Shown here one piece after another: positions 1-39,514 of a stretch of 39,514 nt of DNA. The notes beneath the pieces are model-generated. The model searched no databases. It saw only the letters and a program-made list of their open reading frames with translations, and was not told the DNA's origin. The DNA is from a virus. Taxonomy: Duplodnaviria; Caudoviricetes. Position numbers and translations under genes: made by a program. The stretch spans positions 1-39,514 of IMG/VR virus record IMGVR_UViG_3300032331_000794; one strand, given 5' to 3'. Every line of letters starts with the position of its first letter. Positions within the stretch are counted from its first letter, which is position 1.

Positions 1-123
1 CCTTAGTCCAGCAGTTAATTACCTGGAAGCCTGATACTAAGAACCCAACTGACTGTGTTATGGCTCTATGGTTTGCGGTTATTCGTGTACGTGAGTTAAT
101 GCAAATCTCAAGTAAAGTCGGAC
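1..123. repeat. Terminal direct repeat, identical to 39392-39514 (circular assembly overlap)
   Basis: Exact 123-bp match at both ends, falling in the middle of the terminase reading frame. Confidence 0.97.
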
Positions 124-227
124 AGTACCAAACCAATCGATGGGCAACTCGCTCTCAACGAGCGGCAAGAAATTCACTTAATTTAGACGAGGCCTTTGCA
201 CAGCAATGGGCAGAGAACTACGGATAG
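1..227 (+). CDS. terL: Terminase large subunit, C-terminal end (continues from 37750)
   Basis: Frame LVQQLITWKPDTKNPTDCVMALWF...ENYG, TAG at 225-227; in frame with the ORF starting at 37750. Confidence 0.9.
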   Translation, partial: LVQQLITWKPDTKNPTDCVMALWFAVIRVRELMQISSKVGQYQTNRWATRSQRAARNSLNLDEAFAQQWAENYG

Positions 228-234
228 GAAACCA

Positions 235-2004
235 ATGGCATTATCAATGGAACAGGTTGTAGCCAGAGTTGATTCTCTGCGCTACCGCAACCTAGAACGT
301 GACTCGCGCAACCAAGATGTTCTTGCCGTACGTAAAGGTAAAATCTCAGAAGTCTATCCTGATTTCTTTCCAGATGGTATTGATGCCAACGTAGTAGCCA
401 ACTTTATTGACATTGTGGCACGTGACCTATCTGAGGTTATGGCTCCACTTCCAGCAGTTAACTGTTCAGCAGTTAGTCAAACAAGCGACAAGGCGCGTCA
501 GTTTGCTGACAAGCGCACACGTATCGCTTCAAATTATTTTTCCCATTCTGACCTATCAGTACAAATGTACTCTGGGGCAGATTGGTACATCACATATGGT
601 TTCGTCCCTTTCGTAATCGAATTAGACGAAGAAAGCAAGTTGCCTCGTATCCGCGTAGAAAATCCTGTTGGGGCTTACCCAGAATTTGACCGCTACGGAC
701 GTTGCGTTGCATTTGCCAAACGATATGCTATGACACTAGGCGAACTCGTATCTCAGTTCCCTGATTATGAGTCCCAGTTGTTAGGCCGTCAAGGCTACGA
801 CCAGGACTTAAATCATCAGTTAGAGATGATTCGTTACTACGACTCAGAGCAATCTGTCGTTTACATCCCAGAAAAGAAGAACTTGGTTCTATCTCGTGCG
901 ATGAACCCAATCGGAAAGATGATGGTTGTAGTTGCACGCAAACCATCTATCGATGGCGAGATGCGTGGTCAGTTTGACGACGTACTCGGCATCCAGTTGC
1001 TTCGCAACCGTTTTGCTTTGCTTGCTATGGAAGCAGCCGAAAAGTCAGTGCAAGCACCAATTGTGCTTCCACAAGACGTGCAAGAACTACAACTTGGCGG
1101 AGACGCTGTTATTCGTACATCGAACCCAGCAGGCGTTCGTCGAGTTGAACTTAATCTTCCACAAGGAGCATTCACGGAGCAGACATTGCTCAATGCTGAA
1201 CTCCGAGTTGGCGCTCGCTACCCAGAAAGCCGTACAGGAAACATTGATGCTTCCGTAGTTACAGGCCAGGGTGTTCAAGCACTTATGGGTGCTTTTGATA
1301 CACAGGTAAAGTCAGCACAGGCTATCTTTGCTGCATCACTTCGTGATGTTATCTCTATCTGTTTTGAAGTTGATGAGAAGATTTTCTCAGAAGAAAAAAC
1401 TATTCGTGGCGTAGACTCTGGTTCTCCTTACGAAGTAAAGTATCGTCCAACCCGCGACATTAAGGGTGACTACTCTGCAGATGTTCGTTATGGAATGCTC
1501 GCTGGACTTAACCCAGCACAGGGTCTTATCTTTATGCTCCAAGCACTTGGTGGAGGCCTTATCTCTAAGGATATGGCTATGCGTGAACTTCCATTTACAG
1601 TTAACGTAACACAAGAACTTGAAAAGATTGAAATTGAAAAACTTCGTGATGGTTTACTATCAGCACTAAGCGCAACAGCGCAGGCGATTCCGCAGATGGC
1701 ATCTCAAGGACAAGACCCATCAGCGATTATCAAGAACATTGCTTCGGTGATTCAAGCACGTCAAAACGGTAAAGCATTAGAAGATGCAATTGCCGATACG
1801 TTTGCTCCCGAGCCACAAGTTCCTCCTGCTGGGGTACCAGGTACTCCTGTTGAGCAGCCGTCCCCTGTTCCAGGTGGCGCTCCAGTAGGAGGCTCTCCTT
1901 CCGCAGGACCCGCAGCACCACCACCAGATGTAATGAGTTTAATCTCAGGTCTTACTGGTACTGGCGCAGCACAATCGAGAGTTAGCACTTCACGTAGACG
2001 ATAA
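235..2004 (+). CDS. Portal protein
   Basis: ~590 aa directly after terminase; helical body with Pro/Gly-rich C-tail; ATG 235 (MALSMEQ) preferred over TTG 196, which overlaps terL. Confidence 0.88.
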   Translation: MALSMEQVVARVDSLRYRNLERDSRNQDVLAVRKGKISEVYPDFFPDGIDANVVANFIDIVARDLSEVMAPLPAVNCSAVSQTSDKARQFADKRTRIASNYFSHSDLSVQMYSGADWYITYGFVPFVIELDEESKLPRIRVENPVGAYPEFDRYGRCVAFAKRYAMTLGELVSQFPDYESQLLGRQGYDQDLNHQLEMIRYYDSEQSVVYIPEKKNLVLSRAMNPIGKMMVVVARKPSIDGEMRGQFDDVLGIQLLRNRFALLAMEAAEKSVQAPIVLPQDVQELQLGGDAVIRTSNPAGVRRVELNLPQGAFTEQTLLNAELRVGARYPESRTGNIDASVVTGQGVQALMGAFDTQVKSAQAIFAASLRDVISICFEVDEKIFSEEKTIRGVDSGSPYEVKYRPTRDIKGDYSADVRYGMLAGLNPAQGLIFMLQALGGGLISKDMAMRELPFTVNVTQELEKIEIEKLRDGLLSALSATAQAIPQMASQGQDPSAIIKNIASVIQARQNGKALEDAIADTFAPEPQVPPAGVPGTPVEQPSPVPGGAPVGGSPSAGPAAPPPDVMSLISGLTGTGAAQSRVSTSRRR

Positions 2005-2018
2005 TTAAGTAGGGGACG

Positions 2019-2588
2019 ATGACAACACTGGTAGCAATTCAAGGTGATGGTTGGTCGGTGTTGGGTTGCGATTCACGCTCTAGTGATGAGAGTGGTCGTC
2101 CAATGGACATGGCCACACATAAGATTATAGAAAACAACGGAATTCTTATTGCAGGTTCTGGTGCAGGTCGTGGTTCTAACATTATGCAATTTGGTTGGAA
2201 AGCCCCAAAGCCTACAGCCTCAGAAGATTTAGATGTGTTCATAACTCAAAAGTTTATTCCATCAATGCGACAAGCATTTGTGGATGCTGGTTATGATATG
2301 AAAGAGGACGGCGATGCAGCGGCACATGATTCATCCTTTCTTGTCAGCGTTCGCGGAGTTATTTATCCTATCTTTGAAGATTATTCTTGGGATAGGGATA
2401 TTCGTGGCATCTACTATTCTGGCAGTGGTGGTGATGTTGCCCTTGGTGCTCTTGAGGCATTCAATATTAAAGCGCTTACTAAACCCGAATCGGTAGAGAA
2501 AGCAATACGTAAAGCAATCCAAATTGCTGCGCAATGGGATATATACACAGCAGAACCAATTATAACTAAAATTCAGTATACTAAGTAG
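2019..2588 (+). CDS. Ntn-hydrolase, proteasome beta/HslV-like threonine protease
   Basis: After Met removal: Thr1, D17-S-R19, K34 and a late SGSG motif, matching the proteasome beta catalytic layout. Confidence 0.85.
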   Translation: MTTLVAIQGDGWSVLGCDSRSSDESGRPMDMATHKIIENNGILIAGSGAGRGSNIMQFGWKAPKPTASEDLDVFITQKFIPSMRQAFVDAGYDMKEDGDAAAHDSSFLVSVRGVIYPIFEDYSWDRDIRGIYYSGSGGDVALGALEAFNIKALTKPESVEKAIRKAIQIAAQWDIYTAEPIITKIQYTK

Positions 2589-2597
2589 GAGGTCAAG

Positions 2598-3008
2598 ATG
2601 GCGCTACCCGCACAGGAAAATTTTCAAGTGTCAGGCACAGGCGGAGCAGGAACCAACGGACAACCAACTACATACATCCCAGGTATGAAATCACTTGGTT
2701 CAACAGGTGAATCTACAATGGCACAGCAAAAAGGTGCAATGATGTATAGCGCTGCTGGTGAAATGCCTGCACAAGCAGAGTTAACACCTCTAACAGCGCC
2801 TACTAATCTTCCTAATCAGCCAATCACAGATGGAGCACCTATTGGACCTGGTGCAAATGCTGTAGATGGTCTTCCAATGCAGGCATCTGGAGACCCAGAT
2901 ATTGATGAGATTCGTGCTTACTATCCTGTATTACAGTTCTATGCATCACAACCTGGTGCATCACAAGGAACTAAGGACTATGTAACCTATCTGGGGACAA
3001 TTATTTAA
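2598..3008 (+). CDS. Hypothetical virion-associated protein
   Basis: GGAGG RBS; TAATG coupling to next gene; Pro/Gly-rich. Confidence 0.6.
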   Translation: MALPAQENFQVSGTGGAGTNGQPTTYIPGMKSLGSTGESTMAQQKGAMMYSAAGEMPAQAELTPLTAPTNLPNQPITDGAPIGPGANAVDGLPMQASGDPDIDEIRAYYPVLQFYASQPGASQGTKDYVTYLGTII

Positions 3009-6000
3009 TGAGTATGCTTGACTACTTAGGCAACTTGCAAAGTAAACTTAAACAAAAGCAAGTTGCTAGCGGTCCATATAACTCTGATGGGCGTATTAAT
3101 TTTGGAACGGCACTTGACGTTTCTTCTAGCCTGCCTAAAAATCCAAAGTCTTTTAACGACCGTGCAGAAGAAGCACGTCAGGCTTTGCTAAAAGCAACTG
3201 GCGAGAATCTAGGAACAACTGCTGGAATTAAAAAGAGTCTTCCTCTTCTTGTTATTCCTGGTATTGGTGTCCCAGCAGTAGGTCTTACTACCGCTGCATA
3301 TGGACTTGCAGAACTTGATAAAAAAACTGATGGCAAAATGTCTAAGGTTATGATGGCTGGTACAAAGGGCTTACGCTCTAACTATGCTTTCGTACAAGAT
3401 GTTGCACGTCACAATGCTGGAATGGGTTTACTTGCTGGCCTTAATATGCTTGCTGGTGGAGTTATTGGAGCAATCGGTGGCTTTGCTGCTGGTGCAGTTG
3501 CGGGTGCTGGCGTAGGCGCCATTCCTGGTGCTATTGCTGGTTTTGGAATTGGTGCAAACCTTGCTGGTAAAGCAGGACGAGATATTTCAGAAAGTGGAAA
3601 ACTTGGAAAGTCTTTGCAGAAATCTGCAATCCTTTCAGAGTCAGAGCAAGGACAAAAACTTTATAACTTTGGCACAGATGTAACACGTCTTGCTGGTGAA
3701 GTTGTTGGTTTGATTCCAGGCGAAGCGATGGAAAACAACGTCCTTAAAGATACTAATCGTGGCATTGGTGCTGCAGTTGCAGGTATCTTAAACTTTGGTT
3801 TTGAAGTAACAAATGCTCCAGACTTCAAGGCAACTAAACTTGTTGGCATTACTGCACGTGGCGCACTTACTGGTGCCGTAACAGCAGAAAAGTATGGTTT
3901 AACTTCACGTTTACTTGCTCGCACAAAGACAGCAGACCTATTGCGTGGAGACCGCATTGAAGGAACTGTAGATTTAATTAAAAAGACTGTTGATGGAGAA
4001 ACAACACCTCTCACAGCAATTATGGAATTTAATCAGAAGAATGATGTCCCAACTGTTTTACAGCGTCCAGAATACAAAGATAATCCTGCAGGAGTAATTG
4101 CAGCAAATCTAGTCTCTGGAAAGTCTTTTGAACAACAGGGTCTTATCATGCGCGTTGGACTTGGTGATGCTACTGCAATCGCAGAACTAGAAGTAAAGCA
4201 CCCAGCAACGTTTGCAGAACTTCTACGTCAAGAAGGTATCTTTGATACACTTGAATCACGTAACCCATTTGCATCAACTAAACTACCAGAGCATGATATG
4301 CTCAAGGGGCGTATTATTGAGGCTGAGACAGTTATCAAGGCTGAGATTGAAGACCTACGTGGTCAATACTCTTGGTTGAATAAAGCCCTTAAACTTGATA
4401 GTGCTATGCAAGATAGAGGAATATCTAAATTTGCATGGGTTGAGAAGTTTCGCAATGATGTCGCAACACAGCGTTCTGTCAATAAACTTGAAGGTGGAGT
4501 TGATGATGTAACTGTTCGTGAGACACCAGTTGGGTCTGCAATCCAAAAGGTCTATCAACGCAATGGTTCATCTGTTGTTGTTCGCACAATTCAACGTGGT
4601 ATCTCTGGAATCGAACGTGGTTTAGATGATGCACCACACGCAACAGTTAACTTTAATGATAACCTACAAAGCATATCTCGTGTGCGTACTACAATGCGAG
4701 CCGCTATTAACAATAGAGTTCTTCCGCCACTTGAAGCACGTGAACTTTATAATTCTTTTACAGTTGCAAAGACTGAAACAGAAAAACTTGGCGTCATCAA
4801 GAAAATTGAAGAGCGAGTATTTGAGCAAGTAGCAAATAAGTATAATGTTCCTGCAAGCATCAAGGACATGGTCCTTAATAACTACATAACATTAACTCGC
4901 AAGAACCAGGCTAAGGCCAAGGAAGCAAATTCCGAAGGCAATGCTTTTATGATTGAAAATGGCGAAGTAATTCAGGACCCACAACTTATCTCACAATTGG
5001 CTAACGGTTCATATCTGCCAGATGTAGAACTTATTGATAAGGCTTTTAAGCGTTATGCTAAGAAGCGTGGAGCAGAAGCATCGCTCCCAATCAACGCAGC
5101 ACTTGTAGGTAAAACTGTTCTAGATGAATTCCAGTCAATCTGGCGTACATTTACTCTTGCTCGCACAGGTTTCCCGATTAACATTATCCGTGACTCAACT
5201 CTTCGTACATGGGGAGATGGAGTACTACTTTACTCATTGATGAATCTATCAAAGTCGGGTGTCGATGCAATGCTCGGCGCACCAGCAAAGATGTCGGAGA
5301 TGCGTCAGTGGTCTAATAAGATTACAAACCGCGATAGCAACCTAACAAAGATTCGTAACGACATTAAGTTATACGATAACTCAATTAAAGACGCAGAACG
5401 CGGACTTAAGAGTTTTAAGTATGACCCACTTAAGCCACCTAAAGAGATGCCAGATGATTTGGTTCGCACACTTGCTTACCTAGAGGAATCTAAGGCTATG
5501 GCTGCGGAACTACGTCGCCAAGAGAATGCTATTATCAAGAACATTCCTTCTAAGGTTGTTGGTCCAGATAAGATTAGCGTTGATGGGTACGACTTTCCAG
5601 CAGCAATGTCAGGACGCTTTGGCGAAATGGCTATGGCTAAACTCAAGGGCAAGGATGATATCCGTGCATTGACAGCATCTGTGCGTCAACTTGAGATGGC
5701 ATCAGTGCGTCGTGACCGTAACGGTGGTTATGCACTAAAGGCTACAGAAAATGAAGACATGCACTTACGTTCATGGGATAGTTTACTGAATAATACACTT
5801 CGCAATGATGAAGTAAGCCGTAAAATCATGGAACTTCGCCTTAAAGGTGTAGATGCAGCAAAGATTGAGACAGAAGTAGCGGGATGGATTCGCAGTAGTG
5901 GTTCCAAAGACCTATTTGAGCGCTTTGGTTATGATTCTGAATTTAGAACACAGATGAAAGTAGCCGATGCAAAGGTTATCTACCAGAAAGCCAATGCAGC

Positions 6001-7912
6001 AATAAATCAATTTGCTCCAGATATCAGATTGCAAAAGATGATTATGGAAGATAGAGTCAATATTGTTGACTTGAAGAAGATGTTTCCAGATATTGAAAAG
6101 CGTCCAGATGTAATATCTGACTTAGCGCTTGACCTAACTGGACAAAGCAATCTTGTTCGTCAATTTTCTGACCTTTCCAAGAAAGCAGTTGCAACACTTG
6201 CAACTTGGGCGCCAGCAAAGTTATCTTACAATCCATACTATCAAGCACAGTATGAACTTAAACTACAAAGCATGGTTGCTGTAGCAAATAGTCAGGGTCG
6301 CATACTTAAACTCTCTGACAAGGCTCAATTTGAATCTGTTGCTCGTGACTATGCAATGAATCAGTTCCGTTCAAAGATTAACGCATTCAACCGCGATATG
6401 AACTATCATGGACTTATTGATTACCTATTTGCATTCTTCCCTGCAGTTGTAGAGCAGTACCGTGCCTATGGCCGTATTGCAATGGAACGTCCAGAATTCC
6501 CACAACAGATTTTCCAGATGAGTCAGATTCCTAACTATCTTGGTAATGTACAAACAGACCAATATGGTAATGAATACTCAGAAGTAACTCTACCAATTTT
6601 GGGCATTAAAGGTCGTATGTCGACTGACTGGTGGAATGCTGTTAACCCTACGGGTGGAACAGTTCTTTCTGCTAGCCCATTTGCTACTGCAGCATACAAC
6701 GAGATTTCTAAGAGTAAGAAGTTGCCTACTCGCATTCATGACTTGATTCTTCCATTTGGAACTCAGGCTAATTCAGCAGGCGCACTTACTCCTAGCACAA
6801 TTCGTCGTGCAGTTCAAGCGATTCAAGCAACTATTCTAAAGAATGGTGAGCAGTTCAACCGAGATGTTGATATGTTTATGGCTATGAAACGCAAAGAATT
6901 CAAGGATGACTACGGTGTAGAAGCATCTGGTACAGACCTCACTGAGATTCAGAACGAAGCAAAGAATGATGCAGTTACACTATCAGTAGTTCGCGCTATT
7001 GGTGCGGGTGTCCTTCCATCTCAGCCACGTTATGTTAGCCCACTTGAAAAGTATGCTGACTTGCTAGGCAAGTACACGAAGGAATATGGCGCAGAAGGAA
7101 CTGAGAAGTTCACTAACGACTATCCAGAACTGTATATGCTAGCAGATAAGTTGACAGATACTACATCTGGTCTACGTAGCGATGACACTGCAGTTGCTCT
7201 AGTACGAAAGAATGGCAAGACTGTCGCTAAGATGGTTGCCAACATTGATAAGGGTAACTTGCGCGTACTCGGCGCTGTATTTAACGATGACGACTATGCA
7301 TTCTCTAGTTCTGCTAGAGCATATCTAACAACTAACAACATTCCAGGAACTGGCAAGCGATTCCAGACAGAAGCAGATGCATTAGACGTAGCAACTGGTT
7401 CTATCGTCAATCAAGGCTGGCGTGAGTGGAACAAGATGATTAAGGTTGTCAAGCAGAGTATTGCTGATGATGGCAAGAATCCAAATGTTGGATATGGTAA
7501 GAAGATTCTTGATTCATACAAAAAGAACTTTGAAGACCAGATGAAGACAGATAATAATCTTTGGTGGAATGATAAGAACGGCAAGAATTTCTCAAGCAGC
7601 AAGAACAACGTTATTGACGTATTGACTATTGCAGCAAATACACCAGAATTGTGGAAAGACTTGGCTAAACAGCCACGTTGGCACAGTATTGTAGATTACT
7701 TGAACTTCCGTTATCATGTAAAGGAAGCACTAGAAAAACGTGGTGCTGCTATTACTTCTGATAAAGCAGTAGATATCCGCCAACAAGTGGATATTTATAC
7801 AGCCAATCTAATGGCTCAGGATATTAACTTTGAGAACTTCTATAATAGATATCTTGATGGAGATACATTTGATTATGTACACGAAGAAGTGGTTAAGGGG
7901 AAGATTAAATGA
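3008..7912 (+). CDS. Large internal virion / DNA ejection protein
   Basis: 1634 aa, helical, with N-terminal Gly/Ala hydrophobic stretch; size and context typical of podovirus ejectosome proteins. Confidence 0.7.
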   Translation: MSMLDYLGNLQSKLKQKQVASGPYNSDGRINFGTALDVSSSLPKNPKSFNDRAEEARQALLKATGENLGTTAGIKKSLPLLVIPGIGVPAVGLTTAAYGLAELDKKTDGKMSKVMMAGTKGLRSNYAFVQDVARHNAGMGLLAGLNMLAGGVIGAIGGFAAGAVAGAGVGAIPGAIAGFGIGANLAGKAGRDISESGKLGKSLQKSAILSESEQGQKLYNFGTDVTRLAGEVVGLIPGEAMENNVLKDTNRGIGAAVAGILNFGFEVTNAPDFKATKLVGITARGALTGAVTAEKYGLTSRLLARTKTADLLRGDRIEGTVDLIKKTVDGETTPLTAIMEFNQKNDVPTVLQRPEYKDNPAGVIAANLVSGKSFEQQGLIMRVGLGDATAIAELEVKHPATFAELLRQEGIFDTLESRNPFASTKLPEHDMLKGRIIEAETVIKAEIEDLRGQYSWLNKALKLDSAMQDRGISKFAWVEKFRNDVATQRSVNKLEGGVDDVTVRETPVGSAIQKVYQRNGSSVVVRTIQRGISGIERGLDDAPHATVNFNDNLQSISRVRTTMRAAINNRVLPPLEARELYNSFTVAKTETEKLGVIKKIEERVFEQVANKYNVPASIKDMVLNNYITLTRKNQAKAKEANSEGNAFMIENGEVIQDPQLISQLANGSYLPDVELIDKAFKRYAKKRGAEASLPINAALVGKTVLDEFQSIWRTFTLARTGFPINIIRDSTLRTWGDGVLLYSLMNLSKSGVDAMLGAPAKMSEMRQWSNKITNRDSNLTKIRNDIKLYDNSIKDAERGLKSFKYDPLKPPKEMPDDLVRTLAYLEESKAMAAELRRQENAIIKNIPSKVVGPDKISVDGYDFPAAMSGRFGEMAMAKLKGKDDIRALTASVRQLEMASVRRDRNGGYALKATENEDMHLRSWDSLLNNTLRNDEVSRKIMELRLKGVDAAKIETEVAGWIRSSGSKDLFERFGYDSEFRTQMKVADAKVIYQKANAAINQFAPDIRLQKMIMEDRVNIVDLKKMFPDIEKRPDVISDLALDLTGQSNLVRQFSDLSKKAVATLATWAPAKLSYNPYYQAQYELKLQSMVAVANSQGRILKLSDKAQFESVARDYAMNQFRSKINAFNRDMNYHGLIDYLFAFFPAVVEQYRAYGRIAMERPEFPQQIFQMSQIPNYLGNVQTDQYGNEYSEVTLPILGIKGRMSTDWWNAVNPTGGTVLSASPFATAAYNEISKSKKLPTRIHDLILPFGTQANSAGALTPSTIRRAVQAIQATILKNGEQFNRDVDMFMAMKRKEFKDDYGVEASGTDLTEIQNEAKNDAVTLSVVRAIGAGVLPSQPRYVSPLEKYADLLGKYTKEYGAEGTEKFTNDYPELYMLADKLTDTTSGLRSDDTAVALVRKNGKTVAKMVANIDKGNLRVLGAVFNDDDYAFSSSARAYLTTNNIPGTGKRFQTEADALDVATGSIVNQGWREWNKMIKVVKQSIADDGKNPNVGYGKKILDSYKKNFEDQMKTDNNLWWNDKNGKNFSSSKNNVIDVLTIAANTPELWKDLAKQPRWHSIVDYLNFRYHVKEALEKRGAAITSDKAVDIRQQVDIYTANLMAQDINFENFYNRYLDGDTFDYVHEEVVKGKIK

Positions 7913-8673
7913 GTGACCCAATCGTAGGGCCTGGTAAGTTCGGCGCACCAACGCCTAAGGCAACCCCTAAAGTAACTCCAAATCCACTACCTCCGCTTTC
8001 TGGCGGTTCTACATTAATTGATAGAATCAACAAAAGTCTTGCTGACAAGGGCATTAAGGTTCCAACTGGTACCGATACTGTTGCCATATCATTAATTGAT
8101 ACTATTACACAGGATAAAGCACGTGCCGTTACTATCGGTAAGATGCTTAAGGCTAGAGGTAAAAATGTTGGTGCTTCTTCCGAAGCAATCAAGAATCTAT
8201 TTATTAGCGAACCAGAACTAGCAACTATTGCAGCCAAGGCTGGAGATGACTATAACAAGTTAATCTCTTTGCTAAATGAGGATTATATTCCAGAACTTGG
8301 AAAGAAGGCGGCAGCGCCAGCCTTTACTGGTCCTTCACGTAGCATCTATAAGTATACCGATGATGACTTAGATTTGCTCATCAAGAATGTATACCAAGAG
8401 AAGGCTCTACGCGTTCCAACTACAGAAGAACTTGCAAAAGAACGTGCTAAGATTCGTCCAGCACTTGAAAAGGGAACTGTTTCTACAACCAAGTTCGTTA
8501 AGAACGCTAAGGGTGTAATGGAACAAGTTACTGTTCAAGAAGGCGGACCCACTAAGGAAGCCGTTGCTACAAGCATTGAAGAGCGACTAAAACAACAGAA
8601 CCCAGATGATATTGACCGCACAGCGCGTATTAACTTCTCATCATGGCTTACACAGAATGCAGCAGGTGCGTAA
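7909..8673 (+). CDS. Putative internal virion protein
   Basis: ATGA overlap with previous gene; structural cluster. Confidence 0.5.
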   Translation: MSDPIVGPGKFGAPTPKATPKVTPNPLPPLSGGSTLIDRINKSLADKGIKVPTGTDTVAISLIDTITQDKARAVTIGKMLKARGKNVGASSEAIKNLFISEPELATIAAKAGDDYNKLISLLNEDYIPELGKKAAAPAFTGPSRSIYKYTDDDLDLLIKNVYQEKALRVPTTEELAKERAKIRPALEKGTVSTTKFVKNAKGVMEQVTVQEGGPTKEAVATSIEERLKQQNPDDIDRTARINFSSWLTQNAAGA

Positions 8674-9536
8674 TGGCAGACCCAACTGGCGTTGAATCGG
8701 CAGCATCCTACGGTATTAGTGAGGCTCTACTAGCCGCACATCCAGAACTTAGACCAGTTTATGAACTGTTCAAGGCTCAAGATATTGGCAAGGCGCTTGA
8801 AGAACTATACAAAACAGCCTATTATAAGACAATGTCTTCAACTGTCAAAGCACGTGATAAGCAGAAGTTAGAACAGCCAGCAGTCTATGCTGATAGCGTA
8901 CAAAAGTATAAACTTCTTGCACAAAAGCGACTTGTAACAACTGGCATTAAAATTGATACCGCAACATTTGATGCACTTGTAAATGATGCGTATGCTAAGG
9001 GCATGTCAGATGACCAATTAGACCAGGCTATTGCAGCATCTGGAAAGATTACAGGTTTTGGTGGAAACATCCTTGGAGATACAACAACTCTTAAGACTTA
9101 TGCATCTTCATTTGGTGTAAACAATCTTCTCAATGATGCATACTGGACAAGTAAGCAAACTGCCCTATTCCAGGGAACTGTTACAACAGAAGATATTCAA
9201 AAGGAAATCCGCGACTTGTCAGCAAGCGCATTCCCAGCATACGCTGATGGAATTGCCAATGGCATAAGCATTGCATCTCAAGCATCAAATGTTATTACAT
9301 CTTATGCAACATTCTTAGAACTTGACCCAGAGACAGTTGACTTCAATAATCCTACTGTTCGTAAGATTACACAGTACATTGACCCTGCTACTGGCAAGCC
9401 AGCAAGAATGCCACAATGGATGGTTGAGAAGACTATTAAAAGCGACCCAGCATGGGGCTTCACAAAGAACGGCCAGAAGGCTGTCGATGATTTAACACTT
9501 AAAGTTTCAACTGACTGGTTCGGAGGAGCACGATAA
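8673..9536 (+). CDS. Putative internal virion protein
   Basis: TAATG-coupled start at 8673 (MADPTG). Confidence 0.5.
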   Translation: MADPTGVESAASYGISEALLAAHPELRPVYELFKAQDIGKALEELYKTAYYKTMSSTVKARDKQKLEQPAVYADSVQKYKLLAQKRLVTTGIKIDTATFDALVNDAYAKGMSDDQLDQAIAASGKITGFGGNILGDTTTLKTYASSFGVNNLLNDAYWTSKQTALFQGTVTTEDIQKEIRDLSASAFPAYADGIANGISIASQASNVITSYATFLELDPETVDFNNPTVRKITQYIDPATGKPARMPQWMVEKTIKSDPAWGFTKNGQKAVDDLTLKVSTDWFGGAR

Positions 9537-11026
9537 TGCCAATTGCAGACCCAGTTAACGGTGTAGTAAAAGTACAAGCAGGCAATACTGTTTCAGCAAT
9601 TGCAAAGGCCAATGGTCTTACAGTTGCAGAAGTTCTTGCTTTGAACCCAGCGCTTACAAGCAATCCAAAGTATGACGGTGGAAATACAATTTTCTCTGGA
9701 ACTCAGATTCGCGTTGAGCCAAAGACAACAACCCCAGCACCAGCAACTTCTGGTGGAGGATTTACTGATGCTCAAAATGCAGCACGTTTAGAAGCACAAG
9801 CAAACGCAGCAGGCGCTACGGCGGCTGCACAAGCAGCAGCGGATGCAAAGGCTGCGGCAGATGCTAAAGCGGCTGCGGATGCACAAGCGGCAGCGGCAGT
9901 ACAAGCGGCTGCTATTAAAGCAGCAGCAGATGCAGCAGCAGCACAGGCTGCAGCAGCGGCTAAGGCAGAGGCAGATAGACTTGCAGCAGAACAAGCCGTT
10001 AAGGACGCAAAGAACGCAGCAGATTTAGCAGCAGCAAATGCTGCACTGGCAGCAGCAAACGCAGCGGCTGCAGCAGCAGCGGCAAATGCAAGAGCGGCAG
10101 CGGCGTCAGGTAGCGGAAACATTAACACATCCACTACTCTTAAACCACCAACTGCAGTAGAAACAGCATTAGCAGTTGCTAAAGCAACAGAACTTAGCGT
10201 AGCAGATAAAGCAAGACTAGACGCCCTTGAGGTTATGAAGGCTCGCTTTAAGCAATACGGACTTGAGACTCTAGTTGAGAAGATTCGTCAATTGGCTATC
10301 GAAGGTGCATCTGAATCAACAATTACTTTGCAACTCCAAGAGACTCCTGAATACCAAACACGTTTTAAGGCTAATGCAGCCCGACTAAAGAATAATCTGA
10401 CAGTGCTTGCGCCAGCAGAATATCTTGCAGTTGAAGACTCCTACCGTCAGACACTTCGTGCCTACGGACTAAAGCAGTTTGATACAGATGAATATGTTAG
10501 TCAGTTTATTGCTAACGATGTATCACCAACAGAACTTTCTAACCGTGTTCAATTGGCTGTGCAACGTGTACAGAATGCAGACCCAGCAATTAGCAAGACT
10601 CTACGTGATTACTACGGAATTGGTCAGGCTGACTTGGTTGCATACACATTGGACCCAGCAACACAGTTTAAGAAGATTGAACGCCAAGTACAAGCAGCAG
10701 AGATTGGCACAGCAGCACGTATCCAAGGTCTTGAGACTGGTGTTACAGTTGCAGAGCAACTTGCCGCACAAGGCGTTACACAAGCAGAAGCCCAAAAGGG
10801 TTATGCAACAATTGCAGATATTCTCCCAACTGCAGAGAAGTTGAGCGCCATCTATGGTTCAACTCTTGAAGGTTATGGACAATCAAGTGCTGAGCAAGAA
10901 GTATTTAATACTCTAGCATCTGCACAGCGAGCGCGTCAAAAGTTGACCGCTCGTGAAGTCGCACAATTCAGTGGAAATGCTGGTCTTGCAAAGACAGCAC
11001 TCTCTACTGGCGGCGGACAAATATAG
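9536..11026 (+). CDS. LysM-domain virion protein with Ala-rich coiled linker
   Basis: N-terminal VKVQAGNTVSAIAKANGLTVAEVLALNP fits LysM; ~110-aa poly-Ala helix follows. Confidence 0.7.
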   Translation: MPIADPVNGVVKVQAGNTVSAIAKANGLTVAEVLALNPALTSNPKYDGGNTIFSGTQIRVEPKTTTPAPATSGGGFTDAQNAARLEAQANAAGATAAAQAAADAKAAADAKAAADAQAAAAVQAAAIKAAADAAAAQAAAAAKAEADRLAAEQAVKDAKNAADLAAANAALAAANAAAAAAAANARAAAASGSGNINTSTTLKPPTAVETALAVAKATELSVADKARLDALEVMKARFKQYGLETLVEKIRQLAIEGASESTITLQLQETPEYQTRFKANAARLKNNLTVLAPAEYLAVEDSYRQTLRAYGLKQFDTDEYVSQFIANDVSPTELSNRVQLAVQRVQNADPAISKTLRDYYGIGQADLVAYTLDPATQFKKIERQVQAAEIGTAARIQGLETGVTVAEQLAAQGVTQAEAQKGYATIADILPTAEKLSAIYGSTLEGYGQSSAEQEVFNTLASAQRARQKLTAREVAQFSGNAGLAKTALSTGGGQI

Positions 11027-11030
11027 AATC

Positions 11031-11113
11031 CTGAACGGACCCATCGGCCCCGTCAGCGTATTAGACCGATAGCAAGAGCCAATCTGTTTCCCCGAATAGA
11101 ATCTGTGGCTTGC
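11031..11113 (+). ncRNA. Candidate structured cis-RNA (H-type pseudoknot plus hairpin) upstream of scaffold/capsid
   Basis: CTGAACGG/CCGTCAG stem; loop ATCGG pairs with CCGAT at 11066; second stem GCAAG-GCCA/TGGCTTGC. Confidence 0.5.
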
Positions 11114-11142
11114 GAACTACAACGAATAGAAGGGTGGTTGCT

Positions 11143-11616
11143 ATGAGCAACAACTACTGGGATGAAGAAGACGAAGACGATACAACAATCACAGGTAACG
11201 AAACTGAAAACGACTTGCAAAAGAAGTTAAGAAAGAAGATTCGTGCCGATGAAAAGCGTATCAAAGAACTCGAAGAAAAACTTGGTTCTTTCACCAAGAT
11301 TGACAAAGAGCGAACCGTCAAAGAAGTCCTAGAAAAACAAGGTGTCAACGCTAAGGCTGCGAGACTAATCCTCAAAGATTTGGAAGACGTTAACGAAGAG
11401 TCAGTTAATACATGGCTTGAAGAAAACGGCGACCTCTTTGGTTATAGTCCAACTGAGGCTTCACCTGCAAACAGCGAAGAAAATCGTGCTGCAATTCGCA
11501 AGCAGGATAATCTTACTGCAGGTGCTTTAACACCTGACCGAGGCGAAGATATGGAAATGAGAATCGACCAAGCACAAAGCGCGGAAGAACTCCAACGTAT
11601 TCTCTACTCACAATAA
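11143..11616 (+). CDS. Capsid scaffolding protein
   Basis: Acidic N-terminus, coiled coil, immediately before capsid; ATG 11143 after AGAAGGGTGG. Confidence 0.8.
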   Translation: MSNNYWDEEDEDDTTITGNETENDLQKKLRKKIRADEKRIKELEEKLGSFTKIDKERTVKEVLEKQGVNAKAARLILKDLEDVNEESVNTWLEENGDLFGYSPTEASPANSEENRAAIRKQDNLTAGALTPDRGEDMEMRIDQAQSAEELQRILYSQ

Positions 11617-11650
11617 ATCATAGTTTCTACATTACCTTGGAGGTAATAAC

Positions 11651-12604
11651 TTGGCTACAAACTTTACATCGACAGACTCAGCGTCTCTCGGCGGAACTGC
11701 TGGTAGCGCAGGTCTAGTACAGAAGGCATACGATAAGTTTATCGAATTTGCTCTTCGTGACGAACCCCTAATTCGTACAGTCGCAGACAAGCGTCCAGTT
11801 TCCCCAACTAACAACGGTAACGTTGTTGTTCTACAGAAGTATGCAGACCTTGCAAACGCTACAACAGCGCTTACAGAGTCTACAGACATTGATGGCGTAA
11901 CAATCGGAACACCTACATCTGTGACTATCACAATGCAGGAGTTTGGTAACGCTACAACTAACACACGTGCTCTAAAGTTATTCTCACTCAACTCTGTTGA
12001 CCCTGATATCGTAACTCTTATGGCTCGTAACCAGGCAGATTCAATCGACGCACTTGCTATGACAGCACTACGCGGCGGAACAAACGTAATCTACTCAGGT
12101 TCAACAGCAACATCAACTGCCACAATTACAGCAGCAGCAACATTGTCAACAGCGAATATCGCTAAGGCAGTTGCTAAGTTGCGCGGTAACAAGGCATCAG
12201 GCAAGCGCGGTCAGGAATACTGGGCTGGAATCCACCCAGATGTTGCACACGACCTTATGCTTGAATCATCTGCAGCAGGTTGGGTAGTACCTAACGCATA
12301 CGGAATTTCACAAGACCGTATTTGGGCTGGAGAAGTTGGTCGTTACAAGGGTGCCTACTTCGTAGAGTCACCACGCCTTTACGTAGCAACTGATGGAGCG
12401 TCTTCTGCAAAGAACTATCGCACAATCATTGCTGGACAGCAAGCACTTGCTGAGGCAGTGGCAGAAGAGCCACACACAGTTATCGGTCCAGTTACCGATA
12501 AGTTGAACCGCTTCCGTCCAATCGGATGGTACGGCGTTCTAGGTTTCGCACGTTTCCGTGAAGAAGCACTATATCGCATCGAATCAGGTTCATCAATCGC
12601 TTAG
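11651..12604 (+). CDS. Major capsid protein (HK97 fold, N4-gp56-like)
   Basis: 317 aa, GGAGG RBS with TTG start; AGIHPDVAHDL, GEVGRYKG and DKLNRFRPIGWYG motifs. Confidence 0.9.
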   Translation: MATNFTSTDSASLGGTAGSAGLVQKAYDKFIEFALRDEPLIRTVADKRPVSPTNNGNVVVLQKYADLANATTALTESTDIDGVTIGTPTSVTITMQEFGNATTNTRALKLFSLNSVDPDIVTLMARNQADSIDALAMTALRGGTNVIYSGSTATSTATITAAATLSTANIAKAVAKLRGNKASGKRGQEYWAGIHPDVAHDLMLESSAAGWVVPNAYGISQDRIWAGEVGRYKGAYFVESPRLYVATDGASSAKNYRTIIAGQQALAEAVAEEPHTVIGPVTDKLNRFRPIGWYGVLGFARFREEALYRIESGSSIA

Positions 12605-12611
12605 TTGATTG

Positions 12612-12655
12612 ACTGATGGGGCAGTAGTTACCGAAATCTCTACTGCCTTATCAGT
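12612..12655 (+). other. 16-bp stem hairpin after capsid stop (attenuator or processing site)
   Basis: ACTGATGGGGCAGTAG pairs with CTACTGCCTTATCAGT (two G-U pairs); no U-tract. Confidence 0.55.
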
Positions 12656-12674
12656 AAGTTCATTAAGGAGAACA

Positions 12675-12944
12675 ATGGCAACTTATATATTTAGAACTCC
12701 ATACGTGGAGGAAGGCCCAACAGGGCAACACCGTCTGTTCTACTTTTTCAAATTAAGACAAGGTATCACAGTAACCAGAACTGGCTCAACATTTGGAACT
12801 GGTCGCTTCTTTACACAAGACCAGTTAGATGATGTAGATGAATACTGGCTAGGTGGACACGAATCTTCTGTATCAGAAGCAACAAAAGCAGCATTAATTG
12901 CTGGTGGGATTGGTGTAACAGAGGCAAACTTTACAGTAGAGTAG
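12675..12944 (+). CDS. Small virion-associated hypothetical protein
   Basis: AAGGAG RBS before ATG 12675 (MATYIF). Confidence 0.7.
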   Translation: MATYIFRTPYVEEGPTGQHRLFYFFKLRQGITVTRTGSTFGTGRFFTQDQLDDVDEYWLGGHESSVSEATKAALIAGGIGVTEANFTVE

Positions 12945-12951
12945 GGACAAA

Positions 12952-13401
12952 ATGAATTGCGACCACATTAGCAAAGTCGTTAAAGATGGGTATAATTTAA
13001 TAGATGGACAGATGCATTCAACAGTTCTTATGTGGGGATGCACTAAGTGCGATGCAACATCAACGGAACCTTTATACGATATAACTACAGCATTTGTAAG
13101 CAAGGAACCTTGTAAAGAAGATTGTAATTGTTTTGGCTGCAAGGCCAGAGGATTACAAATGAATACAGGAGATGCAGGCAGGCCCGTCAGCAAGAAACAA
13201 TGGGACGGTAGATTAAAGTTTTATAAAGATGCTAGAAACCAAGGTATCCAACCAGCGGGAACGCAGAGACTTCAAGTTGAAGCAGCATACAAAGCAAGTG
13301 AAACATTGGGCAAAGCATACGATGCTGGAACAATGGGTGTAAGAGCAGACAAGGTTACGAAATCCGTAGCGGCAGTAATGAAAGAAACTGGAGCAGCATA
13401 A
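12952..13401 (+). CDS. Cys-rich (Zn-binding) hypothetical protein
   Basis: CxH...CxxC and CxxxCxCxxC motifs. Confidence 0.6.
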   Translation: MNCDHISKVVKDGYNLIDGQMHSTVLMWGCTKCDATSTEPLYDITTAFVSKEPCKEDCNCFGCKARGLQMNTGDAGRPVSKKQWDGRLKFYKDARNQGIQPAGTQRLQVEAAYKASETLGKAYDAGTMGVRADKVTKSVAAVMKETGAA

Positions 13402-13403
13402 TA

Positions 13404-13541
13404 ATGAAAAAAGCATACAAAATGGGCGAAAAGATGGAATCCAAGAAAGACAAGTTTATGGAAATGCAGATGGGCAAGAAGGCTATGAAGAAGTCTCCTG
13501 CTAAGAAGGCTGCAGCAAAGAAAATGGGCAAGAAGAAGTAA
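13404..13541 (+). CDS. 45-aa Lys/Met-rich basic microprotein (absent from ORF track)
   Basis: MKKAYKMGEKMESKKDKFMEMQMGKKAMKKSPAKKAAAKKMGKKK; GGAG upstream; fills the gap exactly. Confidence 0.7.
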   Translation: MKKAYKMGEKMESKKDKFMEMQMGKKAMKKSPAKKAAAKKMGKKK

Positions 13542-13542
13542 T

Positions 13543-13746
13543 ATGGCAACCAATCCTAGAGAAGCAGCGTACCAAGCCTCTAAGAAGCCAACTCCAACAC
13601 CTAAGAAGACGCCAACAATTAAGACAGGCCCAACTGGTGCAGAGAAGTTGCTTCAAAAGTATCTTAGAGAAGGCATGAGCCTTGATAAGGCACGTAAGAA
13701 AGTTTCTAACGAAACTGGTATTTGGCCAAACGGATATACAAACTAA
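13543..13746 (+). CDS. Small basic protein
   Basis: 67 aa, Lys/Pro-rich, coupled to neighbours. Confidence 0.65.
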   Translation: MATNPREAAYQASKKPTPTPKKTPTIKTGPTGAEKLLQKYLREGMSLDKARKKVSNETGIWPNGYTN

Positions 13747-13907
13747 TGAAAAAAGCAACTGGAGCAAAGAAGGTCGGCAAAGTCCTTCATGAGTTTAAGG
13801 CTGGCACATTGCACTCTGCCAAAGGTGGCAAGGTAGTTAAGTCTCGCAAGCAGGCTATTGCTATTGCTATGAGCGAAGCAAAGATGGGTAAAAAGAAAAA
13901 GAAATGA
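13746..13907 (+). CDS. Small basic protein (HEFKAGTLHS...KSRKQAIAIAMSEA type)
   Basis: TAATG start at 13746; motif recognisable from small phage/bacterial basic proteins. Confidence 0.7.
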   Translation: MKKATGAKKVGKVLHEFKAGTLHSAKGGKVVKSRKQAIAIAMSEAKMGKKKKK

Positions 13908-14182
13908 AAGATTCAAGACTAAGTCGTGCTGGTGTATCTGGCTTTAACAAGCCAAAGCGCACACCTTCTCATCCAAAAAAGTCACACGTTGTTGTGGCTA
14001 AAGTTGGTGGCGAAGTAAAGACGATTCGTTTTGGTCAGCAAGGCGTGTCTGGTTCACCTAAGAAAGCAGGAGAGTCAGCAGCCTATGCTGCACGACGTAA
14101 GTCTTTTAAGGCTCGTCACGCTAAAAACATTTCCAAAGGTAAGATGTCAGCAGCATACTGGGCTGATAAGGTTAAGTGGTAA
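13904..14182 (+). CDS. Small basic phage protein (KTIRFGQQG...SFKARH...SAAYWADKVKW)
   Basis: ATGA overlap; strongly basic; motif common in aquatic phages. Confidence 0.75.
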   Translation: MKDSRLSRAGVSGFNKPKRTPSHPKKSHVVVAKVGGEVKTIRFGQQGVSGSPKKAGESAAYAARRKSFKARHAKNISKGKMSAAYWADKVKW

Positions 14183-14201
14183 TTTAACTAAGGTGGGGAC
14201 A

Positions 14202-14882
14202 ATGAAGGATACTTTGGCTATCGCCTGGTGCGATAATGGTATGGTAGATGGCAAGTTCATGCAAGGCGTTACTGATGTAATGCTACATGGAGGCGCTAAT
14301 GTAGTAACAACTCTACGTAGTTCTGGTAATCAAATTGGCAGACAACGTGAGACTGTAGTTAAATATTGGTATGAAAATAACAAATCAGAGTGGCTACTAT
14401 GGGTAGACTCCGATGTTGTTATCGGGCCAGATGTTTTTAAGAAACTTTGGGATAGGCGAGACGTTGAAAAGCACCCAATCCTAACTGGAGTTTACTTTAC
14501 AACAGATACGCCAGAAGAACCATTAATGATTCCAATGCCAACACTCTTTGAATTCATAGTCAAGGGTGAAGAAGTAGGAATTAAGCGCATGCATCCTCTT
14601 CCTAAGGATAAGTTCCTTAAGGTTGGAGCCGCAGGCATGGGGTTTGTGTTGATGCACAGAAGTGTAGTCACGCGAATCCTAGAAGTATTACCCAATACAC
14701 CGCTGTTTACAGAGGTTGGGGTTGGGAAGCAGTTTATGGGTGAAGATATATTCTTCTTCTCATTGTGCGACAAGGCTGATATTCCAGTCTGGTGTGACAC
14801 ATCTGCAACAGTTCCACATATGAAACGCTTTTCATTCGATGTTAATTACTACGATGCATTCGTAGGAGACAAGAGGAAATAA
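14202..14882 (+). CDS. GT-A fold (GT2-like) glycosyltransferase
   Basis: WLLWVDSD (DxD), GMGFVLMHRSV, GEDIFF and terminal His motifs; ATG 14202. Confidence 0.8.
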   Translation: MKDTLAIAWCDNGMVDGKFMQGVTDVMLHGGANVVTTLRSSGNQIGRQRETVVKYWYENNKSEWLLWVDSDVVIGPDVFKKLWDRRDVEKHPILTGVYFTTDTPEEPLMIPMPTLFEFIVKGEEVGIKRMHPLPKDKFLKVGAAGMGFVLMHRSVVTRILEVLPNTPLFTEVGVGKQFMGEDIFFFSLCDKADIPVWCDTSATVPHMKRFSFDVNYYDAFVGDKRK

Positions 14883-15805
14883 TGACAACTACGCTGACCA
14901 ATATGATTGATGAGGTTCAGGTCAATCTTGCTGGATATACCTTCCAACAGGACCGTTCAACCTACCTTACAACTGCAGTAACAACAACAACTTCATCATC
15001 TGCGTCACCATTGGTCCTATCATTGGGTTCAACAGACTCAGTTGGTAAAGGCATAGTTGAAGTTGACGAAGAACTCATGTGGATTGATTCATATGACCGC
15101 GTTGGTAATACAGCGACCGTTGCTCCCTATGGTAGAGGCTACCTTGGTACAACTGCGGCAACACACAGCGCTGATGCTAAAGTATCAATTGCACCAACAT
15201 TTCCTAAGTTTAACGTAAAACGCGCAATTAATGATACTATTCGCTCACTTGGCGCTAACATCTTTGCGGTAAAGACAACAACGTTTACATTCAACGCTGC
15301 TCAATCAACCTATGCATTCAATGATTTGAACATTAAAAACATTATTAGCCTAACCTGGCAGTCCATTGGACCTGCAAAAGAGTGGGTTCCAATTCGACGT
15401 TGGGACTTTGACTCTATTGCAGATACAACTGCATTTGGTTCAGGAGCACAGACAGTTACTCTTGGTGAGTCTCCAATCCCAGGACGTACAGTAAAGGTTG
15501 TATATGCAACTGACCCAGTAGCATTTACAAGTAATTCACAAGATTATATCACTCAAACAGGACTTCCAGAATCAACTCGGGACGTAGTTATTCTTGGTGC
15601 AGCGTATCGTTTGCTCGCCTATCTTGACCCAGCACGTGCGGCTCAAACAAGCCCACAGGCTGACGAGACAGACAGCAAGCGTCCATACGGTTCATCACAG
15701 TCTGCTACAAAGCAACTATATGCGCTTTATACACAGCGTCTTAATGAAGAGACTAAAGCGCAACAACAAAACTACCCACCACGAGTTCATTTCTCACGCC
15801 GATAG
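14882..15805 (+). CDS. Tail adaptor / tail tubular protein A-like
   Basis: Position between head and fibre genes; RAINDTIRSL and VVILGAAYRLL helical motifs. Confidence 0.6.
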   Translation: MTTTLTNMIDEVQVNLAGYTFQQDRSTYLTTAVTTTTSSSASPLVLSLGSTDSVGKGIVEVDEELMWIDSYDRVGNTATVAPYGRGYLGTTAATHSADAKVSIAPTFPKFNVKRAINDTIRSLGANIFAVKTTTFTFNAAQSTYAFNDLNIKNIISLTWQSIGPAKEWVPIRRWDFDSIADTTAFGSGAQTVTLGESPIPGRTVKVVYATDPVAFTSNSQDYITQTGLPESTRDVVILGAAYRLLAYLDPARAAQTSPQADETDSKRPYGSSQSATKQLYALYTQRLNEETKAQQQNYPPRVHFSRR

Positions 15806-15813
15806 GAACCTGA

Positions 15814-18207
15814 ATGACAACTAGAAAATACTCATCCCGCTCACAGCAAACAACACTGTCTGCGCCTATCACGTCCTCTGCAACAACGATGACTGTTGGT
15901 TCAGGCTCTTCTTTGATGGTGGCAACAGTACCAAACGGTCAGACATTTACAGTAGTAATTGACCCAGATACAGCGCTCGAAGAAATTGTAGATGTCACCA
16001 ACTGGTCGTCTGGTAATACATTAACAATTGCAAGAGGCATCGACGGTTCATCTGGTATCGCCCACTCAGCAGGTGCCGTAGTAAAGCATATGGCTATTGG
16101 CCGCGACTACACAGAAGCCAATCAGCACATTGAGAACGTAACATCTGCTCACGGTTTAACTACAGCAAACGTAGTATCAACTACCGATACTGGCACAGTT
16201 ACTAGCACAATGATTGCTAACGGCACCATTGTTAATGCTGACATTAATGCGTCTGCAGCAATCGACAAGACTAAGATATCTGGCACAGCAATTACCGCTG
16301 CTGATACATTAACTGTCACTAGCGCAATGCTCGCTGGCTCTATCGCTCCTGCTAAGGTAACTGGAACTGCAATTACTGCAGCAGATACTGGAACAGTAAC
16401 AAGCACTATGATTGCAGATGGAACAATCCTCAACGCAGATATTAATGCATCTGCCGCTATCGCGTCAACAAAGATTTCAGGAACCGCTGTTACACAAGGT
16501 GATACTGGTACAGTAACATCAACGATGATTGCTAATGGTACTATCGTAGATGCAGACATCGCAAGTGGAGCAGCAATTGGCTCTACTAAGATTTCTGGTA
16601 CAGCAGTAACCCAATCAGATACAGGCACAGTTACTTCTACTATGATTCTAGATGGAACTATTCTTAATGCTGATATTAACGCAAGCGCTGCTATTGAATG
16701 GACAAAGATTGCTCCATCATCAACAGTATCTGCAACAGAACTTGGCTACCTTGATGGAGTCACATCCGCTATCCAAACGCAGATTGATTCTAAGTTAGCA
16801 ACTGCTACAGCATCAAGCACTTACGCTCCACTAGCAAGTCCAGCGTTAACTGGTGTCCCAACTGCCCCAACAGCAACTGCTGGAACTAATACTACTCAGG
16901 TGGCAACTACAGCATTTGTAAAGACTGCAGTAGATAACGTAATAGCAGCAGCACCTGGAGCGCTTGATACTCTTGACGAACTTGCTGCAGCACTTGGTGA
17001 TGATGCTAACTTTGCAACAACAGTAACCAACTCAATTGCAACCAAACTTGCTACAGCAGGTGGTACTATGTCTGGTGCTCTTGCAATGGGAACAAATAAG
17101 ATTACTGGTCTAGGAACACCAACAACATCTACAGATGCCGCTACAAAGGCTTATGCAGATACTATGGTTCCTTTGGCTGGTGGAACAATGACAGGCGCCC
17201 TAACGCTTTCTGGCGCCCCTACAATTGGACTTCACGCAGCAACCAAGACTTATGTAGATGCAGTTGGTTCAGCCGTTAGTGCTGATGCCGCTGCTGCCGC
17301 AGCAAGCGCTACTGCTGCTGCCGCTTCATATGATTCATTTGATGACCGCTACCTTGGCGCAAAGTCAAGTGCTCCATCTGTAGACAATGACGGAAATGCT
17401 TTAGCCACTGGTGCTCTTTACTGGAACACAACAAGTAGTGCGATGCAGGTTTGGAGTGGTACAGCGTGGGGTGGAATAACTTCTGCCGTATCATCTTCTC
17501 GCTGGAGCAAAACAGCATCTGGTGGTGAGACAACACTTACTGGTACAGACGATGCTAGCGTAAGTTTAAGTTACACTGCTGGTTACGAACAAGTTTACCT
17601 AAATGGTGTATTACTTGCTCGCACAGCAGATTATAGTGCTTCTAGTGGAACATCTATTACTGGATTGTCACCAGCACTTGCCGCAGGCGATATCGTTGAA
17701 GTTCTTTCTTGGACACCGTACAGCGTATCAACTGCTCTTGCAACTACAGTTGTAGATGCTAAAGGTGATTTGCTTGTAGCAACAGCAGACAATACTGTTG
17801 GACGTCTCGCAGTTGGTACAAACGATTTTGTACTTACAGCAGACTCAACTCAAACTACTGGCGTCAAGTGGGCTGCAATCTCAGCAGTATCTACTCTTGA
17901 CTTAACATTAAATGCCCAAACTGGTACTTCATACACTGCAGTATCTGGAGACAGAAATAAACTTGTTACACTAACAAATGCCTCTGCAATTACATTGACC
18001 TTACCGCCTTCCGTGTATAGCGCAGGACAGCAGATACACTTTGCTCAACTTGGTGCTGGTCAGGTAACTTTTGCTCAAGGCTCGGGCGTGACCATTAACT
18101 CAACTGGCGCAACAGCCACTGCTCCTAAGATAAGAGCACAGTATGGAACTGCAACAGCAATTTGTACAGCAAGTAATACTTTCTTAGTGATTGGAGATAT
18201 AGCCTAA
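15814..18207 (+). CDS. Tail fibre protein
   Basis: Thr/Ala/Ser-rich; internal 38-aa repeats; SPALTGVPTAPT and LDTLDELAAALGDD fibre motifs. Confidence 0.85.
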   Translation: MTTRKYSSRSQQTTLSAPITSSATTMTVGSGSSLMVATVPNGQTFTVVIDPDTALEEIVDVTNWSSGNTLTIARGIDGSSGIAHSAGAVVKHMAIGRDYTEANQHIENVTSAHGLTTANVVSTTDTGTVTSTMIANGTIVNADINASAAIDKTKISGTAITAADTLTVTSAMLAGSIAPAKVTGTAITAADTGTVTSTMIADGTILNADINASAAIASTKISGTAVTQGDTGTVTSTMIANGTIVDADIASGAAIGSTKISGTAVTQSDTGTVTSTMILDGTILNADINASAAIEWTKIAPSSTVSATELGYLDGVTSAIQTQIDSKLATATASSTYAPLASPALTGVPTAPTATAGTNTTQVATTAFVKTAVDNVIAAAPGALDTLDELAAALGDDANFATTVTNSIATKLATAGGTMSGALAMGTNKITGLGTPTTSTDAATKAYADTMVPLAGGTMTGALTLSGAPTIGLHAATKTYVDAVGSAVSADAAAAAASATAAAASYDSFDDRYLGAKSSAPSVDNDGNALATGALYWNTTSSAMQVWSGTAWGGITSAVSSSRWSKTASGGETTLTGTDDASVSLSYTAGYEQVYLNGVLLARTADYSASSGTSITGLSPALAAGDIVEVLSWTPYSVSTALATTVVDAKGDLLVATADNTVGRLAVGTNDFVLTADSTQTTGVKWAAISAVSTLDLTLNAQTGTSYTAVSGDRNKLVTLTNASAITLTLPPSVYSAGQQIHFAQLGAGQVTFAQGSGVTINSTGATATAPKIRAQYGTATAICTASNTFLVIGDIA
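16186..16710 (+). repeat. ~5 tandem ~38-aa repeats (DTGTVTSTMIxxGTIxxADIxxxAAIxxTKISGTA) in fibre
   Basis: Visible in the translation; synonymous divergence between copies; one copy shortened. Confidence 0.85.
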
Positions 18208-18782
18208 TGAGTCGCGCTAGAACAAACGCAGATAACGTCGCTGGTGACATTTCGGGCGTAACAGCCTCGACAGGGTTAACAGGTGGTGGAACTTCTGGTA
18301 CTGTATCCGTATCTATTGATACAACAGTCACAACAGACCTTTCAACTGCTCAAACACTGAGTAATAAAAACTTAACGAGTGGAACTAACACATTCCCAAC
18401 TTCACTTGCTACGCTTACTGGAACTCAGACGCTTACAAATAAAACTTTAACCGACCCTAAGGTCGACCTAGCAATTAATGCTCAGACTGGAACAACTTAC
18501 ACATTTGTTCTAGCCGACGATTGCAAACTTGTCACAGCATCTAATGCATCCGCTCAAACATACACAATTCCTCCAGTATCATCAGTAGCATATAATACTG
18601 GAACTCAACTTAACATTGTACAAAAGGGTGCAGGACAAGTTACATTTGCTGCTGGCTCTGGAGTAACTATTAGAAGCACTGGGGCAACTGCCGCAGCGCC
18701 TAAACTTCGTGCTCAATACTCATCTGCAACCGCTATTTACGAAGGTTCAGATGTGTGGTATGTGATTGGAGATATAGCCTAA
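18207..18782 (+). CDS. Secondary fibre/adaptor protein; C-terminal domain paralogous to that of 15814-18207
   Basis: Both end ...NAQTGTxYT...GAGQVTFAxGSGVTIxSTGAT...APKxRAQY...VIGDIA. Confidence 0.75.
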   Translation: MSRARTNADNVAGDISGVTASTGLTGGGTSGTVSVSIDTTVTTDLSTAQTLSNKNLTSGTNTFPTSLATLTGTQTLTNKTLTDPKVDLAINAQTGTTYTFVLADDCKLVTASNASAQTYTIPPVSSVAYNTGTQLNIVQKGAGQVTFAAGSGVTIRSTGATAAAPKLRAQYSSATAIYEGSDVWYVIGDIA

Positions 18783-20527
18783 TGCCTATTATTGGAACAA
18801 TTGCATCCGCAATTTCAGGACGCCTTGGTTTATCTGTTGACTACCTTGTTGTTGCAGGAGGCGGCGGCGGTGGTAGCGTTAAATCTTTTAGTACTGATGG
18901 TGGTGCTGGTGGTGGTGCTGGTGGTTTGCGTTCAACTGTTACAGCAACAGGTGGTGGTGGCTCTTTAGAAACTGCACTATCTCTTGCACTTAATACTTCT
19001 CACACAGTAACAGTTGGTGCTGGTGGTACTGGTGGAGCAGATGACGCTCGCGGAACTTCAGGCGCAAACTCTGTATTTTCTACCATTACATCAGTTGGCG
19101 GTGGTGGTGCTGGCGGTTATGCTAGTAGAAACGGATTTAGTGGCGGTTCTGGTGGTGGCGGTTCTTACGACTCTGCCGCAGGTAATGGTGGCGATAGAAC
19201 ATCAGGGCAAGGTTTTGCTGGCGGAAATGGTGATGGCACTGGTTCAGGTGGAGCGGGCGGTGGTGCTGGTGCGGCTGGACAAGCAGGACAAGTAGGTTCA
19301 AATGGTTCTGCTGGTGGTATTGGTGTAGCCGTTGCAATTAGTGGGTCATCCACTTATTATGCAGGTGGCGGTGGTGGTGGTTCTGATGCAACTACTGGAA
19401 GCGCTGGCGCAGGTGGCACAGGTGGCGGTGGAAATGGATTTGGTTCATCAACTACTAATGCACAAAACGGTACTTCTAACACAGGCGGTGGCGGTGGCGG
19501 TGGCGGTGCTCCTGATGCTTATTCCACAGGTGGTAACGGTGGCTCGGGAATTGTTATTGCTCGATACTCAGGCACTACACAAAAAGCATCAGGTGGAATA
19601 GTTACAACATCTGGTGGAAATACAATTCATACATTTAATTCTTCTGGAACTTTTTATACTAGTTGGGGAACAGCAAAAGCAACTGGTGGTGATATTTATA
19701 CAGATGGCACTTACTGGTACCACGCATTTAGGTCAGGAAGCACTTTCACTCCTACGCAATCACTAACTGTTGATGCTTTAATTGTTGGCGGTGGCGGTGG
19801 AGGCGGTGGTGCTAACGCTGGCGCTGGTGGCGGTGCTGGTGGTTTGGTTTACAAAACTGGAATCTCCGTAACTGCAACTGGATACACAGTAACAGTTGGC
19901 GCTGGTGGTACTGGACAGATACCACAAAATGCTGGTGGTTCTAATGGTGGAGATAGTTCCGCTCTTTCCTATACAGGCACAGGTGGAGGCTTCGGCGGTT
20001 ATTGGGGAACAACCTCAACTCGTAACGGTAACGCAGGTGGTTCTGGTGGCGGCGGTGGAGAATACGGTGGTCCAGGAACTGCTGGTTCATCAACTCAAAC
20101 TTCTTATTCGGGTGTAGGATTCGGTAACGCTGGTGGCGCACCATATGTATCAGGTGGAGATATTCGCACAGGCGGCGGTGGAGGTGCAGGTGCCGTTGGT
20201 GGTGCTGGAGTTAGCGGCGGTAATGCTGGTTCTGGTGGCGTAGGTAAATATTACGACGATTTTGGTGCAGCAACTAGCACTGGTCACTACATTAATTCTC
20301 ATTATTATTATGCTGGAGGTGGTGGTGGGTCCCAGTATTCAAGCCTTTTCCTAAATGGTGCAGGTGGATACGGTGGCGGTGGTGCTGGTGGTACTGGTGG
20401 TGTTAATAATGCTGTTGCTGGATTGACTAACACAGGCGGTGGTGGTGGTGGTTCTGGTGCTGCTGGACTTGATTCAGTACGAGTTAATGGCGGTTCAGGT
20501 ATTGTTATCATACGATATGCAATCTAA
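18782..20527 (+). CDS. Glycine-rich receptor-binding/fibre-tip protein with two tandem domains
   Basis: TAATG start at 18782 (MPIIG); two copies of VDxLxVxGGGGGG...YYAGGGGG...GGSGIVIxRY. Confidence 0.75.
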   Translation: MPIIGTIASAISGRLGLSVDYLVVAGGGGGGSVKSFSTDGGAGGGAGGLRSTVTATGGGGSLETALSLALNTSHTVTVGAGGTGGADDARGTSGANSVFSTITSVGGGGAGGYASRNGFSGGSGGGGSYDSAAGNGGDRTSGQGFAGGNGDGTGSGGAGGGAGAAGQAGQVGSNGSAGGIGVAVAISGSSTYYAGGGGGGSDATTGSAGAGGTGGGGNGFGSSTTNAQNGTSNTGGGGGGGGAPDAYSTGGNGGSGIVIARYSGTTQKASGGIVTTSGGNTIHTFNSSGTFYTSWGTAKATGGDIYTDGTYWYHAFRSGSTFTPTQSLTVDALIVGGGGGGGGANAGAGGGAGGLVYKTGISVTATGYTVTVGAGGTGQIPQNAGGSNGGDSSALSYTGTGGGFGGYWGTTSTRNGNAGGSGGGGGEYGGPGTAGSSTQTSYSGVGFGNAGGAPYVSGGDIRTGGGGGAGAVGGAGVSGGNAGSGGVGKYYDDFGAATSTGHYINSHYYYAGGGGGSQYSSLFLNGAGGYGGGGAGGTGGVNNAVAGLTNTGGGGGGSGAAGLDSVRVNGGSGIVIIRYAI

Positions 20528-20540
20528 CTAAGGGGATAAA

Positions 20541-20747
20541 ATGACAAAAGATAATGTAACAAAAATTAAAGAAAATAAATCAACTCAATGCTTCTCATAC
20601 GAAGTCAATATGCTAGTACATATTATTGCAGATGATGAAATAACTGCCAAGGCTCAACTAGATGAAAAGGGCGGCATCGTTACTAAACGTGATGTTAAGT
20701 TAGTAAACACAGTAACACTTTATGGCGAAGATAAGGATAAAAAATAA
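20541..20747 (+). CDS. Hypothetical protein
   Basis: AAGGGG RBS; coupled to next gene. Confidence 0.6.
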   Translation: MTKDNVTKIKENKSTQCFSYEVNMLVHIIADDEITAKAQLDEKGGIVTKRDVKLVNTVTLYGEDKDKK

Positions 20748-21082
20748 TGGGTCATTATGCAAAAGTAGAAGATGGCGTAGTAACACAGGTAGTCGTTGCT
20801 GACGGTCCAGATTGGTGTGAACAAAATCTTGGCGGTGAATGGATTCAGACATCGTATAATACACAAGGTGGAGTTCACTCAGGTGGCAAGTTTCCTATCC
20901 ACAAAAACTATGCAGGTATTGGATATACATTTGACGGTGTAGGTTTTGCTGCACCTAAACCATACGCCTCTTGGACATTAAACCAAGATACATATCTTTG
21001 GGAAGCACCAGTTGCTAAGCCTGATGGTGCGTTTGTATGGGATGAAGGTACAACTTCCTGGGTTGAAGCACCAGTAGCGTAA
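20747..21082 (+). CDS. Small tail-associated protein (fibre assembly-like)
   Basis: HYAKV...WIQTSYN...KNYAGIGYT...PKPYASW motif typical of genes following Gly-rich fibres. Confidence 0.6.
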   Translation: MGHYAKVEDGVVTQVVVADGPDWCEQNLGGEWIQTSYNTQGGVHSGGKFPIHKNYAGIGYTFDGVGFAAPKPYASWTLNQDTYLWEAPVAKPDGAFVWDEGTTSWVEAPVA

Positions 21083-21114
21083 TAATATTTTTAACTATTT
21101 GATGGAGGTGTGCC

Positions 21115-23301
21115 TTGGCGGGTAGAAATATAACTGAAGAGATTGCAGTACCAATTGGTATTGGCTCTACTGGTTCAGTCTGGCAAAACACAGACATTGC
21201 ATATGACGTTGCACTTGGCGGTATGCCATTCGTTTATGCAACTAATGATGCTCGTCCACACATCCGTCAAACAGCACCTTACAAAAAGGACCAGTTTGAT
21301 AATGGTAAAGAACCAGGTGAGCAATCACTTACTGGTTGGTGGTTGCGTTCTCAATCGTCATTCCACTCTGGTTCAGGCATTAAGTTCTACGACCCATCTG
21401 CTGGTGAAACTGTTGACTACAGATTTACAGATAGCAAGGGCGTAAACATTTGGACTAAGGGACAAGTAACCCTACTTAATGATACTGCTACTACGCACTA
21501 TACAAGTGGTCCAATACAGACTAGTGGTAAACCATTCCAGATTGCTCGTTCTATTAAGTATGGAACAACTAACGGTGTTTTATTGTGGGATGAGTACGAC
21601 GTAGATAAAATTGCAGAAGATGGAACTGTTACGCATTTTATTGATTATGCAGCAGGAACTGATTATCCAGTTTATGCTATCTGCGATGACGGCACCTATG
21701 CTTACTGGATTACTAATGTTCTAAATACTGGAACTCCAAGACTGCGTGTATATAAAAAACTATTAACTGGCGTCTCTGGCGCTGGTGACACACTTATGAT
21801 TAGCGAAAACGGAATTACTGTAACTAATGCAGTAATGGAGTATGTAAAAGACCGTATTGTTATGTGTATCAATAATAAGATATACGAAATATCATCTTCT
21901 GCATCTACCCTTCCTTCTCCTATATACACACATAGCGATACTGATATTGTATTCTCAAGCATTACCGCATCTGGCCCAGCCATCTACGTAGCAGGTTATA
22001 GCGGAACCCAATCAAGCATATTTAAGTTTACACTTAATACCTCTGGTGTTATGCCAACTCTTACCACTGCTATTACTGCAGCGGAAATGCCAGTTGGCGA
22101 AATTATTCACAGGATTTATTACTACCTAGGTTATATGATGATTGGTACTAACAAGGGCATTCGTGCTGCTGTGGTATCTGACCAAGATGGTTCTATTAAT
22201 TACGGTCCACTTATTGTGGAAACTACTCAGCCTTGCTACGACTTTGCTGCGCGAGACAGATTCGTCTGGTGTGCAACTGGCGTAGACGGAGCACCAGGAG
22301 TCATCCGTATTGACCTTGGTAATCAAATAGAAACATTGCGTTTTGCCTATGCTAATGACTTATACGTTAGTGGTACAACTGGATATAGCACAACAACTTG
22401 TGCATTTGCTGGAACAACAGACCGATTAGTATTTGCTACTATGGGACTTAATGCTGGCTCAGTAAGCAACAAAGCGCTCACATCTAACGTAGCGACTTTA
22501 ACTACATCTGCAGCACACGGCCTAGCCATTGATGACCAAGTGTGGGTAGAGGGTGTTGATTCCACATTTAATGGCAAATACACAGTTACTGGAGTTCCAA
22601 CCACTACAACATTTACCTATGCCAAGACTGCATCTAACGTGGCGTCTACCGCTGTGTCACCTGTTGGTAAAGTTAATAAGGTTGGTAGTATTAATATTGA
22701 AGCAGATACAACATTGGTATCTAGTGGTTATGTAACTACAGGATACATTCGCTATGGAACGCTTGAACCTAAAAACTTTAAGCGTCTTCTTGCACGTGGT
22801 AACTATACCTATGGCTCAATGACCCTAGAAACTGTTGACAAAAATGGTGTTGAATACGACCATATTACATACAGCGGAGAAATTGAACCAGTTGAAGTTA
22901 CAACTACTCAGCCAGAAGTTGCACAAGAATATGTAGCATATAAGTTTGTTATTTCTCGTGACGCAACTGATACAACCAAGGGTCCAATATTTAAGGGATA
23001 TCAAGCAAAGGCAACGATTGCTACCCCTAGACAACGCTTAATGCAGTTCTATGTATATAATATGGATACTGAATCAGACCGATATAACGTGCAATTTGGA
23101 TACGCTGGACGAGCGAATGACCGATTGAACACTCTAGAAGACATCGAAGAATCTGGCGATATTGTTACTTGGCAAGACCTTAATACAAAAGAATCACGTC
23201 AAGTGCAAATCGAAAGCATTCAATACATTCGAGTAACACCACCAGATAAAGAATCATCTGGCAACGGTGGAATTCTACAGATAACGGTTAGGACAGTATA
23301 A
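21115..23301 (+). CDS. Tail nozzle / tail tubular protein B-like
   Basis: 728 aa, beta-rich; GGAGG RBS with TTG start; last structural gene. Confidence 0.65.
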   Translation: MAGRNITEEIAVPIGIGSTGSVWQNTDIAYDVALGGMPFVYATNDARPHIRQTAPYKKDQFDNGKEPGEQSLTGWWLRSQSSFHSGSGIKFYDPSAGETVDYRFTDSKGVNIWTKGQVTLLNDTATTHYTSGPIQTSGKPFQIARSIKYGTTNGVLLWDEYDVDKIAEDGTVTHFIDYAAGTDYPVYAICDDGTYAYWITNVLNTGTPRLRVYKKLLTGVSGAGDTLMISENGITVTNAVMEYVKDRIVMCINNKIYEISSSASTLPSPIYTHSDTDIVFSSITASGPAIYVAGYSGTQSSIFKFTLNTSGVMPTLTTAITAAEMPVGEIIHRIYYYLGYMMIGTNKGIRAAVVSDQDGSINYGPLIVETTQPCYDFAARDRFVWCATGVDGAPGVIRIDLGNQIETLRFAYANDLYVSGTTGYSTTTCAFAGTTDRLVFATMGLNAGSVSNKALTSNVATLTTSAAHGLAIDDQVWVEGVDSTFNGKYTVTGVPTTTTFTYAKTASNVASTAVSPVGKVNKVGSINIEADTTLVSSGYVTTGYIRYGTLEPKNFKRLLARGNYTYGSMTLETVDKNGVEYDHITYSGEIEPVEVTTTQPEVAQEYVAYKFVISRDATDTTKGPIFKGYQAKATIATPRQRLMQFYVYNMDTESDRYNVQFGYAGRANDRLNTLEDIEESGDIVTWQDLNTKESRQVQIESIQYIRVTPPDKESSGNGGILQITVRTV

Positions 23302-23498
23302 TGACAACTTCCAATTGGGCTTCGCTTATCGTCGCCATAATTGCTATCATCACTGCGTTTGCAGGGTCGGTACGATGGCTTGTTAAGCACTACTTGTATG
23401 AGTTGAAACCCAATTCAGGCAGTTCGCTAAAAGACTCAGTAATCAGACTGGAAGAAAAAGTAGAAATCCTTTATCAGATTTTAATAAAAGAGAAATGA
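23301..23498 (+). CDS. Single-TM membrane protein with coiled coil (lysis cassette)
   Basis: N-terminal hydrophobic helix; PNSGSSLKDSVIRLE motif. Confidence 0.65.
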   Translation: MTTSNWASLIVAIIAIITAFAGSVRWLVKHYLYELKPNSGSSLKDSVIRLEEKVEILYQILIKEK

Positions 23499-23504
23499 GC
23501 AATA

Positions 23505-23957
23505 ATGAAACCTGTAGTCAAGAAAGCCACTCCTGCTGCAATTGCTGTTCTCCGTCAAGCGACGGCATTAAGACCAAATCGCAAGAAAGCCTCAGATGGG
23601 CTTCTGCCTTCTGCTGCTCACCTAAAACAGAGTCCTAACTCAGACCACAACACAGGGTTTGGGGTAGACCTGACTCACGACCCTAAGAACGACATTGATG
23701 GCCGTGCCTTCTTTGAGAAACTCAAAGACGATAAGCGCGTCAAGTATTTAATTTTTAGTGGCAAGATTTGGTCAGAAGAGCAAGGCGAACGAAACTATAC
23801 TGGCATTAATAAACACGAACATCATTTGCATATCTCAATTGAGGATAAGTCAGGGAACGATACTTCCCCTTGGTTCCCTTGGTTAGGTAAAGCAACCACA
23901 GTTAACAAAGTAAAAGCAGCGGTAAAACCCCTGCCTAAGAAGAAGGAGACAAAATGA
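23505..23957 (+). CDS. Endolysin, putative Zn peptidase (M15-like)
   Basis: SDHN...GVDL...HEHHLHIS metal-ligand pattern; flanked by membrane proteins. Confidence 0.7.
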   Translation: MKPVVKKATPAAIAVLRQATALRPNRKKASDGLLPSAAHLKQSPNSDHNTGFGVDLTHDPKNDIDGRAFFEKLKDDKRVKYLIFSGKIWSEEQGERNYTGINKHEHHLHISIEDKSGNDTSPWFPWLGKATTVNKVKAAVKPLPKKKETK

Positions 23958-24142
23958 ACAAAGATAAACTAAAGGCAATCGTAGCAACCTACCTACGTGC
24001 AGCAGTAGCATCAGTCATCGCACTCTATCTAGCAGGAGTTACAGACCCAAAGGCTCTACTATCTGCAGCAGTCGCTGCTGTGGCTGGTCCAGTCCTCAAG
24101 GCGCTTGACCCTAATGCAACAGAGTTTGGCAAGACTAACTAA
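23954..24142 (+). CDS. Holin
   Basis: 62 aa, two hydrophobic helices, follows the endolysin. Confidence 0.7.
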   Translation: MNKDKLKAIVATYLRAAVASVIALYLAGVTDPKALLSAAVAAVAGPVLKALDPNATEFGKTN

Positions 24143-24177
24143 TTACCCCCATATAGGGCCTTAACAGCCCCGTAGAG

Positions 24178-24232
24178 ACAAGAAACCCCCTTACCTTAGT
24201 GATTATACTAGGGCGAGGGGGTCTTTTGTTGT
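24178..24232. terminator. Probably bidirectional intrinsic terminator
   Basis: ACCCCCTTACCTTAGT/ACTAGGGCGAGGGGGT stem with a T-tract 3' and an A-rich tract 5'; lies between convergent genes. Confidence 0.8.
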
Positions 24233-24241
24233 TTCTAGAGG

Positions 24242-24406
24242 TTAATCTTCGTCATCAAACTCATAGTCTTCTAAGTCTTGCAGTAGAAGCGACATATTCC
24301 TATGATGTCGTCTGTGGCGCCACTCTTCGATTGCGCCTGTAATAATATTAACTGAGAATAGACCCACTGATGAGCCAAAGAACACAGCCCAGAATGTATT
24401 TGACAT
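24242..24406 (-). CDS. 54-aa membrane microprotein (absent from ORF track)
   Basis: AAGGAG RBS; MSNTFWAVFFGSSVGLFSVNIITGAIEEWRHRRHHRN...DYEFDDED. Confidence 0.7.
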   Translation of the reverse strand: MSNTFWAVFFGSSVGLFSVNIITGAIEEWRHRRHHRNMSLLLQDLEDYEFDDED

Positions 24407-24483
24407 AGTACTCCTTAGATATTATAATATATATAACATATCATATAAGGCCAAAGGCCTTTATATAATTACTTACATAATTA

Positions 24484-24511
24484 ATTATACTCATAAATCT
24501 TGTAATGTCAA
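24484..24511 (-). promoter_or_regulatory. Leftward sigmaA promoter
   Basis: TTGACA-16-TATAAT on the minus strand. Confidence 0.65.
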
Positions 24512-24525
24512 ATAGTTATAACAAA

Positions 24526-24555
24526 TTGACAGTAACCCAATTGTTGCGTTATACT
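24526..24555 (+). promoter_or_regulatory. Rightward sigmaA promoter giving a leaderless mRNA for the replication module
   Basis: TTGACA-18-TATACT; ATG 24562 lies 6 nt after the -10 with no RBS. Confidence 0.7.
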
Positions 24556-24561
24556 CCAATT

Positions 24562-24753
24562 ATGTCTATCGAACTAGAAGAATACACATTACCTGAGCAT
24601 ATGTCCTATTCGGCATTCTCAACTTACCTAACCTGTGGCTACCAATACTACCTCGGACGTCTCCTGAACAAGCAGGAATCTCCTTCGGTGTGGTCTGTTG
24701 GTGGCTCTGCATTCCACCTTGCGTGTGAAAACTACGATAAGGAAACACTATGA
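24562..24753 (+). CDS. Cas4/RecB-like exonuclease, N-terminal part
   Basis: HMSYSAFSTYLTCGYQYYL...GGSAFHLACE is the typical PDDEXK_1 N-terminus. Confidence 0.75.
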   Translation: MSIELEEYTLPEHMSYSAFSTYLTCGYQYYLGRLLNKQESPSVWSVGGSAFHLACENYDKETL

Positions 24754-25361
24754 GCGTAGAAACTTTATGGCAAACGGCTTGGGATGAGTGCAAGGGAGAC
24801 CTTGACCTAACCAATGCTCGTGTGGGTGGCCGTGCAACTAAGGCTAACCCTAACAAGGAAGACCAGACATTCTGGCAAACAGCAGGCCCACGATGGGTCG
24901 AAGGATATATCGCTTGGAGAGAAGCAAACCCTGACTGGAAGATTTGGCGAGCGCCAGATGGCAATCCAGGCATCGAACTTGCCCTGACCCCAGTAGTAGC
25001 GGATGTCCCAGTAAAAATGATTATTGACCGCGTGTTTGAGGTCAACGGACAGTTGGTTATCTGCGACCTTAAAACGTCACAGCAAACTCCGTCTAGTAGT
25101 CTCCAACTTGGCTTCTATAAACTCGGGCTAGAACAGACCTTCGGGGTAGAAGTTAAGTGGGGAAACTATTATATGGCACGTGGTAATTCCACGTCAGAGA
25201 TGGTAGACCTGTCAGAATACACTTATGACAAAATGGAATACCTGATAAAACAATTTGACACAGCACGTAAAACTGGTATATTCTTACCCAACACAAACAA
25301 CTGTCAGTATATGTGCGGGTTAACCGAATACTGTCAGTTCTCTACTAAAAAGGATAAATAA
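24750..25361 (+). CDS. Cas4/RecB-like PD-(D/E)xK exonuclease, catalytic part
   Basis: IE...IIDRV...DLKT, QLGFY and C-terminal CxxxC...C. Confidence 0.85.
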   Translation: MSVETLWQTAWDECKGDLDLTNARVGGRATKANPNKEDQTFWQTAGPRWVEGYIAWREANPDWKIWRAPDGNPGIELALTPVVADVPVKMIIDRVFEVNGQLVICDLKTSQQTPSSSLQLGFYKLGLEQTFGVEVKWGNYYMARGNSTSEMVDLSEYTYDKMEYLIKQFDTARKTGIFLPNTNNCQYMCGLTEYCQFSTKKDK

Positions 25362-25763
25362 ATGGCCGAAGACTGGAAGTTACAAGTCAACTATAAGTTG
25401 GCAACAGGCGACCTTATTAACATCCGTGCTAACAGCGCAGATGAACTAAGCGTCCTCCTTGAGGGCATTGGCGACTATGCTACTCAGATTCACGCAACTC
25501 AACGACTATTGTCTCAGGCGGCTACCTTAGCCCCCCTGTCGACTACCGATTCCACTACAAGCACAACGCCTCCGCCTTACTCAACTCCGCCCCAGGCGCA
25601 GACTCCATCAGGTATGGCAGCGGCGCCAGTTCAGGGTGGACCGACGTGCCAGCACGGCCCTCGGAAGTACAAGTCGGGAATCTCAAGCAAGACTGGAAAT
25701 CCATACGCGATGTGGGTCTGTCCGATGCCTCAGGGCGCGGACCAATGCAAGCCAGTCAACTAA
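25362..25763 (+). CDS. Putative DNA-binding protein with C-terminal Zn finger (possible SSB/recombination factor)
   Basis: CQHG...WVCP...QC motif after a Pro/Thr linker; located between nuclease and helicase. Confidence 0.5.
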   Translation: MAEDWKLQVNYKLATGDLINIRANSADELSVLLEGIGDYATQIHATQRLLSQAATLAPLSTTDSTTSTTPPPYSTPPQAQTPSGMAAAPVQGGPTCQHGPRKYKSGISSKTGNPYAMWVCPMPQGADQCKPVN

Positions 25764-25806
25764 CACAAGAACTATTTCCATTTTAACTAACTAGAAAGGG
25801 AGACCA

Positions 25807-26589
25807 ATGCGTACTCTAGTACGTTCAGTAGGACGAGCATCCATTGGTGGGGAACCCCTTCCTAGTTGTTTTAAGGCATTTGAAACAAACAAGATTATCA
25901 TTCGTCGTTCAGAAGTTTCTATGTTTGCGGGTGCTCCAGGGGCAGGAAAATCAACACTTGCCCTTGCACTCGCACTCAAGACCAATGTGCCAACATTGTA
26001 CATATCTGCGGATACCAATGCACACACAATGGCTATGCGTTTAGCATCTATGATTTCGGGGAAGAGTCAGTCAGATGTTGAACAGAAACTTAATACTGAT
26101 GTTGGTTGGACAAAGGCAGTCCTCCAAAAGGGAAGTCATATAGTCTGGTCGTTTGAATCATCGCCTACATTGGAAGATATCGTAGAAGAAGTACAAGCAT
26201 TTGAAGAACTTTGGGGATGCTCCCCATCAATGATTGTACTTGATAACTTGATGGACGTGGCCACAGATGGTGGCGAAGAGTTCGCATCTATGCGAGCGAT
26301 AATGAAGGAGTTGAAGTACCTTGCGAGAGCGACTAACGCAGCGATTGTGGTTTTACACCATACTTCGGAAGCAGTTCCTGGGAATCCTTGTCAACCAAGA
26401 AGCGCAATCCAAGGTAAGGTCTCTCAGTTACCTGCGCTTATATGTACGCTCGGCACGGTTGGCACATCGATGGGCGTTGCATCAGTCAAGAATCGCTATG
26501 GAAGAGCCGACCAAAACGGAACGCTTATGACGTGGCTAGCATTCAACCCTGAGTATATGTACATAGAAGATATTCCAGAGAACGCATGA
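25807..26589 (+). CDS. DnaB/RecA-family helicase
   Basis: Walker A GAPGAGKS, Walker B IVLDNL, LHH and KNRYG motifs. Confidence 0.9.
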   Translation: MRTLVRSVGRASIGGEPLPSCFKAFETNKIIIRRSEVSMFAGAPGAGKSTLALALALKTNVPTLYISADTNAHTMAMRLASMISGKSQSDVEQKLNTDVGWTKAVLQKGSHIVWSFESSPTLEDIVEEVQAFEELWGCSPSMIVLDNLMDVATDGGEEFASMRAIMKELKYLARATNAAIVVLHHTSEAVPGNPCQPRSAIQGKVSQLPALICTLGTVGTSMGVASVKNRYGRADQNGTLMTWLAFNPEYMYIEDIPENA

Positions 26590-26957
26590 CAACACGTAAA
26601 TCCCACAAGGCTAGAGGAGCATCATTTGAAACTGATATTAGAAATTGGTTTCGTAATCACGGCTACGATGCTGAGCGTCTTGCTCGTGCTGGTGCTAAAG
26701 ATGAAGGTGATGTTGTTGTTAAGACAGATTTTTTGGGGAGTATCGGCATCATCGAGTGTAAAGCGCCAGGCGCAAGTGGCAAGATTACTCTCCCAGGTTG
26801 GACAGCGGAAGCGCAAGTAGAAGCAGACCATTATGCAGAGGCTCGCAACATAGATAGAAGCGCAATTTTACCAGCAGTTATTATTAAAGCAAGGGGTAAG
26901 AGCATCGACGATGCCTACCTAGTACTAAGATTAGGGGATGTATTCGGTGATGACTGA
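26586..26957 (+). CDS. Holliday junction resolvase (Hjc-like)
   Basis: KARGASFE...GD...IECK motif. Confidence 0.8.
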   Translation: MTTRKSHKARGASFETDIRNWFRNHGYDAERLARAGAKDEGDVVVKTDFLGSIGIIECKAPGASGKITLPGWTAEAQVEADHYAEARNIDRSAILPAVIIKARGKSIDDAYLVLRLGDVFGDD

Positions 26958-27318
26958 TGACCTACCAGATATCGTAGCGGTGTTACGTCACTATGGCGCC
27001 AACCTTAACCGCACTACTGGTCAAGTCAATGTCAAGTGTCCGTTCCATAACGACTCACACGCAAGTGCAAGTTTCAATACAAGAGAAAACATTTTTAATT
27101 GCTTCGCGTGTGGTATGCAAGGCAATAGCATTCAAATAATTGCTAAACAAGAAAGGTGCGATATACGTGAAGCAAAGTCAATCGCAGAAGGAATTACTGG
27201 GCAGAGCAACGAGCAAGTACGCGGAGAATATACATCTGGCGGAAGACTACCTCGCAAGTCGGGGAATAACACGAGAGGTGGCTCGAGCATGTCGATTAGG
27301 CGTAGTCTCGGAGCCTGA
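26950..27318 (+). CDS. DNA primase zinc-binding (CHC2) subunit
   Basis: CPFHND...SAS...FNCFAC. Confidence 0.85.
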   Translation: MTDDLPDIVAVLRHYGANLNRTTGQVNVKCPFHNDSHASASFNTRENIFNCFACGMQGNSIQIIAKQERCDIREAKSIAEGITGQSNEQVRGEYTSGGRLPRKSGNNTRGGSSMSIRRSLGA

Positions 27319-27799
27319 TGTCGGACATGAAGCGTTCCAAGGTCGTCTTTCGATTCCTTACATTACTAAAACTGGTGTTGTTGACTTACGTTTTAGGTCG
27401 CTTAATCCAGCGGTGGAACCGAAGTACATGGGAATGACTGGCGCAGAAACCAAGATGTTTAACGTGTTAGATATAGAGCGAGCAGGCGATTGGATTGCGG
27501 TATGCGAAGGTGAACTTGATACAGTTACTCTTAGTAAGTGCGTTGGCATCCCTTGCATTGGAGTTCCTGGTGCAAACTCGTGGAAAAAACATTACACTAG
27601 ACTGCTGGCAGACTTTGAAAGAGTGTTCGTCTTTGCTGACGGAGACCAACCAGGAAAAGAATTCGCTACCAGTCTTGCCCGCGAACTGCCAGTTACAATC
27701 GTTACAATGCCCGACGGGGAAGATGTTAATTCTGTCTATGTCAAGTACGGAGCAGATGCGGTTAGAGAAAAGATGGGGTTAGGGTTAGATGATGAATGA
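27167..27799 (+). CDS. DNA primase TOPRIM subunit
   Basis: VCEGELD, DGDQPG and EDVN motifs; GAAAGG RBS before GTG 27167. Confidence 0.85.
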   Translation: MKQSQSQKELLGRATSKYAENIHLAEDYLASRGITREVARACRLGVVSEPDVGHEAFQGRLSIPYITKTGVVDLRFRSLNPAVEPKYMGMTGAETKMFNVLDIERAGDWIAVCEGELDTVTLSKCVGIPCIGVPGANSWKKHYTRLLADFERVFVFADGDQPGKEFATSLARELPVTIVTMPDGEDVNSVYVKYGADAVREKMGLGLDDE

Positions 27800-28154
27800 A
27801 ATACCTAACTGTCCTGAATGCGGACAGCCGTTTGATAATATCTTTGAAGCAACAGACCATTTGCTTGAAGATGATGAACCAGAGTTTAACCCAGAGTTGC
27901 TGCTACCCAATGGGTTCAGTCTAATGATTGGTTCTTTACTCCGCACAATTTATAAGAGTGCTCAAAACCCTGACAAGGTTGAGGACATAGTCCAAGATAC
28001 ATATGCAACACTATACGCTGCGCAACACGACCCTACTCATATGAAAGGCTTTATAGAAGACCTTATCATACGAGAACAGATGTATGATATCGATGAAGAA
28101 CTGGTCGAACTATTAGATAAGAAACCAAACAATGACAACGAAAGCGGAGCGTGA
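27789..28154 (+). CDS. Hypothetical protein with N-terminal CxxC...H zinc finger
   Basis: CPECGQPF...DHL. Confidence 0.65.
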   Translation: MMNEIPNCPECGQPFDNIFEATDHLLEDDEPEFNPELLLPNGFSLMIGSLLRTIYKSAQNPDKVEDIVQDTYATLYAAQHDPTHMKGFIEDLIIREQMYDIDEELVELLDKKPNNDNESGA

Positions 28155-28160
28155 AGAGAT

Positions 28161-28535
28161 ATGGCAGATTATAACCCCACTGGTAGAACAAGGTTACACG
28201 GTGATATCCTACGAGAAGCAATCTCGGATATTGCAGATAGTAATCGAGGTTCCTCTACTCAATTCAACAACGACGTAGCCGATGTAACATCTGGTCTATT
28301 CGACTTGCTTATCAAGAAGCATAAAGACTATGGCCCAAAGAATATTTCTCTAAGTCCTGGCGGTCCGCTTAACGGACTACGTGTACGTATGTGGGATAAA
28401 CTCGCACGTATAAACAACTTAGTAGATACTGGCGTTAAGCCAGAGAACGAAAGCCTTGAAGATTCTTTCAAGGATATGGCAAACTATGCAATCATCGGGT
28501 TGCTAGTCTTACAAGGAAAGTGGCCGAACGAATGA
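28161..28535 (+). CDS. DUF1599 / nucleotide-modification-associated domain protein
   Basis: KKHKDYG...RMWDKLARINNL...ESLEDSFKDMANYAII. Confidence 0.8.
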   Translation: MADYNPTGRTRLHGDILREAISDIADSNRGSSTQFNNDVADVTSGLFDLLIKKHKDYGPKNISLSPGGPLNGLRVRMWDKLARINNLVDTGVKPENESLEDSFKDMANYAIIGLLVLQGKWPNE

Positions 28536-28828
28536 AAATATTTGGACCATATAAAGGAAGTAAGGCCAATGGTGGCCGACCAATCTATGTGTTTAAGCGC
28601 AAGAAAAAAGACGGCACGACTGTCACCACTTCTAGCAACAAGGCTCGTGTAGATTACGAGAAGGCAACAGGAAAGACTTTGCCTAAGGGTTCAGAAGTAG
28701 ACCATAAAAACAACAAAGGTCGTGCGGGTGACGACCGCCTCTCTAACCTACGCGTTATTAGCAAGAAGAAAAATGTTGGGCTTGAAAACAAACGACGTGC
28801 TAAGAAAGCGACGAAAAAGAAGCCATGA
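28532..28828 (+). CDS. HNH endonuclease-like protein
   Basis: EVDHKNN...DDRLSNLRVISKKKN; ATGA-coupled start at 28532. Confidence 0.7.
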   Translation: MKIFGPYKGSKANGGRPIYVFKRKKKDGTTVTTSSNKARVDYEKATGKTLPKGSEVDHKNNKGRAGDDRLSNLRVISKKKNVGLENKRRAKKATKKKP

Positions 28829-29568
28829 AAACTATAGTTTGCGTATCCGATTTACAGATTCCTTATCACGATAAGCGAGCGGTTGCTAATCTTACTGCTT
28901 TTATAAAGGCTTACAAGCCTACCGAAGTAGTATCAGTCGGCGACGAAATGGATATGCAGACTATTTCAAAATGGGCAAAAGGGACTCCGTTAGAATATGA
29001 ACGTTCTATCGGGCGTGACAGGGACGAAACAACGAGGGTGCTCGAGCAACTTAAAGTCAAGCATATCATTCGGTCAAACCACACGGACCGACTGTTTAAT
29101 ACAGTTATGATGCGCTCGCCAGGCCTGCTCGGGCTACCTGAGTTGGACTTACCAGAGTTCCTGCGTCTCCCTCAAATCGGCGCTACATATCACGAGAAAC
29201 CTTATGAGTTAGCACCTAATTGGTTGCTAATGCACGGCGATGAAGGTTCTATGAACTCCACTGGCGGTCTTACCGCATTAGGTTTAGCAAAGCGCACAGG
29301 TAAATCAATTGTCTGTGGACATACACATCGAATGGGTCTTGCTCATCACACTACCGCTTATAGCGGTGGTCAAGCAAAGACTGTATGGGGTATGGAAGTT
29401 GGCAATCTTATGGATTACAAGAAGGCAAAATATATTAAGGCTGGCTTGTTCACGTGGCAACAGGGCTTCGGTATGCTCTACGTTGACGGCAAGACTGTCA
29501 TACCAGTTACGATTCCAATCGCTAAAGACGGTTCGTTTATCGTAGAAGGCAAGGTATGGGGTCGATGA
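28825..29568 (+). CDS. Calcineurin-like metallophosphoesterase
   Basis: SDLQ, GDEMD, SNH, HGD and GHTH motifs. Confidence 0.88.
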   Translation: MKTIVCVSDLQIPYHDKRAVANLTAFIKAYKPTEVVSVGDEMDMQTISKWAKGTPLEYERSIGRDRDETTRVLEQLKVKHIIRSNHTDRLFNTVMMRSPGLLGLPELDLPEFLRLPQIGATYHEKPYELAPNWLLMHGDEGSMNSTGGLTALGLAKRTGKSIVCGHTHRMGLAHHTTAYSGGQAKTVWGMEVGNLMDYKKAKYIKAGLFTWQQGFGMLYVDGKTVIPVTIPIAKDGSFIVEGKVWGR

Positions 29569-30266
29569 ATTGGGAACAGATTGAACCCTGGGACTACATT
29601 GTAGTCAACGTAGCCGCTGAGTATCATAAGCGCTACGATATGGTTGAGTTAGAGGATATCAAACAGGAACTATACCAATGGTTTTTGGAGCATCCTAATA
29701 AGTTAACTGAGTGGGAATCAATCGGTAAGCGTGATGCGAAGAACCTTATCTATCGTTCGCTGCGCAATCAAGCGCTAGATTATTGTCAGAAGTGGAAAGC
29801 CAAGTCTATTGGCTATGAAATATCTGACTTATTCTACTACGAACCTGCTATGGTTGAAGCGCTACTTCCGCCTGTGTTACGCGGTGAGTTTGGTGTGATG
29901 CCAGTATTAAACCTTGGTAAAACAGGACGACCACCAGCACCATCAGAAGGTGGTAATATGATGGCGATGATGGTCGAGATTAACTCAGCCTATAATAAAC
30001 TATCTCAAGAAGATAAGGTCGTTCTCTTCTTTAAGTATGCTGAGTCCCTGGATTATGCTGCTATTGCTGCCGAGATGGAACTAGGCTCAGAAGATGCAGC
30101 GCGTATGCGCCACAACAGAGCCATTAAGAAATTGATTACACGTATTGGTGGATTCAGACCACATCTAGATAAAGATTCTCCCGATAAAGTTACCGAGATG
30201 CCAGACGAGATTGTAAGCACCGACGATGATGCCACCGATAACGATGGGCATCAGGAAACCCACTAA
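29565..30266 (+). CDS. RNA polymerase sigma-70-like factor
   Basis: EDIKQEL (region 2); region-4 HTH LSQEDKVVL...YAAIAAEM...AARMRHNRAIKKL. Confidence 0.8.
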   Translation: MNWEQIEPWDYIVVNVAAEYHKRYDMVELEDIKQELYQWFLEHPNKLTEWESIGKRDAKNLIYRSLRNQALDYCQKWKAKSIGYEISDLFYYEPAMVEALLPPVLRGEFGVMPVLNLGKTGRPPAPSEGGNMMAMMVEINSAYNKLSQEDKVVLFFKYAESLDYAAIAAEMELGSEDAARMRHNRAIKKLITRIGGFRPHLDKDSPDKVTEMPDEIVSTDDDATDNDGHQETH

Positions 30267-30271
30267 GTATT

Positions 30272-30745
30272 TCAACTCGGTAGGTCACGCTCCGCTGGGT
30301 CGACCCACGTCTCGGCGTAATGTTCGTCCATAGATAGATTTTCTACTTGTCTTGCTTGTCGTAAATGTTCTAGTATCTGCCCAATAGTTATCAGATAACC
30401 TCTTGAAGGGTTGGGTGGAATATTACACGCTATTGGTCTTCCGACTTCCCACAACGCTTCTTTCAGTCTCCACAATGGAACGATAACTGTGGAGTCTTCT
30501 AGCATAAATGCCCAATGCGTAGCCTTGCTTACTCTAATGCCTGATGGCTTCCAAGCACTATCGCTTACGTAAAAGCATTCTGTTTCAATATAGACGTTGC
30601 CAGTTTCTATCCAACGCCTGTCAGTTTTGACTTCGACGGTGTCTAAGGAAAGCAGGTCTGCGACCCTGCTCTCACCTAGTTCACCTGCTCTAAGGTCTAA
30701 GTCCCAATTCGAATCTTTCAAACTATTCTGCCATTTCTTTTTCAT
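30272..30745 (-). CDS. PD-(D/E)xK-like nuclease-fold protein
   Basis: GE...VEVKTD...TGNVYIE...SGI motif; start uncertain. Confidence 0.6.
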   Translation of the reverse strand: MKKKWQNSLKDSNWDLDLRAGELGESRVADLLSLDTVEVKTDRRWIETGNVYIETECFYVSDSAWKPSGIRVSKATHWAFMLEDSTVIVPLWRLKEALWEVGRPIACNIPPNPSRGYLITIGQILEHLRQARQVENLSMDEHYAETWVDPAERDLPS

Positions 30746-30872
30746 ACATCGCTAGACTTAGTTCATCTAACTGTTCCTTGATTTGGTCAATGAGACCCTC
30801 ACGATAGAGTAGTTCTGCTTCTGTATAAACTACACCATCTTCATCTTCTTTGCTATACTCATACTGTGTCAT
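30723..30872 (-). CDS. 49-aa acidic microprotein
   Basis: MTQYEYSKEDEDGVVYTEAELL...; ATGA-coupled. Confidence 0.55.
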   Translation of the reverse strand: MTQYEYSKEDEDGVVYTEAELLYREGLIDQIKEQLDELSLAMYEKEMAE

Positions 30873-30988
30873 AAGTCACCCCAACATATCTCGCATATTG
30901 ACCAATCAGCCAATCTGATTAGAGTTTCGCTGCCAACCATAGTCTCACATCTTGTGCATTGACTTAGGTCGTCTTCATCATAGCCCAT
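30869..30988 (-). CDS. 39-aa zinc-finger microprotein
   Basis: GGAGG RBS; CTRC...CEIC. Confidence 0.65.
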   Translation of the reverse strand: MGYDEDDLSQCTRCETMVGSETLIRLADWSICEICWGDL

Positions 30989-30990
30989 AT

Positions 30991-31167
30991 CTATCCTCCT
31001 GTCGAATAGAAACCAGTGCCGTTGAACTTTACTGGTGCTGCATAGTATACACGCTTCATATCCTCTTTGCAAGTTTCGCAAATAGGTATGACCTCTGCTT
31101 CTAACATAGGACGTTGGACAGATACTTCCTGATTGTCCACATCGCATTTATACTCATACGTTGCCAC
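30991..31167 (-). CDS. FmdB-family zinc-ribbon protein (absent from ORF track)
   Basis: MATYEYKC...CETC...MKRVY...VKFNGTGFYSTGG; GGAGG RBS with GTG start. Confidence 0.8.
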   Translation of the reverse strand: MATYEYKCDVDNQEVSVQRPMLEAEVIPICETCKEDMKRVYYAAPVKFNGTGFYSTGG

Positions 31168-31170
31168 GTA

Positions 31171-31464
31171 TTACCTCCGCATAGTTTGTGTCGGACGGAG
31201 TGTATGATTATCATACAGCCTTTGGCGTTGCTGTGCCATAGCCTCCTGAATACCGACATAGTTATCTAGAGATTGGCAAATCTTCTTAGCCAGTTCTCTG
31301 CCTTCTAACCTATTATAACCAAAGGTGGCAAGTTTGTCTATTACTTTTTGCACACGAGGCTCTTGCTTGTAGGCATCAGGCCTAAAGACTTGCAACTGGC
31401 CCTGTCTGACTCTTGTTATCATCAGTACCAACCTTTCTTCTTGTGATGGTTTAACGCTTGGCAA
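31171..31464 (-). CDS. Hypothetical protein
   Basis: 97-aa ORF filling the gap between neighbours. Confidence 0.5.
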   Translation of the reverse strand: MPSVKPSQEERLVLMITRVRQGQLQVFRPDAYKQEPRVQKVIDKLATFGYNRLEGRELAKKICQSLDNYVGIQEAMAQQRQRLYDNHTLRPTQTMRR

Positions 31465-31802
31465 GGTGAGCCATAGCGGTAGAGAATATAAGCAAATCCA
31501 CGCTCAATTTGCCGTGTTGCTGGTGTTTTCGGGTCCATTCCTAGTATCTGAGGTATACCCCCAGCATTCTTACCCATTACTTTGACTTTATTATACGCTT
31601 CGGGTCTCCAATTGGATTCCTTCTGCCATAACTTTTCCAAGCAGACGAATTGCTTGTCCGTCCACGCCAACATTACATCTCTTGCATATGCTTTACTATC
31701 TGCAACACCCCACTTATGCGGTTGCTTCGGGAGTTCGTGTCCTGTATGCGTAACTCCGAATAGCATAAATAATGCTATCAAGAGTATCAGTATTTTTCTC
31801 AC
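31422..31802 (-). CDS. Secreted lysozyme-fold lytic transglycosylase (SLT/Rpf-like)
   Basis: Signal/anchor peptide; CLEKLWQKESNW, AGGIPQ and YILYRYGSPC motifs. Confidence 0.85.
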   Translation of the reverse strand: MRKILILLIALFMLFGVTHTGHELPKQPHKWGVADSKAYARDVMLAWTDKQFVCLEKLWQKESNWRPEAYNKVKVMGKNAGGIPQILGMDPKTPATRQIERGFAYILYRYGSPCQALNHHKKKGWY

Positions 31803-31805
31803 GTG

Positions 31806-32144
31806 TTACCACCTTACTAGAGGTATCATCTTATCTGCGAAGTCCATAGCCCGCCCCATATCTGATTGCGGCCCATAGTTCTCTCTTGTCCTGTTTAGCA
31901 TAGCGATTCGCTCGCCAGCAAGTAACCCACCCCAAATACCGTGAGGTAAGTTTTCTGATTTCATTCCTTCTTCGAGACATCGCTCCTTTGCAGGACACGT
32001 ATTGCATTGTTCGATAGCATAGGTGATGCTCTGCACCAACTCCATACGCCTAGCCATAGAAGGTCGACCGTTTTCATTCTCAGGAAACCAGTAATCTGCA
32101 TTCGGGTCGTTCGTGCAGTTACCTACTAGCGGTTCACTCTTCAT
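31806..32144 (-). CDS. whiB: WhiB-family Fe-S transcription factor
   Basis: C...CxxC-x5-C followed by GIWGG. Confidence 0.9.
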   Translation of the reverse strand: MKSEPLVGNCTNDPNADYWFPENENGRPSMARRMELVQSITYAIEQCNTCPAKERCLEEGMKSENLPHGIWGGLLAGERIAMLNRTRENYGPQSDMGRAMDFADKMIPLVRW

Positions 32145-32247
32145 TCATCTCATCCCACATTCGGTCAGGGTCGTCTTCCAACTCTTCATCATCGTCGTCC
32201 ATTCCTAGTGCGAATGGGTCTCCGTCAAGCCACATTGGTTCACTCAT
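32134..32247 (-). CDS. 37-aa highly acidic microprotein
   Basis: MSEPMWLDGDPFALGMDDDDEELEDD... Confidence 0.6.
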   Translation of the reverse strand: MSEPMWLDGDPFALGMDDDDEELEDDPDRMWDEMNEE

Positions 32248-32440
32248 CTTCTTCATCACCACCAATGAACTCATCATCTTCATCGTCTTCTTCTTCGAGT
32301 TCTTCAATCGTGATGTCGTCAACCTCGCCAAAGTGTGCATAGTCTTCATACATCCAGCCCTGCTTCTCTGCTTCTACGTCACTATCGGCTTCTACTTCGT
32401 AGAAATAAGTGACTTTTACCTTCACATTATATCTAGCCAT
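32240..32440 (-). CDS. Acidic small protein
   Basis: GGAGG RBS; YEVEADSDVEAE followed by an acidic tail. Confidence 0.7.
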   Translation of the reverse strand: MARYNVKVKVTYFYEVEADSDVEAEKQGWMYEDYAHFGEVDDITIEELEEEDDEDDEFIGGDEEDE

Positions 32441-32687
32441 TGTATTTATCCTCCAGTATCGAGTCTAGCACGTATTCGAACTCGGGTCTGTTAGCCATAT
32501 CGGGCTTCTCCGTATCCCAAATGACATCATAACCATAGTTCTCGTCCCATAGTAATCGGCCAGCAAATAACTTGCGGTTGGCATCAACCAACTCGAAGTC
32601 CTTAGCCCAAGCCGTTTCTCGTCGTAGTCTTTGCTTGATATTGAATGCCTTGCTCATCTCATCAACTGTTACTTCTGCATCACTCAC
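32433..32687 (-). CDS. Hypothetical protein
   Basis: GAGGAG RBS, GTG start. Confidence 0.65.
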   Translation of the reverse strand: MSDAEVTVDEMSKAFNIKQRLRRETAWAKDFELVDANRKLFAGRLLWDENYGYDVIWDTEKPDMANRPEFEYVLDSILEDKYNG

Positions 32688-32812
32688 GATAACTCCTCTA
32701 GTAGCAGCCTAGCATCTGCCAGTTTCTTATCTGTATGATAATCATACTCGTTGTTTGATGTGAGTAGGTGGATGTAATCCAGCACTACTTCACGCACTTT
32801 TTCTGTATCCAT
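32684..32812 (-). CDS. 42-aa microprotein
   Basis: MDTEKVREVVLDYIHLL...; GTGA-coupled to the next gene. Confidence 0.55.
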   Translation of the reverse strand: MDTEKVREVVLDYIHLLTSNNEYDYHTDKKLADARLLLEELS

Positions 32813-32814
32813 TT

Positions 32815-33024
32815 CTACCCCCTGTTGTATGCTGGATAGTATATCGGAACTATCTCAGCGTTGTCAAGTTTTACAGCCCATTCAAGAGCCTCATCTACTG
32901 TCGGGAATGTGCCATATCGCACAGTCCCTTCATCAGTAGTAGTTTCGGTAATGTAACCCATTACCCACATCCCACATAAGGGTTCGTGTATCTTAATCTC
33001 TTTAGAAGTCGAAGTGCTTGTCAT
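32815..33024 (-). CDS. Small hypothetical protein
   Basis: VRYGTFPTVDEALEWA motif; start uncertain (33024 or 32970). Confidence 0.5.
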   Translation of the reverse strand: MTSTSTSKEIKIHEPLCGMWVMGYITETTTDEGTVRYGTFPTVDEALEWAVKLDNAEIVPIYYPAYNRG

Positions 33025-33844
33025 AATACCACGCATTCTGAGGTTTGTGTTGGTCGCGCATCCACTTACTATCGGCTGGCACGTAGCATAGGCAACTGTC
33101 GCCGTATGAACCTGAGCAGTCGAAGCAGGTGTAGCACATTTCGCAGTAGTAAGGGTTAGCATCCTCAAATGCTATCGTCCTACACGACGGACACTCGAAG
33201 TCTTCCAAAACTTCCGTATCTGTATGATTATCATACGCCAGCGCCGTCGCACTACTGGGCTTGATGTAACTCGACCACGCAGATGGCTTGTATGTATCGT
33301 TAGACCACCACATTCCCTCATTATCCCAGTAACCACTAGACTCGTTGATGATGTAGCATTGGTCACTAGCCTTCGGGTCAAGTGTAAGGATAGCAACTTT
33401 GCTACCTAACGCCCACTTGCTTACTATCTTCCATACATTGTCGTCGTCAAGGGCTTTGACGCCACCGATAGTTGGAAGGGTATCCTCTGCAAAGATACGC
33501 GTATCACTACGCTTATCAGTTGCGTGGATTTCTATGTCGAGGATACCATTGTGCGCTAGATAGGTATCATCTCTACCACCAACCTTGAAGGGGTGGCAGT
33601 TCTCTTCATTCTTTACGCCGTGTGTTGCATATCTAGCGTGGAACATAGCGTAACTGTTTGGGTATTCTTTACGAACGTCTAAGAATTCCTTGATGATTTT
33701 CTTAGCGGACATACCCTTGCCTGTGATAATCTTATCACCAGCAATTACTGCATAGCCAAAGCCGTGTGGATTATTACACGAGGCACACTCTAAATCCTTC
33801 TTACGAGGAGTAGAGTTGGGAGAGCATACGACCAATAAGCACAT
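33002..33844 (-). CDS. Class II (Ntn) glutamine amidotransferase with Cys-rich tail
   Basis: Cys2 nucleophile; NPHGFG, HARYATHG, NCHPF, HNG and SDT motifs. Confidence 0.9.
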   Translation of the reverse strand: MCLLVVCSPNSTPRKKDLECASCNNPHGFGYAVIAGDKIITGKGMSAKKIIKEFLDVRKEYPNSYAMFHARYATHGVKNEENCHPFKVGGRDDTYLAHNGILDIEIHATDKRSDTRIFAEDTLPTIGGVKALDDDNVWKIVSKWALGSKVAILTLDPKASDQCYIINESSGYWDNEGMWWSNDTYKPSAWSSYIKPSSATALAYDNHTDTEVLEDFECPSCRTIAFEDANPYYCEMCYTCFDCSGSYGDSCLCYVPADSKWMRDQHKPQNAWYYDKHFDF

Positions 33845-33867
33845 AATCTATCCTATCTGTATGATTA

Positions 33868-35073
33868 TCATACGTTTTGTAGTTGATTAGCAACCTTTGC
33901 TAACCTAGCATTGAGTTCGGGATACAGAGCAGCATTGTCCTGTATGTATGAGGTGAAGTTGTCCTGTGATAGTGCGCCTTGACGCACATCTCTGACCGAC
34001 ATACCTCTAGTATACTCAACGCTGGAGTGCGCTAAGTCGATGAACGATTTTACTGTATCAGCGTTCACGCTACTTCTAAAGATACGCATCTCTAGAGTGG
34101 CGTGGTTCTGTGTATTGACCGCAGAGTAGCGGTCGCTATTGCGTGAGTTGTCTAACTTATTCTTGAGGTTACGGCGCGACTTCCATTCTCGGTTGCCGTC
34201 TGCATCCTCTGATACATAGTCAGTATTCGCATCATCAAACTTAGCCCAACGGCTAGACGAGCGACCTGCTATTGCTTCGTATAGTGTCTGATTATCATAC
34301 ACTAATCGTAAGAAGCGGTGCATATGTGAACCACCATTGAACCCAGCACGTGAGATGTGAATGTGTAGACCTGCGGTAGACGCATCCCACGCTTTCACCT
34401 TGATACCCGACCTACTTCGTAAGGCTTCAAGAGTATTCCACAATTCATAGGCTTCGTTCTTGTAAAAATCGTGGGTCATAGGGTGCGTAACTATCTCAAA
34501 GCCACACATTAGAGAGCCATCACTCTTGAGATACGCTAGGCTCAGTTGCTCTAATCTACTCGCATACTCTGCGGAGTCAGACCGATTTTGTCGTGCTTCT
34601 ACTTCGATTTCTAGCCCGAAGAATAAGCGTTCGTCTTCTTTCGTGGTGTGGAAGATAGGGTCAGGGCGGTAAGAGTAATCGTGGATTACCCGCGCATCAT
34701 CTCCACTATGGTCGCTACAACCGCTTGAGTAATACTCATCACAGTCTTCGCAGTATTCTGCGTTGCCGATACAGTTCTCACAGTATGAGCAATTGCTATC
34801 CGATACGTAATAGTTATCACCTGTGTGATACTCGTTACAATCGTCACAGTAATTGGCGTGGTTCTCTGTGCAACTATTGCACCACATCTCACTTTGGTCT
34901 ACGTAATACCAGTCGTCATTTTCCCAACCAGTATCATCACAATGCTCGCATATTCGCTTGCAATTTTCACAACTCACATCTCCTGAATAAGAGATGAGGT
35001 GCGCATCATCTTCGCTAACTTCTGCGGTGCAACCGCTACAAGTCAGGAGAACAATGTCTTCGTCTGCATCCAT
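33868..35073 (-). CDS. Putative amidoligase (COOH-NH2 ligase) with N-terminal multi-CxxC region
   Basis: FGLEIEVE, KSDGSL, GFEIVTHP, GLHIHIS, RYSAVN and TLEMRIF motifs. Confidence 0.88.
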   Translation of the reverse strand: MDADEDIVLLTCSGCTAEVSEDDAHLISYSGDVSCENCKRICEHCDDTGWENDDWYYVDQSEMWCNSCTENHANYCDDCNEYHTGDNYYVSDSNCSYCENCIGNAEYCEDCDEYYSSGCSDHSGDDARVIHDYSYRPDPIFHTTKEDERLFFGLEIEVEARQNRSDSAEYASRLEQLSLAYLKSDGSLMCGFEIVTHPMTHDFYKNEAYELWNTLEALRSRSGIKVKAWDASTAGLHIHISRAGFNGGSHMHRFLRLVYDNQTLYEAIAGRSSSRWAKFDDANTDYVSEDADGNREWKSRRNLKNKLDNSRNSDRYSAVNTQNHATLEMRIFRSSVNADTVKSFIDLAHSSVEYTRGMSVRDVRQGALSQDNFTSYIQDNAALYPELNARLAKVANQLQNV

Positions 35074-35142
35074 AATTTATCCTTTCGATACTCCGTATGA
35101 TTATCATACGAGAGGTGTTGCTATTTAGTTATAGGTAGAACC

Positions 35143-35328
35143 TTACACTACTGCCTTACGTAAGTCAAGTATCGCGTCAGAAATCTTTGAGCGCAGACTC
35201 TCCACCTCAATTACGAGGATTTTGAAATCGTTGCGTTTATGGGTTTCCTGTTGCAGGCGCAAAGCCATTCTAATCACTTCCACTTCACGCGGAGTGAGGT
35301 CGAGGAGTAGGTTTGTGTCGGCGCTCAT
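35143..35328 (-). CDS. Small hypothetical protein
   Basis: LDLTPREVEVIRMAL; ATGA-coupled. Confidence 0.6.
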   Translation of the reverse strand: MSADTNLLLDLTPREVEVIRMALRLQQETHKRNDFKILVIEVESLRSKISDAILDLRKAVV

Positions 35329-35477
35329 TCGTCGTCCTCTTCCGAACCATCTAGCCCAAAGTCTTCCATAACTGCCATTACGGCATCATCAAGGTCGGCT
35401 ATGAGCAGTTCGATTTCGTCAGGGTTCATTGAGCGAACCATACCAGCAGTTACACTAGACTCCCATACGTTCTTCAT
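35325..35477 (-). CDS. 50-aa acidic microprotein
   Basis: MKNVWESSVTAG...EEDDE; coupled at both ends. Confidence 0.6.
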   Translation of the reverse strand: MKNVWESSVTAGMVRSMNPDEIELLIADLDDAVMAVMEDFGLDGSEEDDE

Positions 35478-35629
35478 TTCTTACCCTTCTTACGGATAAT
35501 CTTAGCGATACGCAAAACAACAACGATACCAACTACCAACAGGATAGTGCGCCAAAAGACATACACATCACCGAAGTAGGTTGTAAGGCTGATGCCCCAC
35601 TTGCTAACTTCTAGGTTGAACAGTTCCAT
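35474..35629 (-). CDS. 51-aa membrane microprotein
   Basis: GAAAGG RBS; hydrophobic helix followed by a KIIRKKGKK tail. Confidence 0.65.
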   Translation of the reverse strand: MELFNLEVSKWGISLTTYFGDVYVFWRTILLVVGIVVVLRIAKIIRKKGKK

Positions 35630-35672
35630 TTCATTTCCTTTCACTAAGTTGCTGTATGATTATCATACAACG

Positions 35673-35717
35673 TGCCTATCGTGAGAATCGAACTCACGAC
35701 TATGCGCCAGCATAGGC
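35673..35717 (-). ncRNA. tRNA-like mini-element (acceptor stem plus T-arm, no anticodon arm)
   Basis: GCCTAT-GCTGGCGCATAGT-CGTGAG-TTCGATT-CTCACG-ATAGGC-A. Confidence 0.6.
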
Positions 35718-35729
35718 TACCAGATGGTA

Positions 35730-35921
35730 TTACTCAGCCCACTCCGAGTATTCGTCATCTTCGGTTTCAGATAAGATTTCTTCGAGGGAGATGTCTACGC
35801 CGTAGGCATCTTCTTCCAGTAGGATTTCTTCTAGTTCTTCATCCGTAAAGATGTCGTGGGCAATTTCTAACGCCTCTAAGTCTAGGTCGCTATCGTGCAT
35901 TTTTCTACTCCATTCACTCAT
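35730..35921 (-). CDS. 63-aa extremely acidic protein
   Basis: About 40% Asp/Glu. Confidence 0.7.
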   Translation of the reverse strand: MSEWSRKMHDSDLDLEALEIAHDIFTDEELEEILLEEDAYGVDISLEEILSETEDDEYSEWAE

Positions 35922-36066
35922 AGGTTTGCGCCCTGTTCAGGGCTTGGATGCCTTTGAGGCGCATAGCCTCTTTAGCCTTTACTTCATCCTCAATGTTCTT
36001 GAGGACTTCTGCTCGGATAGCACCACGCGCTTCGGCGATAAGTGCTTCCATTTCGTCTAACTTCAT
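35914..36066 (-). CDS. 50-aa helical protein
   Basis: GAAAGGA RBS before ATG 36066 (MKLDEME). Confidence 0.7.
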   Translation of the reverse strand: MKLDEMEALIAEARGAIRAEVLKNIEDEVKAKEAMRLKGIQALNRAQTYE

Positions 36067-36140
36067 TGTGCTATCCTTTCGTTTAGAACCTGTATGATTA
36101 TCATACAAGGCTTACTGCATAGTGCAACCTTCATACTCTA

Positions 36141-36169
36141 AGAGTAGTCTAGCCCCACTTAGAAGTCAA
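36141..36169 (-). promoter_or_regulatory. Early sigmaA promoter
   Basis: TTGACT-17-TACTCT. Confidence 0.65.
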
Positions 36170-36242
36170 GTTCTGCGAGAAACTATTTCCTGTATGATTA
36201 TCATACAAGCCAACGGATACGCTTTCCTAACTTCATAAGACT

Positions 36243-36271
36243 AATCTACCCTATCGCCAGCCATAAGGCAA
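36243..36271 (-). promoter_or_regulatory. Early sigmaA promoter
   Basis: TTGCCT-17-TAGATT. Confidence 0.65.
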
Positions 36272-36402
36272 GTATCGCCAGCATTTATTTTCCGTATGAT
36301 TATCATACAGAAGCCACGCGAGCGCCATAGGGTGCGCCTCAGATGCGCAACGCTGCGCAGCAAAAGTTTGTGTTGGTTTGTGTCGGCCGATTTTTGGGCG
36401 CG

Positions 36403-36436
36403 AAAAAACCCCCGCCGATTTCTCGGCGAGGGCTTT
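36403..36436 (-). terminator. Intrinsic terminator after the 208-aa gene
   Basis: GCCCTCGCCGA-GAAA-TCGGCGGGGGT followed by a T-run on the minus strand. Confidence 0.9.
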
Positions 36437-36445
36437 CGGTATCGC

Positions 36446-37072
36446 TTAGGCTTTGACCATTGAGCGCTTAGCGATAGGCACTAGGACTTCGAGGAGCGCG
36501 GTCAAGGTCTGAAGGTCTGAAGTTTTGAGTTCTTTCAGGTTCTTCAGGGTTCGAACTTCGAGGAGCGTTTGAGATACGATACTTTCGATAGATTTCGAAC
36601 TCACCTTCTCCGCCTTCGCGTTGCTTCGAGATTTTGTTTGTGTTGGCGCGACCTTCTCAAGGTCGGCGATAGTTGGAGCGCCTTCGATAGCGCCTTGAGC
36701 GCCTTCTGCTCCGAACTCACGACCGACACGCTCCGAAAGTTTTAGAAGGTTCGACACGCTTTGAGTTGGAGCATCTTCGACCTTGCCGACGATTTCAGAA
36801 AAAATCGTGAACCATTGGACGTGTGATTTTCTAATCGTTGGAGCGTTGCCGATTTTCGAGGCTTCGACTATCGAGGCCTGAATTGTGCGAATTGAGGTTT
36901 TGTTGGTTCGTAGCATTTCTGCCATTTCTAACACGAACTCGATTTCGCCGTCGTGATTTATCAGGTTTGCATAAGCCGAAACGATTTCTGCCATTGGCAC
37001 GATTTCGGTTTTTTCGACCTTGATTTTTTCAGATGTCGAATTGTTAGTGTTTTTCGCTGGTTTTGTAGCCAT
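36446..37072 (-). CDS. 208-aa hypothetical early protein, monocistronic
   Basis: Long ORF with its own terminator; ATG 37072 (MATKPAK) preferred. Confidence 0.8.
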   Translation of the reverse strand: MATKPAKNTNNSTSEKIKVEKTEIVPMAEIVSAYANLINHDGEIEFVLEMAEMLRTNKTSIRTIQASIVEASKIGNAPTIRKSHVQWFTIFSEIVGKVEDAPTQSVSNLLKLSERVGREFGAEGAQGAIEGAPTIADLEKVAPTQTKSRSNAKAEKVSSKSIESIVSQTLLEVRTLKNLKELKTSDLQTLTALLEVLVPIAKRSMVKA

Positions 37073-37205
37073 TTTTTTATTTTCCATTTCTAGTGGGTTT
37101 TTCATAAATCGGTGTTTCCGACTCACAAGATAAAGATACCAGCATTTCGGGGATTTCTATACCATTTCGGGAAATTATTTTTTCGGGTCGTATGATTATC
37201 ATACG

Positions 37206-37232
37206 CTCAGGAAACTCTCAGGAAACTCTCAG
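37206..37232. promoter_or_regulatory. OmpR-family (MprA-like) direct repeats
   Basis: CTCAG three times with 11-bp period (TCTCAG-N5-TCTCAG). Confidence 0.55.
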
Positions 37233-37238
37233 GCTATC

Positions 37239-37252
37239 CGAACAGGTGTTCG
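37239..37252. promoter_or_regulatory. LexA SOS box (Gram-positive/actinobacterial type)
   Basis: CGAAC-AGGT-GTTCG. Confidence 0.75.
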
Positions 37253-37268
37253 TGTGACGTGGCTCACA
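37253..37268. promoter_or_regulatory. CRP/GlxR-type box
   Basis: Perfect TGTGA-N6-TCACA. Confidence 0.75.
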
Positions 37269-37305
37269 TTGTTTGTGTTGGCGACACGCCCGACCGCGTT
37301 GTGAA

Positions 37306-37367
37306 CTATCCACAGATTTTTGCTCTCCTTGTGCATAACTTATCCACAGGGGCAATAGTTATCCACA
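37306..37367. promoter_or_regulatory. DnaA-box cluster
   Basis: TTATCCACA at 37340 and 37359; CTATCCACA at 37306; inverted TTATGCACA at 37330. Confidence 0.8.
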
Positions 37368-37749
37368 GGGTGAGGAGATAGTCTCATCATCTACAAATCG
37401 GCTTATCTATTTATCGACAAATCGACAAAGACAAGACCCCAGAGTTGTTATTTTCGACCCCGCCCCCCTCTTATAGTCTCAGGAAATAATTTTCTGTTAT
37501 ATTACGGGGGGCTATATATAGGGATAGACTTACTGCGATTTTTATACTAATTTGAGCGTAAGCGAAAAGATTATTACCGAACTTTGTTCGGTTTTACCTG
37601 TTTGAACAGGTTATCTATAGTATATAAATACTATTACGGAGTCGCTCCGTTTAAGACTCCGCTCCTCCTATATATAATATATTATAATAAAAATGCCATA
37701 ATACTGCCCGTTTGGTGGGACCGTTAAATCGGCGTTATTAGGAGTTGAA

Positions 37750-39514
37750 ATGGGACGCAAGCCAGGAGTACAATCGGTACCTAAAGATGAGGCACAGGCC
37801 AAAGTACTAGCCCTATTAGAACAAGGGTCTACTATTACAGCGGCTATGGCCGCCGTTGGTCGCAACGACACTACCTTCCGTCAATGGTCTATGGTGGACG
37901 AAGACTTCAAGGAAAAGGCAGATAAAGCCCGCCTTGCAGGCAAAGGCATTAAGGCTGACCTAGCAGACCTCAAGGACATCTCCTACGAGGACTTTTCAAT
38001 CCAATTCCTGGATACCAAACTTTTTGACCATCAGTTAAACTGGATTGACCTCATCGAAGGCCGTGAGCCTAGATGGCAACCAGCAGCCATGACCTACGAA
38101 CCTGGCGACCCAAAACGTGTACTGATTAACGTGCCACCAGAGCATGCTAAGTCAACCACGATTACAACCAACTATGTTTTGCACCAAATCGTAACTAAGC
38201 CCAACACCCGCGTTATTGTAGTCTCTAAGACACAGGGTATGGCGCGTAAGTTTCTGGGGGCCATTAAGACTAGGCTTTCACACCCAGCCTACATGAAACT
38301 CCAGACGGCCTTTGGCCCTAACGGTGGATATAAGGCAGATTCCACTCAGTGGTCTGCAGATATGATTTACCTTGGCACTGGCCGAGACTCAGGCGAAAAA
38401 GACCCCACAGTCCAGGCCCTAGGTTTTGGCTCCCAGATTTACGGTGCTCGTGCAGACCTCATCATCCTTGATGACGTGGTTATGGGCAGCAACGCCCACG
38501 AGTGGGAAAAGCAAATTGAGTGGCTACAGAAAGAAGTTATCATGCGTCTTGGACGTCACGGTAAACTTGTCATCGTAGGCACCCGTGTATCCCCAATTGA
38601 CTTATACAAAATGATACGTTCAGGCGAACAATGGACGGGTGGTAAATCTCCATTTACCTACTGTGCTATGCCAGCAGTATTAGAGTTTGATGAAGACCCT
38701 AAGAATTGGAAGACCCTTTGGCCTGCAACTAACATTCAAGAGAATGATATAGATGAGGTTTTAGAAAATGGACTTTTCCCGAAGTGGGATGGACCCTCGC
38801 TCTTTAAGCGTCGCTCTGAGGTCGCTCCGTCAGTATGGGCTATGGTCTACCAGCAAGAAGACGTCCAGTCCGACTCCATATTCTCGCCAACAACTGTTGC
38901 AGGATGTGTTAACGGTATGCGAAAGCGTGGACCGCTTAAACCAGGTACGCCAGGCCACCCGCGAGCAGTCGAAGGCGCCTACACAGTAATTGGCTTTGAC
39001 CCAGCAGTAGCAGGACGTTCTGCCTTTGTGGCAGTAACTTACAATCGTGCTGATGGTCACATTTATGTTTTAGATTGCGTCAATATGGTTGACCCGTCTC
39101 CACAGAAGGAGCGAGCGCTTATTGAAGAATGGGTCGAACGATATCGACCACAAGAGTTCCGTGTAGAAATTAACGCCCACCAAAAGGCGTACTCAATGGA
39201 TACAGACTTAAGAGATTTCCTTACCATGTGGGGCTGCCGATTAGAGCCTCACTTTACTGGTAAGAATAAATGGGACGTAGGTTTCGGTGTGGCTTCAATG
39301 TCGCCGCTATTTGGTAGTGCTAAAGATGGGCGCTTCTTAGATAACGGAATGATTGAGATTCCAAGCAACGAAGGCTCAGAAGGACTCAAGTCCTTAGTCC
39401 AGCAGTTAATTACCTGGAAGCCTGATACTAAGAACCCAACTGACTGTGTTATGGCTCTATGGTTTGCGGTTATTCGTGTACGTGAGTTAATGCAAATCTC
39501 AAGTAAAGTCGGAC
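37750..39514 (+). CDS. terL: Terminase large subunit with N-terminal HTH (absent from ORF track; 622 aa across the junction)
   Basis: GGAG RBS; Walker A PPEHAKS, Walker B LIILDD, VGTR and nuclease IGFDPA motifs. Confidence 0.93.
   Translation, partial: MGRKPGVQSVPKDEAQAKVLALLEQGSTITAAMAAVGRNDTTFRQWSMVDEDFKEKADKARLAGKGIKADLADLKDISYEDFSIQFLDTKLFDHQLNWIDLIEGREPRWQPAAMTYEPGDPKRVLINVPPEHAKSTTITTNYVLHQIVTKPNTRVIVVSKTQGMARKFLGAIKTRLSHPAYMKLQTAFGPNGGYKADSTQWSADMIYLGTGRDSGEKDPTVQALGFGSQIYGARADLIILDDVVMGSNAHEWEKQIEWLQKEVIMRLGRHGKLVIVGTRVSPIDLYKMIRSGEQWTGGKSPFTYCAMPAVLEFDEDPKNWKTLWPATNIQENDIDEVLENGLFPKWDGPSLFKRRSEVAPSVWAMVYQQEDVQSDSIFSPTTVAGCVNGMRKRGPLKPGTPGHPRAVEGAYTVIGFDPAVAGRSAFVAVTYNRADGHIYVLDCVNMVDPSPQKERALIEEWVERYRPQEFRVEINAHQKAYSMDTDLRDFLTMWGCRLEPHFTGKNKWDVGFGVASMSPLFGSAKDGRFLDNGMIEIPSNEGSEGLKSLVQQLITWKPDTKNPTDCVMALWFAVIRVRELMQISSKVG
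39392..39514. repeat. Terminal direct repeat, identical to 1-123
   Basis: Exact match. Confidence 0.97.

Follow-up and report, generated by a model that had tools for sequence, protein, structure and literature searches.

The early arm of a lake phage genome begins with a dense array of near-consensus boxes of the types bound by several actinobacterial regulators, in what we predict to be the last unique DNA before a short terminal repeat. The whole stretch of DNA analyzed here, which we call the window, has 39,514 bp and 44.7% GC and represents a virus record that is circular and complete. All five classes that we had fixed a priori (LexA, CRP, OmpR, DnaA, and WhiA type) were found inside 191 bp (37190-37380), and boxes covered 116 of the 176 bp between a 15-bp palindrome and the predicted end. 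The maximum in 20,000 dinucleotide shuffles was two classes, reached nine times, and that in 1,947 other windows of the same genome was one. These comparisons confirmed the array as a real feature and supported the original prediction that near-consensus sites of several actinobacterial regulators are packed at a probable genome end.

The array and the predicted genome end

Every motif named in that prediction was found where it had been placed. The features are as follows.

31202, 32733, 33222, 33859, 35095, 35654, 36092, 36192, and 36294: nine further exact copies of the 15-bp palindrome
36366-36433, no strand: second slot, in which polar 11-mers in tandem adjoin the terminator hairpin of G1 (hairpin read from sequence); no host box in the window
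36446-37072, minus strand: G1, the first early gene, 208 aa, all-helical, a likely phage regulator binding the palindrome
37133-37138, minus strand: extended -10 (TGnTATCTT) predicted for the first leftward promoter, called from its pattern and likeness among relatives, start at about 37127
37190-37204, no strand: 15-bp palindrome GTATGATWATCATAC, likely operator of G1
37205-37233, plus strand: predicted OmpR-family box (PhoP/TrcR or MprA type), three (T/G)CTCAGG 7-bp repeats at 37205, 37216, and 37227 with 4-bp spacers and an 11-bp period
37238-37253 including flanks, no strand: predicted LexA (SOS)-type box, CGAAC-N4-GTTCG at 37239-37252
37253-37268, no strand: predicted CRP/GlxR-type box, TGTGA-N6-TCACA, with zero gap to the LexA-type box
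37271-37281, plus strand: polar 11-mer GTTTGTGTTGG (GTTTGTGTYGG)
37282-37290, plus strand: predicted WhiA-type box CGACACGCC
37306-37367: four predicted DnaA-type boxes, at 37306 (plus, one mismatch), 37330 (minus, one mismatch), 37340 (plus, exact), and 37359 (plus, exact)
37371-37386, no strand: TGAG-N8-CTCA, a chance palindrome over the left cut
37381-37475 (right edge ±1), plus strand: predicted direct terminal repeat of ~95 bp, both edges in ATAGTCTCA, from homology to phage ends and from contig starts
37413 and 37421 (37413-37428): ATCGACAA twice, within the predicted terminal repeat
37750-39514, plus strand: terminase large subunit gene (terL), running on across the circular junction

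The prediction had read the array as binding sites for many host regulators. The five host-type classes stood as enriched, but two entries are not host boxes. The 15-bp palindrome is clade specific, tied to G1, and present in ten exact copies over the early arm, and we regard it as the phage's own. TGAG-N8-CTCA was found in only 1 of 70 relatives (shuffle maximum, 2) and overlaps the predicted end cut, and we regard it as due to chance.

We placed the terminal repeat at about 37381-37475 because of homology to the ends of Streptomyces cluster BF phages and because 5 of 27 contigs start at the cut. By this homology, the repeat runs from 37381 (cut between GATA and GTC) to about 37475. The exact terminal repeats of three BF genomes are 276, 275, and 253 bp long, with edges that resemble motifs conserved in the lake phages, and the accessible part of PMC9753666 also gives a 253-bp terminal repeat for a BF phage. 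Among the 27 contigs whose ends fall no more than 270 bp upstream of the anchor, the predicted left cut is the exact start of 5, and 6 more start within 13 bp of it, counted on true contig ends of relatives, with one of the cases read from an internal motif. For the right edge there are two weak contig-end cases, and repeat lengths in relatives range from 78 to 191 bp. We infer that the conserved motif is cut by the terminase. For the left end, in relatives, contig ends were found at conserved cut motifs, the mark of podoviruses with short direct terminal repeats.

Other conserved elements lie nearby. A hairpin-like 26-mer (window 37636-37661) is conserved in about 240 stored stretches, 90 to 110 bp before terL, and is possibly a late-promoter or end-processing signal. 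In 25 of 70 relatives, a CRP-type box lies just within the left repeat (in the L010-type clade, about 240 bp before terL), and two such boxes occupy this position in all three BF phages. Sites resembling dif lie in or near the predicted terminal repeat of L014 (7579 and 7672), L215, L224, L192, and L439.

Enrichment and turnover among relatives

The window TerL is matched by about 1,600 stored stretches. Loci were picked regardless of their boxes: the best 80 of the ~1,600 matches, two MAG contigs, 79 loci reached via the conserved hairpin pattern, and the window itself. Anchoring succeeded for 141 of these 162 loci, and 112 of them offered 750 bp upstream. Removal of duplicates left 74, of which 70 showed a left-cut motif; L023, L049, L074, and L126 were left out. 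In the 300 bp preceding the predicted cut, scanned against 100 shuffles, LexA-type boxes were found at 18, CRP-type at 28, OmpR-type at 24, DnaA-type at 13, and WhiA-type at 32 of the 70 loci (shuffle maxima, 1 to 3); the polar 11-mer was found at 14 and a MarR-like site at 12 (shuffle maxima, 1 to 3). Control zones had boxes at 0 to 2 of 63 loci in the early arm and 0 to 3 of 68 at terL, and site density was 1.0 to 3.0 per kb at the end versus 0 to 0.07 in the remaining early arm. Each class was present in 7 to 20 of 31 TerL clusters (95%) and changed state 6 to 14 times on the tree (TerL trees by quick and FastTree methods). Box positions that had not been used for searching also fit the consensus.

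As had been predicted, the motifs upstream of terL in these 70 loci are kept in kind and shuffled in order. The 49 box-bearing loci show 27 different class combinations, the order is reversed among relatives in 7 of 10 class pairs, and boxes of the OmpR, WhiA, and DnaA classes can point either way. Phages with nearly identical TerL differ in their boxes (L075, L077, and L090; the window, L002, and L003), and in contigs from two lake runs the DnaA block of the window, and only this block, is replaced by 90 other bases. Up to six DnaA-type and up to three CRP-type sites occur per relative, and the LexA type is usually present once per genome. No strict class was found in 20 to 21 of the 70 relatives, 11 of those 20 being empty even with relaxed patterns.

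Further motif types join the arrays. A GGRCA-WWW-CGGACA repeat, which we take to be BldC-like, was found at 9 of 70 loci and nowhere in 519 kb elsewhere; PHO-like repeats occurred at 2 of 70, and a dif-like site, presumably of the XerCD type by a dif consensus that we assume, at 1 of 70 plus four motif-selected loci. Patterns that we took as the consensus for parS, CIRCE, HAIR, IdeR, and NrdR gave 0 of 70 in array plus repeat. One sub-threshold Rfam match was dismissed. Phage contigs of this group (L082, L083, and L084) sit in MAGs labeled Saccharimonadales and Burkholderiaceae, where they are probably misbinned.

Candidate binders from host and phage

The window encodes TerL, portal, capsid, tail, primase, helicase, a sigma-like factor, and WhiB, and its 51 ORFs gave no match to an integrase, known repressor, ParA, Rep, or DNA polymerase. 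A Cas4-like exonuclease and the primase, at 24505-25361 and 26938-27799, are each present as two overlapping ORFs. The closest cultured TerL relatives, at 77% identity, are the Planktophila phages LanE43AprE7 (E7) and LanE43AprF5 (F5), followed by Streptomyces cluster BF podoviruses at 44 to 46%. The accessible text of PMC10202952 describes E7 and F5 as cultured lytic phages of Ca. Planktophila, and this kinship suggests a Nanopelagicales host for the window phage. The gene table of LanE-43, the host of these relatives, contains DnaA, WhiA (cds768), LexA (cds904), and CRP (cds1336), in line with the original prediction, along with at least five OmpR-family genes and, among the genes listed, at least three MarR genes. 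The same table holds an adjacent UvrD and nuclease gene pair, presumably of AdnAB type, and gave no match to Lsr2 among the genes listed. It is a small genome, with the last listed genes near 1.36 Mb. Host LexA, CRP, WhiA, DnaA, and a PhoP/TrcR-type regulator would be the candidate binders of the boxes, and the host itself presumably uses these motifs.

The LexA, CRP, MprA, MarR, dif, and PHO labels follow consensus sequences as we assume them to be. The actinobacterial LexA box has a GAAC-N4-GTTC core with TC..GA flanks. In the LexA-type strings, at positions unused in the search, C precedes the core in 33 of 36 and A follows GAAC in 35 of 36, and the unselected flanks match TCGAACA..TGTTCGA; the window box, centered at -119 from the predicted start, does not overlap the promoter as a LexA-repressed site would. 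The CRP-type box is an exact TGTGA-N6-TCACA in the window, with a CRP gene in LanE-43; about 50 of 74 CRP-type strings have a central TA, and the window 16-mer is identical in Streptomyces phage Manuel.

The MprA box consists of TCTCAG repeats at an 11-bp period, a pattern that the OmpR-type repeats of the window match and for which they had been named. That label was not supported: cellular copies precede PhoP-like regulators, none of the OmpR-family genes listed for LanE-43 is annotated as MprA, and the box fits a PhoP/TrcR-type regulator better. An exact 17-bp OmpR-type repeat was found in 121 metagenome stretches, including many phages of this and other families and some chance matches in genes. 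A PhoP-like regulator adjoins the repeat at 8 of 9 hand-picked cellular loci (7 distinct), and the start of these regulators resembles PhoP and the host's TrcR-annotated gene. For the L287 regulator, the closest solved structure was PhoP (E = 5e-95) in a comparison list with no MprA chain. PhoP binds 7-bp direct repeats with 4-bp spacers, and tandem repeats raise its affinity, according to the accessible part of PMC4832192; the window repeats share this unit and spacing and differ from TCACAGC at two positions. The same 17-bp repeat also lies beside two-component or pilin genes in the cyanobacterial-looking loci L266, L308, L322, and L249, and the motif is therefore not confined to actinobacteria.

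For WhiA, the window box matches the 8-bp consensus GACACGCC as given in the part of PMC13473873 consulted, GACAC being the motif in that of PMC10243135, and the host has the gene. Two of the four DnaA-type boxes match the consensus TTATCCACA (10.1101/866236, in part) exactly and two have one mismatch.

The palindrome points to a regulator of the phage's own. The original prediction had held that the phage has no repressor; the G1 ORF, however, tracks the palindrome and is its likely binder. All ten palindrome copies precede early genes and promoters. Relatives carry other palindromes: each of the 35 G1-bearing loci with 2.5 kb available has one in at least three copies, versus at most two copies at all 15 such loci lacking G1. 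Thirteen operator types, assigned by eye over 47 loci, require 13 changes on the G1 tree (the minimum plus 1) versus 22 on the TerL tree, and a short G1 segment tracks the operator, being KASHVPA in 6 of 7 loci of one type and KSS(H/Q)APA in 10 of 11 of another. Because the palindrome covaries with G1, we regard G1 as its likely operator-binding regulator. In L083, the segment fits its own operator type though the rest of G1 is closest to another. The predicted G1 fold is all-helical (pLDDT, 82.6). Searches of Pfam, PHROG, PDB sequences, Foldseek, and VIA gave no match of note, the Atlas only unnamed phage clusters, and cultured phages no homologue; a comparison of the helical domain with the KorB/ParB-type fold gave 1r71 at rank 38 (Z, 4.4; rmsd, 4.2; 93 aligned). 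G1 appears to define a previously unrecognized operator-regulator family of 200-aa proteins with at least 13 operator types.

The polar 11-mer has further window copies at 31185, 33044, 35312, 36366, 36376, and 36636 (plus) and at 25288 (minus). In early arms it occurs 177 times on the plus strand and once on the minus strand, co-oriented with transcription, and it was found at 48 of 50 loci with G1 versus 1 of 20 without. The opposite-strand copy is kept in all five genomes checked. It recurs in unrelated phages, in which no G1 was found; there it often forms inverted pairs with OmpR- or DnaA-type boxes alongside. It may be stoperator-, Chi-, or Ter-like.

Possible functions and wider setting

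Our preferred reading, offered tentatively and short of calling it probable, is that the end boxes act by occupancy, with parked host proteins as a roadblock or anchor on the entering end. Early genes are read inward from the array end, which suggests that this end enters first; in T7, early genes are read inward from the first-entering end. Host proteins already in the cell would park on it, so that the roadblock or anchor is in place before phage protein synthesis begins, and it would be occupancy of consensus-grade host sites, swappable within the last ~300 bp, that counts. The target slowed might be the host AdnAB-like helicase-nuclease, or, as speculatively, binding might help pull the DNA in. 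Behind the array, G1 would bind the palindromes placed before early promoters and genes.

We favor occupancy over signal logic because the composition turns over between near-identical phages, because box order and orientation flip, and because a second slot takes WhiA-, OmpR-, or DnaA-type boxes interchangeably. This slot, between the G1 terminator and the tandem polar sites and 1 kb inside the genome rather than at its end, is filled in 19 of 46 relatives, by a WhiA box in 11, OmpR repeats in 4, DnaA plus WhiA in 3, and DnaA in 1. The window boxes also lie far upstream of the predicted start (centers at 87 to 236 bp, extents 78 to 240 bp), dif-like sites, which are not those of transcription factors, join the arrays, and the end position, the gain in PhoP affinity from tandem repeats, and the host UvrD and nuclease pair fit as well. 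Against occupancy count the 20 to 21 relatives without strict classes, the nearly bare ends of E7 and F5, the three BF phages without a dense array, the internal second slot, and other phage families in which several internal early sites carry boxes. It likewise weighs against this reading that the binding of CRP and OmpR-type proteins depends on conditions and that a lone bound protein can be displaced by RecBCD-type motors.

Promoters marked by palindromes lie downstream of both main slots, which tells against occupancy and in favor of signal gating (lytic deferment). In this doubtful but serious contender, the first early promoter and the G1 circuit would respond, through the boxes, to DNA damage, cAMP, replication, division, and stress. 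The regulators behind the common classes sense cell state; PhoP boxes at -97 to -80 of whiB1 (PMC9645806, in part) are comparable in position to the window OmpR repeats, which lie at about -78 to -106; hosts, too, have WhiA sites of varying strand and spacing (PMC10243135, in part); and CtrA, Spo0A, and LexA provide precedents (PMC9437464, in part). A LexA-type box centered at -119 could not, however, occlude the promoter, and unrelated signals replace one another in one slot. Nearest-site distances also vary among plausible promoter calls, from -78 to -156 for LexA and from -87 to -272 for OmpR, a weak spread since 13 of 49 relatives were uncalled and some miscalled. A sigma-70 scan missed the hand-called promoters. 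A decoy that titrates scarce regulators of a streamlined host through many genome copies, inducing SOS genes and blocking host initiation and division, is unlikely: it would suit consensus-grade, often multicopy sites whose position would not matter, and a host genome of this size, but leaves the confinement to the end unexplained and has to work with usually one LexA-type box per genome.

Less likely again is a brake on packaging, in which host proteins on the boxes would slow the motor ahead of the final cut, or a transcription insulator that would keep read-through out of G1-controlled promoters. The array abuts the cut motif, with the nearest DnaA-type box 54 to 75 bp from the cut in seven related loci, and the second slot follows a terminator; many relatives, however, keep the same cut motifs without boxes. 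Least probable of all, and very much so, is that the phage has a plasmid-like carrier state, replicating from a DnaA-dependent origin and with G1 acting as repressor. In its favor are the pairing of DnaA-type boxes next to an AT-rich stretch, the restriction of these boxes to G1-bearing loci (14 of 49 versus 0 of 21, in lineages that are not independent), the rare dif-like sites, and the missing DNA polymerase match among the 51 ORFs. DnaA-type boxes are nevertheless absent from about 80% of relatives (13 of 70 loci have them), their number and orientation vary even among near-identical phages, their spacing is not conserved across the lineage, and there was no Rep, ParA, or integrase match, all of which argues against a family-wide origin. 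Among the four mechanisms originally proposed, the evidence thus leans toward coating of the entering end, ahead of gating and then titration.

Occupancy may be extended, with more reserve than the reading itself, to a plug-and-play barrier made wholly of host proteins. Any tight binder (LexA, CRP, WhiA, DnaA, or PhoP-type, MarR-, BldC-, or XerCD-like) would serve to defend or pull in the entering end, cassettes would be traded by recombination, and the polar 11-mer and a specificity-switching phage regulator would complete the module.

The same boxes occur in other lake-phage families, between divergent genes 2.6 to 2.7 kb before terL in L300 and L285 and at several early sites in L248, L279, and L311; they are therefore a general trait, yet not always terminal. 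In an unrelated family (L300, L285, L296, L297, L312, and L319), the space between divergent GATase and amidoligase genes holds TTTGGGAATTCGCG-like repeats beside boxes of the OmpR, LexA, WhiA, and DnaA types. A composite element in L248, L262, L273, L275, and L359 runs from host-type boxes and a polar 11-mer through hairpins to an inverted polar 11-mer and host-type boxes.

Host boxes, and also repeated sites of the phage's own, are known already in phages. L5 stoperators are many copies of a phage-specific site near genes. The 17-bp dyad repeats of cluster O mycobacteriophages are likewise many copies of a phage-specific site near genes, for which the accessible part of PMC4351075 gives no known binder, whereas covariation names a candidate in the lake phages; one lake operator type, TGTTCGG-N4-CCGAACA, has the same arms with a spacer of 4 rather than 3. 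A structural link between G1 and a cluster O protein was not significant. T5-like phages resemble the window in carrying host-protein boxes in noncoding, first-entering DNA, and binding is proposed in the accessible part of 10.1101/866236. As described there, the T5 element is for a single factor, with eight DnaA boxes set in one fixed pattern of inverted-repeat pairs inside a long terminal repeat; the lake phages have at least six swappable classes within 300 bp of a ~95-bp repeat and lack that fixed pattern. CtrA lytic deferment, Spo0A/Spo0J in phi29, and LexA in GIL01 (PMC9437464) likewise involve phage sites for global host regulators; in the portion consulted, each has one regulator at defined promoters, whereas the lake array has many, at variable distance and orientation, and replaceable. 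The BF phages (Beephvirinae) share the layout, short direct terminal repeats, and similar edge motifs, but in all three examined the CRP-type pair is not accompanied by a dense right-end array or a G1 homologue. E7 and F5 (PMC10202952, in part) match the window in length (39 kb), GC content (44.7%), end motifs, and CRP-type boxes before the cut; their ends have only CRP-type, weak MarR-like, and TGTCGACA motifs and lack LexA-, OmpR-, WhiA-, and DnaA-type boxes, G1, and the polar 11-mer. The multifactor, swappable terminal array appears to be novel: we found no account of one in Nanopelagicales phages in the largely open-access literature searched.

The lake-phage group to which the window belongs is very large, and those of its members that have been cultured infect Ca. 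Nanopelagicales, which rank among the most abundant bacteria of fresh water. The 13 natural operator-protein pairs of the G1 family lend themselves to the study of specificity change, and the arrays predict regulator motifs for a host group with little-studied regulons, whose cultured host and cultured phage relatives make box binding testable. The swappable end array bears on how podovirus DNA ends survive and enter and on the role of host boxes in first-injected DNA, as in T5. If our preferred reading is true, host proteins serve phages as structural components as well as signals, and a barrier of the plug-and-play kind would be a protein-free counter-defense strategy, of which we found no example in the literature searched.
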